Counted from the stretch's first letter, positions 1 to 64,000 are shown. The stretch is DNA of 64,000 nt from Alistipes sp. (GCA_045537095.1 JAZSOV010000129.1:24665-88664); one strand, 5' to 3'. Notes: generated from the letters alone by a model not told the origin. A program made the numbers and translations.

Positions 1-144
1 ACAAAGATCTCTACTTTCGAGCAACCTTTGAAGGAGGGAAGCCGCTACTATATTATATTAACCTTTACTTCGGCTGCCGTAAGTATCAACATTGTTACCG
101 CAGCTGCATGGGACGAAGTTCCGGTAGAGTATGAATTTATGTAA
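1..144 (+). CDS. 3' end of a fimbrillin/type V pilin-like protein (partial)
   Basis: Frame 1 is open from the window edge to TAA at 142-144 (TKISTFEQPLKEGSRYYIILTFTSAAVSINIVTAAAWDEVPVEYEFM). The terminal beta-strands with a W near the end resemble Bacteroidales pilins, and it lies 11 nt upstream of the next lipoprotein gene. Confidence 0.6.
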   Translation, partial: TKISTFEQPLKEGSRYYIILTFTSAAVSINIVTAAAWDEVPVEYEFM

Positions 145-155
145 ATTTTGAGAAG

Positions 156-2858
156 ATGAGATATACACGCTATATTACAACCATTTTAGCATCTCTTGTT
201 GCATTATCTTGTACTGTCGACACTACCATTGAGCAGACGATTATTGGCAATGGCGGAGGAAAGGGGCAATTCCAAATTGTTGGTAAAATTACCCGTTTCG
301 ACGATTGCAATGTCAACACCAGAGCAAACAAGACCCCCGATGAGGCTTATGTTTCGTCTATGGCCTTGGCGGTATTCCCTATTGAGGGAGGTATGATAAA
401 TGATTGTGTCTCGTATTTGCGACTTACTGGCGACAATATGACCTTTACTATCGATAGAAAGGCTTTGATAAGCCAGTATGGAGAGCAGTACGAGGACGAC
501 CAATTTGCACTCTATATTTTCGCAAATATGGATCTGCCTGCCACATTTGGCGAACTCGAAGATAAGTCATTGGAATTTTTCTTGAACAAGTACAACGAGA
601 ATGTAAACGGCATTCGCCGTCCGCAGACTGGTTTCCCAATGGTTGGCTCGCTTGGTGACAACATTACCGCCGGTGGCGATGGCAAGACATTTATCCTTAT
701 GCCGAAACAGAGTGAAACAGGAAACCCCGAGGGACTGCCAACGCTTGATGGCCAACCTTCGGACTACATCCCTATTCCGATGCAGGCGCTCTATGCAAAA
801 CACTCTTTCAGCATCCGTGTCGAGTCCGACCTCACTATCGAGGATGGTATCGAGCCAAGATTCACTATCACGAATTACCAGATTTACAACATTCCTGCCG
901 GCGTATGTGTTAATGCCGAATTAAATGATGAAGCTAATTCGAAACTTTCAGACGCAACGGCATCAGTATCGCTTAGTAGCACAGCTATTGCAAGCTCTAC
1001 TATCGATTTTGAATTTTTCTTGCCCGAGCGCTTCCTCGACCCCGACACATCTGCCGAGGAATTTACATATCCTTTTGGTGCAAATGGCACGGATGTAGTT
1101 GGATACTCCAATATTCGCCCTGAGGATAAGAAATATGCGCAGCGATACAAGAAGGAGCTTCTTGGCAGCGACCAAAAGGCCACCTATATTGTTATTCAGG
1201 GAAAATATCATGACCACCAGGGCCATGACTTCGATGTTGATTACACCATCCACCTTGGCGCTGACAACTATCAGGATTTCAATATCAAGCGAAACACTCA
1301 CTATATCAACACAATGGTTATTCGAGGAGTTAGCTCTTCTTCGAATCAGTCTGTCAACCAAGATGGTATCTTTATAGACCACCGTGTTAATGTCGAGAGT
1401 GGCTTGCCTATCATTATCAACTTGCAGCGTGAAACCAAGTTGGACTCCCACTTCGAAGTGCGCCCACTCCGTATTCGCTATCCACTTGGCGATGGCGAGT
1501 CGGTGCCTGCTGACGCAAAAGCAACTATCAGTGTCGAGCCGTTGAACGAAGGTGATGATGTATCGTGGGTACGCCTTGAACATAACAATGGCGGTACTGC
1601 TAATGATACATACTGCGCAAGCGGTAAGCGTCGCTACTTTACTACCAATCTGGTTACCTCCACACTTGCTGACAAAAGCAGTATCGAAGTACCTATTACA
1701 AATGGCGATCAGCAGACTGTATGGATATATGTTGATGAGTGCGCCCTCGTTGCCGATACCGGTACAAATGGCAGCTCTCGCCAGGCTCGCATTAGTGTAA
1801 AGTATTCTGATAGCAAAGGCGAACAGCCGGCTCACAACTACACGCTTAATCAGTACCTACTCTATCCGGTAACTACTACAAGATCTGACGATGATGTAGC
1901 AGGATCTACTACAGCCGCAGGCTCCTACACTTATTATATTGAGCATGAGGAGGAGTATCTCCATAACTTCGATGCCGAGGACGACTATGGTCTTACCGAC
2001 CAAGGCGGTATGGAGTGGGGATTAAATGGAATCCAGTTGTCGCATACAACGGAGGCAATTGCAGTTAAAGCTACCGACGACAACTTTTGGGAGTGGCTCC
2101 TTGGTTTCATTCGCTGGGATAAGCAAGAAATTGTGGATAATGCTGTTGCGAAGTTAAATCCAAAACCATACTATGATTTCTATTTGGTACGAGATGTTGA
2201 CCCAAATGCGCCTATCACGCCAAATGCATTTAATGGATATGTGTTTAATACGAGCATTATATCATGCCTAAAAACGACATATTCTGCGCATCAAACACAA
2301 GGCAATAACGCATCTTATAATGCCAAGGTGGATAAGATTGCTTTGGACGAGCAACCAAAGTCTGCAATTGCGTATTGCTACAACAAAAATAAGCGAAATG
2401 CAGAAGGTGTGGTTGAAAGTATTAAGTGGTATCTGCCGGCTATTGATGAAATTGAGGATATTGCTGAGGTAGCCTATGGAGACTTCGGCACACAGTTTCA
2501 AGATAACTTCTATTGGTCAAGCCAACCTTCATATTTAGCATACGATGCTACATGGACTATATCAACTGCGTTGAGTGACGGAACAACCGAAGCTAAATAT
2601 TATTTGGACAATAAAAATCGCGCAAGGGCTACGAAAGTGTTAAAGGAGAATGGTGAATTTGCAGGAGTTCCAAATAGTGGAGATGGAACTTTTGCAACTC
2701 AAACTGGCGCTATAAACAAGCCCGCGTTCAGGGACCCGACTATTACAATGAATACTCCTGTCGATAATCCGAATTACGATGCGACATGCGCTAATTATCC
2801 GGGCAATTTGCCTCGAACAGGTCAAAAGGCGCGTATTCGATGCGTGTATAAGCCGTAA
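156..2858 (+). CDS. Fimbrial tip/adhesin-like lipoprotein (DUF4906-like) with a C-terminal C-type-lectin-fold domain
   Basis: Lipoprotein signal (LVALSC), pilin-like motifs (FPMVG, FFLPE, DFNIKRNTHY) and C-terminal WYLPAIDE...YWSS...RIRCV motifs. Confidence 0.7.
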   Translation: MRYTRYITTILASLVALSCTVDTTIEQTIIGNGGGKGQFQIVGKITRFDDCNVNTRANKTPDEAYVSSMALAVFPIEGGMINDCVSYLRLTGDNMTFTIDRKALISQYGEQYEDDQFALYIFANMDLPATFGELEDKSLEFFLNKYNENVNGIRRPQTGFPMVGSLGDNITAGGDGKTFILMPKQSETGNPEGLPTLDGQPSDYIPIPMQALYAKHSFSIRVESDLTIEDGIEPRFTITNYQIYNIPAGVCVNAELNDEANSKLSDATASVSLSSTAIASSTIDFEFFLPERFLDPDTSAEEFTYPFGANGTDVVGYSNIRPEDKKYAQRYKKELLGSDQKATYIVIQGKYHDHQGHDFDVDYTIHLGADNYQDFNIKRNTHYINTMVIRGVSSSSNQSVNQDGIFIDHRVNVESGLPIIINLQRETKLDSHFEVRPLRIRYPLGDGESVPADAKATISVEPLNEGDDVSWVRLEHNNGGTANDTYCASGKRRYFTTNLVTSTLADKSSIEVPITNGDQQTVWIYVDECALVADTGTNGSSRQARISVKYSDSKGEQPAHNYTLNQYLLYPVTTTRSDDDVAGSTTAAGSYTYYIEHEEEYLHNFDAEDDYGLTDQGGMEWGLNGIQLSHTTEAIAVKATDDNFWEWLLGFIRWDKQEIVDNAVAKLNPKPYYDFYLVRDVDPNAPITPNAFNGYVFNTSIISCLKTTYSAHQTQGNNASYNAKVDKIALDEQPKSAIAYCYNKNKRNAEGVVESIKWYLPAIDEIEDIAEVAYGDFGTQFQDNFYWSSQPSYLAYDATWTISTALSDGTTEAKYYLDNKNRARATKVLKENGEFAGVPNSGDGTFATQTGAINKPAFRDPTITMNTPVDNPNYDATCANYPGNLPRTGQKARIRCVYKP

Positions 2859-2901
2859 CTGCAAATTAGGCAACCACAAATTAATCTAATATATTGAAGG
2901 T

Positions 2902-2940
2902 AGGGAGGTAGTCGATGACTACCTCTCTGCTTGTTTTTTT
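2902..2940 (+). terminator. Intrinsic terminator
   Basis: AGGGAGGTAGTC/GACTACCTCTCT stem followed by a T-tract, downstream of the adhesin stop. Confidence 0.75.
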
Positions 2941-2953
2941 GGGGGGGGGCAAG

Positions 2954-2984
2954 AAAAAGCCGGGTATCGTTTTCGATACCCGGC
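2954..2984 (-). terminator. Intrinsic terminator for the minus-strand PHP gene
   Basis: Perfect 11-bp stem GCCGGGTATCG/CGATACCCGGC with an A-tract on its left. Confidence 0.75.
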
Positions 2985-3164
2985 AGATGAGGGGACTTAT
3001 TCGGTGGTTGTTGTATCGCTCTTACGCACGCATCGCACCCGCGCCACCCGCGACCATAGACGCAAAATGATTATATAATTCCGAAAAAAAATGTGTCCGA
3101 GCCTTGTCGGACACATCTGTTTTTGCCGTGCTGCACCTTCGGCAACGCGACTATATAGAGTCAA

Positions 3165-4316
3165 TTAGTACTTCAACTTGAAAGATGGATGTTGCTCCAT
3201 GCCACTCCACATGCTGAGTACGGTGCATGATACCGGTTTGCCCACCTTGGTCGAGACGATAATCGACGACATTGCAGGAAGCTTTACTGGGTTGCCCTTG
3301 CCTACGCGCAATACGAATGGTATTGAAGTCTTGTTGGTGAGCTGAACGCGCTGCGACTTCTTTTTCTTGTTTACAGTGAGTTTCTTGGTCTCAACCGATG
3401 CCTCGAAGAAATCTTTGAGCAAATTCTCTTCGCCTGCCAATACGCCAAACGAGTAGGCCAATGTGCGGCGTGCCTCCAATGCCTCGCGAACATCTTTGAG
3501 AGTCAAATCCTTAGCGAAGACGATAGTCATATTGCGCAACTGGTCGTTCGCGCTATAAATCTGAGCAGTGGTAGCGTGAATATCGGTAGTGGCGGTCATA
3601 AACCACTTGCGGTTCTTCGCCTCCTCGATTGCGCGTGGATAGAAGCAGTAACCATTCATAATCTCAACGCCATCGACAAGTTTCTCGGCGTAAACCTGCT
3701 CCTCAAAAGCTGTTCTATTCAACGATGGGTGACGCCAGCCCGGATGGTTGTGCATAATCAAAGCACCCTGTGCGCGTGCGTTGCGGATATTTTGGATTGG
3801 GTCGTAGTTGTAAATCTCCTTGTTGTTGGTGGTGAAGAGAGCGTTGAAGTGTCCCTGAGTCTTGGCGTTACCTGTAAGCTCTACGCCGGGGATAACCAAC
3901 ATACCGTAGTTTGCGCCCGCCTTCACGGCATCAGCAACCGACTTTGAGGTCTTCGAGCCACGCTTTGCGGTTACCTCCGGAGGAGTTGGCTGTCCCTCCT
4001 TGCCCTTTACGGGGCGAATAGACATATGGTCGGTAGCGGCCATAATGTCAAAACCATCACGCCAAGCCTCGTCAATACGAGCTGTCATCTTCATTGTACC
4101 ATCCGAGTAGGTGCTGTGAACATGCAAGTCGGCCGAGTAGAGATTGTAACCCTTTACTTGTGGAAGGACAATAGTCTTACGAACATTTGCACCCTTGGTG
4201 CCGATTGGCAAAAGTGTCTGTGGCTCGGTTGCACTCTGATAGTGAGTGTGGTAATCTTGTGCGAATACCGATACGGCCATAAATAGGCCCAATACTAGCA
4301 AAATAGTTTTTTTCAT
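3165..4316 (-). CDS. Secreted PHP-family phosphoesterase (Sb-PDE/histidinol-phosphatase-like)
   Basis: Signal peptide; DLHVHSTYSDG, ATDH, GVE, HFNAL, NHP and TDIH metal-binding motifs. Confidence 0.85.
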   Translation of the reverse strand: MKKTILLVLGLFMAVSVFAQDYHTHYQSATEPQTLLPIGTKGANVRKTIVLPQVKGYNLYSADLHVHSTYSDGTMKMTARIDEAWRDGFDIMAATDHMSIRPVKGKEGQPTPPEVTAKRGSKTSKSVADAVKAGANYGMLVIPGVELTGNAKTQGHFNALFTTNNKEIYNYDPIQNIRNARAQGALIMHNHPGWRHPSLNRTAFEEQVYAEKLVDGVEIMNGYCFYPRAIEEAKNRKWFMTATTDIHATTAQIYSANDQLRNMTIVFAKDLTLKDVREALEARRTLAYSFGVLAGEENLLKDFFEASVETKKLTVNKKKKSQRVQLTNKTSIPFVLRVGKGNPVKLPAMSSIIVSTKVGKPVSCTVLSMWSGMEQHPSFKLKY

Positions 4317-4449
4317 AGTTTTAAATTGTTTGTGTTAATATATATTGTAGTTATTCTCTGAATATGCTGCTATAAACATATGACAAAGGTATATAAAAAA
4401 AACCATTTTAAGAACTTTTGGTCTTAAAATATTGCTTGAAACCTCACTT

Positions 4450-6672
4450 TTAAGCGTAGGAGTGCATACCTCCAAGCAGGAAATTTACACCAAAATAGGT
4501 TGTCAAAACAGTTAGAAACGCCACTATCATAAATGTATGAAAAAATATCGGGTTGCGGAACTTCGGAAGCGATGATGCGTGCAAGGCTGCCGAATAGACC
4601 AACATTGTAATCAACGCCCAAACCTCCTTTGGGTCCCAGCCCCAATATCTGCCCCACGAGATATTTGCCCATACGGCACCGATGAAGATACCTGCGGCAA
4701 GCAGAAATACGGCAGGGTAAAGCATTATGTTACTAACTACTTGCAGGTATTCGACCTCCGACTTGTGCTCCTTTTTCGTGTAACGCAAGATGGTTGCCGT
4801 AATGCCATTCAGCATCGCAAAGGCGAGCAACGAGTAGGCTATCATAATCACTACGACATGGATGCTCAGCAGTGGAGACTGCAATACGGGCATAAGTTGT
4901 GTGATGCGTGGAGATGCCTCGCCCATCATCGCAACCAACAGCGTGAAACCGCACAGCAGATAACCAAATGGCAACGCCATACGAAACTTGCGCGTAGCGC
5001 AGAGGGCAATCAACGCGCTGCACCACGCCATAAATTGCATCGTCTCGAAGCCGTTCGAGAGGGGGATATGGTCGCTCACAATCCATCGCAGGGCAATTTG
5101 CAAAGTAAGGTATAGCAACACGCCACCTATCCCTACGGCAAGCAAAGTGCTAAACCATTTGTTCCTGCCTTGTCGCAACGATGAACTTAGACAGAAAATC
5201 AAGAAAAAGATGATGCCGAGCGTCATACACGCTATTGCTAATGGGCGGTTGAAGTTGGCGCGATTATAGATTTGCTCCGCCTTGAAACGCCACGATGAAG
5301 GCAATCCATCGCCCGCCTCTTTTGCTTGGTAGAGTACTATTTTATCGAGTAGCGACACCACCTCGTCATACTTTTTGAGCATTATCTTCTCTGCAACCAA
5401 ATTCATACTGCGACCGATAAAAAGCCACTGCTCGTATGGCACTTCGGCAGGGAGTTTGTCCGCCAAAGAGTACCAAGTAACAACGCCTTCCCCATTGCGG
5501 TACGGGTATATTTTGAGGAGATTGCCCATTGCGAGCATACTCACCACATTGAACTTCTCGTTTGCGGACTCGGCATTTCGGCGGTTGCTCTCGACCTCAC
5601 CACGCAGTGCGGCTTCGAGTTTGTATCCCTCTGTTGCCGAGGCAAAGTCGGTCAGGCGAGCGTAGCTGCCTTCGATGCCGAGCAGTCGTTTTGTCTCGCC
5701 ACCCTTAATTTTAATCATCGGCTCGTGTTTCCAATCGTCATAGAAGAAGAGCCAACCCGTAACCACCTGCTCGGCACTCAACCCGCGATAGGTCGATTTT
5801 CCGTATAACTTGGTAGTGAAATCTTTGGCAAAGGTCTGTAATGGGCAGATGCGGTCGTTGTGGTAGATGTGCAAATCACCAAACTTTTCCGCTATATCAC
5901 GAGGTAGAGTTTGTGGCATCTTTTCGGTTGCCGAAATTGTATTTATCGCACAGAGCAGAAGCATTGCAGCTGCGCCTCGTTTTAATGCAGGGTGGCGTAA
6001 CAATGCCCTAAAACGGCTGTTCGGCTGCGCGAAGAAACCGAGCATCGAGAGCAACAATAGAAGATACCCAGTATAGGTTATGCCGATACCCCAAGGGTCG
6101 TACGACACAGCAAGAGTCGTCCCATTCCCGTCTTTGTCGTAGCCCGCCTGATAGAGGCGATAGTGGTGGTGCGAAAGGATGTTGTTCATCGACACCCTAC
6201 CTTTGATATGCTCCTCGCTATCTACGATTTCGAGATGGCTGATATAGTCCATCGGAGCAAAAGTGCCTTCGTAGTATTTAAGCTCAAAATCGTTCAATTT
6301 TAGCGAGAATGGGAACTCGTGCTCCTCGCCATCAGCAACGACAAAGTGTTGCACCTCCTCGCCTACGCGCAGATGCACACGCCCCTGCAAGCCCCATTTC
6401 CAAGTGGTATATGCGCCAAACAGAATTACCGCAAAGGAGATATGCAACATAAAGGTTGCAAAGCGTTTGTGTGCGCCACTGCGCACCAAATAGAATACTG
6501 TGCAGTGCGCCAAGAGTAACCACAAGATTATCATAAACCTTGCGCCGTATATATACTCCTGCACAAAGGGCGTACCGTAGGATTTTTCTATAATAGTCGC
6601 TACCATCAACACTACGACAATCAGTGCTGCCGAGCCAAAGGCGAGATATTTCAGTAGTTGGGTTTTCTTCAT
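4450..6672 (-). CDS. ccsA: Cytochrome c biogenesis protein, CcsB/ResB-CcsA fusion (system II)
   Basis: Multiple TM segments, WWD motif WGRYWGWDPKE and C-terminal GMHSYA. Start moved to MKKTQ (6672) because a TAnnTTTG promoter lies at 6714-6721. Confidence 0.9.
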   Translation of the reverse strand: MKKTQLLKYLAFGSAALIVVVLMVATIIEKSYGTPFVQEYIYGARFMIILWLLLAHCTVFYLVRSGAHKRFATFMLHISFAVILFGAYTTWKWGLQGRVHLRVGEEVQHFVVADGEEHEFPFSLKLNDFELKYYEGTFAPMDYISHLEIVDSEEHIKGRVSMNNILSHHHYRLYQAGYDKDGNGTTLAVSYDPWGIGITYTGYLLLLLSMLGFFAQPNSRFRALLRHPALKRGAAAMLLLCAINTISATEKMPQTLPRDIAEKFGDLHIYHNDRICPLQTFAKDFTTKLYGKSTYRGLSAEQVVTGWLFFYDDWKHEPMIKIKGGETKRLLGIEGSYARLTDFASATEGYKLEAALRGEVESNRRNAESANEKFNVVSMLAMGNLLKIYPYRNGEGVVTWYSLADKLPAEVPYEQWLFIGRSMNLVAEKIMLKKYDEVVSLLDKIVLYQAKEAGDGLPSSWRFKAEQIYNRANFNRPLAIACMTLGIIFFLIFCLSSSLRQGRNKWFSTLLAVGIGGVLLYLTLQIALRWIVSDHIPLSNGFETMQFMAWCSALIALCATRKFRMALPFGYLLCGFTLLVAMMGEASPRITQLMPVLQSPLLSIHVVVIMIAYSLLAFAMLNGITATILRYTKKEHKSEVEYLQVVSNIMLYPAVFLLAAGIFIGAVWANISWGRYWGWDPKEVWALITMLVYSAALHASSLPKFRNPIFFHTFMIVAFLTVLTTYFGVNFLLGGMHSYA

Positions 6673-6868
6673 AATTGTAAGTTGCAGAGTAAGTAACATA
6701 GTGTCTGCTCTCACAAAGATAAGGGATAGACTCCACACTTACAAATTTTCAGACTCTATAAATTGGTTGATCCGAAAGAGATCAAGTCGCAGCTCGTGAG
6801 CGAATACTCTGATCGCTAAAAATGTGGTAAAAAGTATCAGAAAAATTTGTGTGTAACAAAATTTTGGC

Positions 6869-6876
6869 TACCTTTG
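6869..6876 (+). promoter_or_regulatory. Bacteroidetes sigma-A -7 promoter element for tRNA-Val
   Basis: TACCTTTG matches TAnnTTTG, 16 nt upstream of the tRNA. Confidence 0.75.
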
Positions 6877-6892
6877 CACCTGCAAATCGAAA

Positions 6893-6967
6893 GGGAGCTT
6901 AGCTCAGCTGGTTTAGAGCATCTGCCTTACAAGCAGAGGGTCGGGGGTTCGAATCCCTCAGCTCCCA
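6893..6967 (+). tRNA. tRNA-Val (anticodon TAC)
   Basis: GGGAGCT/AGCTCCC acceptor stem, D-arm, anticodon loop CTTACAA and T-loop GTTCGAATC. Confidence 0.97.
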
Positions 6968-6974
6968 CAAAATC

Positions 6975-7003
6975 AAGACGACTTTTTTGAGTCGTCTTTT
7001 TTT
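6975..7003 (+). terminator. Intrinsic terminator of tRNA-Val
   Basis: AAGACGACT/AGTCGTCTT stem plus T-tract. Confidence 0.85.
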
Positions 7004-7018
7004 GTGTCCGCTGAGAGA

Positions 7019-7222
7019 TTCGTCGGCTTGTTGCGCCTCGGCTGACTTGTCTGCGCTATCAGAAGAGTGCGCAGTGTTGCTGCGCAACTATGGAATATTG
7101 GTTGAGTAATATCTGCTCAAACAAGTTTGGCTTCTATTATCAACCAACATCCCAAACCTTCGGTTGTTCTGCCCACTCTTTTTGCTTGGTCCGCTCTCGG
7201 CTGCTGCCGCCGTTCGAATCCC
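7019..7222 (+). repeat. tRNA-linked ~200-nt dispersed element, copy 1
   Basis: Collinear similarity to the reverse complement of 53312-53516. Ends in GTTCGAATCCC, identical to tRNA-Val 6947-6957. Confidence 0.75.
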
Positions 7223-7303
7223 GTGAGGTGGGAAGAAGGCGGTGTTTAAAATAATGCCAGACAAATTTTTGACTCTTTTTACATATATTTGAGCTATTTT
7301 TAG

Positions 7304-7311
7304 TATATTTG
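7304..7311 (+). promoter_or_regulatory. Probable promoter (-7 element) of the TIR/RyR operon
   Basis: TATATTTG about 90 nt upstream of the ATG at 7403. Confidence 0.6.
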
Positions 7312-7402
7312 CGAATGTGCATACCATCACCCGTGGTCGTGCGCATATGCTGATACCGTCAAGGGTTGGTGTGAAATTATGGTGATATAATATCGGTAAA
7401 CA

Positions 7403-9961
7403 ATGAAGAAGCGTAGATATGTCGATTGGTCTATTTTGTTATTGTGCATTATAGGCTTTATGATAGAGTTTCTATCTACATCAATAGTGGCAGATATTAC
7501 GGTGTATGTATTAGGATGTTTTGGTATCCTCTATTGCTTGTGCTGCATAGTGGTATTTTGCTACCCGATTAGACGCGATTGGATCTTGGCGAAAGGGAAT
7601 TTTCTGATAAAGGTTCTGAATTTCGTGTTATTGATTCCATTTGTTCTTGCATCTGTTTTCAATTGGATAGATAAGCGAGAGTCAGATCCGCGAAATCTGC
7701 TATTCGATGAAAATCTGTATACATACAGCAAAGCAAGCGTTGATACATTAGGCGTATCACGAATGTCCATATTCAAAGATCCTCTGTTTTTGGATATTCA
7801 CGACCTGGAAACAATCAACGATTCGGTTGTTATACGGAGAAGTAAATTGCCGAAATATGGAGTTGCAGAGCAGAGAGATCCATCTCTATTTTGGACTGTC
7901 TACTGCCACTTTATGGATTCGGGCAATCAACATATGGCTGCATCGGAAACCGGCAGAAAAAGGGCTGCGCTGATTGCTATCTTGGGTTTTCTCCTTATGA
8001 ACGGATTGTTGATATCGACCTTGATCGATTGGTTTGACCGCCGCCGCGATTTGTGGATTAGAGGAGAGATAAGTTATAGGTTTTTCAAGCGCAGATTTCG
8101 CCTGTCAAAGCACTATGTAGTCATTGGTGGCGGCGATGTGGTTGTTGGTATTGTTGAACAGTTGCTGTGCAGGAGGAATAAGCGTGGCTTGCCATATATT
8201 GTAGTCCAAACATCGGGCGATGTGGATGCTCTTCGCCGCCGACTCTTCTCGACATTGACAGAGCCGCAACAACGACACATCGTGCTATACTATGGCAGCA
8301 GTACCTCGGAGGAGGATCTGTGGAGGTTGGGACTCAATAATGCCGAAGAGGTATATATCTTGGGAGAGGATGCCGGTTCTGACGATGTCGATTCCTACCA
8401 CGATACCCTGAATATGGAGTGTCTTAAACTCTTGCAAAAATTGTATATGCAAACCTCTAATGGCGAGAGGATTACAGCAAAACTCGGAGAGGTTAACGAG
8501 CTTAAAGCGAAGTTCCGCATGGCGGGGGCGAGTGCGCAAAGCAAGGCTGAGGCGAAGGCGAAGGCGGCGGTAAAAGCGTTGCGAGAGGTGGCTGATAATG
8601 CCGAACTTGACCGCTGGTGGGGAGAGCGACCTCGACTCAAATGCCGTGTGATGTTCGAATATCAAACAACATTCTCTGTATTCCAATTCTTTGACATGGA
8701 TGAGCAGATAGGTACCTACATAGATTTCAAGCCGTTTAACTACTATGAAATGTGGGCTCAGAAGGTGCTTATCAATCGAGAGGTGGAACAGAGTGTTATA
8801 GAGAATAGATTTAAACAAATGAGGGGCTATCTGCCACTCGAAGGCAGTGAGGGTATAGCGCAAGATTCGGACGACTATGTACACCTCTTTATTGTCGGTA
8901 TGTCGCGAATGGGTGTAGCCATGGGTATCGAGGCTGCCCATTTAGCTCACTATCCAAACTATACCGAGCAGAGGCCGATACGCACCAAGATAACATTTAT
9001 AGATGCGAATGCCGACAGCGAGAAAGATTTCTTTATTGGCAGATTTAAAGATCTGTTTAATCTTTCGCATTGGCGTTACGGTGCAGCCAAAGAGGGAACG
9101 CTCGTATGGGAGAAGGTCAATGCTCCGCAATACGATATGTGTAACCACATAGGCGGAGACTTCCTCGATATTGAGTGGGAGTTTGTTGGTGGTGGTGTGG
9201 AGCAGAGTGCCATACAGGATTATATCCTATCGTCTGCCGATACCAATGCCAAGGTTACGATTGCGATATGTTTGCCTGAGTCGAATAGGGCGCATGCGAC
9301 AGCTCTCTATCTGAACAGGAAGATATATGAATCCGACAGAATTCTGCAAGTGCTGGTGTATAATCGTAATGGTAGCGCAATTATCAATGCTATCGGCGCG
9401 AATAATTTGCACCATCCATACCTCGGCAAGTTGAGAAGTTTCGGGTGTGCAACCGAATGCATGGTAATAAACCATGTGGATATTAGTGAGTATATAGGCA
9501 ATCAAATCGATAGAGCTTACAACGGAGGTAAAGAGGAGTATGCCATCGAAGAGGAGAAGGAGTATGGTGGCAAGTCGAAGGAGGCGATGCGTTGGTCGAG
9601 TATCTACAATGGCAATACAATTTGGACCAAGTTGCGTAGCATAGGTTTCAACCCTGACACGACTACTATTGATGAGGGGGCAATTCAGATATTGGCAGAT
9701 GTCGAACACAACCGATGGAATGTTGAGGAGTTGCTGATGAACTTCCGCCCACTCACTGCGACCGAACAGGCTGATGTGGTTGCCGGAAAGGTTACAAAGG
9801 ATCAGAAGAAGTCAGAGATGGCCCATTTGAACATTTGCTCTAACAGAGGACTGTTAGAGATAGATGCAGCATCTCAGGAGTATGATAAAACTCTCACCTC
9901 CGTACTTGGCGACATTTACCACAAGGTAAAGATGATGGACGAAACCACCGCACGAGATTGA
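7403..9961 (+). CDS. Ion-channel-like protein: TM segments + CASTOR/POLLUX-like pore + two RCK/Rossmann-like domains + C-terminal RyR domain
   Basis: Pore helix/filter LFWTVYCHFMDSGNQH followed by a TM helix; Rossmann motifs HYVVIGGG and HLFIVGMSRMG; RyR-like LADVEHNRWNVE...AHLNI...EYD. Confidence 0.75.
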   Translation: MKKRRYVDWSILLLCIIGFMIEFLSTSIVADITVYVLGCFGILYCLCCIVVFCYPIRRDWILAKGNFLIKVLNFVLLIPFVLASVFNWIDKRESDPRNLLFDENLYTYSKASVDTLGVSRMSIFKDPLFLDIHDLETINDSVVIRRSKLPKYGVAEQRDPSLFWTVYCHFMDSGNQHMAASETGRKRAALIAILGFLLMNGLLISTLIDWFDRRRDLWIRGEISYRFFKRRFRLSKHYVVIGGGDVVVGIVEQLLCRRNKRGLPYIVVQTSGDVDALRRRLFSTLTEPQQRHIVLYYGSSTSEEDLWRLGLNNAEEVYILGEDAGSDDVDSYHDTLNMECLKLLQKLYMQTSNGERITAKLGEVNELKAKFRMAGASAQSKAEAKAKAAVKALREVADNAELDRWWGERPRLKCRVMFEYQTTFSVFQFFDMDEQIGTYIDFKPFNYYEMWAQKVLINREVEQSVIENRFKQMRGYLPLEGSEGIAQDSDDYVHLFIVGMSRMGVAMGIEAAHLAHYPNYTEQRPIRTKITFIDANADSEKDFFIGRFKDLFNLSHWRYGAAKEGTLVWEKVNAPQYDMCNHIGGDFLDIEWEFVGGGVEQSAIQDYILSSADTNAKVTIAICLPESNRAHATALYLNRKIYESDRILQVLVYNRNGSAIINAIGANNLHHPYLGKLRSFGCATECMVINHVDISEYIGNQIDRAYNGGKEEYAIEEEKEYGGKSKEAMRWSSIYNGNTIWTKLRSIGFNPDTTTIDEGAIQILADVEHNRWNVEELLMNFRPLTATEQADVVAGKVTKDQKKSEMAHLNICSNRGLLEIDAASQEYDKTLTSVLGDIYHKVKMMDETTARD

Positions 9962-10004
9962 TAGCTCAACAAATAATTGAGATTTGCTTTACTGCAAATA
10001 GATA

Positions 10005-10913
10005 ATGTTGAAAATAATTGATTATGAAGCAGCAATGATTAAACCTTCCGAATTTATACATCCTCACGATGCGGCGGCGTTGCGGCAGCTGGAAAATATA
10101 CCGGGATTTCCTACCCTTGTGAAGAAGATCCTTCAATTGGGATTGGAGCAGATGCGATATGGCGTAAATATGGCTTCAAATATACGATTGTCGCCTACGC
10201 AGTTGCCCGAACTATACAACCATCTACCTCCTATCTGCGAGAAACTCGGCATACCGGAGCCGGAGTTCTATTTGGAGATGAACCCTATGCCTAACGCCTA
10301 TACCTATGGCGATAGCCGAATCTTCATAACCATAACATCCGGACTTGTCGATTTGTTGGACGATGAGGAGTTGGATGCCGTGATTGCCCACGAGTGCGGC
10401 CATATATTGTGCCGTCATGTGCTATACCATAGTGTTGCCGTAGAGATTTTGCGCGGAGCAGACCAATTGGGTTTTCTCGGAAGCTTGTCGCTCCCGATTC
10501 AACTCGCCATACTGCATTGGTATCGTATGAGCGAACTCTCATGCGACAGATGTGGCAGTATCATAACCTCGCCGGCGGTTGTTGCCCGTACCATGGCTCG
10601 ACTTGCCGGAGGACCGAAGAGCATCACCGCAGAACTCAATATGGCGGAGTGGGCAAAACAGGCAGACAGGTACGAGGCAATTCGTAATGATGGCTTGTGG
10701 AATAAGTCGCTCCAACTCTATGTAACTCTCGGCCTCGATCACCCATTTAATGCAGTGCGAGTGCGTGAAATACTTAATTGGGAGCAGAGCGAGCAGTATA
10801 AAAACCTGATGCGAAATTTGGAAATGGGTGGCGCAGGAAAGAGGTGCCAAAGATGCAATCGCGTGGTATCTTCCGATTGGGCATATTGTAAATATTGCGG
10901 AGCGAAACTATAA
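10005..10913 (+). CDS. M48 (Ste24/HtpX-like) zinc metallopeptidase with C-terminal zinc ribbon
   Basis: PNAYT, AHECGH (HExxH), ELSCDR, DHP motifs; terminal CQRC...YCKYCG. Alternative start at 10035. Confidence 0.9.
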   Translation: MLKIIDYEAAMIKPSEFIHPHDAAALRQLENIPGFPTLVKKILQLGLEQMRYGVNMASNIRLSPTQLPELYNHLPPICEKLGIPEPEFYLEMNPMPNAYTYGDSRIFITITSGLVDLLDDEELDAVIAHECGHILCRHVLYHSVAVEILRGADQLGFLGSLSLPIQLAILHWYRMSELSCDRCGSIITSPAVVARTMARLAGGPKSITAELNMAEWAKQADRYEAIRNDGLWNKSLQLYVTLGLDHPFNAVRVREILNWEQSEQYKNLMRNLEMGGAGKRCQRCNRVVSSDWAYCKYCGAKL

Positions 10914-10927
10914 ATTGCTATATTAAA

Positions 10928-13525
10928 ATGGAATACACATATCACTATTACGCTTTTATAAGTTATGCTACAACCGATTCGAAATGGGCGAAGTGGTTGC
11001 AGCATCAGCTATCCTATTATCATATTCCATCTTCGGTTCGTAAAAGTCAGATTGGTATACCTCAAAAGTTGCGCCCAATCTTTATTTACGAGTACGATTT
11101 GTCTGGAAACCGACTGCACGAAGCTCTGCAGCAAGAGTTGCAGGCATCGAAGTATTTGATTGTCATTTGCAGCCCTGCATCAGCCAAATCAAAATATGTA
11201 AATGATGAAATTGTGGAGTTTATTCGCGAGGGGCGCGAAGATTATATCATCCCGTTTATTGTCGGAGGCGAGGTAAACGCCTCTGATCCTGCTAAAGAGT
11301 GTTTCCCTCCTGCACTGCGCGAATTAGTATCTAAAACAGAGTTGCGCGGTGCTGATGTAGCAACCAACGGTAAGCAACACGCTTTGGTAGATGTTGTTGC
11401 CACTATGTTGGGTGTAAGGCGAGATCTTTTGTGGAATCGCTATAAGATACGCCAAAGGAAACAGCGAATTGCTATGTGTGCCGCTGCGATTTTCGCTATT
11501 CTTTGCGCTCTATTCTATTGGGACTATACACGCCCGACATATCACTATTTTGCTGATTATGTTGATGTTTGGGGCGCGCCAAAGGGAATTATCGAACTCG
11601 ATAAAGAGCAGGTAAAGCATCGTAATCACTCCTATCGCTTTGAAATGCGTCGTATTCCAATTGGTCAACCTAATGCATATAGTTGGCGTTTAGCTAAGGT
11701 TGCCAATATCAATTCTGCCGGTAATCCTAAGGAGATAGAAGAGACTGCCTTCAATGACAGATATCCGGTTACGGAGCTTGTTTATCATCCTGAAAATGGT
11801 AGTTTGACCGATATTATTTATTGTGATACTAAGGGTAAAAAACAACTCTCGCACAAACTTTCAAACTATAATGGAGTTGCTGCAGCAATTGTGGATATAG
11901 AGAGTACTGTAGCGGGTGAAGCAACTACATTTGCCAAAAACATTACGAATATAGGATCGGATAAGAATGATCGAAAATCACGCATTACTCGCTACGCATA
12001 TAGCCGTAACGAGGATGGATATATCACCAAGGTAACCTATCACGCCAACAATGATGTAAATTTGGAACGAAGTGCTGTTGCCGATAATAATGCTGTTTGG
12101 GGCATTGCATACAAATTAGACTCGTTGGGGCGTCGTATTCATGTTCAATATCTAAATAAAGATGGCTCATATTTTAGCAACAATATAGGCGTGTCGGCTC
12201 GTTGTTATCAATATGATAATAACGGAAATATGCTTATTGAAACAAGTGTAGATATCAACGGTAATCCAATATTAAATGAATATCTTGTAGCGAAATATAT
12301 TTCCAAATATGATGAGCGAGGAAATGTAACAGAGGTATCATATTATGGAATAGATGGCAATCCGTGTTTGATTAATGATGGCTATGCCAAATGGGTTGCA
12401 AAATATGATGATCGAGGTAACGAAACCGAAACATCATATTATGGAATAGATGGAAAACCGTGTTTGCATAAAGATGGCTATGCCAAATGGGGTTCAAAAT
12501 ATGATGATCGAGGTAACCGAACAGAGATATCATGCTATGGAATAGATGGCAATCCGTGTTTGGCTAATGATGGCTTTGCCAAATTGGTTGCCAAATATGA
12601 TGAGCGAGGTAACCTAACAGAGTCGTCATTCTATGGAATAGATGGAAAACCTTGTTTGCATAAAGACGGCAATGCCAAATGGGTTTCAAAATATGATGAG
12701 CGAGGAAATGAAATAGAGAGGTCATTCTATGGAATAGATGGCAATCCGTGTTTGAGCAATTATGGCTTTGCAAAATACATTGCAAAATATGATGAGCGAG
12801 GTAATCAAACAGAGGAATCATACTATGGAATAGATGGCAATCCGTGTTTGGCTAATGATGGCTTTGCCAAATTGGTTGCCAAATATGATGAGCGAGGAAA
12901 TGAAATAGAGAGGTCATATTACGGAATAGATGACAAACCGTGTTTGCATAAAGATGGTAACGCAAAATGGGTTTCAAAATATGATGATCGAGGTAACCGA
13001 ACAGAGATATCATGCTATGGAATAGATGGCAATCTATGTTTGTGCAATTATGGCTATGCCAAATGGGTTGCAAAATATGATGATCGAGGTAACGAAACCG
13101 AAACATCATATTATGGAATAGATGGAAAACCTTGTTTGCATAAAGACGGCAATGCCAAATGGGTTTCAAATTATGATGAGCGAGGAAATAAAATAGAGAG
13201 GTCATTCTATGGAATAGATGGCAATCTATGTTTGTGCAATTATGGTTATGCCAAATGGGTTGCAAAATATGATGAGCGAGGAAATGAAATAGAGAAGTCA
13301 TTCTATGGAATAGATGGCAATCCGTGTTTGAGCAAAGAGGGCATTGCCAAATGGGTTCTAAAATATGATGATCGAGGTATCCTAACAGAGGTATCACTCT
13401 ATGGAATAGACGGGGCTCCGTGTTTGAGCATATTCGGTTATGCGAAAGCGACAATTAGTGCTCGTGGAGTAACTTACTACGATGAAAAAAATAATGATAT
13501 AACATATAAATTTACAAACCAATAA
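10928..13525 (+). CDS. TIR-domain membrane protein with extracytoplasmic YD/RHS-like tandem repeats
   Basis: N-terminal AFISY...LIVICSPASAKSKYVNDEI (TIR, catalytic-position Glu present), one TM helix (IAMCAAAIFAILCALFYW), then 32-aa repeats. Start set at MEYTY. Confidence 0.85.
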   Translation: MEYTYHYYAFISYATTDSKWAKWLQHQLSYYHIPSSVRKSQIGIPQKLRPIFIYEYDLSGNRLHEALQQELQASKYLIVICSPASAKSKYVNDEIVEFIREGREDYIIPFIVGGEVNASDPAKECFPPALRELVSKTELRGADVATNGKQHALVDVVATMLGVRRDLLWNRYKIRQRKQRIAMCAAAIFAILCALFYWDYTRPTYHYFADYVDVWGAPKGIIELDKEQVKHRNHSYRFEMRRIPIGQPNAYSWRLAKVANINSAGNPKEIEETAFNDRYPVTELVYHPENGSLTDIIYCDTKGKKQLSHKLSNYNGVAAAIVDIESTVAGEATTFAKNITNIGSDKNDRKSRITRYAYSRNEDGYITKVTYHANNDVNLERSAVADNNAVWGIAYKLDSLGRRIHVQYLNKDGSYFSNNIGVSARCYQYDNNGNMLIETSVDINGNPILNEYLVAKYISKYDERGNVTEVSYYGIDGNPCLINDGYAKWVAKYDDRGNETETSYYGIDGKPCLHKDGYAKWGSKYDDRGNRTEISCYGIDGNPCLANDGFAKLVAKYDERGNLTESSFYGIDGKPCLHKDGNAKWVSKYDERGNEIERSFYGIDGNPCLSNYGFAKYIAKYDERGNQTEESYYGIDGNPCLANDGFAKLVAKYDERGNEIERSYYGIDDKPCLHKDGNAKWVSKYDDRGNRTEISCYGIDGNLCLCNYGYAKWVAKYDDRGNETETSYYGIDGKPCLHKDGNAKWVSNYDERGNKIERSFYGIDGNLCLCNYGYAKWVAKYDERGNEIEKSFYGIDGNPCLSKEGIAKWVLKYDDRGILTEVSLYGIDGAPCLSIFGYAKATISARGVTYYDEKNNDITYKFTNQ
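12305..13456 (+). repeat. 12 tandem 96-nt (32-aa) coding repeats
   Basis: Unit KYD(E/D)RGNxxExSxYGIDGxPCLxxxGxAKxxx recurs at exact 96-nt spacing (12305, 12401, ...). Confidence 0.95.
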
Positions 13526-13536
13526 TATTTAGCACT

Positions 13537-13821
13537 ATGTTTTTCAACGAAGAAGGAGTCTTGAATATTGACGAGATGGTTGTCAATAATGCATCTTTCA
13601 AGAGTATGATGGAGGATGGCGCAATCTCCGATGAGGAGATTAAGGCGCAGTCCGATAAGGTGGTAGCAATACTTCGCGATATGGAGTCAAAGTACAACGA
13701 AGAGCAACTTGCCGAGATTAAGAACTTGCTTGTCGAGTCAAGCGTATTGTACGCTGCGTATAATTTTTATTCAATTCAGAACATTAACACAAGTAATAGT
13801 TATGGCAACTTTCAGCACTAA
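13537..13821 (+). CDS. Small acidic helical protein with a TerB/EF-hand-like DGAISDEE motif
   Basis: 94-aa ORF tightly packed in the operon; the motif is only a partial match. Confidence 0.6.
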   Translation: MFFNEEGVLNIDEMVVNNASFKSMMEDGAISDEEIKAQSDKVVAILRDMESKYNEEQLAEIKNLLVESSVLYAAYNFYSIQNINTSNSYGNFQH

Positions 13822-14308
13822 ACAGATTCTATACGGCTCGGCATCTTTGATTCCGACTATTGCAAGTCGCATTCAGGAGGAGTTTCAGAAGGAGGGCTAC
13901 GAAGTGGTGGTTGATGCGTTGAGTAGTGGAGGTTGTGATATATCCATTACAAAAGGTGGATTATTCAAGGCTGTGTTGGGAATGAAGACGGCATTGAAAG
14001 TTACCCTTCTTCCACAGGGTGGTAATATACACTTTGAGGCCGGCGTAGGAATTTGGGGACAGCAGGCTATACCGACCATTATCTCCATGTTCTTCTTTTG
14101 GCCTGTTCTGATAACTCAGGTTTGGGGCATAATCGAACAGTCGAAACTCGATGACAAAGCGTTGGAAATAGCCAATGATATACTTGCTACGAATAATAAT
14201 CACCATGCGCATCCAACAATCTCCGATATGGGCAGGTTCTGCACGAGTTGTGGTGCTCAGAATGCGGACGATTCCAACTTCTGTTGCAAATGCGGTAAAC
14301 CTCTTTAA
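13802..14308 (+). CDS. Membrane protein with C-terminal double zinc ribbon
   Basis: Start MATFS; hydrophobic segment IPTIISMFFFWPVLI; FCTSCG...FCCKCG. Confidence 0.8.
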   Translation: MATFSTKQILYGSASLIPTIASRIQEEFQKEGYEVVVDALSSGGCDISITKGGLFKAVLGMKTALKVTLLPQGGNIHFEAGVGIWGQQAIPTIISMFFFWPVLITQVWGIIEQSKLDDKALEIANDILATNNNHHAHPTISDMGRFCTSCGAQNADDSNFCCKCGKPL

Positions 14309-14319
14309 TATTTAGTGAC

Positions 14320-16530
14320 ATGCTATTGTATCAGATTTGGGATTTTATTGTAAAGTTCTGGCACGAGAAGTTTCAAGGCATACTATTGGTTTGGGGACAG
14401 CCGTGCGGGGATGCAAACTCTCTTGAATGGGGCAGTTTGGGCTATTGGATGCTCTTTTTCATCCTCTTTGCAATTGCGTTAGTCTGCTTATTGTGTAAGT
14501 CCAAGATGATAAAGAGACTCTCAAAACACATACTGCTGTTGTCGTTTATAGTATGGGCTCTGGGCGTATTTATCTACATCATAGGATTCTACAATAACGG
14601 TGTGAATGGTCTGTCGGTAACTCTTCGAGCAATCATCTCCTCGTTTAAGATGTTTGTTGTATCGCATGATTTGGCGCGTGTTCTCAAAGTTTTGCAGACC
14701 AATATCTGGTATATGACAGCCTTCTCCATTGTTCACTTTGCGGCCGCCTTCATAACATTCTTGTTTATCTTCAAGATGTTGGGCTACAAGATTAGATCAT
14801 CGTGGAATCTGTTTTGGCATAGACGCTCGTATAGCTCGAAGGGGAGAGTTGTCCATATATTTTGGGGTGTTAATGAGGCCTCGTGCCTGCTCGCCGAGAG
14901 CATACGCCGAAACCATGCGACCGAAACAATCATATTTATTGATATAGATAAGGAGCATAACGACAATTCGCAGAGGAAACTTACGCTGAATCAGATAACC
15001 AATATCGTTACCATAAGCAATAGCGAGGCAGAGCGCCTGGATGAGATAGGAGCTTTTGTGGATCACTGCTATAATGGCCCGTCCGCGCTTAAGGATGAGG
15101 ATAATGCGGATATCTTTGGCAGTCTGAATTTGAACAATATCGGAGGTATTGTAGAGAAGAGCGCGACCGCAAACTTCTACTTCCTATCCGATAATGAGGA
15201 TGAGAATGTTACAGGCGCATTGAACTTGCAAAGAGATAGGCGGTTTAGTTCGATGGACTGTTCGAAGTGTACCATTTATGTACACGCTCGCCGTGATGCC
15301 AACAACGAGATTCTGGACCACTATTCGCAATACGATGGAGAGGCGCATCGCATCCCAACCAAGATTATAGACTCGGCCTATTTGGCAATCACCACCTTGA
15401 AAAACGAAGACAGGGCCTTGCCGGTGAATTGTGTTAAAATCAACAAATCGACAGGATTGGTCGATTCTCCTTTCTCGGCTTTGATAGTTGGTTTTGGCAG
15501 CACAGGTCAGGAAGCGTTCAAATTCTTGTATGAGTACTCTGCGTTTATTGGTTCCGACATGAAAAGGAGTCCGTTCAAGTGCTACGCAATTGACGAGAAG
15601 ATGAACAAGATAGCGGGACTTATTCGTGCGAAGATGCCCGATATTGGCGAGGATGAACTCGAACTCATTCAGACCATGGTAGACTCCGAGGAGTTCTGGA
15701 ATAGGGTGGCCACCATAATAGACGACCTGAATTATGTGGTGATAGCTCTTAATAACGATACTCTGGGTTTATCTCTTGCCGTTAATTTGTTTAAGTACTC
15801 TTTGAAAAGTCGATCGGCGAGACTTCCGATGCTCAAAATTATGGTCAGATGCTATGACAATAGCAATGAGAGGCGAATGACAGAGGTTATAAGCAATCTT
15901 AATCACTCCATCGAGGGCAGCAATATAGAGATTGTTCTGTTCGGTACGGAGGCAGAGTTGTATAGTTGTGATACTATATTGTCGGACAAGACCTTATTGC
16001 AGGCCAAGGAGTTCAACAGAGTTTACGAGAACTCACAATCGCCGGCCGAGGAGCAGTGGAATAAAAACTTTGGCGAGGCGGAGATCTCCCGATTGATGAC
16101 CGAGAAGAAGATGACGCGCTATCATGCCATATATGATATCAATCGTCGTATAGTTCAGAATATATCCAACTCGTATCATTGCCGTACCAAGATGATTTTG
16201 ATGGGTTTTGGCAAGGAGGAGTGTTCGGAACGACTGAGATTGTACTATGGTTATGTAAATGCCCGTGGTAAAGATAGTACGAAGTATAAATGCAATGAAG
16301 AGGATGCACAACTTCTTCTGAATATGGCAATGGTGGAACACGAACGCTGGATAGCCTCTCATCGCCTTTTAGGCTATACATATAGCCCGAAGAGCGACTG
16401 CGTGAGGAGGCATCATGAGTGCCTTTGCCCTTGGGAAAATCTCGATGAAAAGAGACAGTCTTACGACTGCAATGTAGTAGATACGACCATAAAATTGGCC
16501 TACGCATCCGCCAAGGAGAGCGATAAATAA
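14320..16530 (+). CDS. Second TM + RCK/Rossmann-like + RyR-domain channel-like protein
   Basis: Several N-terminal TM segments; HIFWG and ALIVGFGSTG Rossmann motifs; C-terminal MAMVEHERWIASHRLLGYTY...HECLCPWENL...SYD matches the stand-alone RyR protein. Confidence 0.8.
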   Translation: MLLYQIWDFIVKFWHEKFQGILLVWGQPCGDANSLEWGSLGYWMLFFILFAIALVCLLCKSKMIKRLSKHILLLSFIVWALGVFIYIIGFYNNGVNGLSVTLRAIISSFKMFVVSHDLARVLKVLQTNIWYMTAFSIVHFAAAFITFLFIFKMLGYKIRSSWNLFWHRRSYSSKGRVVHIFWGVNEASCLLAESIRRNHATETIIFIDIDKEHNDNSQRKLTLNQITNIVTISNSEAERLDEIGAFVDHCYNGPSALKDEDNADIFGSLNLNNIGGIVEKSATANFYFLSDNEDENVTGALNLQRDRRFSSMDCSKCTIYVHARRDANNEILDHYSQYDGEAHRIPTKIIDSAYLAITTLKNEDRALPVNCVKINKSTGLVDSPFSALIVGFGSTGQEAFKFLYEYSAFIGSDMKRSPFKCYAIDEKMNKIAGLIRAKMPDIGEDELELIQTMVDSEEFWNRVATIIDDLNYVVIALNNDTLGLSLAVNLFKYSLKSRSARLPMLKIMVRCYDNSNERRMTEVISNLNHSIEGSNIEIVLFGTEAELYSCDTILSDKTLLQAKEFNRVYENSQSPAEEQWNKNFGEAEISRLMTEKKMTRYHAIYDINRRIVQNISNSYHCRTKMILMGFGKEECSERLRLYYGYVNARGKDSTKYKCNEEDAQLLLNMAMVEHERWIASHRLLGYTYSPKSDCVRRHHECLCPWENLDEKRQSYDCNVVDTTIKLAYASAKESDK

Positions 16531-16540
16531 ATCTTGTATT

Positions 16541-18490
16541 ATGACACATTACGATATATTTATAAGCTATCGTAGAAGTTCTTACGATACAGCAAATCTG
16601 GTTGCTACACGATTGAAGGCTGCGGGATACTCCGTATTCTTTGATATGGAGACTCTGCGCTCCGGTAAGTTCAACGAACAGTTGTATAATGTGATTGACA
16701 ACTGCACCGATTTTGTGGTTGTGCTACCGCCAAATGCCTTGGATCGCTGTGTCAATGAGGACGATTGGGTACGCTTGGAGGTAACTCGCGCAATGAAGGG
16801 GAATAAGAATATTGTTCCCATAATGTTGAATGGCTTTAAGTGGCCCAATCCGATGCCAAATGGCTTGGAGGAGTTGAGCGACTATCAGTCATTGACAGCA
16901 AGCTCTGTGGAGTATTTCGATATGGCAATGGAGCGACTCCAAAAACGATACCTGCTGAGCAAGCCACGCTTCCCGATTGTCAAAGTACTGAAATATCTTG
17001 GGGTGGCACTACTCGCGTTATTCTCGGCGATGGCCATTGTATGGGGCGTATTTATGACCTTGTCGCGGGATGTATGTACGAAATATGCTACTCGTTTGAC
17101 CATGGATGCCAATAATGTCCATGTCATAGCCGAAGAAAACGACAAACTACAAAAAGAGTGGACGACATTCAATAGTACGCTCAATATCGAATCGCGCCCT
17201 GAGCGAATTGCCGGTTTGAAGGAGTCTATGTTACAGAGGATTGACTTGGCCGAGGAGAGTGTCAGAAGGAGTTGGAGCGTAGATTCGGTGCGAATGAACA
17301 TCGAACCATATCATAGTTTTCTGCTCTCCATCAATGGTATCAATGCCGAGGAGATAGCACTTTCGCCGGAGTTTGCAACACTCTACTACATGGAGTATTT
17401 AGAAAATCTCAATACGATTCGCAATGCGGTTGATAATCCGATAACATTGAGAAAACGCTATGTGGATGCGCTGTTCGAGGCATCGCACCACTCAATGAAT
17501 GTCTATTATGCCACTATGTTGTCGGAGATATCATCTTTCCCTAAATATGCACGCAAGACATATAGTGAGTCTTCGAAAAAGTGGATATATTTCAGAGCGG
17601 ACTGCCCGTACGAGTTGGATAGAGATAGCGAATACTACGAGAATATAATGAATACAGAGCAGCAGTTGGCCGAGGATGCCTTATCGCGTTTTGAAAATAT
17701 GCTCGAACAGCAAGATGCTCAATTGGAGGATATCAAACAGCAAAATGACAATCTCGAAAGGCAGGTCGAAAAGGGTTTGTCGGATTTGAAACTGAAGGCT
17801 GATTCTGCTGCAATGGCGGCTCAGGCTATGGCGGAGATTGAACGCATAAAGCGAGAGAATGAGCATGAGTTGGCTCTGCGCCGCGAAAAGGTTGAGGCAA
17901 AGCGGGTTGCTGTGGCCTCTGCGAAGGCCGAATTGGAGGAGTTGGACAAGGAGTATGTCAAGACATACGAGAGTTTGAAAGAGAAATGTTCGTTGGAGGA
18001 AGAGGACGGCCAGTGGTACAAGTGGGGCAAGATTCGCCGCTGGGGTTCTTTCTTGGCGATGTTGGTCAATAGCCGACAAAAGTTGCAATCGCAAGGCATA
18101 TATAGCACCTCCTCGGTTACTCCTGAGGTCGCCTATGCCGATATGAATAGTATGTTGGCGGTCTATCAGGCCTATCATCCTGAAAGTGAAAGATATGTTG
18201 CCTCGGCAAAGCAATTCTTCCGCGAATTGTCGAAGGGTAAGAGAGATTATCGAGGAACGATAATATTTGGATTTAAGGATAACGAGGAACATCCGTTCCT
18301 TCGTCAAGGAGATATCATTGTAGGGTATGATGGTCAGAAGATCAAGACATATGATAATTTGAAAACGCTCTATCAAAACAATAAATCGGGACAGATCGCG
18401 TTTTTACGATTGGAGGGCGGAGAATTTAATAGCCATACAGAGCAGATTGCCAATATGGATATAGTCGGTTTTCTCGAACTTACGGAGTAG
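16541..18490 (+). CDS. TIR-domain membrane protein with coiled coil and C-terminal PDZ-like domain
   Basis: YDIFISYRR...VFFD...DWVRLE (TIR, Glu present)...NIVPI; one TM helix; heptad-rich region; LRQGDIIVGYDG. Confidence 0.85.
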   Translation: MTHYDIFISYRRSSYDTANLVATRLKAAGYSVFFDMETLRSGKFNEQLYNVIDNCTDFVVVLPPNALDRCVNEDDWVRLEVTRAMKGNKNIVPIMLNGFKWPNPMPNGLEELSDYQSLTASSVEYFDMAMERLQKRYLLSKPRFPIVKVLKYLGVALLALFSAMAIVWGVFMTLSRDVCTKYATRLTMDANNVHVIAEENDKLQKEWTTFNSTLNIESRPERIAGLKESMLQRIDLAEESVRRSWSVDSVRMNIEPYHSFLLSINGINAEEIALSPEFATLYYMEYLENLNTIRNAVDNPITLRKRYVDALFEASHHSMNVYYATMLSEISSFPKYARKTYSESSKKWIYFRADCPYELDRDSEYYENIMNTEQQLAEDALSRFENMLEQQDAQLEDIKQQNDNLERQVEKGLSDLKLKADSAAMAAQAMAEIERIKRENEHELALRREKVEAKRVAVASAKAELEELDKEYVKTYESLKEKCSLEEEDGQWYKWGKIRRWGSFLAMLVNSRQKLQSQGIYSTSSVTPEVAYADMNSMLAVYQAYHPESERYVASAKQFFRELSKGKRDYRGTIIFGFKDNEEHPFLRQGDIIVGYDGQKIKTYDNLKTLYQNNKSGQIAFLRLEGGEFNSHTEQIANMDIVGFLELTE

Positions 18491-18563
18491 AAATTTTTGT
18501 CCTCGTATGACAGATGCGGGCGGCAAAATTGCTCTATGATATAGAGATAAAAATAAAAAAACG

Positions 18564-18854
18564 ATGAAAAATAATTATGTACCGCAGCCGGCGGATATAA
18601 GTGATATTCGTTTGCCTGAGGAGCTGAATGAGCTGATAGAACAGATGGCTCGAAATGTTCACGAGGTGTGGGCGCAGAGCCGTATGGAGCAGGGATGGGT
18701 TTATGGTAAAGAGCGCAACGATGCCCTGAAACAACACCCTTGTCTTGTGCCGTATGAGGCGTTGCCGGAGGTGGAAAAGGCATACGATCGCGACACAGCC
18801 ATCGGAACATTGAAACTGGTATGTAAACTTGGATTTAAAATCACAAAAGATTGA
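18564..18854 (+). CDS. Stand-alone RyR (ryanodine receptor repeat) domain protein
   Basis: MARNVHEVWAQSRMEQGWVYG...HPCLVPYEALPEVEKAYDR is a classic RyR domain signature. Confidence 0.93.
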   Translation: MKNNYVPQPADISDIRLPEELNELIEQMARNVHEVWAQSRMEQGWVYGKERNDALKQHPCLVPYEALPEVEKAYDRDTAIGTLKLVCKLGFKITKD

Positions 18855-18855
18855 T

Positions 18856-19290
18856 ATGTTTATTGCAATTTCTCTCTTGATACTTGCTTTTATGATTAAG
18901 GGCAAGGATGTATCCGGACTCCTCAAAAAGGTCAAAAATGTTGATTGGCGCAACAAAATCAACTCTCTTATGGATAAGCTTCGCCCGTGGGCGTTAAAGG
19001 CAGGGCGTGTAGCCTCTCGTCCGCTGTTGCAGTTCTACTATGTGATGGATGATGACAATACATCGACTCTTGACCGAGTTCTTATCTACGCAGCAATTGC
19101 CTATACCATCCTGCCGATGGACTTTATTCCGAGCGTTGTCTACAAACTTATGGGACTTGTGGATGATGGCGTTGCTGTACTATATGTCTACAAGAAGATT
19201 AAGAACAAGATAACACCGGAGATCGATCGCAAGGTTGAGGGGACTTTGAATGAGTGGTTCGGCGTAGAGTACGAAATGGTGAAGGAATAA
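18856..19290 (+). CDS. DUF1232/YkvA family membrane protein
   Basis: AAIAYTILPMDFIPS...GLVDD motif. Start set just after the RyR stop codon. Confidence 0.85.
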   Translation: MFIAISLLILAFMIKGKDVSGLLKKVKNVDWRNKINSLMDKLRPWALKAGRVASRPLLQFYYVMDDDNTSTLDRVLIYAAIAYTILPMDFIPSVVYKLMGLVDDGVAVLYVYKKIKNKITPEIDRKVEGTLNEWFGVEYEMVKE

Positions 19291-19305
19291 AATGCAAATG
19301 AAGAT

Positions 19306-19346
19306 AAACAACTGAGCCGATTTTTGGGGAGTGCAGTTGTTTTTTT
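19306..19346 (+). terminator. Probable terminator closing the TIR/RyR operon
   Basis: AAACAACTG/CAGTTGTTT stem plus T-tract. Confidence 0.6.
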
Positions 19347-19550
19347 GTTTTGCGAATACCTATGCTTATTACGATGCGGTGATTTTGGGTGTTACCGAGT
19401 CGCGCTTTCCGCCTTCTACTTTTGTCTGTTGACTCTCCTTTCTTGCTCATCTTTTGTTCATCTTGGCCAACTTTTAACCCTTAATTTTAACTTTTCACTT
19501 TTAATTTGTATCTTTGCAGTCGATAATATACGAAAATGTAGTTAGATTTT

Positions 19551-19904
19551 ATGGGCGAATTATGGGATCTTTTGAAGCGCAATATATTTACCATTGTGCT
19601 GATTGTTACCTTGGCGGTTGCTGCGCCATGGTCGCTGATCTTTACACTTCCCGTAGTTGCTGTGTTATTGACGATAGCGGTTGTTGTGTGGCGTGTGCGC
19701 CGTCAACAGCAGAAGATATACAATGAGGCTCGCCGTCAGGCAGGTGAACAGCAACAACAGCAGTCGCAACGCTCATGGTGGCATCGTGCCAACAAAAACG
19801 AGGGTGAGGTTACGGTGGTGCAAACCGAGCCTACCGAGCAGCGAGTGAGCGATGATGTCGGCGAGTATGTCGACTTCAAGGAGGTCAAGGAGGATAAAAA
19901 CTAA
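19551..19904 (+). CDS. DUF4834-like membrane protein
   Basis: N-terminal TM segments and C-terminal GEYVDFKEVKE; TATCTTTG promoter at 19509-19516. Confidence 0.75.
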   Translation: MGELWDLLKRNIFTIVLIVTLAVAAPWSLIFTLPVVAVLLTIAVVVWRVRRQQQKIYNEARRQAGEQQQQQSQRSWWHRANKNEGEVTVVQTEPTEQRVSDDVGEYVDFKEVKEDKN

Positions 19905-19931
19905 ATAGCCACCGACCTGAATGGTCGTAGA

Positions 19932-20696
19932 GTGGCACAATATAAAATGAAGATATTAAGCAGTTTCTTTGGAGCGATAGGTCGCTATGTGATGCTTATG
20001 GGTAAGGTGTTCTCCCGTCCGGAGAAGATGAGCATCTACTATCGTCGTACAGTGAACGAAATCGATGCGCTCGGTATCAACTCGATACCATTGGTAGCGA
20101 TTATCTCGGTATTTATCGGTGCGGTTATCACATTGCAGATGGCACTCACCTTGGAGTCGCCATTTATACCGAAGTATATGATTGGCTACGCTACGCGCGA
20201 AACGATGTTTTTGGAGTTCTCCTCCACGGTCATAGCTATTATCTTGGCTGGTAAGGTAGGCTCTAATATCGCCTCGGAGATAGGTACAATGCGTATTACC
20301 GAGCAGATTGATGCTCTCGAAATCATGGGAGTAAACTCCGCTTCGTACCTTATTATGCCGAAGATTATCGCAACTGTATTGTCCTTCCCGTTGTTGGCGC
20401 TGTTCAGTATGATAATCGGAACTGTCGGAGGCTACATTATAGCGATGACGGGTGTTGTGTTGCCTTCGGAGTATATAGAGGGTTTGCACTACTGCTTTGT
20501 CAGGGGCGAGATAACATATTCGCTGATTAAGATGGCGGTTTTTGCATTCCTCGTAACATCCATATCTGCTTTCTACGGCTACTATGCCGCAGGTAACTCG
20601 TTGGAGGTCGGCCGTGCTTCGACTCGCGCCGTGGTAATCAGCTCGATTGCCATTATGATCTCTAACCTTATCATCACACAGTTAATGCGCACATAG
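19932..20696 (+). CDS. mlaE: MlaE-family ABC transporter permease
   Basis: GSNIASEIGTMRITEQIDALEIMG and EVGRASTRAVV motifs. The start may be the ATG at 19947. Confidence 0.92.
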   Translation: MAQYKMKILSSFFGAIGRYVMLMGKVFSRPEKMSIYYRRTVNEIDALGINSIPLVAIISVFIGAVITLQMALTLESPFIPKYMIGYATRETMFLEFSSTVIAIILAGKVGSNIASEIGTMRITEQIDALEIMGVNSASYLIMPKIIATVLSFPLLALFSMIIGTVGGYIIAMTGVVLPSEYIEGLHYCFVRGEITYSLIKMAVFAFLVTSISAFYGYYAAGNSLEVGRASTRAVVISSIAIMISNLIITQLMRT

Positions 20697-20711
20697 GAGG
20701 AGCGAAATAGT

Positions 20712-21464
20712 ATGATTAAAGGAGAACACATATATAAATCTTTCGATGGTCGCACCATCTTGGAGGATATCTCGGTCGAGTTCGAATCGGGTAAGACAAA
20801 CCTTATCATTGGTCGAAGCGGTTCGGGTAAGACTGTGCTTCTGAAAACGCTGGTAGGACTTCACGAGCCCGATAGCGGAAACATATTTTACGATGACAAG
20901 AACTACACTGCCCTCTCCTTTGCCGAGCGTAAACTCGTGCGCCGTGAGTTGGGAATGATATTTCAGGGTGGAGCACTTCTCGATTCCTCTACCGTATATG
21001 AGAATGTGCGCCTGCCTCTCGATATGTTTACCAACAAAACCTCTGCCGAGAAGGATAAGCGAGTGAAGGAGTGCTTGGCGCGTGTTGAGCTATCTCACGC
21101 AGGACATCTCTATCCGTCAGAGTTGTCGGGAGGTATGATTAAGCGTGCCGCTATTGCTCGTGCGATAGTCCTCAATCCTAAATATCTCTTCTGCGATGAG
21201 CCGAACTCAGGTTTGGACCCGCAGACCTCTATTGTGATTGACAACCTTATCCACGATATTACCGTGGAGTACAATATTACCACCATTATCAATACCCACG
21301 ATATGAACTCCGTAATGGAGATTGGAGAAAAAATTGTCTATATCCATCAGGGCAAAAAGTGGTGGGAGGGCACCAAAGATGATATTCTTCACGCCGACAA
21401 TAAGGAGTTGAATGATTTTGTTTTTGCCTCGGCCATGGCCAAACGCGCAAAAAAATCGTTATAA
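20712..21464 (+). CDS. mlaF: MlaF-family ABC transporter ATP-binding protein
   Basis: Walker A GRSGSGKT, signature LSGGM, DEPNSGLDP. Confidence 0.92.
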   Translation: MIKGEHIYKSFDGRTILEDISVEFESGKTNLIIGRSGSGKTVLLKTLVGLHEPDSGNIFYDDKNYTALSFAERKLVRRELGMIFQGGALLDSSTVYENVRLPLDMFTNKTSAEKDKRVKECLARVELSHAGHLYPSELSGGMIKRAAIARAIVLNPKYLFCDEPNSGLDPQTSIVIDNLIHDITVEYNITTIINTHDMNSVMEIGEKIVYIHQGKKWWEGTKDDILHADNKELNDFVFASAMAKRAKKSL

Positions 21465-21515
21465 AATCGTTTTATGCGGCATCTGCTGCGTTAAACTTCG
21501 ATAGCCGAGTTGCTC

Positions 21516-21699
21516 ACATACGCCCAAGTATGCTGCGCACTCGGCTTCTTGTTTGCCTTGCATCTATCCACCTAAAAGCAATTTTCTATTCGATTTGTGT
21601 GGGTATTTGACAGCGTCTTGCTTTACACAAAAATAGCTCTATTATAGCACTTGTTTATATCTTGGTAGTTACCTAAAAGCAGTTTTCTATTCGGTTTAT
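21516..21699 (+). repeat. Left ~183-bp direct repeat of the radical SAM cassette
   Basis: Near-identical to 24841-25023; contains two copies of ACCTAAAAGCA(A/G)TTTTCTATTCG. Confidence 0.92.
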
Positions 21700-21722
21700 T
21701 TTGTATATTCAATAAAAATTAC

Positions 21723-21730
21723 TACCTTTG
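21723..21730 (+). promoter_or_regulatory. -7 promoter element of the radical SAM cassette
   Basis: TACCTTTG. Confidence 0.75.
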
Positions 21731-21734
21731 CAAT

Positions 21735-22015
21735 GCTCAGCTAGCCCACAAGGGCTAGGTGGGCAGACATATTAACGAGACGTTTACTTGACGTTTATCA
21801 TCCTCGTTCAAACTTCGCAACTTTGAATCTTTACTAGATGATACGGCAATGTTGGCGTCCATGGGTGATGTTTATCCGAATAGCATGCATAATTGCGTGG
21901 AGTTCTGTATATTCATCTCGGCGTGGGCTAGCTGCATTGTATATCCTAGTGAAGGGGCAATGCGAAGGCCTGAACGAGGGATGTGCAAGAGTACAGTTCC
22001 CACGTCTTCTTTTTT
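21735..22015 (+). ncRNA. Candidate structured 5' leader / ncRNA
   Basis: Nested complementary segments (21799-21810/21971-21983, 21813-21819/21961-21967, 21829-21837/21946-21954), an alternative 12-bp pairing 21738-21749/21923-21934, and a terminal U-tract. Confidence 0.6.
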
Positions 22016-22068
22016 ATAAATCCAAAATCTGGGGAACAATATGGATTAAAAAGAGCATATTGACTACA

Positions 22069-23394
22069 ATGGATTTTCATTACTATAAAATTGAAGATTG
22101 TGAAGTTTTTATAGGGAATGATTCCGTCTTCTTGTTAGAACCAGAAACAGGATCAACCCTGTTGCTGTCTAAAACAGCGTGGCAAAATATTCTTCAAAAC
22201 AAAGAATCAAAAAATCATTTAACAGAACTACTTCGTGCACAAAGTGGAAAAAATTGCATCAGGAAGAACTCTTTCTTACCACAATTTTTTATGATTGACC
22301 TAACTACTACTTGTAGTAATAGGTGTACATATTGTTTTCGTAATTTACAGCATCCAAGAATAATTGACAATAGGATTTTAAACGATATTTTAAATTCCAT
22401 TATCAACTATTGCAAAGAATATAATATCAAGACTATTACTCTACAGGTATGGGGAGGAGAGCCTCTATCAACATGGGATAAAATATGTCTAATACAAGAT
22501 AAGATAGAGGATGCTGGTATAAAGGTGCGACTTTTGGTGGAAACTAATGGAGTCTTGGTAACCCCTCAAATAGCTGCAAATATGTACCATAGGGGAATTT
22601 TGTGCAGCATAAGTATAGATGGTCCACAAGATATTCATGACCATTGTCGAAAATTACACTCTGGAAATGGTTCATATAAAAATACTATTCGGGGTTTGAA
22701 TTTACTAAGAGATGCGGGATATGGAAGTCAAATAGGAAGTGTGTGCGTGGTTACAAGGAACTCGATACCCCACATTGACAGAATTTTAGATCATTTTGCT
22801 TATGAACTAAAATTTTCTCGGATTAAATTAAATATAATCAAAGATAGTGAACAATTACAAGACAAGGATTTATGCATCGATGATAAAGACTTGGCTGTGT
22901 TATGGGAAACAGTGTTATCGCACATCATTCGCATAAATCAAAGCGGAACACCATTTGTTGAGAGTACGATATTATCAATGTTGCACAATTTAACAACGCA
23001 TCGTCCAACCAGTTTTTGCTATTCCAGGGGTTGTCAAGCGGGACAGCGTATGCTATCGTTTGATATGGAAGGAAATGCTTTCCCATGCGATCAAACAGAT
23101 GTTAAAGAACTATCGCTTGGTAATGCATTATTGAGTCCTATTGATTTATTGGTAAAAGAAGGCTTCAAGAAACTACACTCATTCTTTGCTATGGATATCC
23201 CCAACGAATGTTGTGTGTGCGCTTGGAGAAGTTTTTGTCAGGGCGGATGTCGAACAATACGATGGTTCAGTAATGACATAGATCGAGCAACTTGTATACG
23301 AAATAAAACCTTATACCCACAACTGGTAAGGCTAATATTAGAAAAACCACTCTTGATTACAGCCATAAGTGGCAATGAGATCAAGTTTGAATAG
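22069..23394 (+). CDS. Radical SAM/SPASM peptide-maturase-like enzyme 1 (possible N-terminal RRE-like extension)
   Basis: CSNRCTYC, GGEP, ETNG, SIDG; SPASM cysteines CYSRGC...FPC...CCVC...CQGGC...C. Start reassigned to MDFHYY. Confidence 0.9.
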   Translation: MDFHYYKIEDCEVFIGNDSVFLLEPETGSTLLLSKTAWQNILQNKESKNHLTELLRAQSGKNCIRKNSFLPQFFMIDLTTTCSNRCTYCFRNLQHPRIIDNRILNDILNSIINYCKEYNIKTITLQVWGGEPLSTWDKICLIQDKIEDAGIKVRLLVETNGVLVTPQIAANMYHRGILCSISIDGPQDIHDHCRKLHSGNGSYKNTIRGLNLLRDAGYGSQIGSVCVVTRNSIPHIDRILDHFAYELKFSRIKLNIIKDSEQLQDKDLCIDDKDLAVLWETVLSHIIRINQSGTPFVESTILSMLHNLTTHRPTSFCYSRGCQAGQRMLSFDMEGNAFPCDQTDVKELSLGNALLSPIDLLVKEGFKKLHSFFAMDIPNECCVCAWRSFCQGGCRTIRWFSNDIDRATCIRNKTLYPQLVRLILEKPLLITAISGNEIKFE

Positions 23395-23436
23395 ATAAAC
23401 CCAATATTGGGCTAACTTGATTAAATTTATTTTATT

Positions 23437-23538
23437 ATGAAGAAGATTGAGAATATTCAGTCGGTAGCAGTCGGTAGTATTATTTCTAACGATGATTGGA
23501 TTGTAGCTGGTTACGACAATTTTTGTGTAATTGCTTAA
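23437..23538 (+). CDS. Putative RiPP precursor peptide, 33 aa: MKKIENIQSVAVGSIISNDDWIVAGYDNFCVIA
   Basis: Translated by hand (below the ORF-track cut-off). AT-rich start context, MKK start, position between two rSAM genes, followed at once by a stem-loop. Confidence 0.7.
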   Translation: MKKIENIQSVAVGSIISNDDWIVAGYDNFCVIA

Positions 23539-23545
23539 TCCTAAT

Positions 23546-23578
23546 GAGGTTGTTCGACTTTTTTTGTTGAGCAACCTC
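23546..23578 (+). terminator. Stem-loop after the peptide ORF (terminator or mRNA stabiliser)
   Basis: GAGGTTGTTCGAC/GTTGAGCAACCTC 13-bp stem including G-U pairs; no clear downstream U-tract. Confidence 0.65.
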
Positions 23579-23718
23579 TGCTCTCACTTAATTGCAGTGC
23601 CCCCCCCCAAAAAAAACGGGAACTTGCCTGATGTAAATAAGCATTTTGAAGGCGAATATTATGGCGAAATAATCTTGTTGTACGGAATTATCTTTTAATC
23701 AAGTAAAACAGATAATAA

Positions 23719-24825
23719 ATGAATAGAAAATGTACTTTACTAATAACTTATTCTTGTAATCTTAATTGTATTTATTGTTATGAGAAGCACAAATCATCTG
23801 TCTCAATGAATGTGCAAACCGCAAAAAATATAATTACAAAGGAGATTCAATTTATTGCAAATAGCGATAAATACGACTCAATAGATTTTCATTTTATGGG
23901 AGGAGAGCCTCTCTTGAACTTCGACCTAATAAAAAAAGTTTGCGAATGGGCATGGAATCAGAATTTTAACATACCTTTTCATTTCTATGTCATAACGAAC
24001 GGAACTCTATTTACCGATGATATCAAGCAATGGTTTGAATATAATAGACATCTAATCACGGTTGATATGTCTGTTGATGGAATTGATATCGTTCACAAAA
24101 CGAATAGAGGTTGTTCTCCAAGACAGTTACCTCTTGAATGGGTTTTGAAAAATTGGCCAATGTCAAGATTCAAAATGACTATATCTTCACAAAGTATCTC
24201 TCATCTTGCCGAAAGTATTATTACATTAACTAATCAAGGGTACAATATACTTGCAACTCTAGCATTGGGCGAAGAGTGGAATGAAGAAGAGTTTGCTATG
24301 TATGCAAAAGAATGGAATAAGATAGTTAACTATTATTTACATAACGAAAATCTAAATATATGGAAACAGCTTTTGCAATCTTTAGACTCATTATTCAACC
24401 TCAAACAAGATAAGTGTTGTGGTTCAGGAGATACATTTATAACATACAACTACAATGGAGATGCATATCCTTGTGTGATATTTTCTCCAATAGTGTGGGG
24501 CAAAGATATAAGAAATAGTATAGCCTCAATAGATTTTTCGGATATTGAATCATTCTCCGATAAAGATTGTCGAGATTGTTTCATTCGAAATGCATGTAAA
24601 ACTTGTTATGGTTTTAATCTATTAGAGAGAGGTAATTTGGCTTGCAGAGATAAACATAGTTGTAATGCAAAAAAGATTGAATTATTGTTTGTTAGCAAAT
24701 TCCAAATCGAACTATTGAAGAAAGTAACACAACGAGCACTCTCAGCTAAAGAATTAGTTAGATTACAACAAGCTAAAAAAGCTTTTGAAGTTTTGTCTAA
24801 CGAACTCTCTGTTTACTTGTCTTAA
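23719..24825 (+). CDS. Radical SAM/SPASM enzyme 2
   Basis: CNLNCIYC, GGEPLL, ITNG, SVDG; CCGSG...YPC...CRDC...CKTC...C. Confidence 0.92.
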   Translation: MNRKCTLLITYSCNLNCIYCYEKHKSSVSMNVQTAKNIITKEIQFIANSDKYDSIDFHFMGGEPLLNFDLIKKVCEWAWNQNFNIPFHFYVITNGTLFTDDIKQWFEYNRHLITVDMSVDGIDIVHKTNRGCSPRQLPLEWVLKNWPMSRFKMTISSQSISHLAESIITLTNQGYNILATLALGEEWNEEEFAMYAKEWNKIVNYYLHNENLNIWKQLLQSLDSLFNLKQDKCCGSGDTFITYNYNGDAYPCVIFSPIVWGKDIRNSIASIDFSDIESFSDKDCRDCFIRNACKTCYGFNLLERGNLACRDKHSCNAKKIELLFVSKFQIELLKKVTQRALSAKELVRLQQAKKAFEVLSNELSVYLS

Positions 24826-24840
24826 AAATATGAGATGATT

Positions 24841-25023
24841 ACATACGCTTAGTATGCTGCGCACTCGGCTTCTTGTTTGCCTTGCATCTATCCACCTAAA
24901 AGCAATTTTCTATTCGATTTGTGTGGGTATTTGACAGCGTCTTGCTTTGCACAAAAATAGCTCTATTATAGCACTTGTTTACATCTTGGTAGCCACCTAA
25001 AAGCAATTTTCTATTCGATTTAT
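24841..25023 (+). repeat. Right ~183-bp direct repeat of the radical SAM cassette
   Basis: Near-identical to 21516-21699. Confidence 0.92.
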
Positions 25024-25086
25024 ATGGGTGAACTTTAATAGATAGGAACTAAAAAATAATTCTTAATTCCTAATTTAGCCGCAGGC

Positions 25087-25608
25087 TTAGATATTTTCCC
25101 TTGTGTCGTGAGGTTTGATGAAACTGCCTGCAAATTTGACCAACTCATTGCACTCCTCGCAAGAGATATAGTACTTATCGCCGTCAATATCGGTAATCTC
25201 TACAAACTTGCCCCAGCGCGAGGCGTAGATATGCACAAACTCCATGGTGCGAAGATTTAAGAAGCGGCCATAGTGTCCGAAGAATCCCATTGCTGCAAAT
25301 ATCGGCAGGCACGAGCGCATCTCACGATGCTCGACCTTGCGAATGTTGGCAATATCTTCGTAGACGAGCGAGGTATCTTCGGCTATGCACTGTATCTCTA
25401 TGCCCTCCTCGTCTACCACTACGCGGCGCGGAATGGAGAGTACCATCAGAGCCAACACGGCCAATATCAACGATATAAACCAAGCCGAGATATATCCGCC
25501 CTCATAGACAAACGCCAATAATACCGACACCCCGACAAAGAGTAGCATATATATTATGGAGCTATATATGACTTTGTTTCCTAACTTATACCTATATATT
25601 CTCTCCAT
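25087..25608 (-). CDS. Bacterial PH-domain membrane protein
   Basis: Two TM segments, then GFFGHYGRF...YAS...YYISC. Confidence 0.75.
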   Translation of the reverse strand: MERIYRYKLGNKVIYSSIIYMLLFVGVSVLLAFVYEGGYISAWFISLILAVLALMVLSIPRRVVVDEEGIEIQCIAEDTSLVYEDIANIRKVEHREMRSCLPIFAAMGFFGHYGRFLNLRTMEFVHIYASRWGKFVEITDIDGDKYYISCEECNELVKFAGSFIKPHDTRENI

Positions 25609-26287
25609 AGTTGTCCATTGCTGCTATCGCTTCCGCGATAATCAAATCGTCAGGTGTTGTAATTTTGATATTCGAGTATTCGCCCTCGCACAATGCGATT
25701 TTTTCGCCCGAATACTCCACGACCGAAGCATCGTCAGTAAACTCCTTTCGGAACTCGGTGTCATAGGCTGCGCGCAAAATAGGTGCAGCAAATACCTGTG
25801 GAGTCTGAACAATGCGTAGTGGAGTGCGGTCGATAATATGCGACTCATCGCCCTCGACCATACGATACGAATCTACCGCCCTGACCACGGGTATTGCCGA
25901 GCCATGTTCGACAGCGCAAGCCACCGTGCGAAGTATCAGCTCCTTCGATGCAAAGGGGCGAACACCATCTTGCACAGCGATTAAATCTACCGCATCGCTC
26001 AGTGCCTCAATGCCGTTGCGCACCGAGTGAAAACGCTCTTCGCCACCCTCGACTACGGAGTGTTTTGCCACCTCGAAACGCGCCGAAAAATTCTTCCAGA
26101 ACGCGATATGTTCGGCAGGAAGTACTACAACAATGCGCGATGTCGGCAACGCTTTACGGAAGGTATTTATCGTGCGTGCCAAAATCGGCTCGCCTCCCAC
26201 AAGCGAGAACTGCTTGGGAAGTGTGCCACCCATTCGACTGCCACTGCCTCCGGCAACTATTATCACTCCTACTCTTGGTTGTTCCAT
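25592..26287 (-). CDS. ispD: 2-C-methyl-D-erythritol 4-phosphate cytidylyltransferase
   Basis: AGGSGSRMG..PKQF, QDGVRP, VQTPQ, TDDASV, NIKITTPDDL. Start at MEQPR. Confidence 0.95.
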   Translation of the reverse strand: MEQPRVGVIIVAGGSGSRMGGTLPKQFSLVGGEPILARTINTFRKALPTSRIVVVLPAEHIAFWKNFSARFEVAKHSVVEGGEERFHSVRNGIEALSDAVDLIAVQDGVRPFASKELILRTVACAVEHGSAIPVVRAVDSYRMVEGDESHIIDRTPLRIVQTPQVFAAPILRAAYDTEFRKEFTDDASVVEYSGEKIALCEGEYSNIKITTPDDLIIAEAIAAMDNYGENI

Positions 26288-26685
26288 ATCAACTTCTTCC
26301 CAAATCCGAGCGTATTGTCGGTCAATTTTATAAATGTAGGCACTACTGCCCAAATGCTCAGTGGTGCCATTGCAGCATAAGGAAATCGTTTGATATAAAT
26401 CTTCTTATCCTCCTCATCCCCACGCTCTGCTATGCCACAGATTTGCGTACCCTGCACCTTGCCCACTATGCGTGTTTCGAGGGTTATACCAATGGCGACC
26501 TTTGCATTTTGCAACATCTCCTGCGCGTGTCGTGTAGCGTCATCGGAGGTGAATATAATGCGGTTGCGCTCCTTGTCATAGGCATAGAAACAGGCGGCAC
26601 AATACGGCTCGCCCGTGCTTGATACGGTAGCAAGGGTAAGGACATGATGCCGCTTTATAAAGTCTACTATGCGTTTGTCTACCAT
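26269..26685 (-). CDS. Pyridoxamine 5'-phosphate oxidase-like (YhbP-type) FMN-binding protein
   Basis: HHVLTLAT, PYCAACFY, KLTDNTLGFGKKLIW. Confidence 0.85.
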   Translation of the reverse strand: MVDKRIVDFIKRHHVLTLATVSSTGEPYCAACFYAYDKERNRIIFTSDDATRHAQEMLQNAKVAIGITLETRIVGKVQGTQICGIAERGDEEDKKIYIKRFPYAAMAPLSIWAVVPTFIKLTDNTLGFGKKLIWNNQE

Positions 26686-26691
26686 CGATGA

Positions 26692-27930
26692 TTAGATTTT
26701 GTCCAAGTTTGTAACCTTCATCGAATCGGGTACTTCGCCATTCAACTCAGCCATAACGCGAATACGCACACGCTCGAACCTGTCGAAATTATCCTTTGAG
26801 ATAGGTTCAGAAGGTTTCTGCGGGACTTTTAATGGGTTTATGGCTGTCGATCCTTTCCATAAGCGGAAGTCGAGGTGTGGGCCTGTCGAGCGGCCGGTAT
26901 TACCTACATAGCCGATGACCTGACCTTGCGAAACGCGCGCTCCAACCTTAATACCCTTGGCAAAACCGCGCAGGTGGAGGTATCCCGACGAGAGGTTGCC
27001 GGGGTGCTTGATTTTGAGCATATTTCCAGCCGCCTTGTCATACGACTTTTTGGTAACTACGCCATCTGCCACTGCGCGTACGGGTGTTCCCGAAGGTGCC
27101 GCATAGTCTACACCATGATGAGGGCGGTATCTCTTCAATACTGGGTGAAATCTCGCATGCGAGAACTTCGAGGAGATACGGGTAAATTTCAGTGGAGCTT
27201 TTAGGAGCTGCTTGCGCAGTGAGCCTCCATCGGCCTCCCAATACTGCAACTTGCCGTTTTGCTCGAAAGGTATGGCGTATATCTCCTTGCCACGATGGGT
27301 AAACTTGGCTCCCCAGATGCGGCCAACACCTACCGAGAGTGTGTCGATAAACTTTTCGTCATAGATGACTGTGAAGTGGTCGCCATTTTGGATGCCAAAG
27401 AAATCTACGGTCCACTGATATATCTCCTCCATCTCCGCAGCGAGTGAATACGGCAGGTCAGCCTCCATAATAGCACCCCAGAGCGATGTTGATATTGTGG
27501 CCGAACTCTTCTTGCGGCGTATCTCCACCTCTCGCTGACCTTCGCGCACCGCCACCGTGTCGCCCACAAAGGCGAAGACTACATAATCGACCAAATTTTT
27601 CTCGTAGACCAAATAGTCGAGTTTTACAGCCGTGGAGTCTTGGCGTGTAAAGGTGGTGTAGTGGCTACCCAAACGAATCGTTCGCAGTGGGCAAATCTCC
27701 TTCGTCAGCTGGTCAAGGCGCAAAACCTTTTGTGTGCCAATGCCGTAGTTACCTAAAATCTTGCTCCAAGATTCGCCGCGCTCTACGGTTTTGCGCTCAA
27801 CGGTGTAGTTGTCGGCATTTATGCCGAATACGATATTAGGCTCTTTCTCTGCCTTTTTGCCCATCGATGAGCAGGCCGATATCGATACTGCTGCAAGGGC
27901 TACAAATATGGTATAGATAATTCGTTTCAT
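26692..27930 (-). CDS. M23-family murein DD-endopeptidase lipoprotein (MepM-like)
   Basis: HHGVDYAA and STGPHLDF motifs; lipobox ISAC. Start at MKRII. Confidence 0.92.
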   Translation of the reverse strand: MKRIIYTIFVALAAVSISACSSMGKKAEKEPNIVFGINADNYTVERKTVERGESWSKILGNYGIGTQKVLRLDQLTKEICPLRTIRLGSHYTTFTRQDSTAVKLDYLVYEKNLVDYVVFAFVGDTVAVREGQREVEIRRKKSSATISTSLWGAIMEADLPYSLAAEMEEIYQWTVDFFGIQNGDHFTVIYDEKFIDTLSVGVGRIWGAKFTHRGKEIYAIPFEQNGKLQYWEADGGSLRKQLLKAPLKFTRISSKFSHARFHPVLKRYRPHHGVDYAAPSGTPVRAVADGVVTKKSYDKAAGNMLKIKHPGNLSSGYLHLRGFAKGIKVGARVSQGQVIGYVGNTGRSTGPHLDFRLWKGSTAINPLKVPQKPSEPISKDNFDRFERVRIRVMAELNGEVPDSMKVTNLDKI

Positions 27931-28082
27931 AGCGACAAAGTTATGAATTATTGGTTGAATATCCAAATTTGAGAATTGCCTTATATAGCGACTTCTAAGT
28001 TTCATAAGTTTCCATATTTTTGTGAATTACAATAAAATATACTACCTTTGCCTATAATACTGATACTTGTTTAGAAAAGTAG

Positions 28083-29276
28083 ATGATGAAAACAATTAAA
28101 CTCTCCGTTTTGATTGCGTTGCTCTCTGTGAGTTCGGCTCTTGCGCAATCAAGTGTTGCGCCTAAGAACTTGGGCAAGACACAATATTCTCGCAATGAGA
28201 TAGTTATTCCTCGCGTTGGCGGCTACAATGTATACAAGGCCGATTTACATACTCACACGCTCCACTCCGATGGCGATATTTCGCCGGCTTTGCGCGTGGA
28301 GGAGGCTTGGCGCGATGGTTTGGATATTGTCGCCATTACCGACCATATGGAGTATCGTCGCATTGAGCGTCAGATGTACCCCTTCATGAAAGAGTATATT
28401 CGTGAGGATTTGCAGGCAGAGGGCAAGGCTGTGAATACGAATGTGTTAAATAAAGCCCCCGACTCTTACGGAGTGCTTGCAGATTTTAATGTTGGCTACG
28501 AAAAGGCCGCTGAGAGGGGAGCAAAGTTGGGGATAATGGTTATCAAGGGGGTAGAGATTACTCGTGGTAATGAGGGCGACTATAACGCTTTGTTTACCAC
28601 GGATAACAACAAAATTTATGACCCCAATCTCGAAAAGACAATTCGCAATGCTCGTAAGCAGGGTGCATTTATATTTCATAACCACCCTTTCAAATTCTCC
28701 TCGCAGTATGCTAAGAAACAACCCGCACACTGTGCCTATCTCTACAATGGTGGGCTTATCGATGGAATGGAGTTGGCGAATGGATTTTATATGTGGAACA
28801 ATCTGATAGACTATTGTTTCAACAATGACTATACTCCAATCTCCACTTCGGATGTACATGGCCTCATATCTACGCGATTTTCGGGTGCAGGTAGGGAGTA
28901 TTTTCGCAATATGACACTGATACTCTCCAAAAAACGCGATAACAAATCTATCAAGGCTGCACTGCTTGCAAAGCGCACTATTGCCTATTGTGGCAATGTG
29001 CTTATTGGTAATGAGCATCTGTTATCAGAGCTCTTCAAGGCGTGTGTGGAGATTGAGGCCATCGCTGTTGGTCAGCATAGTAAGCGAGTGTTGATTACCA
29101 ATAGGAGTTCGCTGCCGTACTCCTTCCGCTGGGAGGCTGGCAAAGAGGGCTTTGTCAAGGGTTTAAGTGCTACGGTTATAGAGGTTGATAAGGGGTGTAA
29201 ACTTCTCGGATTGGAGATTACAAATATGAGGTGCGGCACAAGAAAATCCCCGGTGGTGAACTTCAAATTGAAATAA
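28083..29276 (+). CDS. Secreted PHP-family phosphoesterase (paralog 2)
   Basis: DLHTHTLHSDG, ITDH, GVE, NHP, SDVH; TACCTTTG promoter at 28043-28050. Confidence 0.85.
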   Translation: MMKTIKLSVLIALLSVSSALAQSSVAPKNLGKTQYSRNEIVIPRVGGYNVYKADLHTHTLHSDGDISPALRVEEAWRDGLDIVAITDHMEYRRIERQMYPFMKEYIREDLQAEGKAVNTNVLNKAPDSYGVLADFNVGYEKAAERGAKLGIMVIKGVEITRGNEGDYNALFTTDNNKIYDPNLEKTIRNARKQGAFIFHNHPFKFSSQYAKKQPAHCAYLYNGGLIDGMELANGFYMWNNLIDYCFNNDYTPISTSDVHGLISTRFSGAGREYFRNMTLILSKKRDNKSIKAALLAKRTIAYCGNVLIGNEHLLSELFKACVEIEAIAVGQHSKRVLITNRSSLPYSFRWEAGKEGFVKGLSATVIEVDKGCKLLGLEITNMRCGTRKSPVVNFKLK

Positions 29277-29307
29277 TTGAGTGTCAATATTTAAGAGATA
29301 AAAAAAG

Positions 29308-30498
29308 ATGAAAAAGATAGGACTATCACTATTGGCGACTATACTTACACTCTCCTCTGCATCGGCTCAATTGAACGCCATTAAGGTATCATCCAAAAAT
29401 GTAAAAGGGGGGCGTACCGATATTGTAATTCCTCAGGTCAAAGGATATAATGTCTACACAGCAGATTTTCACACTCACTCCATATACTCGGATGGCGAGA
29501 TGACTCCTGCTCAACGAGTAGTGGAGGCTTGGGAAGATGGACTTGATATTGTGGCGATAACCGACCATATTGAATATCGCCCCGGTGAAAATGAGATATT
29601 GCGATATATGGGTGGCTATATTCGCCCTGAATTTCGCGGTGGAGATAAGGCGGTAAATGCCGATATCGTAGACTCGGCTCCCGATTCGCGAGGTATAATA
29701 TCCGACCTCAATGTTGGCGGCAATATGGCTGTCAAGGAGGGTAAGAAATACGGCATAATGGTTGTCAAAGGTGCTGAGATTACGCGTGGCAAACTTGGTA
29801 GCTACAACGCTCTATTTACGAAGGATAACAATGCAATCTACGATACCAGTCTCGAAACGGCAATCCGTAATGCGCGAAGTCAGGATGCTCTGATTGTCTG
29901 CAATGCACCCCATAGTGCTGATAATGAAGATGTGGCGATGTCGCCATACTGCAAGCCGTTGCTCGATAAGGGATTGGTAGATGCTATCGAGGTGGCAAAT
30001 TTGCAAAAATCGTATCCTGCGCTATTCCCGTTGTGTTTCGATGGAAAGTATGCCCCTATTGCAGCGTCTAACATACATAAATTGATTGATATCGAATATC
30101 CTAATTCGGGCAAAGAGTATTTCCGCAATATGACGCTTGTGCTTGCAGAGAGATGCGATGAGGAGTCTATCAAGGAGGCCATACGAAACAGGCGCACAAT
30201 AGCCTATTTTGCCAACATGTTGGTAGGCAGCGAGGAGTTAATAACAGAGTTGTTTAAGGCGAGTGTAGAGGTGGAGTATTTGGGCGTTGATTGGAAAGAT
30301 AAGCGCATTAAGGTAACCAACAAAAGCTCGTTGCCATTAGCCATCAGCTGGGGCAAAGGTAGAGAGAAAGCTCTGCCGGGCTTGGGTTCAATAATCTTCA
30401 CTGTTAACCGAAAAAACGAGAAGGTGAATATCAAGGCGGTGAACATGTTGTACGGAAAAGGCAAGTCGCCGGTAATCTCCTTGAAACTAAAAAAATAG
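29308..30498 (+). CDS. Secreted PHP-family protein (paralog 3, partly degenerate active site)
   Basis: DFHTHSIYSDG and ITDH retained, but NHP is NAP and SDxH is SNIH. Confidence 0.8.
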   Translation: MKKIGLSLLATILTLSSASAQLNAIKVSSKNVKGGRTDIVIPQVKGYNVYTADFHTHSIYSDGEMTPAQRVVEAWEDGLDIVAITDHIEYRPGENEILRYMGGYIRPEFRGGDKAVNADIVDSAPDSRGIISDLNVGGNMAVKEGKKYGIMVVKGAEITRGKLGSYNALFTKDNNAIYDTSLETAIRNARSQDALIVCNAPHSADNEDVAMSPYCKPLLDKGLVDAIEVANLQKSYPALFPLCFDGKYAPIAASNIHKLIDIEYPNSGKEYFRNMTLVLAERCDEESIKEAIRNRRTIAYFANMLVGSEELITELFKASVEVEYLGVDWKDKRIKVTNKSSLPLAISWGKGREKALPGLGSIIFTVNRKNEKVNIKAVNMLYGKGKSPVISLKLKK

Positions 30499-30581
30499 GA
30501 GAAATAAATTTTTGATAGACCAAAAGGTTGTATTTTAAAATATTATTCGTATCTTTGTTTGGAGTATAGTATCGAAAAGAG

Positions 30582-31646
30582 ATGAAAAGAGCCTTGTTGA
30601 AAATAGCATCGCTGTTTTATGGTGCCGCAATAAAGTTGCGACACCTGCTCTTCGATATGAACATACTTCATAGTGAGCGATTTGATATTCCGGTTATCTG
30701 TGTCGGAAATATCACAGTCGGCGGTACGGGCAAAACACCTACCGTGGAGATGCTTGTAGAGCACTATTCGGAGGAGAACAATGTGGTGGTTCTTTCGCGT
30801 GGCTACGGCCGTACAACAAAGGGCTATCGCGTAGTAAAGGTCGATGACAACTACCGCGCCGTAGGCGATGAACCGTTGCAGATGAAACGCAAATTCCCAA
30901 ATGTGACGGTGGTGGTTTGCGAGAAGCGCGCCTTTGCTATCCACCGTATTCAGGAGGAGTTCCCCGATACCGATATGATCATTATGGACGATGGCTTCCA
31001 ACATCGTTATGTCGATCCGCTGATAAATATCATCATTGTCGATGCCAATCGTCCTGTCGAGCGCGATCATCTGCTCCCATACGGACAGCTGCGCGATACG
31101 ACCGACTCGCTTGACCGCGCTCACTACTTCATCGTAACGAGGTGTTCGGAGAATATGAAGCCTATCGATATGCGCGTAATGCGTAAAGTATTGGTCGAAA
31201 AACCTTCGCAAGAGATATTCTTCTCGCGTATGCAGCCGGCACAACCTTGCGCGGTTTTTGCAGAGGTTGATGCTACGGTGGCGCATGGCGCGAGTGTGAT
31301 AGCCATGTCGGGTATAGGCGATAGCGAGGCCTTCAATCGTGGCTTGAAGCAGCGCTACAATGTGGTTGCTACAATCGACTTGGAGGATCATCACTCCTAC
31401 CGAATGAACGATTTGAAGCTAATGCAACAACTCTTGGATAGATACCCTGAGGCGGTCATTATGACTACGGAGAAGGATGCGGTTAAATTGGCTTATAGCA
31501 ATGCTGTGACTGAGGAGTTGCGTACCAAACTATTCTACGAGAGAATTTCGTTGCGCTTCGTGGGAGATAGCCGTGCCGAACTCTTTGCAAGGATTGATAA
31601 CGATATAAAAAACAAGGATAATGGAACACATATTAAAGGCTTGTAA
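30582..31646 (+). CDS. lpxK: Tetraacyldisaccharide 4'-kinase
   Basis: VGNITVGGTGKTP, LSRGYG, GDEP, MDDGFQH. Confidence 0.96.
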   Translation: MKRALLKIASLFYGAAIKLRHLLFDMNILHSERFDIPVICVGNITVGGTGKTPTVEMLVEHYSEENNVVVLSRGYGRTTKGYRVVKVDDNYRAVGDEPLQMKRKFPNVTVVVCEKRAFAIHRIQEEFPDTDMIIMDDGFQHRYVDPLINIIIVDANRPVERDHLLPYGQLRDTTDSLDRAHYFIVTRCSENMKPIDMRVMRKVLVEKPSQEIFFSRMQPAQPCAVFAEVDATVAHGASVIAMSGIGDSEAFNRGLKQRYNVVATIDLEDHHSYRMNDLKLMQQLLDRYPEAVIMTTEKDAVKLAYSNAVTEELRTKLFYERISLRFVGDSRAELFARIDNDIKNKDNGTHIKGL

Positions 31647-32424
31647 AGCGATTAAAGAGGCCACAAACGGCTTTCAACCAGAGGTGGGTATCATTCTCGG
31701 CACGGGCTTGGGTGGTTTTGTCGATAGTATAGATGTGGAGTTCCGCTTGGAGTACAAGGATATTCCAAATATGCCTGTTTCGACCGTTGAGGGCCACAAG
31801 GGTTGCCTTATCTTTGGAGAGGTGGCAGGCCGTAAGGTTGTGGCTATGCAGGGACGCTTTCACTACTACGAGGGTTATACCATGAAGCAGGTTACATTCC
31901 CTGTACGCGTTATGGCTCTGCTCGGCATAAAGACTCTCTTTGTATCGAATGCGGCGGGTGGCATAAACACATCGTTCTGCGTGGGCGATTTGATGATTAT
32001 TACCGACCATATCAATCTTTTGCCAAACCCTTTGATCGGGCCAAATATGGCAGAGTTTGGACCTCGTTTCCCTGATATGCACGACTGTTACAGTTCAGCA
32101 ATCCGTGCTAAGGCTACGGCTATAGCTGAGCGCGAAGGCATAAAGTTGCAATATGGTGTCTATGTCGGCACTACGGGACCAACTTTCGAGACACAGGCCG
32201 AGTATCGCTACTTCAAGGCTATTGGTGGTGATGCGGTGGGTATGTCTACCGTGCCCGAGGTTATTGTGGCTCGCCATATGGGAGTGCCTTGCTTTGGTGT
32301 CTCGGTGGTTACCAATTGCGGTTTGAGCGATGAAAAGGGAGACCACGAGGATGTGCAGTTGCAGGGTAAGAGGGCAGGAGAGCGTATGGCTCGCCTCTTT
32401 ACGGAGTTGATTCGAGAGATATAG
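31621..32424 (+). CDS. punA: Purine-nucleoside phosphorylase (trimeric family)
   Basis: ILGTGLG, STVEGH, QGRFHYYEG, GPTFET, VGMSTVPE. Confidence 0.95.
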   Translation: MEHILKACKAIKEATNGFQPEVGIILGTGLGGFVDSIDVEFRLEYKDIPNMPVSTVEGHKGCLIFGEVAGRKVVAMQGRFHYYEGYTMKQVTFPVRVMALLGIKTLFVSNAAGGINTSFCVGDLMIITDHINLLPNPLIGPNMAEFGPRFPDMHDCYSSAIRAKATAIAEREGIKLQYGVYVGTTGPTFETQAEYRYFKAIGGDAVGMSTVPEVIVARHMGVPCFGVSVVTNCGLSDEKGDHEDVQLQGKRAGERMARLFTELIREI

Positions 32425-32441
32425 AAGAAAAACAGAAAGAT

Positions 32442-32930
32442 ATGATTAACAAGGTTATTTTAGTCGGAAATGTAGGTCTTGATCCTGAGGTCAGAGCCTT
32501 GGAGTCGGGCGTGAAGGTTGCGCGTTTACGCTTGGCAACCACTGAGCGATATACAGATCGCCAGACAAACGAAACGAAAGAACAGACCGAATGGCACACT
32601 GTAACATTGTGGCGTAACTTGGCCGATGTAGCCGATAAGTATGTACATAAGGGCAGTCAGCTCTATATTGAGGGATCATTGCGTACACGAGAGTGGACCG
32701 ATAAGGACAATCAGAAGCGTTACACCACCGAGATTGTAGCAACAGATATGAAGTTGCTCGGTCGCCGTAGCGATGCACAGCCACAGCAGGAGTATTCACA
32801 GACTACATCTGCTTCGGCACCTGTTTCTACACCTGCACAGCCTACATACCAGCAGCCTGCACAGCCAGCATATCAGCAGCCGGCTGCACCGGTCGTACCT
32901 GCGGATAGCGCAGATGACCTCCCATTCTAA
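32442..32930 (+). CDS. ssb: Single-stranded DNA-binding protein
   Basis: INKVILVGN, TEWH and acidic tail DDLPF. Confidence 0.97.
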   Translation: MINKVILVGNVGLDPEVRALESGVKVARLRLATTERYTDRQTNETKEQTEWHTVTLWRNLADVADKYVHKGSQLYIEGSLRTREWTDKDNQKRYTTEIVATDMKLLGRRSDAQPQQEYSQTTSASAPVSTPAQPTYQQPAQPAYQQPAAPVVPADSADDLPF

Positions 32931-32986
32931 TCAAGAAGCGGAGAGGGGATAATAGAAGAGGGAACAATAGAAGAGGATACAATAGA

Positions 32987-33023
32987 ATAGAGGCCGGCTA
33001 TAAGTAAATTAGCCGGCCTCTAT
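32987..33023. terminator. Bidirectional terminator between convergent ssb and the efflux operon
   Basis: 14-bp stem ATAGAGGCCGGCTA/TAGCCGGCCTCTAT. Confidence 0.8.
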
Positions 33024-33042
33024 CATTATTACATAGGTATAA

Positions 33043-34461
33043 CTACTTCTCCTTCTTCTCCTTTGCGGCTCTCTTCTTGCACTTGAAGATTGGGTTTTTC
33101 TCGATAGCCGGCTCTACGCTTGTGTCGATACCTCCACCCAAAGCACGATAGAGATTGATGACTCCCTGAATGCCTTCGAAGCGGTCGGAAACCTGCAACA
33201 GACGCGCCGAAAGCAACGACTGCTGCGCTGTCAAGACCTCCAAGTAGGTTGCCTCCGAGTGGCTCATCAGCTGACGGGTGCTGTAAACAGCCTGCGACAG
33301 GTTCTCGATTTGGCGAATGCGAAGGTTAGTCTTGCTGCGCGCCGAGCGACATTGTGCCAAAGCAGTATTCACTTCGCTACCTGCCTCCAACAATTTATGC
33401 TCAAAGTTGAGCAAAGCTTCGCGCTGTTGCGACTGTGCAATCTTGTAGTTAGCGCGATTTTTACCAGCATTAAAGATAGGTTGCACCAACTTTGCCAAGA
33501 ACGAGAAAGCCCAACTTGTCGGAAGACCTTTGAGTGCTCCATCACCTGTGATGGTTAATGAAGGATAGAGATTAGCGTGAGCTATATTGGTGTTGTAGAA
33601 TGCCAACATCAGGTTATGCTCTGCCTGCTGCACATCGGGACGGCGCGAAAGCAATTGTGCAGGTACACCCACCAACAACTCCTGCTTGAAATCTACGCTG
33701 TTCAATTCGCCGCGAGGGAAATCTTGCGGCGTAACACCGAGCAGCAACGCAAAAGCGTTCTGTGCCTGCACCAACTTGTATTCCAAATCGTGCAACGATG
33801 CATCAATCGAGCAACTGTTCGCCTCGGTCTGCGAGATAGAGGCTGCATTGGTCATACCTGCCTCCTTCATCGCTTTCATGGTGCGGACATTCTCTTTCCA
33901 CGATGCAGAGGTCGAGCGCGAAATACGGAGCTGCGCATCGAGCATCAGCAGTGTGTAGTAGTTGTTCGCAATAGCCGCTACGAGAGCTGTCTGTACGCTG
34001 CGGCGATAGAGTCGGTTGTACTCCAAAGTCGCCTCTGCACGGCGTTTAGCGTTGATATTGCGCGCCATGATATCAATCTCCCAACTCGCCTTTACGGGTA
34101 GTGTATATGCAAATTGCGCCGATTGCGGAGCAAGACTTACGCCTGCCGAAGGCTCGAAACTGAACGATGGTATGAATGCCAACTTCGCACTCTGTAACGA
34201 AAGCTCCGCCTGTGAAACACGCTCGGCAGCAAGGCGCATATCGATATTGTTCTTCAAACCCTGCTCGATGTAGCCTTGCAGATGTTTGTCAGTGAAGAAC
34301 TCGCGCCACGACACATCGGCCATGGTGGTCGTATCGCTTTTCACGATATTACCATAGAGGTTGTCGGTCGAGATTGTTTCGGGACGACTATACTTCTTAT
34401 ATATAGAGCAACTTGTAAAGATAGTTGCAATACTCAATATTAAAACAAACTTCTTCATCAC
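33043..34461 (-). CDS. RND efflux outer-membrane factor (TolC/NodT family lipoprotein)
   Basis: Lipobox FTSC, PAQLLSRRPDV, LYRALGGG. Confidence 0.93.
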   Translation of the reverse strand: MMKKFVLILSIATIFTSCSIYKKYSRPETISTDNLYGNIVKSDTTTMADVSWREFFTDKHLQGYIEQGLKNNIDMRLAAERVSQAELSLQSAKLAFIPSFSFEPSAGVSLAPQSAQFAYTLPVKASWEIDIMARNINAKRRAEATLEYNRLYRRSVQTALVAAIANNYYTLLMLDAQLRISRSTSASWKENVRTMKAMKEAGMTNAASISQTEANSCSIDASLHDLEYKLVQAQNAFALLLGVTPQDFPRGELNSVDFKQELLVGVPAQLLSRRPDVQQAEHNLMLAFYNTNIAHANLYPSLTITGDGALKGLPTSWAFSFLAKLVQPIFNAGKNRANYKIAQSQQREALLNFEHKLLEAGSEVNTALAQCRSARSKTNLRIRQIENLSQAVYSTRQLMSHSEATYLEVLTAQQSLLSARLLQVSDRFEGIQGVINLYRALGGGIDTSVEPAIEKNPIFKCKKRAAKEKKEK

Positions 34462-37400
34462 TTATTCCTTTTCGATTGTTTTAATTGGTTTAACCTTCTC
34501 CTGCAACCATTGGAAGATGATGAACAATGCAGGCAGGATAAATAACAAGGCCAATGTTCCGATGACCATACCACCGACAACGCCGGCACCGATGGTGTTG
34601 TTACCATTAGCACCTACGCCCGTAGCGAACATCAGAGGAATCATACCGATAACCATGGTCAAAACGGTCATCAAGATAGGGCGGAAACGCTCCTTCGTAG
34701 CCACATAGGTTGCGCGAGCGATACTCATGCCCTTGGCTCGGTTCTCACCTGCAAACTCGGTGATAAGAATGGCGGTCTTGGAGAGCAGACCGATAAGCAT
34801 AATCAGACCTGTCTGCAAGTAGATGTTATTTTCGAGTCCCATCATTCGGGCAAACAGGAACGAACCCATCAATCCGAATGGAACAGACAAGATTACCGCC
34901 AACGGCACGATGTAGCTCTCATAAAGAGCCGCCAGAATGAGGTAGATAAGCAAGAAGCAGATGACGAAGATAATCGCCGTATTGCTTGTACTTGTAGCCT
35001 CCTCGCGGGCAATACCTGCAAAGTCGTAGCCATAGCCCATAGGCAATATCTCGGCAGCAACCTCCTGCACAGCCTTGATGGCATCTCCCGAAGAGTAACC
35101 ATCGGCAGAACGGCCATTGATACTGATAGCAGGGAACATATTAAATCGTGCGAGGTTTTCCGGTGCGTAGATCTTTTCGAGTGTTACGAACTGACTCACC
35201 GGTGCCATATCGTTGCCAATGCGTACGAAGATATTGTTCAAGGTCTGACGATCGGCGCGATACTGAGGATGAGCCTGAACACGCACTTGATAGAGCTTGG
35301 TGAAGCGGTTGAATCGTGTAGACATCATACCTCCGTAGTATCCGTTCAAGACATTCAGAACAGCCTTTGTGGTTGTTCCTGCACGCTTACACTTCACGGC
35401 ATCGACCTCAATCTGATACTGAGGGAAGCGTGGGTTGAACGAGGTGTGTGCTCTACCTATCTCTGGTCGCTGGCGCAGTGCTGCAAGGAAGTCGTTTGTT
35501 ACTTGTGCCAACTCTTCGATTGTGCCACCCTTTCTATCCTGAACATACATATTGAAACCACCAGCAGCTCCAAAGCCCGGAATCATCGCAGGTGTCGAGG
35601 TGAAGATTGTCGCATCGTTGAACGAGTCGCCATACTCCTTTACGCGGTTCTGCACCGCCTCAACACTATGCTCCTTACCCTTTCGCAAGTCCCAATGTTT
35701 GAGTCGAAGCACGATGTTACCGTGTGAAGCACCTGCACCACCCGTCATCGAGTATCCGGCTGTTCTACCATAGGCGTGTACCTCCTCGATATCCTTGATG
35801 ATATCGTTGTCGATGCGGTCCATAACGCGAATTGTCTGCGAGAGGGATGTTCCCGGAGGAGTCGAGACATCGATACGAAGCGTTCCCACATCCTCGCGAG
35901 GGATAAGTCCTGTCTTTGTGGTATTCATTAGGTGTACCAAGAGAACGCACGCTACAACCAATAGCGATAGACTCAACCAACGATGGCGCAAGAAGAATGT
36001 TACACCACGAAGATAGCGCTTGCAGATGGCGTTGAACGAACTATCGAGCGCCAAACTTATTCGCTTGCCAAACGACATCTTCACTGGATTGCCGTTCACA
36101 TCCTTCGGTTTGAGCAATATGGCGCACAACGCAGGCGAGAGTGTCAAGGCGTTCAATGCTGAGATGCCCACAGCTACTGCCATTGTGATACCGAACTGCG
36201 TGTAGAAGATACCCGAAGTACCACCCATAAACGATACAGGGATAAATACCGCCATAAAGACGAGCGTACAAGTGATAATCGCCGAGGTAATACCCTCCAT
36301 TGCATCAATCGTAGCCTTATAGACTGACTTATAGCCCAAGTCAAGCTTCGAGTGAACCGCCTCAACCACGATAATAGCATCATCCACAACCACACCAATC
36401 GACAATACCAAGGCAAAGAGTGTGAGGAGGTTGATACTAAATCCGAAGAAGAAGAGGAACATGAATGTTCCGATAATCGAAACGATAGTACCGATAAGCG
36501 GAATCATCGTTGAACGGAAGTCGCGCAGGAAGATAAACACTACGAGTGTTACCAGTACAATAGCTTCCAACAGCGTACGAACTACATTGTAGATCGAAGC
36601 GAAGAGGAAGTCGTTAGCACTCTCCAACACCACCAACTCCAAGTCTACCGGAAAACTATCGCGGGCCTCTTCGAGGTAGGCATCAATCTTCTTGATAACC
36701 TCGGTAGCATTTGAGTCCGGTGTTTGGTAGATTGTAAACTCACCACCGGGCGAGCCATTTACCTCTCCGACATATTGGTAATTCTGCGTTCCCAATTCGA
36801 TGTCTGCAATATCTTTGAGTCGCAATACCTCGCCATTAGGGAGAGCGCGGATTACGATTTTCTCGAACTCTTCGGTCTTCTCCAAGCGGCCCTTGTAGCG
36901 CATGGCATACTGGAAGGTATTATCCGTGCTTTCGCCGAAGGAGCCAGTTGCAGCCTCGATATTCTGTTCACCGAGTGCAGCTGCAATATCGGCAGGCTCC
37001 AACTTATATTGAGCCATAATATCAGGTTTGAGCCATATACGCATCGAGTAGTCCGAGCCTCGCACATCGACATCTCCTACGCCCGGAATACGCGAAATAG
37101 CAGGCACGAGGTTGATTTTGATGTAGTTAACGATAAAGGTACGATCGTAAGAGCCATTTGGACTATACAATGCAACACGCTCCAAGACACTTGTCTGTCG
37201 CTTCTTCACGGTAACTCCGGCCTCGACAACCTCCGAAGGGAGCTGTCGTGTGGCACGCGATACGCAGTTCTGAACATTGACAGCCGCCATATCGGCATTT
37301 GTGCCCTGCTTGAAATATACGGTAATATTACCATTTCCGTTGTTTGTGGCCGTGGAGGACATATAGGTCATATTCTCCACACCGTTGATAGCCTCTTCGA

Positions 37401-37596
37401 GTGGCACAATGGCACTCTTCTGAATAGTTTCGGCACTCGCACCCGGGTACGACACCGATACATTGATAGTAGGAGGCGCGATACTTGGATATCGCTCGAT
37501 AGGCAGCACGGCCAAACCTATGAGTCCGCCAATGATGACGACAATCGATATCACTGACGATAGTACAGGGCGATCGATAAATGTTTTAATATTCAT
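34462..37596 (-). CDS. RND efflux permease (HAE1/AcrB family)
   Basis: FIDRPV, YPGASA, GVVVDDAIIVVE, RFRPILMT. Confidence 0.96.
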   Translation of the reverse strand: MNIKTFIDRPVLSSVISIVVIIGGLIGLAVLPIERYPSIAPPTINVSVSYPGASAETIQKSAIVPLEEAINGVENMTYMSSTATNNGNGNITVYFKQGTNADMAAVNVQNCVSRATRQLPSEVVEAGVTVKKRQTSVLERVALYSPNGSYDRTFIVNYIKINLVPAISRIPGVGDVDVRGSDYSMRIWLKPDIMAQYKLEPADIAAALGEQNIEAATGSFGESTDNTFQYAMRYKGRLEKTEEFEKIVIRALPNGEVLRLKDIADIELGTQNYQYVGEVNGSPGGEFTIYQTPDSNATEVIKKIDAYLEEARDSFPVDLELVVLESANDFLFASIYNVVRTLLEAIVLVTLVVFIFLRDFRSTMIPLIGTIVSIIGTFMFLFFFGFSINLLTLFALVLSIGVVVDDAIIVVEAVHSKLDLGYKSVYKATIDAMEGITSAIITCTLVFMAVFIPVSFMGGTSGIFYTQFGITMAVAVGISALNALTLSPALCAILLKPKDVNGNPVKMSFGKRISLALDSSFNAICKRYLRGVTFFLRHRWLSLSLLVVACVLLVHLMNTTKTGLIPREDVGTLRIDVSTPPGTSLSQTIRVMDRIDNDIIKDIEEVHAYGRTAGYSMTGGAGASHGNIVLRLKHWDLRKGKEHSVEAVQNRVKEYGDSFNDATIFTSTPAMIPGFGAAGGFNMYVQDRKGGTIEELAQVTNDFLAALRQRPEIGRAHTSFNPRFPQYQIEVDAVKCKRAGTTTKAVLNVLNGYYGGMMSTRFNRFTKLYQVRVQAHPQYRADRQTLNNIFVRIGNDMAPVSQFVTLEKIYAPENLARFNMFPAISINGRSADGYSSGDAIKAVQEVAAEILPMGYGYDFAGIAREEATSTSNTAIIFVICFLLIYLILAALYESYIVPLAVILSVPFGLMGSFLFARMMGLENNIYLQTGLIMLIGLLSKTAILITEFAGENRAKGMSIARATYVATKERFRPILMTVLTMVIGMIPLMFATGVGANGNNTIGAGVVGGMVIGTLALLFILPALFIIFQWLQEKVKPIKTIEKE

Positions 37597-37625
37597 CTCT
37601 GTTTCTCCTTATTTTGAGGTTACTC

Positions 37626-38756
37626 CTACTTCTTTTTGAGGTTTACAAACTCCTTAATCTTGATAGGTGTGTCATCGCGCAACAAGCCGATACCCTCAAC
37701 AACGATGGTGTCGCCCTCCATCAAGCCCGACTCAACAATATACTCTTTACCATTGCTGATCTCGAATACGCCGATGATGGTTGCCTTGGCTATGCCTTTC
37801 TCGACCTTATATGCGTAGACCTTATCCTGTACTTCGAATGTTGCCTGCTGCGGAATAACTACGCAACCCTCCTGACGGTGAGGCAGAAGGATGGTGCCCG
37901 AGCCTCCCGAAAGGAGCAGACGCTTTCTGTTCGGGAACTTGGCACGAATGGTAACCGAACCCGTAGTTGGGTCGATGATACCGGATATAGCCTCGATGCG
38001 TCCCTTCTCCGAGTAGATTGTACCATCGCTCAACTGCAACTGCACCATTGGCAACTCCTGCAATGCGTTTTCGAGCGCGCCATATTGGCGTTTGAGCGAC
38101 AATACCTGACTCTCGCTGAGAGAGAAGTATACATACATCTCCGAGTTGTCCGACACGGAGGTCATAGGTGTTGAATCCGAAGGGCTTACGAGTGTGCCGA
38201 CACGGAATGGGAGTGTGCCGACAACGCCATCAACAGGACTCTTAACCAAGGTGTAGGAGAGGTTGTTGCTTGCGGTGAGTTCGTTTGCACGAGCCTGTGC
38301 AAGTTGAGCCTTGGCACTCGCCAAAGTGGTGCGAGCCATACGGAGATCGAAGTCCGAGATAATATTCTGCTCGAACAACTTCTCCTTACTTGTAGCCGAA
38401 AGCTCGGCTGCATCAACTTGTGCCTTTGCTACATCGACATTTGCCTCTGCCGTAGCGAGGGCTGCCTGATAAGGCACCTGATCGATAACGAAGAGAGTCT
38501 GTCCCTGACGAACAATCGAGCCCTCCTTAACCTTGATGTCGGTGATGTAGCCCTGCACCTTCGGACGGATATCGACATCCTGCTTTCCTCGGATTGTAGC
38601 CGAGTAGGTCGAGCTGAGTTTGCGCGATGTTGTTTGAAGAATCATCGCATTGTACTCACGAGTGCGCTTTGTTTTGCTGGTCTCCTCCTTGCAACTTGTC
38701 AGAAGAAGTGCTGCAACAAGGCAAAGCATCAAACCTGAAAGTAAATTTTTTGTCAT
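37626..38756 (-). CDS. RND efflux periplasmic adaptor (MFP)
   Basis: Lipobox LTSC, IRPKVQG, VKSPVDG, IDPTTG. Confidence 0.94.
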   Translation of the reverse strand: MTKNLLSGLMLCLVAALLLTSCKEETSKTKRTREYNAMILQTTSRKLSSTYSATIRGKQDVDIRPKVQGYITDIKVKEGSIVRQGQTLFVIDQVPYQAALATAEANVDVAKAQVDAAELSATSKEKLFEQNIISDFDLRMARTTLASAKAQLAQARANELTASNNLSYTLVKSPVDGVVGTLPFRVGTLVSPSDSTPMTSVSDNSEMYVYFSLSESQVLSLKRQYGALENALQELPMVQLQLSDGTIYSEKGRIEAISGIIDPTTGSVTIRAKFPNRKRLLLSGGSGTILLPHRQEGCVVIPQQATFEVQDKVYAYKVEKGIAKATIIGVFEISNGKEYIVESGLMEGDTIVVEGIGLLRDDTPIKIKEFVNLKKK

Positions 38757-38905
38757 ATTGTTTGTGGTTTTGTTGTTATGTTTCTGTTATAGTACAACAG
38801 CTTTTAAAAAAAGCTGTGCAAAGGTAGTAAAAATTAGGTAGTAAAACAAGGTAAGGGGCTGAATGAAACTCGCCCCTTATACTATATGTGGAAACTAAGT
38901 TTGTG

Positions 38906-40141
38906 CTATTTGATCTCCTCGTACAACAGGGAGATGGCGTATGCCGTAGCGCGCGATATGATTTGCGAACGGTCTGTGCCACAGTTCTTTAATATGGCAA
39001 AGCATTTTTCGGGAGTTGCCACGCCAATCCAAACCGTGCCAACAGGTTTTTCGGTAGAGCCCCCCGTTGGTCCCGCAATGCCGGTCGTTGAAATGGCAAA
39101 TTTTGCCCCTGAAACGCCCCTGATGCCTTGTGCCATAGACTTTGCAACCTGCTCCGATACAGCCCCATACTGCTCGATATCCCTCGGATTTACACCCAAA
39201 ACTTGACACTTTGCCTCGTTGCTATACGACACCACGCCACATAAAAAGTAAGCTGAGGCTCCCGCTTGTGCTGTGAATTTCGAGGCTATCGCACCGCCCG
39301 TGCAACTCTCCGCTACGGCGAGAGTATCGCCCCTCTCGGTGAGAATATTATGCACCAACTCTTCGACCGAAGCCTCCTCGAAACCTGCGATATTGTCGGG
39401 GAAGATTGTGCGTAGCGCAGCAAACTGTCGGTCAATCTCGTGGCGCACCTTCTTGCCCTCAACTTCGTATGCCGACAATCGCAATCGTACTACATTTGGT
39501 GCAGGGAGATAGGCGAGGTGGAGATGTTTGGGCAGTGCATCCTCCCACTGCGCAATGCGCTCCGCCAAAATCGACTCGGCAATGCCGAAGGTAATCATCG
39601 TGCGATGAACTATCTCGCGCAATTCAAATTGAGCCTTCAATCGAGGCATAACCTCCTCATCAATGAGGTGCTGCATTTCGAATGGAACACCCGGCAACGA
39701 TACCACAACACGCCCGTTGTGCTCAAACCACATACCCGGAGCTGTGCCGTGCGCATTGTGCAGTACGGTGCAACATTCTGGTACCATAGCTTGTCCTCGG
39801 TTGAGATCGTTGAACGCTATGTTGCGAGCCGCCAACAGTGTGCGTATATGCTCAGCTTCGACCTCATCGTAGTGCAGTGTCGAGCCGAAGTAGTCGCATA
39901 GAGTGTGTTTTGTGATATCATCCTTTGTTGGGCCCAGACCTCCCGTGATAATTACGATGTCGCTCTCGCCAAGTGCGCGGTCGAGAGTGGCGACAATTTG
40001 GTCGCGGCGGTCGCCTATCGAGGTACGCGCGATTACGACAATGCCGTGCGCATTGAGTGCGCGCGATATGTAGCGCGAGTTGGTGTCGAGAATTTGACCT
40101 ATCAAAATCTCATCACCAATGGTTATGATTGTAGCTTTCAT
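38906..40141 (-). CDS. cinA: CinA family NMN deamidase-related protein
   Basis: IGDEILIGQ..DTN, TGGLGPTKDD, AESCTGG, TGIAGPTGG. Confidence 0.95.
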   Translation of the reverse strand: MKATIITIGDEILIGQILDTNSRYISRALNAHGIVVIARTSIGDRRDQIVATLDRALGESDIVIITGGLGPTKDDITKHTLCDYFGSTLHYDEVEAEHIRTLLAARNIAFNDLNRGQAMVPECCTVLHNAHGTAPGMWFEHNGRVVVSLPGVPFEMQHLIDEEVMPRLKAQFELREIVHRTMITFGIAESILAERIAQWEDALPKHLHLAYLPAPNVVRLRLSAYEVEGKKVRHEIDRQFAALRTIFPDNIAGFEEASVEELVHNILTERGDTLAVAESCTGGAIASKFTAQAGASAYFLCGVVSYSNEAKCQVLGVNPRDIEQYGAVSEQVAKSMAQGIRGVSGAKFAISTTGIAGPTGGSTEKPVGTVWIGVATPEKCFAILKNCGTDRSQIISRATAYAISLLYEEIK

Positions 40142-40144
40142 CCT

Positions 40145-41221
40145 CTATTGATTATCCGTTTCGGAATTTTCGGCAGGCTGTTCGACCTCGGCTGCGGGCG
40201 CGATAAGGCTCTTGCATAAGTCGCCGACAAAGCCGGCTCCATTATATACAAACCCTGTGTATACCTGTACGAGAGTTGCTCCTGCCTCCATCATTCGCTT
40301 TACATCCTCGCCTGTCATCAATCCACCGACACCGATAATAGGGTAGGTGCCATTACATCGCTCGTAAACACGGCGTACCACCTCGATAGCCCGCTCGGTA
40401 AGTGGCGAGCCACTGACAGCTCCAATGCCGGCTTTGCGCAACTCCTCCTGCGGCGTTGCAAGCTCCTGCGGATGGGTTGTGGCGTTGGTAGCGATGATGC
40501 CATCAAGCGGCGTATCGACCATAATGTCGGTCATCAGGTCAATCTCCTCGTTGGTCAAGTCGGGCGATATTTTGAGTAGTATCGGACGATATTGATTTTG
40601 TCCTCGGCGGAAGTCGAAGAGGGGGTCGAGTATCTTCATTATACTCTCGCGTGTGCGAGGTACATACTGCTTGTGCGTGGTGTTGTAGCTCACATTTACG
40701 GCGAAGTAATCTATGTATTGATAGAGGTTGCGGAATACGCGCAGATAGTCCATTGCTGCCTCTTCGGGTGGTGTTACGGTATTCTTTCCGATGTTGCAAC
40801 CTATGATTATACCCTTATGTTCGTGGCGTACATTGTTTATCACCGCCTCCAAGCCCTTCGAAGCAAGGCCTATGCGATTTATTATGGCCTTGTCGTTTTG
40901 AAGTGTGAAGATGCGCGGTTTGGGATTGCCTTGTTGAGGGCGTGGCGTTACGGTGCCAATCTCCACAAATCCGAAACCGAGAGCCGAAAGTGGTCGAAAA
41001 ACCTCGCCATTGCGGTCGAAACCTGCTGCTAAACCGATTGGATTGCGGAAGTGCAAGCCGAAAACCTCGCGCTCCAAAGCGACATCTTCGGTGGCGTATA
41101 TCTTGCGCATAAACCACTTTACCAAAGGCAATTTGTCGGCAATGCGTAGCAATACGATGCAGCACATGTGCGCTCGTTCTGCACCAAACAGGCGTGATAT
41201 GATATGTAGAATACCCTTCAT
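40145..41221 (-). CDS. pyrD: Class 2 (quinone) dihydroorotate dehydrogenase-like protein
   Basis: NPIGLAAGFD, GTVTPRPQQGNPKPR, NIGKN, LKISPD; several active-site motifs are divergent. Confidence 0.8.
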   Translation of the reverse strand: MKGILHIISRLFGAERAHMCCIVLLRIADKLPLVKWFMRKIYATEDVALEREVFGLHFRNPIGLAAGFDRNGEVFRPLSALGFGFVEIGTVTPRPQQGNPKPRIFTLQNDKAIINRIGLASKGLEAVINNVRHEHKGIIIGCNIGKNTVTPPEEAAMDYLRVFRNLYQYIDYFAVNVSYNTTHKQYVPRTRESIMKILDPLFDFRRGQNQYRPILLKISPDLTNEEIDLMTDIMVDTPLDGIIATNATTHPQELATPQEELRKAGIGAVSGSPLTERAIEVVRRVYERCNGTYPIIGVGGLMTGEDVKRMMEAGATLVQVYTGFVYNGAGFVGDLCKSLIAPAAEVEQPAENSETDNQ

Positions 41222-41313
41222 GACGGCGCAAAGGTAGCAAATAAATTAAAAGTTAAAAATTAAAATTTAAAAGTTATTTTTTAAAAACTCCTCGCTTCTC
41301 ACTACTCACTGTC

Positions 41314-42315
41314 TTAAAAGTATTCTTCGCGATAGTGGTAGTTGTTGCGGAGCGACTCGAATTGTTCGGGGCTGTTGCGGAGTGTGTTGCTCTCGGTTGT
41401 GAGGTCGCAATACTCTTCGATTGTGGTGCAGATCTCCTTCCACTCAATCATCTTCGGGGTAACAACCTCTACTTCGGAAGGTCGCCAATCAATAAGTGGC
41501 AGGCCGAAGTGTTGCGCCAAGGCTTGTACAGCTAAGGCTGTGGCATTGGCCTTGCCTTGTGCCGAGTAGCCGGCGATGTGGGGTGTCGCAACCATCGATT
41601 TTGCAAGGTACTCGTTGTCTATATATGGCTCGTTTTCCCAGACATCGGTGATGTAGGTCAGGTCGTTACGGCGTGTTGCTTCGGAGGCTACACACTCTCC
41701 GCGCGAGGCGTTGATAAGGGTGGCGTTCGAATGAAGAAGTGCGATGTTGTCGCTATTTATGAGATGTCGTGTAGTGGCGTTGAGGGGGGTGTGAAGAGTT
41801 ACAATGTCTGCCCGCCGCAAAACCTCTTCGAGTGAAACAAAACCGAGATGTTCGTACTCCTCGCGCGGAGGGTCAGAGCAGATTGTGTGAAAGCCCCACG
41901 CCTCGGCGTACTCCTTGATAAGGCGACCTACATGTCCCACACCCACAATGCCCAATGTGCGTTGTTGCGGGACGAAATTTTCGCGCTTGGCAAGTAGCGC
42001 CAAAGCTGCTGATACCCATTGTAATACCCCTCTTGCATTGCATCCTGCCGAGGTGGCTACCGCGATATTGCGACTGCGGCAATAGTCGCAGTCGATATGG
42101 TCGAACCCGATGGTAGCCGTGGCGATAAATTGCACGCGCGAGCCTTCGAGTAGTTCTCTGTTGCAGCGGGTGCGGGTTCTCACAATAAGAGCATCGGCAT
42201 CTGCCACTATCTCGCGTGTGAAGTTGCGACCATCGAGGTAGATAACCTCGGCAAATGGCTCCAACACACCCTGCAAGAATGGTATGGCTTGGTCGGCTAC
42301 AATCTTCATACGCAA
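41314..42315 (-). CDS. pdxB: 4-phosphoerythronate dehydrogenase
   Basis: VRTRT, TATIGFDHID, GVGHVG, DVWENEP, TPHIAGYS. Confidence 0.93.
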   Translation of the reverse strand: MRMKIVADQAIPFLQGVLEPFAEVIYLDGRNFTREIVADADALIVRTRTRCNRELLEGSRVQFIATATIGFDHIDCDYCRSRNIAVATSAGCNARGVLQWVSAALALLAKRENFVPQQRTLGIVGVGHVGRLIKEYAEAWGFHTICSDPPREEYEHLGFVSLEEVLRRADIVTLHTPLNATTRHLINSDNIALLHSNATLINASRGECVASEATRRNDLTYITDVWENEPYIDNEYLAKSMVATPHIAGYSAQGKANATALAVQALAQHFGLPLIDWRPSEVEVVTPKMIEWKEICTTIEEYCDLTTESNTLRNSPEQFESLRNNYHYREEYF

Positions 42316-42456
42316 TATGTGGTTTGAAATTCTCTAAACACTACAAATTTAGCACAAATATAGCAGGTTTGAGCATTGGTTGTATATTTTTAATAAAATT
42401 TTTGTAATTTTGTCGCTTGGATATTGAAAAACAGAGAGGTAATCAATAGTAAGATT

Positions 42457-43134
42457 ATGGCTAAATTGGTAAAATATATTGTGGTGTTTCTTCTCTTTGG
42501 AGGGGCGCTTTTCTCGTGTGGAAAGCGCACGACCAAGCTCGGTGGCGAGGCCGACACACTCTCTTATGTTGTAGGTCTGAATGTAGGTCACTCGCTTATG
42601 GAGATGGACTCTACGCTCAATGTAGAGGCTGTATGTGCTGCAATACGCGATGTCTACAATGGCTCGACAAAGATGACCTTGTCCGAGGCGCGCGACTACT
42701 ATCTTGCAGAAAAAACCTTCTTCGTGCACGAGAAGGCCAAGGCCTATCAGGAGCGTTACCTTACCGATTTGAGTAAGCGCGACCGCAAGTATGTTCGCAC
42801 GCGCAGTGGTGTGACCTACAAGATTATAGAGCTTGGCGATCAGAGTCATACGGGTTCGATGTCTATGCGCGATACGGTGAAAATCGCCTACAAGATTACG
42901 GACGAGGAGGGGCGTGTGATAGTCGAGGCCGACACCTTGCGCGACTCCTACCGCAACCTTGTCAATGGTTTGCAGGAGGTTGTCAAGATTGCCGGCAGTG
43001 GCGCAAGCTTCAATGCGTGGTTGCCATCGAAGACCGCCTACGATGTTGAAGGAGACAAGGAGTTGGGTATTGGTGCAAATATGATGCTTAACTACGAGGT
43101 CAAGATACTCGATATCAAATATAATAGAAGATAG
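42457..43134 (+). CDS. FKBP-type PPIase-like lipoprotein (divergent catalytic domain)
   Basis: FKBP_N-like DTLSYVVG, TRSGVTY, LPSKTAY, LNYEV. Start at MAKLV. Confidence 0.75.
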   Translation: MAKLVKYIVVFLLFGGALFSCGKRTTKLGGEADTLSYVVGLNVGHSLMEMDSTLNVEAVCAAIRDVYNGSTKMTLSEARDYYLAEKTFFVHEKAKAYQERYLTDLSKRDRKYVRTRSGVTYKIIELGDQSHTGSMSMRDTVKIAYKITDEEGRVIVEADTLRDSYRNLVNGLQEVVKIAGSGASFNAWLPSKTAYDVEGDKELGIGANMMLNYEVKILDIKYNRR

Positions 43135-43228
43135 AGGTATTGCTAATTAGAAAAAATCACTATCTTTGCACGATATTTTGGTGCGGACTACGCAGAATAC
43201 AAACAAACTACAAAATACAACAGTAATT

Positions 43229-44326
43229 ATGAAAAAGACATTTATGGCAATTGTGGCACTTGCTTGTGCTGCATTGGTTGTCTCTTGCGGCAATAGCAAG
43301 AGCTTTAAGATTGTTGAGGGTGATACCGCAACTTTGGACTCGTTGTCGTACTGCCTCGGTGCAAACATTGGTCAGAGCATCAAGATGCAGTTGAGCGATG
43401 TTCCGTTCGATATCGAGGTTGTAAAGAAGGGACTCAAAGGTGGCTTGACCAACAAGTCGAAGCAGGCTCACGAGGAGTCTATCGATCTCCTTCGTTCGTT
43501 CTTCAGCCAGACTCTCCCTGAGCGCCGTGCTGCACAGCAGGAGGCGATGTTGGCCGACTCGACAGCTACATTCAACTTCTTCACTTCGGCTGAGGAGTGC
43601 GAGGAAGTTTCGTATGCTTTCGGTAACGACATTGGTAGCAATGTAGCAAAGAGCAAGTTCCCTGTTCAGTACTATTGGGTGCTCAAAGGCTTACAGGATG
43701 CATATCAGGGTAGCACCGAGCTTTCGGATCAGGATATCATGGCATTCTTGCAGCGCTACTTCATGGTAGTTCGCCCTGCCGAGATTGCAGAGCGTTCAGC
43801 AAAGTGGTTGGAGAAGAAGGAGAAGGGCTTCGGCGTGAAGAAGACCGAGAGTGGCTTGCTCTACAAGGTTGTTAAGGCCGGCGATATGGAGCGTGCAGCC
43901 AAGATGGACGAGGATACAGTTCAGGTACACTATGTTGGTAAGTTGCAGGATGGTACCGTATTTGATGCTTCGCGCTTCGAGGATCGTTCGAAAGAGCAGC
44001 AGAAGCAGATTCGTGAGCATCGTCCATATATGTTCGATGAGAAGGGTAACCTCGTAGAGCCTGAGGAGCCAATCGAGTTCCCACTCAATCGTGTTATCAA
44101 GGGTTGGACTGAGGGTATGAAGCTCGTTGGTCCTGGTGGTAAGATTAAGCTCTACATTCCTGCCGACTTGGCTTATGGTCGCCGTGGTGCAGGTCAGTTG
44201 ATTGGCCCTAACGAGGCTTTGGAGTTTGAGGTTGAGCTTATCGATGTTAAGCCTGCAACTGTTGAAGCTCCTGCTGCTGAGGTAGCCCCTGCAACAGAGG
44301 AGGTTAAGGCAGAGCCTGCAAAGTAA
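43229..44326 (+). CDS. FKBP-type peptidyl-prolyl isomerase lipoprotein
   Basis: [36 protein letters not shown]. Start at MKKTF; promoter at 43161-43168. Confidence 0.93.
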
Positions 44327-44346
44327 TATCAATCAGATAGAGAGCT

Positions 44347-44385
44347 GTGGAGGAGCGATTGTTTAGGTCGCTCCTCCACTTTTTT
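44347..44385 (+). terminator. Intrinsic terminator
   Basis: GTGGAGGAGCGA/TCGCTCCTCCAC stem plus T6. Confidence 0.85.
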
Positions 44386-44989
44386 ATCTCTTGCGGTGTC
44401 GCTTGGGCAACTCGATATACTCTGTGTAGACTATACGAGTGTGGGGATTTGAGGAGGTTATCTCCTGCCGAATGGCCTTTGTCCCGTAGCGAAAGAAAAG
44501 AAACTTGCGCGGCACGCGATGTACCACCTGACGAAGAGTGTCGATGCTTTCGATACGACACTCGGCCTTGCCATTGCAGATGGAACCCTCGATGCTAATC
44601 CAACTATCGCTCCATCGAAATAGCGATGTCGTGTCTGACAACAATTGATCGTGGTGTGTTGTATCGTGTAGGGGTGCTGTAATCTCGACCTTGGTTTGCG
44701 AGGCTGCGGTTGCAATGCTCTCCACACGGCGCAGGCGCAGACCAAGAGCTTTTATGCGCTCGGTGTCGCGCGTGTGTTGTTTGCGGTACTCTCTGAGTTC
44801 GAGTTGCATTGCCACAACCGAAGCTGCCGACTCGTCAAGGCGTGTGCGGTAGAGGGTTGTTTCGGAGGAGAGAGCCTCGTTGTTGTTGCGAAGTCGTGCG
44901 ATTTCGCCATGTATGCAAAATAGTTGCACACCACAAATGATGGCGAGCAGAGTTGCTCCCATCGCATAGATGAGTAGAAATTTTTTCAT
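44384..44989 (-). CDS. DUF6549-like protein (TM + coiled coil; resembles Bacteroidetes phage lysis-region proteins)
   Basis: N-terminal TM segment, heptads, C-terminal VPRKFLFFRYGTK...SSNPH. Confidence 0.6.
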   Translation of the reverse strand: MKKFLLIYAMGATLLAIICGVQLFCIHGEIARLRNNNEALSSETTLYRTRLDESAASVVAMQLELREYRKQHTRDTERIKALGLRLRRVESIATAASQTKVEITAPLHDTTHHDQLLSDTTSLFRWSDSWISIEGSICNGKAECRIESIDTLRQVVHRVPRKFLFFRYGTKAIRQEITSSNPHTRIVYTEYIELPKRHRKR

Positions 44990-45064
44990 ATTTTAAAGGG
45001 ATTTTCTTGGTGCAAATATACCACCCGAAAATCCCCTTGTCAATACATATTTTTTGGAAAATTG

Positions 45065-45769
45065 CTACTCTTCGATTGATGCTATCTGTTTTGCTATACG
45101 CTCGGCCGTGATATCCATATATAGGTGTTCGCCATATTTGGCAATAGCCGTGATACCGCGATAGTCTATGGCAAGAAGTTCCTTTACAGAGCGCAACTCC
45201 GACACCATTATAGTCCCTTTGGTAACTCTGCGTTTTGTCATCGTAGCAGCGCGATATGCGAGGTCAAACTCCACTCCTGAACCCAACTGCGAGAAGCGTA
45301 TTTCGTCATCGAATACGGCGACAGCTGCTGCACCGTCAATAGCTACAATCTCGCCATTGTCGTTTGCCCAAATAGCAACGCCCTTGTCGGCAATCTGCGC
45401 AGTGGTATGGTTTAGCTCCAACATCGCCTCTTTTGCTGAGGTGTTGAGGGTGATTAGCTCGCCCGACACCAACTCAATATAGCCTTGTGGTCGCAGTGCG
45501 CGCAGCGAAAAGGAGTTGTATAGATAGTCAATGCACTCCACCTCGATTGTACTGTCATCGTAGCACTTCACGCATACGGCATTGGCTCTATTCGGAGAGT
45601 AGCCACCATCGCGCAAAGCCTCTGCAATATTTTTGCATAGCCCACTTTTGTCGGTTGCTAAATTGCTGAGGAATAGTTTATTGCTCAGCTCTTCGAGGCG
45701 TGCGTAATGTTCTTCGAAGTGCAATGGCTTGTAGCCCTGTGTACGGATATGTTCGTAGATATAGGACAC
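45065..45769 (-). CDS. Divergent aminotransferase class IV / aminodeoxychorismate lyase-like protein
   Basis: YEHIRT...LHFEEHYARL start and DYRGI near the C-terminus resemble fold-type IV PLP enzymes; weak match. Confidence 0.55.
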   Translation of the reverse strand: MSYIYEHIRTQGYKPLHFEEHYARLEELSNKLFLSNLATDKSGLCKNIAEALRDGGYSPNRANAVCVKCYDDSTIEVECIDYLYNSFSLRALRPQGYIELVSGELITLNTSAKEAMLELNHTTAQIADKGVAIWANDNGEIVAIDGAAAVAVFDDEIRFSQLGSGVEFDLAYRAATMTKRRVTKGTIMVSELRSVKELLAIDYRGITAIAKYGEHLYMDITAERIAKQIASIEE

Positions 45770-45771
45770 TG

Positions 45772-46839
45772 CTACATCATCATAATTTTCAGAATAAACT
45801 CGCGCAACAACTCTCCATTCGATGCTCCGCCATCGTCAATACCCTTGCTCTTGGCATCATACTCGGCGCACAATCCGATAATCTTGAAAACCTTATTATT
45901 GGGCCACAGTGGGGCACGGCGTGTAATCTCTTTCAGGAAGTATGGCGAGTTAAGGCGCATTGCACGGCACAATTCGCTCTGGTCGGGCATTGCAACACCT
46001 CGGCGGCGCGAATCCCAACATATATAATTATAGGTAAAGAGTTGTCGGAACGAGTCGTAAAGCACCCTAACACTCAGCAAAAGTGGATATGCCTTCGGAT
46101 TTTCGCCCATGTATTGTGCAATGGTCAGTGCCTTTTCGAGTTGGCGGTCGAGTACAGCATTGCTCAACTCGTAGTTGTTGAATTGACGCGATATACCGAT
46201 ATGATTTTCGATATCTTCGGGGGTGATGGTTGTGCGCTCCTTTGGCAACGATACAATCATCTTTTCGAGTTCGTTGCTGATTTTCGATATGTCAACGCCC
46301 AAATGGGCTACAAGAATTTTGCTACTTGCCGAGTCGAGTTTCAGCCCCTTTGTCGCGGCAAATCCCGACAACCATCGCTCCGCCTCGTAGTCGCGTGGCG
46401 ATACCGAGTCGAATACAACACCCTTTGCCTTGATGCTCTTGTAGAGAGGTGTTCGGCGGTCCATCGCTTTACCCTTGTGGCACAAAACAAGTATGGTCGA
46501 AGGCTGTGGCGATGCAGCGTATGAGTTCAGCAACTCCATCTTGTCGAGTTGTTGCGCCTCCTTTACGATAATTGCTTCGTACTCGCCCATCATCGGGAGT
46601 TGGCGACAGTAACTTGCCACCGTACCTCCGTCAGTGTCGTTACCATATATCACAATTTGGTTGAAGGCACGCATCGACTCATCCATGATACCCTCGGTCA
46701 GAGCATCGCATAGTGCATCAATAAAGTACAACTCCTCACCATGTAGCAGGTAAATAGGAGCGAACTTTCGAGCCTTGATATCGCTCATTAAGCGATGAAA
46801 TTCGGTTTCGCACGATGCGAATGTAACCTTCTCTGCCAT
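45772..46839 (-). CDS. holA: DNA polymerase III subunit delta
   Basis: PIYLLHGEELYFID, LPMMG, IVKEAQ, NELEK, IGISRQFNNYEL, DAKSKG. Confidence 0.94.
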   Translation of the reverse strand: MAEKVTFASCETEFHRLMSDIKARKFAPIYLLHGEELYFIDALCDALTEGIMDESMRAFNQIVIYGNDTDGGTVASYCRQLPMMGEYEAIIVKEAQQLDKMELLNSYAASPQPSTILVLCHKGKAMDRRTPLYKSIKAKGVVFDSVSPRDYEAERWLSGFAATKGLKLDSASSKILVAHLGVDISKISNELEKMIVSLPKERTTITPEDIENHIGISRQFNNYELSNAVLDRQLEKALTIAQYMGENPKAYPLLLSVRVLYDSFRQLFTYNYICWDSRRRGVAMPDQSELCRAMRLNSPYFLKEITRRAPLWPNNKVFKIIGLCAEYDAKSKGIDDGGASNGELLREFILKIMMM

Positions 46840-46845
46840 ATCGTG

Positions 46846-48198
46846 TTATATGGAATGTTTTGTAACCTTCAAAATACTCTCGGTATTTGCGCCTATGCGG
46901 AAGCGATCGTCAGTACGGCGACCTACAACCCATACAATCTCCTCGCCTGATACCAACACAAATTGTCGTTTGCGCTCTACAACGGGGACTTTTTGGTCGG
47001 TGAGGTAGTCGCCAACCTTCTTGCGGCCTGCCATGCCGAATGGGATAAAGGTATCCCCCTCGCGCCAACGGCGCAGGCGAAGCGGATATTGCAACTTTGA
47101 CTCATCAATCAGTGCAACATCGCTCGGCAGGTGGTATTCATTGACATTGTCGATGTCGGTGTGTTCGTAGTAGAGGACCGAGTTGCCGCAATAGCTACGC
47201 ATATCATCGCGCTCGACAATAACTTCGCAATCATCCTCCTCCTCGATGCGGGCAACCATGATATTTCCCCTGTCGAGGTATGCCACATAGTCGCGCGAGT
47301 AGAAGCGGCGATCGGTTACACCACGCTTTAACGCCTTGTTCAACTCCTCGACAACATCGCCCTTAAAACCATACGAGGAGTTCAACAACTCGTAAATCAC
47401 GAAGTCGCGAGGATACATTGCATCTATTGCTCCAACCTCGATGGTGTCAATGCCGTTTTCACTATGCAAGGCGACCTCCCGTATATTGTCAATCGCCGCA
47501 TCAATAAATCTCTGTGCATCGTTCAGACGGTAGAGATTTCCACGCATCAGCGCTGTAAATCTTGGATTTATCTCCTGCAACATAGGGAGCAATCCCAAAC
47601 GAATCTTGTTGCGCAGATACTTTGTCGAACGATTTGAAGAGTCCTCTCGGTATGGAATATGGTTCTGCACAGCATACTCCAAAATATCCTTGCGCGTAGC
47701 ATAGAGCAGAGGTCGCACTACACGGCCATATTGACGATTGATGCCTGTAAGACCTCGCAATCCTGTACCACGAAGCAGATTGATGAAAAATGTTTCGATT
47801 GAGTCATTGGCGTGGTGAGCCACAGCAATTGCGGTGCAACCCTCCGTCTGGCACAACTCGTAAAACCACTCGTAACGCAGACGGCGGGCGGTCATCTCCA
47901 TCGAATCGCCCGTGCGAGCCATTTCGCCCAAGGTGTCGAAGTTTTTAGTGTGACATACGATACCCAACTTCTCGCACTCACGGAGCACCATTTCGGTATC
48001 TTCGTCACTCTCCTTACCTCGCAGCCCGAAGTTACAATGCGCCACCTCGACATTGTAGCCAAGACGGACAAATATGGAGAGCATAACCATCGAATCGACT
48101 CCTCCCGATACGGTCAGAAGAATCTTATCCTCATGCGAGAATAGTTCATGTCGTTCGACATACTTCTCAAATGCCTGCAACAGAGTTTTAGTTTGCAT
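46846..48198 (-). CDS. tilS: tRNA(Ile)-lysidine synthetase
   Basis: SGGVDS, ARRLRY, AHHAND, RPLL, EDSSN, RNKIR. Confidence 0.97.
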   Translation of the reverse strand: MQTKTLLQAFEKYVERHELFSHEDKILLTVSGGVDSMVMLSIFVRLGYNVEVAHCNFGLRGKESDEDTEMVLRECEKLGIVCHTKNFDTLGEMARTGDSMEMTARRLRYEWFYELCQTEGCTAIAVAHHANDSIETFFINLLRGTGLRGLTGINRQYGRVVRPLLYATRKDILEYAVQNHIPYREDSSNRSTKYLRNKIRLGLLPMLQEINPRFTALMRGNLYRLNDAQRFIDAAIDNIREVALHSENGIDTIEVGAIDAMYPRDFVIYELLNSSYGFKGDVVEELNKALKRGVTDRRFYSRDYVAYLDRGNIMVARIEEEDDCEVIVERDDMRSYCGNSVLYYEHTDIDNVNEYHLPSDVALIDESKLQYPLRLRRWREGDTFIPFGMAGRKKVGDYLTDQKVPVVERKRQFVLVSGEEIVWVVGRRTDDRFRIGANTESILKVTKHSI

Positions 48199-48243
48199 AA
48201 TAAATAATATCTCTAACGCCCCTAACGCCTTTAATGCCCCTAA

Positions 48244-49254
48244 TTAAAGCACATTCACTTCCGGTGAAATCTCAATGCCGAACTTCTCTTTGACGGTCGC
48301 TACAACCTTGTGTGCAAAGGCTATGACCTCGCTACCCGTAGCACCTCCGAGATTCACTAAAACCAATGCCTGACGCTCGTGTACGCCGACATTGCCCTCT
48401 TTGTAACCTTTCATTCCCGACTTGTCGATAAGCCAACCGGCAGCGAGTTTTATCTTGCCCTCTTCGGCAGCAGGGTAGTGTGGCATATCGGGATATTCGG
48501 CAAGTAATTTCTCTGCCACCTCGCGCTCTACAACCGGATTTTTGAAGAAACTTCCTGCATTGCCCAAAACTGCAGTATCAGGCAATTTTGAACGGCGAAT
48601 TGAGCAGATGGCATCGCGAATATTTGCCAATGTAGCACCACCTCGCGCCTCTACCTCGCGAATAACATCGCCATAACCGAGTCGAGGATTTGCAATCTTT
48701 GATAGTTCGATTTCGATAGCTGTGATAATCACACGCCCCTTCAGTGAGTGCTTGAATACACTCTCACGATAGCCGAAAGCGCAATGCTCGGCAGCAAGGG
48801 TTACGAAGTTTCCACCCTCCACGAAGAACATCTCGACCGAGCGAATAGTATCCTTCGCCTCGACACCATATGCACCGATATTCTGCACGGGTGCTGCACC
48901 TGCCTTGCCAGGGATAAGCGAGAGATTTTCGATGCCCCACAAACCGCGCTCTACACTCCATGCTACCAAATCATCCCATTCAACACCTGCTCCTACCTTG
49001 ACGCGAACCGAGGAATCACTCTCCGAAATGACCTCTATACGACTGTCGCAAGGGGTGATTAACAATGGCTCTATATCCTTGGTAAACAATATGTTGTTAC
49101 CTCCGCTAATAACATACCAATCCTCTGTGCCATACTTGGCAAATAGTTTGGGTAGCTCCTCGGCACGGTCAAACTCAACAAGTCGTTTTGCCACTTGTCT
49201 TACATGGAATGAGTTGCGCTCCGAGATATCTATATTTTCGTAGTAGCGTATCAT
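48244..49254 (-). CDS. murB: UDP-N-acetylmuramate dehydrogenase
   Basis: IPGKAGAAPVQNIGAYG, FGYRES, GNAGSFFKNP, QALVLVN. Confidence 0.97.
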   Translation of the reverse strand: MIRYYENIDISERNSFHVRQVAKRLVEFDRAEELPKLFAKYGTEDWYVISGGNNILFTKDIEPLLITPCDSRIEVISESDSSVRVKVGAGVEWDDLVAWSVERGLWGIENLSLIPGKAGAAPVQNIGAYGVEAKDTIRSVEMFFVEGGNFVTLAAEHCAFGYRESVFKHSLKGRVIITAIEIELSKIANPRLGYGDVIREVEARGGATLANIRDAICSIRRSKLPDTAVLGNAGSFFKNPVVEREVAEKLLAEYPDMPHYPAAEEGKIKLAAGWLIDKSGMKGYKEGNVGVHERQALVLVNLGGATGSEVIAFAHKVVATVKEKFGIEISPEVNVL

Positions 49255-49346
49255 ACTGCACTATTTATAGTGCAAAGATAAGAATTTGAACGGAAAAAAT
49301 AGTTTTTAACTCCTAATTTTTCTCTCTTCTCAAAAAATGGTAATTG

Positions 49347-49381
49347 AAAAAAAGAGTGGATGGCCTTTCGGACACCCACTC
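49347..49381 (-). terminator. Terminator of gdhA
   Basis: GAGTGG/CCACTC stem with an A-tract on its left. Confidence 0.7.
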
Positions 49382-49405
49382 CTGATGGTAATTATCAAGT
49401 TTCGA

Positions 49406-50743
49406 TTAAACGATACCTTGCTCCAACATAGCGCGAGCTACCTTCAAGAAGCCGGCGATGTTAGCACCCTTAACATAGTTGGTGTAGTCGCCCTCGGCAC
49501 CCGACTTAACGCATGCCTCGTGGATAGACTGCATGATGTAGTGCAACTTCTCGTCAACCTCGGCAGCCGACCACGAAATGTGCATTGCATTCTGAGTCAT
49601 CTCCAAGCCCGAAGTAGCAACACCACCTGCATTCACTGCCTTACCAGGAGCGAAGAGGATGCGAGCCTTCTGGAATGTAGCGATAGCCTCAGGGGTACAA
49701 CCCATGTTCGAAACCTCAGCAACACACCAAGTACCGTTTGCGAGCAACTCCTCAGCATCAGCACCTGTCAACTCGTTCTGGAATGCGCAAGGGAGTGCGA
49801 TATCACACTTCACGCTCCAAGCCTTCTTGCCAGGGATGAATGTTGCATCGGTGAACTTCTCGGCAAATGGAGCTACGATATTGCGGTTCGAAGCACGAAG
49901 ATCCAACATGTAAGCGAGCTTCTCCTCGTTCATGCCGTTAGGGTTGTAAACAACACCGTCCGGTCCCGAAATAGCGATAACCTTTGCGCCGAGCTCGGTA
50001 GCCTTTGTAGCAGCACCCCAAGCAACATTACCGAAGCCGGAGATAGCAACAGTAGCACCCTTCAACTCCTTACCTGCGCGGTTGAGCATATGCTCTACGA
50101 AGTACAAAGCACCGAAACCGGTTGCCTCTGGACGAATCAACGAACCACCCCAAGAGAGGCCCTTACCAGTCAAAACACCAGTGTTGTACTCACGAGCCAA
50201 CTTCTTGTACATACCGTACATGTAGCCAATCTCACGACCGCCTACACCAACATCACCTGCCGGTACATCGGTGTCAGGACCGATGTTCTTCCACAACTCC
50301 CACATGAAGGCCTGGCAGAAACGCATAATTTCAGCATCGCTCTTGCCTACAGGGTCGAAGTCCGAACCACCCTTAGCACCACCCATTGGGAGGGTAGTCA
50401 ATGCGTTCTTAAAGGTCTGCTCGAAGCCGAGGAACTTCAACATAGAGAGGTTCACGGCCTTGTGGAAACGGATACCGCCCTTGTAAGGACCGATAGCCGA
50501 GTTGAACTGAACGCGGTAACCGAGGTTGGTCTGGATTTCGCCATTGTCATCAACCCAAGTAACACGGAAAGTGATGATACGATCAGGCTCAACCATACGC
50601 TCTACGATCTTTGCCTTCTCAAACTCTGGATGCTGGTTGTAAACCTCCTCGATTGACTCCAACACCTCGCGTACCGCTTGCAGGTACTCGCTCTCACCCG
50701 GATGCTTGCGCTCCAAGTCGAGCATAATCTCATTTACATTCAT
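49406..50743 (-). CDS. gdhA: Glutamate dehydrogenase
   Basis: GPYKGGIRF, MGGAKGG, DVPAGD, GFGNV, NAGGVATS. Confidence 0.97.
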   Translation of the reverse strand: MNVNEIMLDLERKHPGESEYLQAVREVLESIEEVYNQHPEFEKAKIVERMVEPDRIITFRVTWVDDNGEIQTNLGYRVQFNSAIGPYKGGIRFHKAVNLSMLKFLGFEQTFKNALTTLPMGGAKGGSDFDPVGKSDAEIMRFCQAFMWELWKNIGPDTDVPAGDVGVGGREIGYMYGMYKKLAREYNTGVLTGKGLSWGGSLIRPEATGFGALYFVEHMLNRAGKELKGATVAISGFGNVAWGAATKATELGAKVIAISGPDGVVYNPNGMNEEKLAYMLDLRASNRNIVAPFAEKFTDATFIPGKKAWSVKCDIALPCAFQNELTGADAEELLANGTWCVAEVSNMGCTPEAIATFQKARILFAPGKAVNAGGVATSGLEMTQNAMHISWSAAEVDEKLHYIMQSIHEACVKSGAEGDYTNYVKGANIAGFLKVARAMLEQGIV

Positions 50744-50774
50744 AACAGTTGTAATTTTTAAAAGTTAGGTTTTA

Positions 50775-51410
50775 TTATAACTCCACTAAATTGTGTTTAA
50801 TTGCATATACTACAAGGCTCGCCGTATTGTTCGAACCCGTTTTTTCGAGTATGTTGGCACGATGCGAGTCCACGGTGCGCTTCGATAGAAAGAGTTTGTC
50901 TGCAATCTCCTGTGTCGAAAGACCTTGACAAATGCCCAACAACACATCCATCTCGCGCTCAGAGAGTATCTCCGCCTCATCGTTGCGGCGCATAGCTCCC
51001 GACAGAGCCTGCATTACCGCGGCGCAGATATACTCATCGTTCGCCATTACACTTCCGATAGCCGCAAAGACCTCCTCTACTGAAGAGTCCTTCAATAAGA
51101 ACCCCTTTGCTCCTGCCTCGATCATCATCGAGTAGTACTTCTCATCACCGAACATCGAGAGGCATATAACCTTCAAGTTCGGGTTGCGCTCCAAGGCTGC
51201 TATCGTGGCCTTGTCGCCTGAGAGGTTAGGCATCGCAATATCCATAAACACCACATCGGCATTCAGGGCGATATCGTTCGATAGAAACTCTTCGCCATCA
51301 CTCGCCTCGGCTACTACGCGACATCCTTGCTTGCCGTCAATAAGTCCTCGCAGACCATTGCGGAATAGGGCGTGGTCGTCCACGAGTGCTATGCGTATCT
51401 CTCGACTCAT
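50775..51410 (-). CDS. NarL/LuxR-family response regulator
   Basis: VDDH, MDIAMP, GFLLK and HTH LSERE...EIADKLFLSKRTV. Confidence 0.95.
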   Translation of the reverse strand: MSREIRIALVDDHALFRNGLRGLIDGKQGCRVVAEASDGEEFLSNDIALNADVVFMDIAMPNLSGDKATIAALERNPNLKVICLSMFGDEKYYSMMIEAGAKGFLLKDSSVEEVFAAIGSVMANDEYICAAVMQALSGAMRRNDEAEILSEREMDVLLGICQGLSTQEIADKLFLSKRTVDSHRANILEKTGSNNTASLVVYAIKHNLVEL

Positions 51411-51440
51411 TCTGTGTAACTCCTTCCTCTATATCCTTTA

Positions 51441-52382
51441 TTAAATCCTCTTTGCATCAATCTGTGCCGTAGCCCTCATTCCATTATTCTCGCTGCTTGT
51501 GATGGTTATATGCCCATTCAGCGAGTCTATGCGCGAGGTTATGTTCGACAGTCCCATGCCATTCGACAATACCTTGTCGGGGTTGAAGCCACGACCATTG
51601 TCGGCATAGTCGAGCGAGAGTGTCGTATTGTCAGACAGTAACGATATGGTTATGGTCGTACAACCTGAGTGTTTGAGAGAGTTGTTTATAAGCTCGCAAA
51701 TAACTCTGTATATAACGACCTCTATATCGTTGTCGAAACGCTCCTTGTCGAGGTTTGTCTTGAACTCGATATTGATAGTGTGCAGTGCCGCTATCCTCGA
51801 AATGAAGTTCTGTACCCCCTGTGCCAATCCAAAATCCATAAGAACCTGCGGCGACATATTGCTCGAAATCTCGCGTACGGAGCGAATAGCCTCGTTAATC
51901 ACAAAACGGGTATTTTGCAATATCTCCTGCTGCTCGTTGCTTAGTCTCTCTGCCGATATTGCCGAAAGCGACATCTTGGCTGAGGAGAGCAGTGGTCCCA
52001 TGCCATCGTGCAACTCCTTTGCGAACTGCGAGCGTGAACGCTCCTCGGCACGCAATACGGCCGAGAGTATGCGTTTGTTCGTCAGCGAGCGTTGAAACAT
52101 CAATCTGTCAATATGGTTTACTAACCTATTGGCAAACAATACCGCCACAACGATACATAGCGACACCACCACATCCGATATGAGGAAGTGGCGAATATCG
52201 ACACTGCCCTTCGAACATATCATGTAGAGATGCTGACCAAACGATATGGCAAATCCGATGATGCACAATATCCATATCACACTATACTTGGTGCGACTGA
52301 TTAGGTGTATGGCGTAACCGATAGCCAGCAACTGCACTATCATTATCACCACCATTGCAACCGTCAATCCAACGCCCAGCAT
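51441..52382 (-). CDS. HisKA_3 (NarX-like) sensor histidine kinase
   Basis: Three TM segments, ELHDGMG, ELINNSLKH, DNGRGF, GMGL. Confidence 0.93.
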   Translation of the reverse strand: MLGVGLTVAMVVIMIVQLLAIGYAIHLISRTKYSVIWILCIIGFAISFGQHLYMICSKGSVDIRHFLISDVVVSLCIVVAVLFANRLVNHIDRLMFQRSLTNKRILSAVLRAEERSRSQFAKELHDGMGPLLSSAKMSLSAISAERLSNEQQEILQNTRFVINEAIRSVREISSNMSPQVLMDFGLAQGVQNFISRIAALHTINIEFKTNLDKERFDNDIEVVIYRVICELINNSLKHSGCTTITISLLSDNTTLSLDYADNGRGFNPDKVLSNGMGLSNITSRIDSLNGHITITSSENNGMRATAQIDAKRI

Positions 52383-52395
52383 ACTCTGTTGCTCT

Positions 52396-53169
52396 CTACA
52401 ATATTTGCTTCAACTGCTCCAATTGAGCATAAGCTGTCAAATCAACCTGTACGGGTACTACCGACACATATCCGTTTGCCAAGGCCCACTCGTCCGTATC
52501 TTCGGCTTGCGGCTCGGCATTCGAGAAAGCCCCCGTTAGCCAAAAATAGTCGCGACCATGAGGATCTGTTCTCTTGTAAAACTCCTCGCGCCAGTATCCG
52601 CGAGTCTGTCGCGAAACCTGTACTCCTTTAATCTCCTCGCAAGGTATGTTTGGAATATTCACATTCAAACACAGCGAACGAGGAAGTTCCTCGTTAGACA
52701 ATACCGCTTCGATAATCTGCGTTCCGTACTTTACCGCGCCCTCGAAGTCGGCATCGAGGGCGTGATCGGTGAGCGAGAGTCCGATGCTTGGGATATTGTA
52801 GAATGCCGCCTCGATAGCTGCACCCATAGTTCCCGAATAGAGAACATTTACAGCAGCATTCGAGCCGTGGTTAATTCCCGATATTGCCAAGTCTATTTTC
52901 TGATCGCAGAGGAGATGGTCGAATGCAATCTTCACGCAGTCGACAGGTGTGCCGTTGAGCGAGTAGACCGTAACACCCTCCTCTTCGCGTACCTTGCGCA
53001 AATAGAGGGGGTTATAGATGGTGATAGCTTGACTCATACCACTTTGCGGAGCATCGGGAGCAACAGCTATCACTTTGCCGAATTGGCGAGCAACCTCTAT
53101 GGCTGCTGCAAACCCTTTGCTGCGGTAGCTGTCATCATTGGTCAAGAATATAACTCTCTCCTTTTCCAT
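52396..53169 (-). CDS. surE: 5'/3'-nucleotidase SurE
   Basis: TNDD, GTPVDCV, SGINHGSN, YSGT. Confidence 0.96.
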   Translation of the reverse strand: MEKERVIFLTNDDSYRSKGFAAAIEVARQFGKVIAVAPDAPQSGMSQAITIYNPLYLRKVREEEGVTVYSLNGTPVDCVKIAFDHLLCDQKIDLAISGINHGSNAAVNVLYSGTMGAAIEAAFYNIPSIGLSLTDHALDADFEGAVKYGTQIIEAVLSNEELPRSLCLNVNIPNIPCEEIKGVQVSRQTRGYWREEFYKRTDPHGRDYFWLTGAFSNAEPQAEDTDEWALANGYVSVVPVQVDLTAYAQLEQLKQIL

Positions 53170-53311
53170 AGCACATCTAATCTAATACAAAGATATAAAT
53201 TTTTTGCGAAACAAAATACTTTATTCGGAAAAACTTTTCGGAATAGTCTCGAAAAACGAAATGCGTCCCAAGCTGGGAGAAGTGTTATTATATAGAAATC
53301 GGCAAGCCTTT

Positions 53312-53516
53312 GGGCTCGAACGGTACCCGCAGCCGAGAGCCGACCGAGCAGGATGGATTGTGCGCAGACAAACCAAAGGTTTGGGATATTGATTGAAAAG
53401 CAGGTGTCAAATCTAATTGGACAGATGCTTTTCAACTAAGATTCAAATGTTGCGCAGCAACACTGCGCACAATACATTGCGAAGACAAGTCGGCCGAGGT
53501 GCCACAAGCTGAACGA
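53312..53516 (-). repeat. tRNA-linked ~200-nt dispersed element, copy 2
   Basis: Reverse complement is collinear with 7019-7222. Ends in GTTCGAGCCC, a 9/10 match to the tRNA-Leu T-loop GTTCGAGTCC. Confidence 0.75.
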
Positions 53517-53535
53517 GTTCTATTCTGAGCAAACG

Positions 53536-53566
53536 AAAAAGGAGTTCTCCGAAGAAAACTCCTTTT
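53536..53566 (-). terminator. Terminator of tRNA-Leu
   Basis: AAAAGGAGTT/AACTCCTTTT stem. Confidence 0.8.
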
Positions 53567-53570
53567 GAAG

Positions 53571-53651
53571 TGCCCAGAATAGGACTCGAACCTACACGCC
53601 TCTCAGCACTCGCACCTGAAACGAGCGCGTCTACCATTTCGCCATCTGGGC
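53571..53651 (-). tRNA. tRNA-Leu (anticodon CAG)
   Basis: Reverse complement GCCCAGATGGCGAAATGGTAGACGCGCTCGTTTCAGGTGCGAG...GGTTCGAGTCCTATTCTGGGCA, with a long variable arm; promoter at 53662-53669. Confidence 0.96.
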
Positions 53652-53790
53652 CTTGCGAGTGCAAAGGTATATAAAAATTTGCTATTTGCAACTTGGGACA
53701 ACTGTTTTTTTTGAAAGTTTTCCACTTTCCACTTTCATATTTCAACTTTTTTTGTTATCTTTGTTAGGATGAACCAAAAGAACGAATAGA

Positions 53791-54903
53791 GTGGCCTCTA
53801 TATATCTCCATATTCCATTTTGCAAGCGATTGTGCGGATATTGCGATTTCTATCGCAGTGTCAAATTGAGGTATATGCCTGAGGTGATCGAAGTTATGCA
53901 CCGCGAGTTGGCTGAGCAGCGAGATTTTCTGCACGACAACACTATTCGTACAATCTATTTTGGCGGTGGTACCCCTTCTCTGCTCGCTCCGAGCGAGATA
54001 GAACACTTTGTTGAGCAGGTGCGTGAGCAGTTCGATTGCTCGCGGTTGGAGGAGGTTACTATCGAGGTGAATCCCGATGATATTACGGCAGAATATATTA
54101 CTGAGTTGCGCAAGACTTCGGTCAATCGTATTTCGATGGGTATTCAGTCGCTCAATGATGATTGTCTGCAATTTATGGGACGCAGGCACTCGGCACAACA
54201 GGCTATGGATGCGGTCGGGATGTTGCAAAGGGCGGGGTATCAAAATATCTCGGTCGATGTGATTTTTGGCGTTGAGGGGTTTGGTTCGGAGGAGCTGGCG
54301 CAAACCTTGCAGGGGGTACTCTCTATGGGTGTGCAGCATATTTCGGCCTACCACCTGACTATTGAGGAAGGTACCCGCTTCGGGCGTATGTTGGCGCGGG
54401 GTGAGATGCACGAAGCAGAGGAGGAACGCAGTGAAGCGGAATTTTTGCAGGTGCATGATACACTGATAAAGGCAGGTTTCGAACATTATGAGGTGTCGAA
54501 CTACGCTCTTCCAAACTATCGCTCACGCCACAACTCTTCCTATTGGCGCGGTGTTGAGTATCTTGGCGTAGGCGCGGGGGCGCACTCCTTCAATGGTGAG
54601 GTACGCCGCTGGTGCGAGCAGCCTATAGAAGAGTATATAAAAGGTGTAGAGTATATCTCGGAAAGGTTGTCGAAACGCGATAGACTGAATGAATATGTGA
54701 TGACCTCGTTGCGCTGTGCAGAGGGGTTGTCGCTCGCGCAGGTGGAGCGTGATTTCGGCTCCGACAAACGCGAAAGATTGGAGCACGAGGCGGATGAAAT
54801 ACTCTCTTCGGGATTGCTTGTACAAGAGGGTGAGGTACTGCGTATTACCCCTGAGAAGATGCTGTTGTCGGATATGGTTATAGAGCAATTGATAGAGCTG
54901 TAA
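53791..54903 (+). CDS. hemW: Radical SAM heme chaperone
   Basis: YLHIPFC..LCGYCDF, GGGTPS, YEVSNY, HNSSYW. Confidence 0.95.
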   Translation: MASIYLHIPFCKRLCGYCDFYRSVKLRYMPEVIEVMHRELAEQRDFLHDNTIRTIYFGGGTPSLLAPSEIEHFVEQVREQFDCSRLEEVTIEVNPDDITAEYITELRKTSVNRISMGIQSLNDDCLQFMGRRHSAQQAMDAVGMLQRAGYQNISVDVIFGVEGFGSEELAQTLQGVLSMGVQHISAYHLTIEEGTRFGRMLARGEMHEAEEERSEAEFLQVHDTLIKAGFEHYEVSNYALPNYRSRHNSSYWRGVEYLGVGAGAHSFNGEVRRWCEQPIEEYIKGVEYISERLSKRDRLNEYVMTSLRCAEGLSLAQVERDFGSDKRERLEHEADEILSSGLLVQEGEVLRITPEKMLLSDMVIEQLIEL

Positions 54904-55027
54904 AAGCTCCGTATTATATATATTAGTATAAATTATTAAAATTTTTTAAAAAATACCTTGTTAATCTAATTTATAGTCGTATATTTGCGGCGGACTAATG
55001 AGAAAAACAACAAATTATCAGATAATT

Positions 55028-58000
55028 ATGAGTGAGATTAAGTTTAATCCAGATGTCCTCTTTGAGGTTAGCTGGGAGGTTTGTAATAAGGTTGGAGGTA
55101 TTCACACCGTAGTAGCAACCAAAGCGTTGACTGCAACGAAGCAGTTGGGCGACAGATATATTACCATTGGCCCCGATTTTTCGCAGGATAGCGAGGTGTC
55201 GGAGTTTGTGGAGGATGCAATGTTGTTGAAGAATTGGCGACAGACTCTCTACAATGAGGGTATCCGTGTTCGTATTGGTCGTTGGAATGTTTGCGGCGAG
55301 CCTATCGCTATACTTGTGGACTTCACAACGCTCTTTGCGAGCAAGGACGATGTGTTGAAGGAGTTGTGGGAGACCTACAAGGTCGATTCGATATCGGGGC
55401 AGTGGGACTATGTTGAGCCTGTATTGTTCGGATATTTGGCAGGTAAGGTTATCGAGTCGTATGTCGATAACTTCTGTGCTACGACCGAGAAGGCTGTGGC
55501 TCACTTCCACGAGTGGATGACCTGTTCGGGAGGCTTGTATTTGCGCAAGCACTCTCCATATATTGCTACCGTGATGACCACTCATGCTACTGTTATGGGA
55601 CGCTGCATCGCGGGCAACAACCTGCCTCTCTATGGCTCGTTGGCATCGTTCAATGCCGATGACTTGGCTCGTCAGTTCAATGTTGTGGCTAAGCATTCGA
55701 TTGAGAAGATTGGCGCAAAGAACTGCGATGCATTCCTCTCGGTTAGCGATATTACAGCTCGTGAGTGTGCTCACTTGCTGGGCAAGGAGGTAGATGTCGT
55801 AACCCCTAATGGATTCGAGAACGACTTTGTTTGGAGTGGTAATGAGTATGACGCGAAGCGTAAGGAGGCTCGCAAGGCGATGATTGAAGTTGCTGAGGCT
55901 TGTCTTATGCACAAGTTCGAGAAGGAGCCTTTTATTATCGGCACAAGCGGTCGCTACGAGTTCCATAATAAGGGTTTGGATGTATTCTTCGAGTCATTGA
56001 AGGCTCTCGAAATATCGGGTAAACTCGACCGTGAGGTGTTGGCTTATGTAACAGTACCTGCTGCAAATCTTGGCGCACGCCACGACTTGCAGGCACACTT
56101 GCAGGATAAGTCGCAGCCAATAGATGCTTCGCAGTATCGCTACTCGACACATGTTCTCGAAAATACCTCTTGGGATCAGATTGCAAACGCAATTAACGGC
56201 AGCGTGCTCGATAAGGCAGAGTCGAAGGTTAAGGTGATTTTCGTGCCTACATACCTCAATCAGAACGATGGTATCTTCAACAAGAACTACTACGAGTTGC
56301 TCGTGGGTATGGATTTGACCATCTATCCTTCGTACTACGAGCCGTGGGGATATACTCCACTCGAATCGATTGCATTCTCGATTCCGACCATCACAACCAC
56401 ATTGGCAGGTTTTGGTGTTTGGGCTTCGGAGCAGGAGCACAATAAGGGTGTAGTAGTTGTTGAGCGTAACGATAACAATGGAGCAGAGGCTGCAACAGCG
56501 GTTGCAGATGCGGTACTTCGCTATCTCGCACTCTCGGATAAGGAGGTGGCATCGGTGCGTAAGGCAGCATTCGAGATGTCGAAAATTGCACTTTGGGATA
56601 ACCTCTTTGCATACTATCAGAAGGCTTACGACTGCGCAATTGAGAGCTGTGTGGCTCGTACCAACCGCGCCGTTATGGGCGATGGTGGAGCTTCGCATGA
56701 GCAGATTAACTTCGTGCGTCAGCAGTTGTTTGTTGAGCGTCCAAGTTGGCAGCGCGTGATGGTAGAGAAGTCGTTGCCTGCACGCTTGCGCCCACTCGAA
56801 GAGTTGTCGCGCAATTTGTGGTGGAGTTGGACTCTCGGCGCACGCGACTTGTTCGAGGCTATCGACAAGGAGTTGTGGGTAGAGGTCGATCGTAACCCTA
56901 TCGCACTGCTCGACAAGGTGTCGATGGATCGCCTGTCGGAGATTGAGAACGACAAAGAGTTCCTTGCGAAGATGGATGCAGTATATGCACAGTTCCAGGA
57001 GTATATGAACGAGAAGCCGAGTCCGAAGGCTCCAAAGATTGCCTACTTCTCGATGGAGTATGGTTTGCACCACTCGTTGAAGATCTATTCGGGAGGTCTT
57101 GGTATCTTGGCAGGCGACTACTTGAAGGAGGCTTCCGATAGAAATACCCCAATGGTAGCGGTAGGTCTTTTGTATCGCTACGGATACTTCACTCAGCGTC
57201 TTTCGGCACAGGGTGCGCAGGAGGCTACATACGAGGCACAAAACTTCTTTAAGTTGCCAATCCTCCCTGTTCGTGAAGAGGACGGTTCGTGGGTAACTAC
57301 GCAGGTAGCACTTCCTGGTCGTACTTTGAGCGCTCGCGTATGGCGTTGTCAGGTTGGTCGTACTCCGCTGTACCTCCTCGATGCCGACTATGAGGCCAAC
57401 TTGGAGGAGGACCGTCAGGTAACTCACTACCTCTATGGTGGCGATTGGGAAAACCGCTTGAAGCAGGAGATTTTGCTCGGTGTCGGTGGTATCCGTGCCC
57501 TCGTGAAGATGGGTATCAAGCAGGAGGTTTATCACTGCAATGAGGGACACGCTGCATTTATTGGCGTAGAGCGTATTCGAAACCTTATGTCGCGCAAGAA
57601 GCTCTCCTTCTCGGAGGCATTGGAGGTTGTGCGTTCGTCATCGCTCTTTACAACCCACACCCCTGTACCTGCGGGACACGATGCATTCCCTGAGTCGATG
57701 ATTCGTCAATATATGTCGCACTATCCTGATACTCTCGGTATCACTTGGGACCAGTATATCAACCTCGGTAAGGTCAATCCGAACGACCCGAACGAGCGTT
57801 TCTCGATGTCGGTACTCGCTTGCAACCTTTCGCAAGAGGTTAATGGTGTGTCGTGGTTGCACGGTGAGGTATCGAAGGATATCCTCGGCAATATGTGGCC
57901 GGGCTACTTCAAGAAGGAGTTGCACATCGGCTATGTAACCAATGGTGTTCACTTCCCTACTTGGACAGCATCGAACATGCGCCGACTCTACTCGCGTTAC

Positions 58001-59278
58001 TTCCCTAATGGATTTGAAGGACACACATATAACATTCCTGAGTGGCAGAAAGTATACAATATTCCTGACGAGGAGTTGTGGAACGAGCGTATGTTCCTCA
58101 AACAACGACTCATCAAGACTATCAAGCGCCGCTATACCGACCCTACACAGGTTCGTTTCGACCGCCCAAGCCAGATGGTACAGGTTGCAGACCGCATCAA
58201 ACCGGAGGTGCTGACCATCGGTTTTGCCCGTCGTTTCGCAACCTACAAGCGTGCATACCTGCTCTTTACCAACCTCGAACGTCTGTCGAAGATTGTAAAC
58301 AACCCGGAACACCCTGTTCAGTTCATCTTCGCCGGTAAGGCTCACCCTAACGATAAGCCGGGTCAGGATTTGATTAAGCGCATCGTCGAGGTATCGCTTA
58401 TGCCGGAGTTCGTCGGCAAGATTATCTTCTTGCAGAACTACGATATGGAGTTGGCTCACCGTATGGTTCAGGGTGTCGATGTATGGTTGAACACCCCTAC
58501 CCGTCCGTTGGAGGCATCGGGTACATCGGGCGAGAAGTGTGTGATGAACGGTGTTATGCAGTTCTCGGTACTCGACGGCTGGTGGGTCGAGGGTTACAAG
58601 GAGGGTGCCGGTTGGATGCTTCCGATGGAACGCACCTTCACCGAGCAGCGTTATCAGGACGACTTGGATGCCGAGATGATCTACACGACCATCGAGGAGC
58701 AAATCGTACCTAAATATTACGCGCGTAACGAGAAGGGCATCCCGACCGAGTGGTGCGCTTCGATTAAGAGCTGTATCGCCGATATCGCATCGAACTTCAC
58801 AACCAACCGTATGCTTACCGACTACGAGGAGCGTTTCTACAACAAGCTCGCCGAGCGCAAGCATAAGATGGTTGCCGACAACTATATCCTCGCTCGCGAG
58901 ATTGCGGCTTGGAAGCGTAAGGTTTCGGCTGCGTGGGACAATGTGAAGGTGCTCGACGTACAGCGTGCGCGTGTCGATAAGGAGGCAATCTACGTGGGCG
59001 AGACCTACCACTACGAGGTGACGCTCGACGTAGCAAATCTCCGTCCGCAGGATTTGGGCGTAGAGTTGGTAGTTGCCAAGCCGATGGTTGCGGGTCAGGC
59101 GGCCAATGTCGATTACTCGTTGCAGTTGCAGCAGGTGTCGGCCGAGGGCAGCCGCGTAACCTACGCACTCGACTACACGCCTCGCAAGACGGGTACGTTC
59201 GATATCGCAATTCGCGTCTATCCGAACAACGAGAAGTTGTCGTATCGTATGGATTTCGCGCTCGTTAAGTGGGCGTAA
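55028..59278 (+). CDS. glgP: Glycogen synthase (GT3-like) - alpha-glucan phosphorylase fusion
   Basis: N-terminal half EVCNKVGGI and YEPWGYTPLE; C-terminal half YSGGLG, NEGH, ARRFATYKR, EASGTSGEK. Start at MSEIK (or 54998). Confidence 0.95.
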   Translation: MSEIKFNPDVLFEVSWEVCNKVGGIHTVVATKALTATKQLGDRYITIGPDFSQDSEVSEFVEDAMLLKNWRQTLYNEGIRVRIGRWNVCGEPIAILVDFTTLFASKDDVLKELWETYKVDSISGQWDYVEPVLFGYLAGKVIESYVDNFCATTEKAVAHFHEWMTCSGGLYLRKHSPYIATVMTTHATVMGRCIAGNNLPLYGSLASFNADDLARQFNVVAKHSIEKIGAKNCDAFLSVSDITARECAHLLGKEVDVVTPNGFENDFVWSGNEYDAKRKEARKAMIEVAEACLMHKFEKEPFIIGTSGRYEFHNKGLDVFFESLKALEISGKLDREVLAYVTVPAANLGARHDLQAHLQDKSQPIDASQYRYSTHVLENTSWDQIANAINGSVLDKAESKVKVIFVPTYLNQNDGIFNKNYYELLVGMDLTIYPSYYEPWGYTPLESIAFSIPTITTTLAGFGVWASEQEHNKGVVVVERNDNNGAEAATAVADAVLRYLALSDKEVASVRKAAFEMSKIALWDNLFAYYQKAYDCAIESCVARTNRAVMGDGGASHEQINFVRQQLFVERPSWQRVMVEKSLPARLRPLEELSRNLWWSWTLGARDLFEAIDKELWVEVDRNPIALLDKVSMDRLSEIENDKEFLAKMDAVYAQFQEYMNEKPSPKAPKIAYFSMEYGLHHSLKIYSGGLGILAGDYLKEASDRNTPMVAVGLLYRYGYFTQRLSAQGAQEATYEAQNFFKLPILPVREEDGSWVTTQVALPGRTLSARVWRCQVGRTPLYLLDADYEANLEEDRQVTHYLYGGDWENRLKQEILLGVGGIRALVKMGIKQEVYHCNEGHAAFIGVERIRNLMSRKKLSFSEALEVVRSSSLFTTHTPVPAGHDAFPESMIRQYMSHYPDTLGITWDQYINLGKVNPNDPNERFSMSVLACNLSQEVNGVSWLHGEVSKDILGNMWPGYFKKELHIGYVTNGVHFPTWTASNMRRLYSRYFPNGFEGHTYNIPEWQKVYNIPDEELWNERMFLKQRLIKTIKRRYTDPTQVRFDRPSQMVQVADRIKPEVLTIGFARRFATYKRAYLLFTNLERLSKIVNNPEHPVQFIFAGKAHPNDKPGQDLIKRIVEVSLMPEFVGKIIFLQNYDMELAHRMVQGVDVWLNTPTRPLEASGTSGEKCVMNGVMQFSVLDGWWVEGYKEGAGWMLPMERTFTEQRYQDDLDAEMIYTTIEEQIVPKYYARNEKGIPTEWCASIKSCIADIASNFTTNRMLTDYEERFYNKLAERKHKMVADNYILAREIAAWKRKVSAAWDNVKVLDVQRARVDKEAIYVGETYHYEVTLDVANLRPQDLGVELVVAKPMVAGQAANVDYSLQLQQVSAEGSRVTYALDYTPRKTGTFDIAIRVYPNNEKLSYRMDFALVKWA

Positions 59279-59300
59279 TCCATATCGCAAACGGGCAGGG

Positions 59301-59335
59301 CCGTGACAAAAGCGCAGAGTTTTTGTCACGGTTTT
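59301..59335 (+). terminator. Intrinsic terminator after glgP
   Basis: CCGTGACAAAA/TTTTGTCACGG stem plus T-tract. Confidence 0.7.
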
Positions 59336-59438
59336 GTGCGTAAAAATAAAAAATGTGTAAAATTTTGCAAAACAAAGGATACAATTGATAAAAAATTTAG
59401 TATCTTTACAGAACGAGTTGTAAAAAAACATAAATATT

Positions 59439-61472
59439 ATGCCGGGACTTACCTTTGATAAACGCGAACTTGGAAACTTGGAGTATTCGCTCCAACGCGA
59501 AATGTTGGCTACCGACCGCCGCGGCGGTTATATGAGTACCACCATCGTTGGCTGCAATACGCGCAAGTATCACGGACTGATTGTCGCACCGATTGATATG
59601 ACGGAGGAGACCTACGTTCTGCTCTCGTCGCTCGACGAGACCATCGTGCAGCACGATCAGTCGTTCAATTTGGCTCTGCACCGTTTCCGCGGTGTCTATG
59701 AGCCGCGAGGACACAAGTACATCACCGACTTCGAGTACACGCCTTGTCCGACCATCACCTATCGTGTCGGCGGTGTGATTTTGAAGAAGGAGTTGCTGTG
59801 GATTCACAAGCGCACGCATCTGATGATTCGTTACACGCTTGTCGATGCCCACTCCGAGACGACGCTTCGTCTGCGTCCGTTCCTCGCATTCCGCAACAAA
59901 CACGCCCTCTCGAAGGCGAATATGTACGCCAACGTGCGTTCGTATCCGGTAAAGAACGGCGTCAAGAACCGCCTCTACGACGGCTTCCCTTGGTTGCATA
60001 TGCAGCTCAGCAAGGATGATGCACAATTCATTCCGGCTCCGGATTGGTACTACGATTTCGAGTACCAGAAGGAGATTGAGCGCGGTTACGAGGGTCACGA
60101 GGACCTGCTCACGACCGGCTACTTCGAGATGAAGATACAGAAGGGCGAAAGCATCATCTTCTCGGCTTCGGTCGATGAGATGGCATCGGCCGACGATATC
60201 GTCAAGGCGTTCGATGCGTCGATTGCCCGCCGTACACATAAAATCGACTTCCGCTCGTGTCTGCACCACTCGGCACGCCAATTCATCATCCGCCGTCCGG
60301 GCGACCGCACGGAGGTTATCGCCGGCTACCCGTGGTATGGTGTCGATGGTCGTTCGACCTTCATCGCTCTGCCGGGTCTGACGCTCGAACAGGGCTATAA
60401 GGAGGATTGCCTCGCCGTGCTTGACACAATGGTTGGCGATATGCACAATGGCGACTTCGCCGGCTCGGCTTCGGCAGAGGTGGCAGCCGATGCTCCGCTC
60501 TGGTTCTTCTGGACCTTGCAGCAGCTCGAAGCACACATCGGCGCAAAGGCCATCTGGGAGCGTTACGGTGCAGCGATGAAGAGTATCCTCGCGGCATATC
60601 GCAGCGGTTTCTTCGGCGGTTGCGTGGCTCTGCACGAGAACGGACTCGTATGGGCATCGCGCGACGGCTACGCGCTGACGTGGATGAACAGCGTGATGAA
60701 CGGCATCCCGCAGACCCCGCGTGCCGGCTACACGGTCGAGATTAACGCACTGTGGTACAACGCCGTATGCTACGCGTTGGAGTTGGCAAAGAAGTGTGGC
60801 GACAAGTCGTTCGTCGCAGAGTGGAAGCATCTTCCGGAGAAGACCAAGCAGTCGTTCATCGAGAAGTTCTACCTTGCGGAGGATGGCTACCTTGCCGACT
60901 ACGTCGATATGCGTTCGACCAACAAGTCGATTCGCTGCAACCAAATCATCGCTTGCGGTCTGGACTATCGTATGGTCGATGACTCGCAGGCGGTCAATAT
61001 TCTGCTCACCGTGCGCCAGCACCTGCTCACGCCGCACGGTCTGCGTTCGCTCTCGCCTCGCAACCCGCTCTTTGAATCGACCTACAAGGAGAATCCGATT
61101 GAGCAGGAGGCGGCAAGCAAGAATGGCGCAGTATGGGTATGGCCGATGATGTTCTACTTCAAGTGTGCATTTGCGCTGGACGGCGTACGCTTCCTGCCAA
61201 AGGCAGAGGAGATGTACGAGTCGTTCGACGAGAATATCCAGACCTACTGCATCGGCTCGGTTGCCGAGTACTACGATGCCAACCCTCCGTTCGCACCTCG
61301 CGGTGCCGTATCGCAGGCGTGGAGCGTAGGCGCACTGCTCTACATCAAGCAGCTCATCGAGCAGGAGCAGAGCAAGGCAGCAAAGCCGGCAAAGAGATCG
61401 TCTTGCGGCACGAAGCGTTCGTGTGGCGCGAAAAAGACGAGCGAAAAGAGTGTTAAAAATGTAAAAAAATAG
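59439..61472 (+). CDS. Glycogen debranching enzyme (amylo-alpha-1,6-glucosidase, GDE_N + GDE_C)
   Basis: NTRKYHGL, IAGYPW, LTWM, VEINALWYNA, GLRSLSP, SQAWSV. Confidence 0.92.
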   Translation: MPGLTFDKRELGNLEYSLQREMLATDRRGGYMSTTIVGCNTRKYHGLIVAPIDMTEETYVLLSSLDETIVQHDQSFNLALHRFRGVYEPRGHKYITDFEYTPCPTITYRVGGVILKKELLWIHKRTHLMIRYTLVDAHSETTLRLRPFLAFRNKHALSKANMYANVRSYPVKNGVKNRLYDGFPWLHMQLSKDDAQFIPAPDWYYDFEYQKEIERGYEGHEDLLTTGYFEMKIQKGESIIFSASVDEMASADDIVKAFDASIARRTHKIDFRSCLHHSARQFIIRRPGDRTEVIAGYPWYGVDGRSTFIALPGLTLEQGYKEDCLAVLDTMVGDMHNGDFAGSASAEVAADAPLWFFWTLQQLEAHIGAKAIWERYGAAMKSILAAYRSGFFGGCVALHENGLVWASRDGYALTWMNSVMNGIPQTPRAGYTVEINALWYNAVCYALELAKKCGDKSFVAEWKHLPEKTKQSFIEKFYLAEDGYLADYVDMRSTNKSIRCNQIIACGLDYRMVDDSQAVNILLTVRQHLLTPHGLRSLSPRNPLFESTYKENPIEQEAASKNGAVWVWPMMFYFKCAFALDGVRFLPKAEEMYESFDENIQTYCIGSVAEYYDANPPFAPRGAVSQAWSVGALLYIKQLIEQEQSKAAKPAKRSSCGTKRSCGAKKTSEKSVKNVKK

Positions 61473-61479
61473 TGGTACA

Positions 61480-62787
61480 ATGAGGGTTTTGATGTTTGGA
61501 TGGGAGTTCCCACCGCACATTGCCGGCGGTTTGGGTACTGCCTGCTACGGAATGACGCGCGGATTGGCGCGTAACGGCGTCGATGTAACATTCGTTATGC
61601 CGCGAGCATCGGGCGACGAGGACGAGCGTTTCGTCAAGGTTGTCAGCGCAAGCGAAATCGAAACGGTCTTTGGTAAGGTCGATTCCGATTCGGCGGATAT
61701 TATCGAGAAGATGTCGTTCATACATATCGACTCCAACCTTGTGCCTTACCTCTCGCCGGAGGATTACGAGACCTACCACGACGAGTTTGTCAAGACGGGC
61801 GAAAAGCGTTGGGAGACGTCGGACGTGTGGAGTCAGCGTTACACCTTCTCCGGTAAATACGGAGCCAACCTGCTCGAAGAGATTGCACGCTACGCCATCG
61901 TAGCGGCACAGGTTGCCAAGAATTTGGAGGGACAGTTCGACGTGATTCACGCCCACGACTGGCTCACCTACTTTGCCGGCATCGCCGCAAAGCGCGTATC
62001 GGGCAAGCCGCTGGTTGTGCATATGCACGCTACGGAGTTCGACCGCTCGGGTGAAAATATCAACACGCAGACCTACGCCATCGAGCGTGCCGGTATGCAC
62101 GCTGCCGACCGCGTGATTGCCGTGTCGAACCTCACACGCAACATCATCATCAACCGCTACGGTGTGCCTGCCGAGAAGGTTGTGGCGGTACATAACGCCG
62201 TTCGCTTCACCGACAAGGGCGAGGCGTGGCCGGAGCGTGGTGTGGATGACAAGGTTGTGACGTTCTTGGGTCGTATCACCTTCCAGAAGGGCCCCGACTA
62301 CTTCGTCGAGGCGGCTGCGAAGGTCTTGAAGCGTTGTCCGAACGTACGTTTCGTGATGGCGGGCTCGGGCGATATGATGAACCACGTTGTGCGCCGTGTG
62401 GCACGCCTCGGCATTGCCGACCGTTTCCACTTCACGGGCTTCCTGCGTGGTGCCGATGTGGATAAGATGTTCCAACTCTCCGACGTGTTCGTTATGCCGT
62501 CTGTCTCCGAGCCGTTCGGTATCGCTCCGCTCGAAGCGATGCGCTCGAATGTGCCGGTGATTATCTCGAAGCAGAGCGGTGTTGCCGAGGTGCTCGACTA
62601 CGCCGTGAAGGTCGATTATTGGGATGTCGATGCACTTGCCGACTCGATTTACGGTCTGGTAAACTACCCTGCTCTCTCGAAGATGTTCTCCGAGAAGGGT
62701 CTGGAAGAGGTTATCTCGCTCAAATGGAACGATGCGGCAGCAAAAATCAAACGAGTTTACGAGGATGCGATTGCCTCGATGAAGTAG
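61480..62787 (+). CDS. GT4 glycosyltransferase (glycogen metabolism)
   Basis: WEFPPHIAGGLG, HAHDW, HATEFDR, PSVSEPFGIAPLEA. Confidence 0.93.
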   Translation: MRVLMFGWEFPPHIAGGLGTACYGMTRGLARNGVDVTFVMPRASGDEDERFVKVVSASEIETVFGKVDSDSADIIEKMSFIHIDSNLVPYLSPEDYETYHDEFVKTGEKRWETSDVWSQRYTFSGKYGANLLEEIARYAIVAAQVAKNLEGQFDVIHAHDWLTYFAGIAAKRVSGKPLVVHMHATEFDRSGENINTQTYAIERAGMHAADRVIAVSNLTRNIIINRYGVPAEKVVAVHNAVRFTDKGEAWPERGVDDKVVTFLGRITFQKGPDYFVEAAAKVLKRCPNVRFVMAGSGDMMNHVVRRVARLGIADRFHFTGFLRGADVDKMFQLSDVFVMPSVSEPFGIAPLEAMRSNVPVIISKQSGVAEVLDYAVKVDYWDVDALADSIYGLVNYPALSKMFSEKGLEEVISLKWNDAAAKIKRVYEDAIASMK

Positions 62788-62810
62788 GATAAATAATAAA
62801 AACGAAATAT

Positions 62811-64000
62811 ATGAAAACAATTTGTCTGTATTTTCAGGTACATCAGCCGTGGCGTTTGAAGACCTATCGTTTCTTCAACATCGGCAAAGATCACAACTAT
62901 CTCGACGATTTGACCAATCGCGCCATTATGCAGAAGATTGCACGCGAGTGCTACCTTCCGATGAATGCGTTGCTGCTGAAACTCATCAAGGAGAATGGCG
63001 GTGCTTTCCGCGTATCGTTCTCGCTCACGGGTACGGTTGTCGAGCAGTTCAAGCTCTACGCTCCGGAGGTTCTCGACTCGTTCCGCGAGTTGGTTAAGAC
63101 GGGTTGCGTCGAATTGCTTGGCGAGACCTATTCGCACTCGCTCGCAGCACTTTCGAGCAAGGAGGACTTCGTCGAGCAGGTGAAGGCACACTCGGCAATG
63201 CTCAAAAAGGAGTTCGGCGTAAAACCAAAGGCATTCCGCAATACGGAGCTTATCTACTCGGACGAAATCGGTATGATGGTAGGCGATATGGGCTTCAAGA
63301 CGATGCTCGCCGAGGGCGCAAAGCACGTGCTGGGTTGGAAGTCGCCAGACTTCGTATATGCAAGCGCCGGCGACCAGTCGTTGCGCCTATTGCTGCGCAA
63401 CTACAAACTCTCGGACGATATCGCATTCCGTTTCTCGAATCAGGGCTGGGATGAGTATCCACTCACGGCAGACAAGTACGCTTCGTGGCTCAGCGAGGCC
63501 GATGGCGAGGTTGTGAACCTCTTTATGGACTACGAGACCTTCGGCGAACACCAGAAGGCATCGACCGGCATCTTCGACTTCGTAAAGGCACTGCCAAAGG
63601 CAATCCTCGACCGTGGCGACCTCTCGTTCGCAACCGTTTCGGAGGCAACCGCTGCCCACCAGCCGGTAGCCGTTATCCACTGCCCTCACGTTATGTCGTG
63701 GGCTGACGAGGAGCGCGACGTGACCGCTTGGCTCGGCAACGACCTGCAGAACGAGGCGTTTGGCAAAATCTACGAGTTGAAGGAGAAGGTTAAATCGCTC
63801 AAAAGCGACGACTTCAACTACGTCTGGAACTTTATGCAGACATCCGACCACTTCTACTATATGGCAACGAAGTGGCTCTCGGATGGCGACGTTCACTCCT
63901 ACTTCAACCCTTACGGCTCGTCGTACGAGGCGTTCATCAACTATATGAACGTGCTCTCCGACTTCCAGATTGAGGTTGAGAAGGCACTCGCTGCAAAGAA
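62811..64000 (+). CDS. GH57 alpha-amylase (3'-partial; absent from the ORF track)
   Basis: ATG at 62811 reads MKTICLYFQVHQP...ETYSHSL...FRNTEL...SDDIAFRF...DYETFGEH...SDHFYY and stays open to the window end. Confidence 0.93.
   Translation, partial: MKTICLYFQVHQPWRLKTYRFFNIGKDHNYLDDLTNRAIMQKIARECYLPMNALLLKLIKENGGAFRVSFSLTGTVVEQFKLYAPEVLDSFRELVKTGCVELLGETYSHSLAALSSKEDFVEQVKAHSAMLKKEFGVKPKAFRNTELIYSDEIGMMVGDMGFKTMLAEGAKHVLGWKSPDFVYASAGDQSLRLLLRNYKLSDDIAFRFSNQGWDEYPLTADKYASWLSEADGEVVNLFMDYETFGEHQKASTGIFDFVKALPKAILDRGDLSFATVSEATAAHQPVAVIHCPHVMSWADEERDVTAWLGNDLQNEAFGKIYELKEKVKSLKSDDFNYVWNFMQTSDHFYYMATKWLSDGDVHSYFNPYGSSYEAFINYMNVLSDFQIEVEKALAAK

Follow-up and report, generated by a model that had tools for sequence, protein, structure and literature searches.

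A nine-gene operon of Alistipes sp. represents one of the forms taken by a hypervariable Bacteroidales cassette, and its best explanation, at a probability of about 45%, is that a messenger made by TIR proteins opens RyR-gated channels, with cell arrest as the likely outcome. It likely represents an undescribed Thoeris-like pathway, because exchangeable TIR receptors are paired with channel-fold proteins ending in a RyR domain. The single-pass, exchangeable TIR receptors, which likely sense danger at the envelope, would turn NAD+ into a messenger of the cyclic ADP-ribose type. Binding of this messenger to the RyR domains is predicted to open the two pore-RCK proteins of channel fold. Open channels would likely halt the infected or damaged cell, and a free RyR protein would likely serve as a signal buffer or eraser. 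What the analysis established is the set of genes, the folds of the channel and RyR proteins, the conservation of ligand and catalytic residues, the two-way linkage and the exchange of individual genes. A first-pass annotation of the window (the whole 64,000-nucleotide stretch analysed) had already proposed a TIR messenger acting on RCK/RyR channels; co-conservation, folds and RyR residues agree with that reading, but the fixed gene set that it assumed does not.

Organization of the operon

ORF calling identified nine ORFs on the + strand at 7403..19290 of the JAZSOV010000129.1 window (Table 1), in agreement with the tightly packed, co-directional genes first described. Intergenic gaps in gene order are 43, 14, 11, ~-20, 11, 10, 73 and 1 nt, and the gene for the small acidic protein overlaps that of ZnTM, whose ATG lies at 13802. 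A Pfam scan of the nine proteins assigned TIR_2 to those at 10928 and 16541, RyR to those at 14320 and 18564 and a Slo-like RCK domain to that at 7403, in addition to Peptidase_M48 with a zinc ribbon, a separate zinc ribbon and DUF1232.

Table 1. Features of the operon and its borders in the window.
Feature	Position	Strand	Properties and evidence
Possible promoter, two TAnnTTTG motifs	7284..7311	+	motif match; weak
ChanA, 852 aa	7403..9961	+	4 TM, pore helix, tandem RCK, C-terminal RyR domain
M48 metalloprotease	10005..10913	+	soluble, C-terminal zinc ribbon (Pfam, TM prediction)
TIR1, 865 aa	10928..13525	+	ThsB-like TIR, one TM, repeat-rich outer region
Small acidic protein, 94 aa	13537..13821	+	no reliable family
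ZnTM	13802..14308	+	conserved domain, weak hydrophobic segment, C-terminal zinc ribbon
ChanB, 736 aa	14320..16530	+	3 TM, pore helix, tandem RCK, C-terminal RyR domain
TIR2, 649 aa	16541..18490	+	SARM1-like TIR, one TM, divergent outer domain
Free RyR-domain protein, 96 aa	18564..18854	+	Pfam RyR; relative of 3NRT
DUF1232 membrane protein	18856..19290	+	Pfam
Terminator-like hairpin and T-run	19307..19345	+	-12.6 kcal/mol; absent from terminator-scan output

TAnnTTTG, which we take to be the Bacteroidetes -7 promoter consensus, is present at 7304, where a single promoter had been placed, but also at 7284, and the + strand of the window contains 29 copies, six of them within the operon. The terminator assigned to 19306 corresponds to a hairpin and T-run, but has no entry in the terminator scan. 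A tRNA-Val gene with its own terminator (6893-6968) adjoins the operon as described, but this association is incidental: no tRNA-Val was found in 57 related stretches scanned (12 around the flanking mlaE gene). Integration at tRNA-Val, or a tRNA-integrated island, was rejected, as the right cassette border carries no direct repeat of the tRNA 3'-end, the nine genes include no integrase and the related stretches scanned lack tRNA-Val.

The genes for the M48 protein, the small acidic protein and ZnTM form a sub-module, which we regard as optional, like the PrsW, C39-like-RyR and sigma-like genes of other cassette copies. The M48 protein contains HECGH at position 129, probably starts at 10035 and has no predicted TM; its annotation as a protease with a zinc ribbon agrees with Pfam, and it may act as a reset or activator, as first suggested. 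ZnTM, described as a zinc-ribbon membrane protein, does contain the zinc ribbon, but its hydrophobic segment is weak (1.71). D27 and E34 of the small acidic protein are conserved, and family searches with this protein and ZnTM returned nothing reliable. DUF1232 is a loosely attached tail gene, occurring in the RyR gene run of 5/76 loci, and PrsW and the sigma-like gene occur in 21/76 and 16/76 RyR gene runs, respectively. The sigma-like label is our own reading of a protein with no Pfam match. A conserved hairpin before the free RyR gene was considered and dropped (z -3.5 here, but z < -2 in only 6/66 loci).

TIR proteins

Both TIR1 and TIR2 contain one TM after the TIR domain with basic residues on the TIR side, and E94 of TIR1 and E80 of TIR2 share an alignment column, as expected for the two single-pass TIR proteins with a catalytic-position Glu noted initially. 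This Glu is retained in 115/117 TIR domains from related loci. A conserved TIR Glu alone does not establish activity (PMC7075850); TIR1 and TIR2 are putative NADases. TIR1 contains a ThsB-like TIR domain and an outer region with a 32-aa repeat in at least 13 copies, has no match in the PDB and is an exchangeable gene, missing from some close strains. The TIR domain of TIR2 matches human SARM1 far more closely (E 7.5e-25, Glu aligned) than solved bacterial TIRs (0.013 or worse); a 2020 survey reported no bacterial SARM1 homologs (PMC7075850). Unlike human SARM1, TIR2 is a bacterial membrane protein lacking ARM and SAM domains. Canonical cADPR might be the messenger of this SARM1-like protein, which is a guess. 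Comparison of TIR2 gave 69% identity in the TIR domain and 29% in the outer domain, and the protein has a probable coiled coil and a PDZ-like end. Atlas searches with the outer domains of TIR1 and TIR2 produced leads below 0.9 only (RHS-like repeat, PDZ). Among related loci, 47/86 TIR proteins carry a TM after the TIR domain, and 81 TIR proteins sort into 38 groups by the sequence outside the TIR domain.

Channel-fold proteins

ChanA and ChanB are predicted to fold as pore and tandem-RCK channels resembling GsuK, Slo and CASTOR, consistent with the two TM-RCK-RyR proteins initially annotated. Both models contain a TM-pore helix-TM unit followed by tandem RCK domains. In structure searches, the ChanA model (pLDDT 88.8) matched GsuK and Slo1 at E ~1e-7 and CASTOR at 5e-6, with VIA scores of Z 15.8 to GsuK (351 aligned, rmsd 7.7) and Z 14.5 to CASTOR (318 aligned, rmsd 3.7), and the ChanB model (pLDDT 85.3) matched GsuK (E 1.3e-7, Z 17.6, 355 aligned, rmsd 13.0). 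ChanB is a paralog of ChanA and groups with widespread TrkA-RyR channels. The RyR domain annotated on ChanA was accepted despite being invisible to Pfam; it has a profile match to the ChanB family (98.9%), a weak match to the free RyR protein (34%, E 4e-4) and the invariant residues described below. A degenerate second RyR repeat within the channels was rejected for want of profile support.

The pore helix and tandem RCK fold are shared with CASTOR/POLLUX/DMI1, GsuK and Slo, and the CASTOR-like ChanA pore loop (MDSGNQ; family consensus IDPGNQ) has the D-[PS]-G-N loop of bacterial Castor_Poll proteins. In contrast to CASTOR, GsuK and Slo, both proteins end in a RyR domain and lack a K+ signature and Castor_Poll_mid. 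No TxGYG filter was found in ChanA or in the ChanB pore loop, while one relative (L196) keeps TVGYG, and Castor_Poll_mid (PF06241) gave no match in either protein at E 0.05 and was found in RyR-less relatives. Gating via the RyR domain and the ion selectivity of these channels, like a defensive output of the cassette, are what we infer.

RyR domains and their predicted ligand

The free RyR protein, confirmed by Pfam at the annotated position, carries H33, W36, H58 and D75. It is closely related to the 'putative ryanodine receptor' of Bacteroides thetaiotaomicron (3NRT, E 5e-36; 6UAG), for which the literature searched describes no pathway. The ligand residues of the phage proteins RyDEP (H75/W78/H100/D117) and RyR Tad (H129/W132/H154/D171) map onto these four residues and onto H674/W677/H699/D716 in the C-terminal RyR domain of ChanB, all with an identical spacing of 3/25/42 (PMC13232231, PMC13251945). 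In the ChanA domain the residues are H769, W772, H808 and D828; among ChanA relatives, H, W and H are kept in 44/44 and D in 43/44, at a mean column identity of 23%. The H-x-x-W...H...D motif is present in 91/95 free RyR proteins and forms near-invariant columns in A1-A3, and each of the operon's three RyR domains retains the His/Asp dyad. In 2026 preprints, RyR domains from phages are reported to bind or cleave 2'/3'-cADPR as well as cADPR (PMC13232231, PMC13251945). They do so through residues kept here, which supports the link from RyR domains to cADPR signalling drawn in the first-pass annotation. The ligand in the operon may differ, because the free RyR protein has R51 and Y74 where RyR Tad has K147 and K170, and because ATP is a ligand of the Repeat12 domain in animals.

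RyR domains are also fused to RelA/SpoT, cyclase and TPR-S, SLOG, AAA and protease domains. Guard-type nucleotide systems exist, and RyR-like proteins occur in 283 phage records; a constitutive TIR messenger could keep the channel shut until a phage sponge, for instance a RyR protein, removes it and so triggers opening. We consider this logic extremely improbable, as channels persist without a nearby TIR, strains drop TIR1 and a guard of this type would be counteracted by the free RyR sponge that the operon itself encodes. It is also very improbable that the TIRs are themselves effectors that deplete NAD+ or act through protein contacts, with RyR proteins protecting the cell as they soak up or cleave by-products and the channel RyR domains serving as brakes. 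SARM1 is an NADase (PMC7075850), phage RyR proteins are sponges or hydrolases and the dyad occurs in all three domains, but the position of RyR on the cytoplasmic end of channels and on other enzymes fits a sensor, and sponge-type homologs keep these residues without catalysis. In the favoured reading, the ligand site is likely to be the RyR domain rather than RCK.

Linkage of TIR, RyR and channel genes

TIR genes were identified in 49/76 RyR-anchored loci and in 0/28 control stretches (four of 80 loci were dropped for having no scorable free RyR), and two TIR genes lie outside the cassette in the 1.9-Mb genome. We relied on whole-locus counts, as spurious antisense ORFs upset the count by gene run in some loci. 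Conversely, TIR2-anchored loci of at least 8 kb contain a RyR domain in 26/34 and a channel in 17/34, in a set that includes about five duplicate pairs and whose TIR2 query itself came from RyR loci; the anchored sets draw disproportionately on related genomes from herbivore guts. Of 86 TIR genes, 72 lie upstream of the free RyR gene on the same strand (DNA covered, 630 kb upstream and 643 kb downstream). Furthermore, a TIR gene is present within three genes on the same strand in 9/16 distant channel-type loci, compared with 0/3 for RyR-less CASTOR-type channels. Co-conservation of TIR and RyR/channel genes is thus far beyond chance from both anchors and extends to other lineages.

This link is reciprocal but not obligatory. 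TIR genes were found within the fetched DNA of only 5/13 ChanA-anchored genomes and in only 1/8 RyR loci of the genus. Among the 54 RyR loci with at least 9 kb upstream, 35 contain a TIR, 36 a channel and 24 both, which matches the expectation under independence (~23). This independence, together with the common two-gene loci of channel and free RyR, would suit a stand-alone unit whose gate responds to a housekeeping nucleotide (ATP, ADP, NAD or ADPR), with the TIRs as passengers of a variable island of membrane proteins; the GsuK structure holds ADP and NAD, and Repeat12 binds ATP. Such a unit is nevertheless quite unlikely given the reciprocal enrichment from TIR anchors and in distant lineages, and three of five genomes with minimal loci encode a TIR2-type TIR elsewhere (TM in 3/4 proteins), a count with no RyR-less control set.

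Variability of the cassette

A fixed nine-gene system was rejected: content differs between species and strains, receptors are swapped, whole genes are lost in close strains and many related loci hold only a channel and a free RyR gene. The cassettes are present at many genomic sites and patchily distributed, with RyR in 8/36 genomes of the genus. No clean empty site was seen, because the closest relative by flanking gene (G1048, 93%) carries other genes there. A phage-borne origin was discarded after a close-match search found no free RyR relative in viral contigs, and the plasmid search returned only one match, partial, to ChanB. PADLOC matched only the TIR domains; none of its models fitted either channel, the C39-like-RyR fusion or the free RyR protein. 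The locus lies in no classic defence island. Its 2023 library, which is older than Thoeris types V-XI, yielded no Thoeris effector match to ChanA or ChanB.

The same wiring might alternatively serve non-lethal envelope or environment signalling, for instance by Ca2+ or K+ flux coupled to proteases and a sigma-like regulator, instead of anti-phage arrest, which we regard as somewhat unlikely. The outer-facing receptors, more than half of them single-pass with variable outer domains, and the PrsW and sigma-like genes suit envelope signalling as much as phage defence; no known defence genes lie nearby, and CASTOR, which the ChanA pore loop resembles, is a Ca2+-regulated Ca2+ channel (PMC6697748). 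Patchy presence, many sites and rapid gene exchange, however, fit conflict systems, as do the STAND/NACHT, CHAT, SIR2 and Macro neighbours at related loci.

Relationship to known systems

Thoeris TIRs have been reported to signal to membrane effectors, and the operon likewise contains TIR genes with the catalytic Glu and separate effectors with a predicted ligand-binding module. According to the accessible part of a recent preprint, Thoeris type X of Bacillus sp. BH32 combines TIR with the ion-channel effector ThsK, and that part of its text mentions no RyR, RCK or TrkA (bioRxiv 10.64898/2025.12.03.692087). Both systems encode several TIRs per locus with the catalytic Glu alongside a membrane or channel effector. 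Unlike type X, however, the operon has TIRs in the form of single-pass receptors, whose outer domains are large and variable, and its effector comes as two paralogous pore-RCK-RCK-RyR channels together with a free RyR protein. RyDEP and RyR Tad share PF02026 with the same His/Trp/His/Asp residues and spacing, but are phage anti-defence sponges or glycosidases, whereas the RyR domains of the operon are host-encoded, free and channel-fused; the accessible portions of these papers assign no role to bacterial channel-RyR fusions (PMC13232231, PMC13251945). No paper on TIR-linked RyR channels was found, and Burroughs/Aravind 2015 and 2020, outside the search, may note such fusions. The available parts of PMC7016017, PMC8195603 and PMC9503650 contain nothing relevant on RyR or ryanodine.

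It is conceivable, if unlikely, that the cassette constitutes a SARM1-cADPR-ryanodine-receptor axis of gut Bacteroidales, in which a repertoire of single-pass, exchangeable and Toll-like receptors carrying SARM1-like TIRs signals by cADPR to a CASTOR-like, Ca2+-permeable channel via Repeat12 (RyR). If so, RyR would be a general host-side sensor of ADPR signals on channels, AAA ATPases, RelA/SpoT and proteases, and the operon would offer a direct model for asking whether animal RyRs respond to cADPR via Repeat12. More broadly, the TIR-RyR-channel cassette likely reveals a host-side function for a domain whose known roles have been those of a sponge or glycosidase in phages and of a nucleotide site in animal Ca2+-release channels. 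Its small proteins could be used to test whether Repeat12 mediates cADPR action, a long-standing question. The cassette would also add, in abundant herbivore-gut bacteria, a TIR system whose exchangeable receptors face outward and include SARM1-like TIRs.

Operon content and annotation

The nine-gene operon of the first-pass annotation is real: nine + strand ORFs with short gaps are present, and Pfam backs the two TIR proteins, the M48 protease, the zinc ribbons and DUF1232, in addition to giving two RyR matches. The single promoter and single terminator proposed for it are both plausible, although each is weakly supported, and the adjacent tRNA-Val is incidental. As anticipated, PADLOC and NCBIfam name no defence system for the operon, their matches being confined to TIR domains, HtpX (weak) and zinc-finger types. 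Its relatives are found in MAGs of herbivore-gut Bacteroidales, and gut metagenomes contain close strains. Copies of the small repeated element following tRNA-Val occur twice at 95% on contig C118, once where contig C9 ends and, at 74%, near tRNA-Leu within the window; in two runs, contigs link 7243 back to 6973. A low-GC block elsewhere in the window is perhaps a RiPP-type cluster.

Coordinates of operon genes (first position) and other features in the window and in related loci (L-numbers)
Feature	Position	Strand	Description
Operon	7403-19290	+	nine ORFs
ChanA	7403	+	pore, tandem RCK, C-terminal RyR domain
M48	10005	+	protease with zinc ribbon
TIR1	10928	+	single-pass TIR protein
Acidic	13537	+	
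ZnTM	13802	+	zinc-ribbon gene
ChanB	14320	+	pore, tandem RCK, C-terminal RyR domain
TIR2	16541	+	single-pass TIR protein
Free RyR	18564	+	96 aa
DUF1232	18856	+	
Repeated element	6973-7243		after tRNA-Val
Hairpin	18495-18530		TIR2/free-RyR gap; strong, z -3.5
Low-GC block	21838-24825		33-35% GC; two radical-SAM genes
Shared junctions	13522-13539; 14305-14322		both carry TAATATTTAG + 4 nt + ATG
Bacillota channel	L196:9582-11195		stand-alone; TVGYG filter, RyR tail
Conserved gene pair	L003:5050-6610		190-aa sigma-like gene + C39-like peptidase-RyR fusion; 18 similar loci
RyR-TraG/VirD4	L074:8240-10273		conjugative coupling protein
RyR-PrsW	L067:1308-2492		

Channel-fold proteins

The two proteins previously read as TM-RCK-RyR are channel folds in AlphaFold models (ChanA, pLDDT 88.8, alignment of 116 sequences; ChanB, 85.3, 78 sequences). 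Besides its TM helices, each model has a short pore helix, a pair of RCK domains and a helical tail, and in Foldseek and VIA comparisons its neighbours are GsuK, Slo, KtrA/TrkA and CASTOR. The ChanA profile matched DMI1, Slo2.2 and CASTOR sequences (E 9e-5 to 1e-3), and all three of its Bacteroidia N-terminal matches examined were Castor_Poll proteins. ChanA and ChanB share a profile match of 98.9% and are, by sequence, paralogs. A FastTree phylogeny of 86 proteins, with three CASTOR-like proteins as outgroup, puts ChanB in a cluster with TrkA-RyR channels from other lineages (support 1.0), and the majority of ChanA proteins fall opposite the ChanB side with weak support (0.76). The K+ signature is absent from both sequences; TVGYG is kept in one Bacillota relative. 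At E < 1e-30, the ChanB profile retrieved 523 clusters (50% identity).

RyR domain as candidate ligand site

The ligand is likely bound by the RyR domain. According to the available parts of two 2026 preprints (PMC13232231, PMC13251945), phage RyR-domain (PF02026) anti-defence proteins bind or cleave cADPR isomers. RyDEP uses H75, W78, H100 and D117, with binding by 6/8 homologs (PMC13232231), and RyR Tad binds 3'-gcADPR with a KD of 43 nM, and 2'-gcADPR and cADPR at < 1 uM, through contacts including H129, W132, H154 and D171 (PMC13251945). Mapped through a 98.4% identical protein with the same residues and numbering, these four fall on H33/W36/H58/D75 in the free RyR and on H674/W677/H699/D716 in ChanB; the ChanA equivalents are H769/W772/H808/D828, with an insertion. 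All three RyR alignments show no or almost no variation in the His/Trp/His/Asp columns. Since two RyR Tad lysines are not conserved in the free RyR, and animal Repeat12 binds ATP (PMC13251945), the ligand of the operon domains can only be inferred.

RyR is also fused to RelA/SpoT, cyclase plus TPR-S, SLOG and AAA domains, including RelA/SpoT-TPR-(SLOG)-RyR and RyR-TPR-S-cyclase proteins in several phyla (L184-L187, L191, L195, L159, L182). A stand-alone protein of ~890 aa with two C-terminal RyR repeats (L112, L114, L119-L122, L129, L130) occurs in 17/87 genomes of one family; one copy has a weak NTPase match, and no TIR lies beside it in the stretches examined. In the C39-like peptidase-RyR fusion the second His is often Thr or Asn, which suggests a different ligand.

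TIR proteins as putative receptors

TIR1 and TIR2 share the order TIR, TM, outer domain, and look like receptors with active sites. The catalytic-position Glu noted earlier is retained in 115/117 TIR domains across loci; its presence is no proof of activity according to the part of a 2020 survey available (PMC7075850), which reported finding no homologs of SARM1 in bacteria. Against human SARM1, TIR2 scores E 7.5e-25, compared with 0.013 or worse for bacterial TIR structures. Identity within the TIR2 family is 69% in the TIR versus 29% in the outer domain, and the non-TIR portions of 81 TIR proteins form 38 groups, with partners including WD40, FGE-sulfatase, Lcl, Sel1, Macro and SIR2.

Linkage of TIR, RyR and channel genes

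The proposed co-occurrence of TIR with RyR and channel genes was seen from both anchors. Among 76 scorable of 80 free-RyR loci, 49 have a TIR and 48 a channel; control stretches contain no TIR genes (0/28), and the source 1.9-Mb genome has two elsewhere. TIR genes lie upstream of the free RyR on the same strand in 72/86 cases. Reciprocally, RyR accompanies TIR2 at 35/79 metagenome loci and, among the 34 of at least 8 kb, at 26 (channel at 17), in a set that includes ~5 duplicate pairs and derives from a query biased toward RyR loci. A TIR lies within three genes in 9/16 more distant channel-type loci (two congeneric), and L115, from a genome of another class, combines channel-RyR, TIR1-like, TIR2, M48 and ZnTM genes. 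ChanA was detected in 13/400 order genomes and ZnTM in 5/360, each among ChanA-bearing genomes; RyR genomes number 27/401 in the source phylum and 8/151 and 8/251 in two others. Against an obligatory link, ChanA-anchored loci have a TIR nearby in only 5/13 and a free RyR near 7 by script (8 with G657 counted), and the eight genus RyR loci have a TIR near one and a channel near six, some of these contigs ending close to the locus. TIR and channel presence among RyR loci are independent of each other (together in 24/54, ~23 expected). In minimal-locus genomes, a TIR2-type gene occurs elsewhere in 3/5 (no control set), which allows for action in trans.

Cassette variability

Rather than the fixed nine-gene set first described, the cassette is hypervariable, and whole genes are absent in close strains. 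The common order is ChanA, sigma-like gene, C39-like-RyR fusion, variable genes, ChanB, TIR2, free RyR, then DUF1232, CreD or WG repeats; the variable genes may be M48/acidic/ZnTM, PrsW, TIR-X, CHAT-TPR or SIR2-TIR with nSTAND. The M48-acidic gap holds different genes in 5/16 other loci listed, a count that leaves out the window. Some close-strain contigs join 10018 to 13536, omitting M48 and TIR1; they come from two studies (runs X5 and X9), and one of 3855 bp has long sides. Others go from 10900/10913 to 13536, omitting TIR1 (runs X1 and X9; short sides, 30-41 letters), and run X10 covers TIR1 and not ChanA. Position 13536 is the end point of every strain joint. The junction sequence shared upstream of the acidic gene and ChanB is possibly an exchange hotspot or a translation signal. 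Hairpins like that preceding the free RyR are not general across related loci.

Signalling model and relation to Thoeris

We propose that an outer-domain trigger would cluster the TIR receptor, which may then convert NAD+ to a cADPR-type messenger, as suggested by the TIR Glu and the likeness to SARM1. Binding of the messenger to the channel RyR tail is predicted, from the ligand residues and the RyR-channel fusion, to open the pore, and ion flux would lead to cell arrest; by analogy with phage RyR proteins, the free RyR may set a threshold or clear the signal. This defensive version is tentative, falling somewhat short of an even chance, and identical wiring with a non-lethal envelope response as its output is unlikely, though a serious minority reading; together they place TIR-to-RyR signalling with either output at a probability of about 0.7.

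The operon would work like Thoeris, of which it is a putative member. Thoeris type X already couples TIR to an ion channel, its own signal being unknown; the available text mentions no RyR, RCK or TrkA, and its figures or supplementary tables may name such an effector (10.64898/2025.12.03.692087). No description of host RyR-channel systems was found in the literature searched, two older comparative-genomics papers lying outside its reach. What the locus adds is reciprocal linkage counts, a SARM1-like TIR, two paralogous channels within one operon and strain-level receptor exchange. The RelA/SpoT and cyclase fusions point to RyR as a putative general nucleotide-sensing module, and the stand-alone Bacillota channel offers a simple model for electrophysiology.
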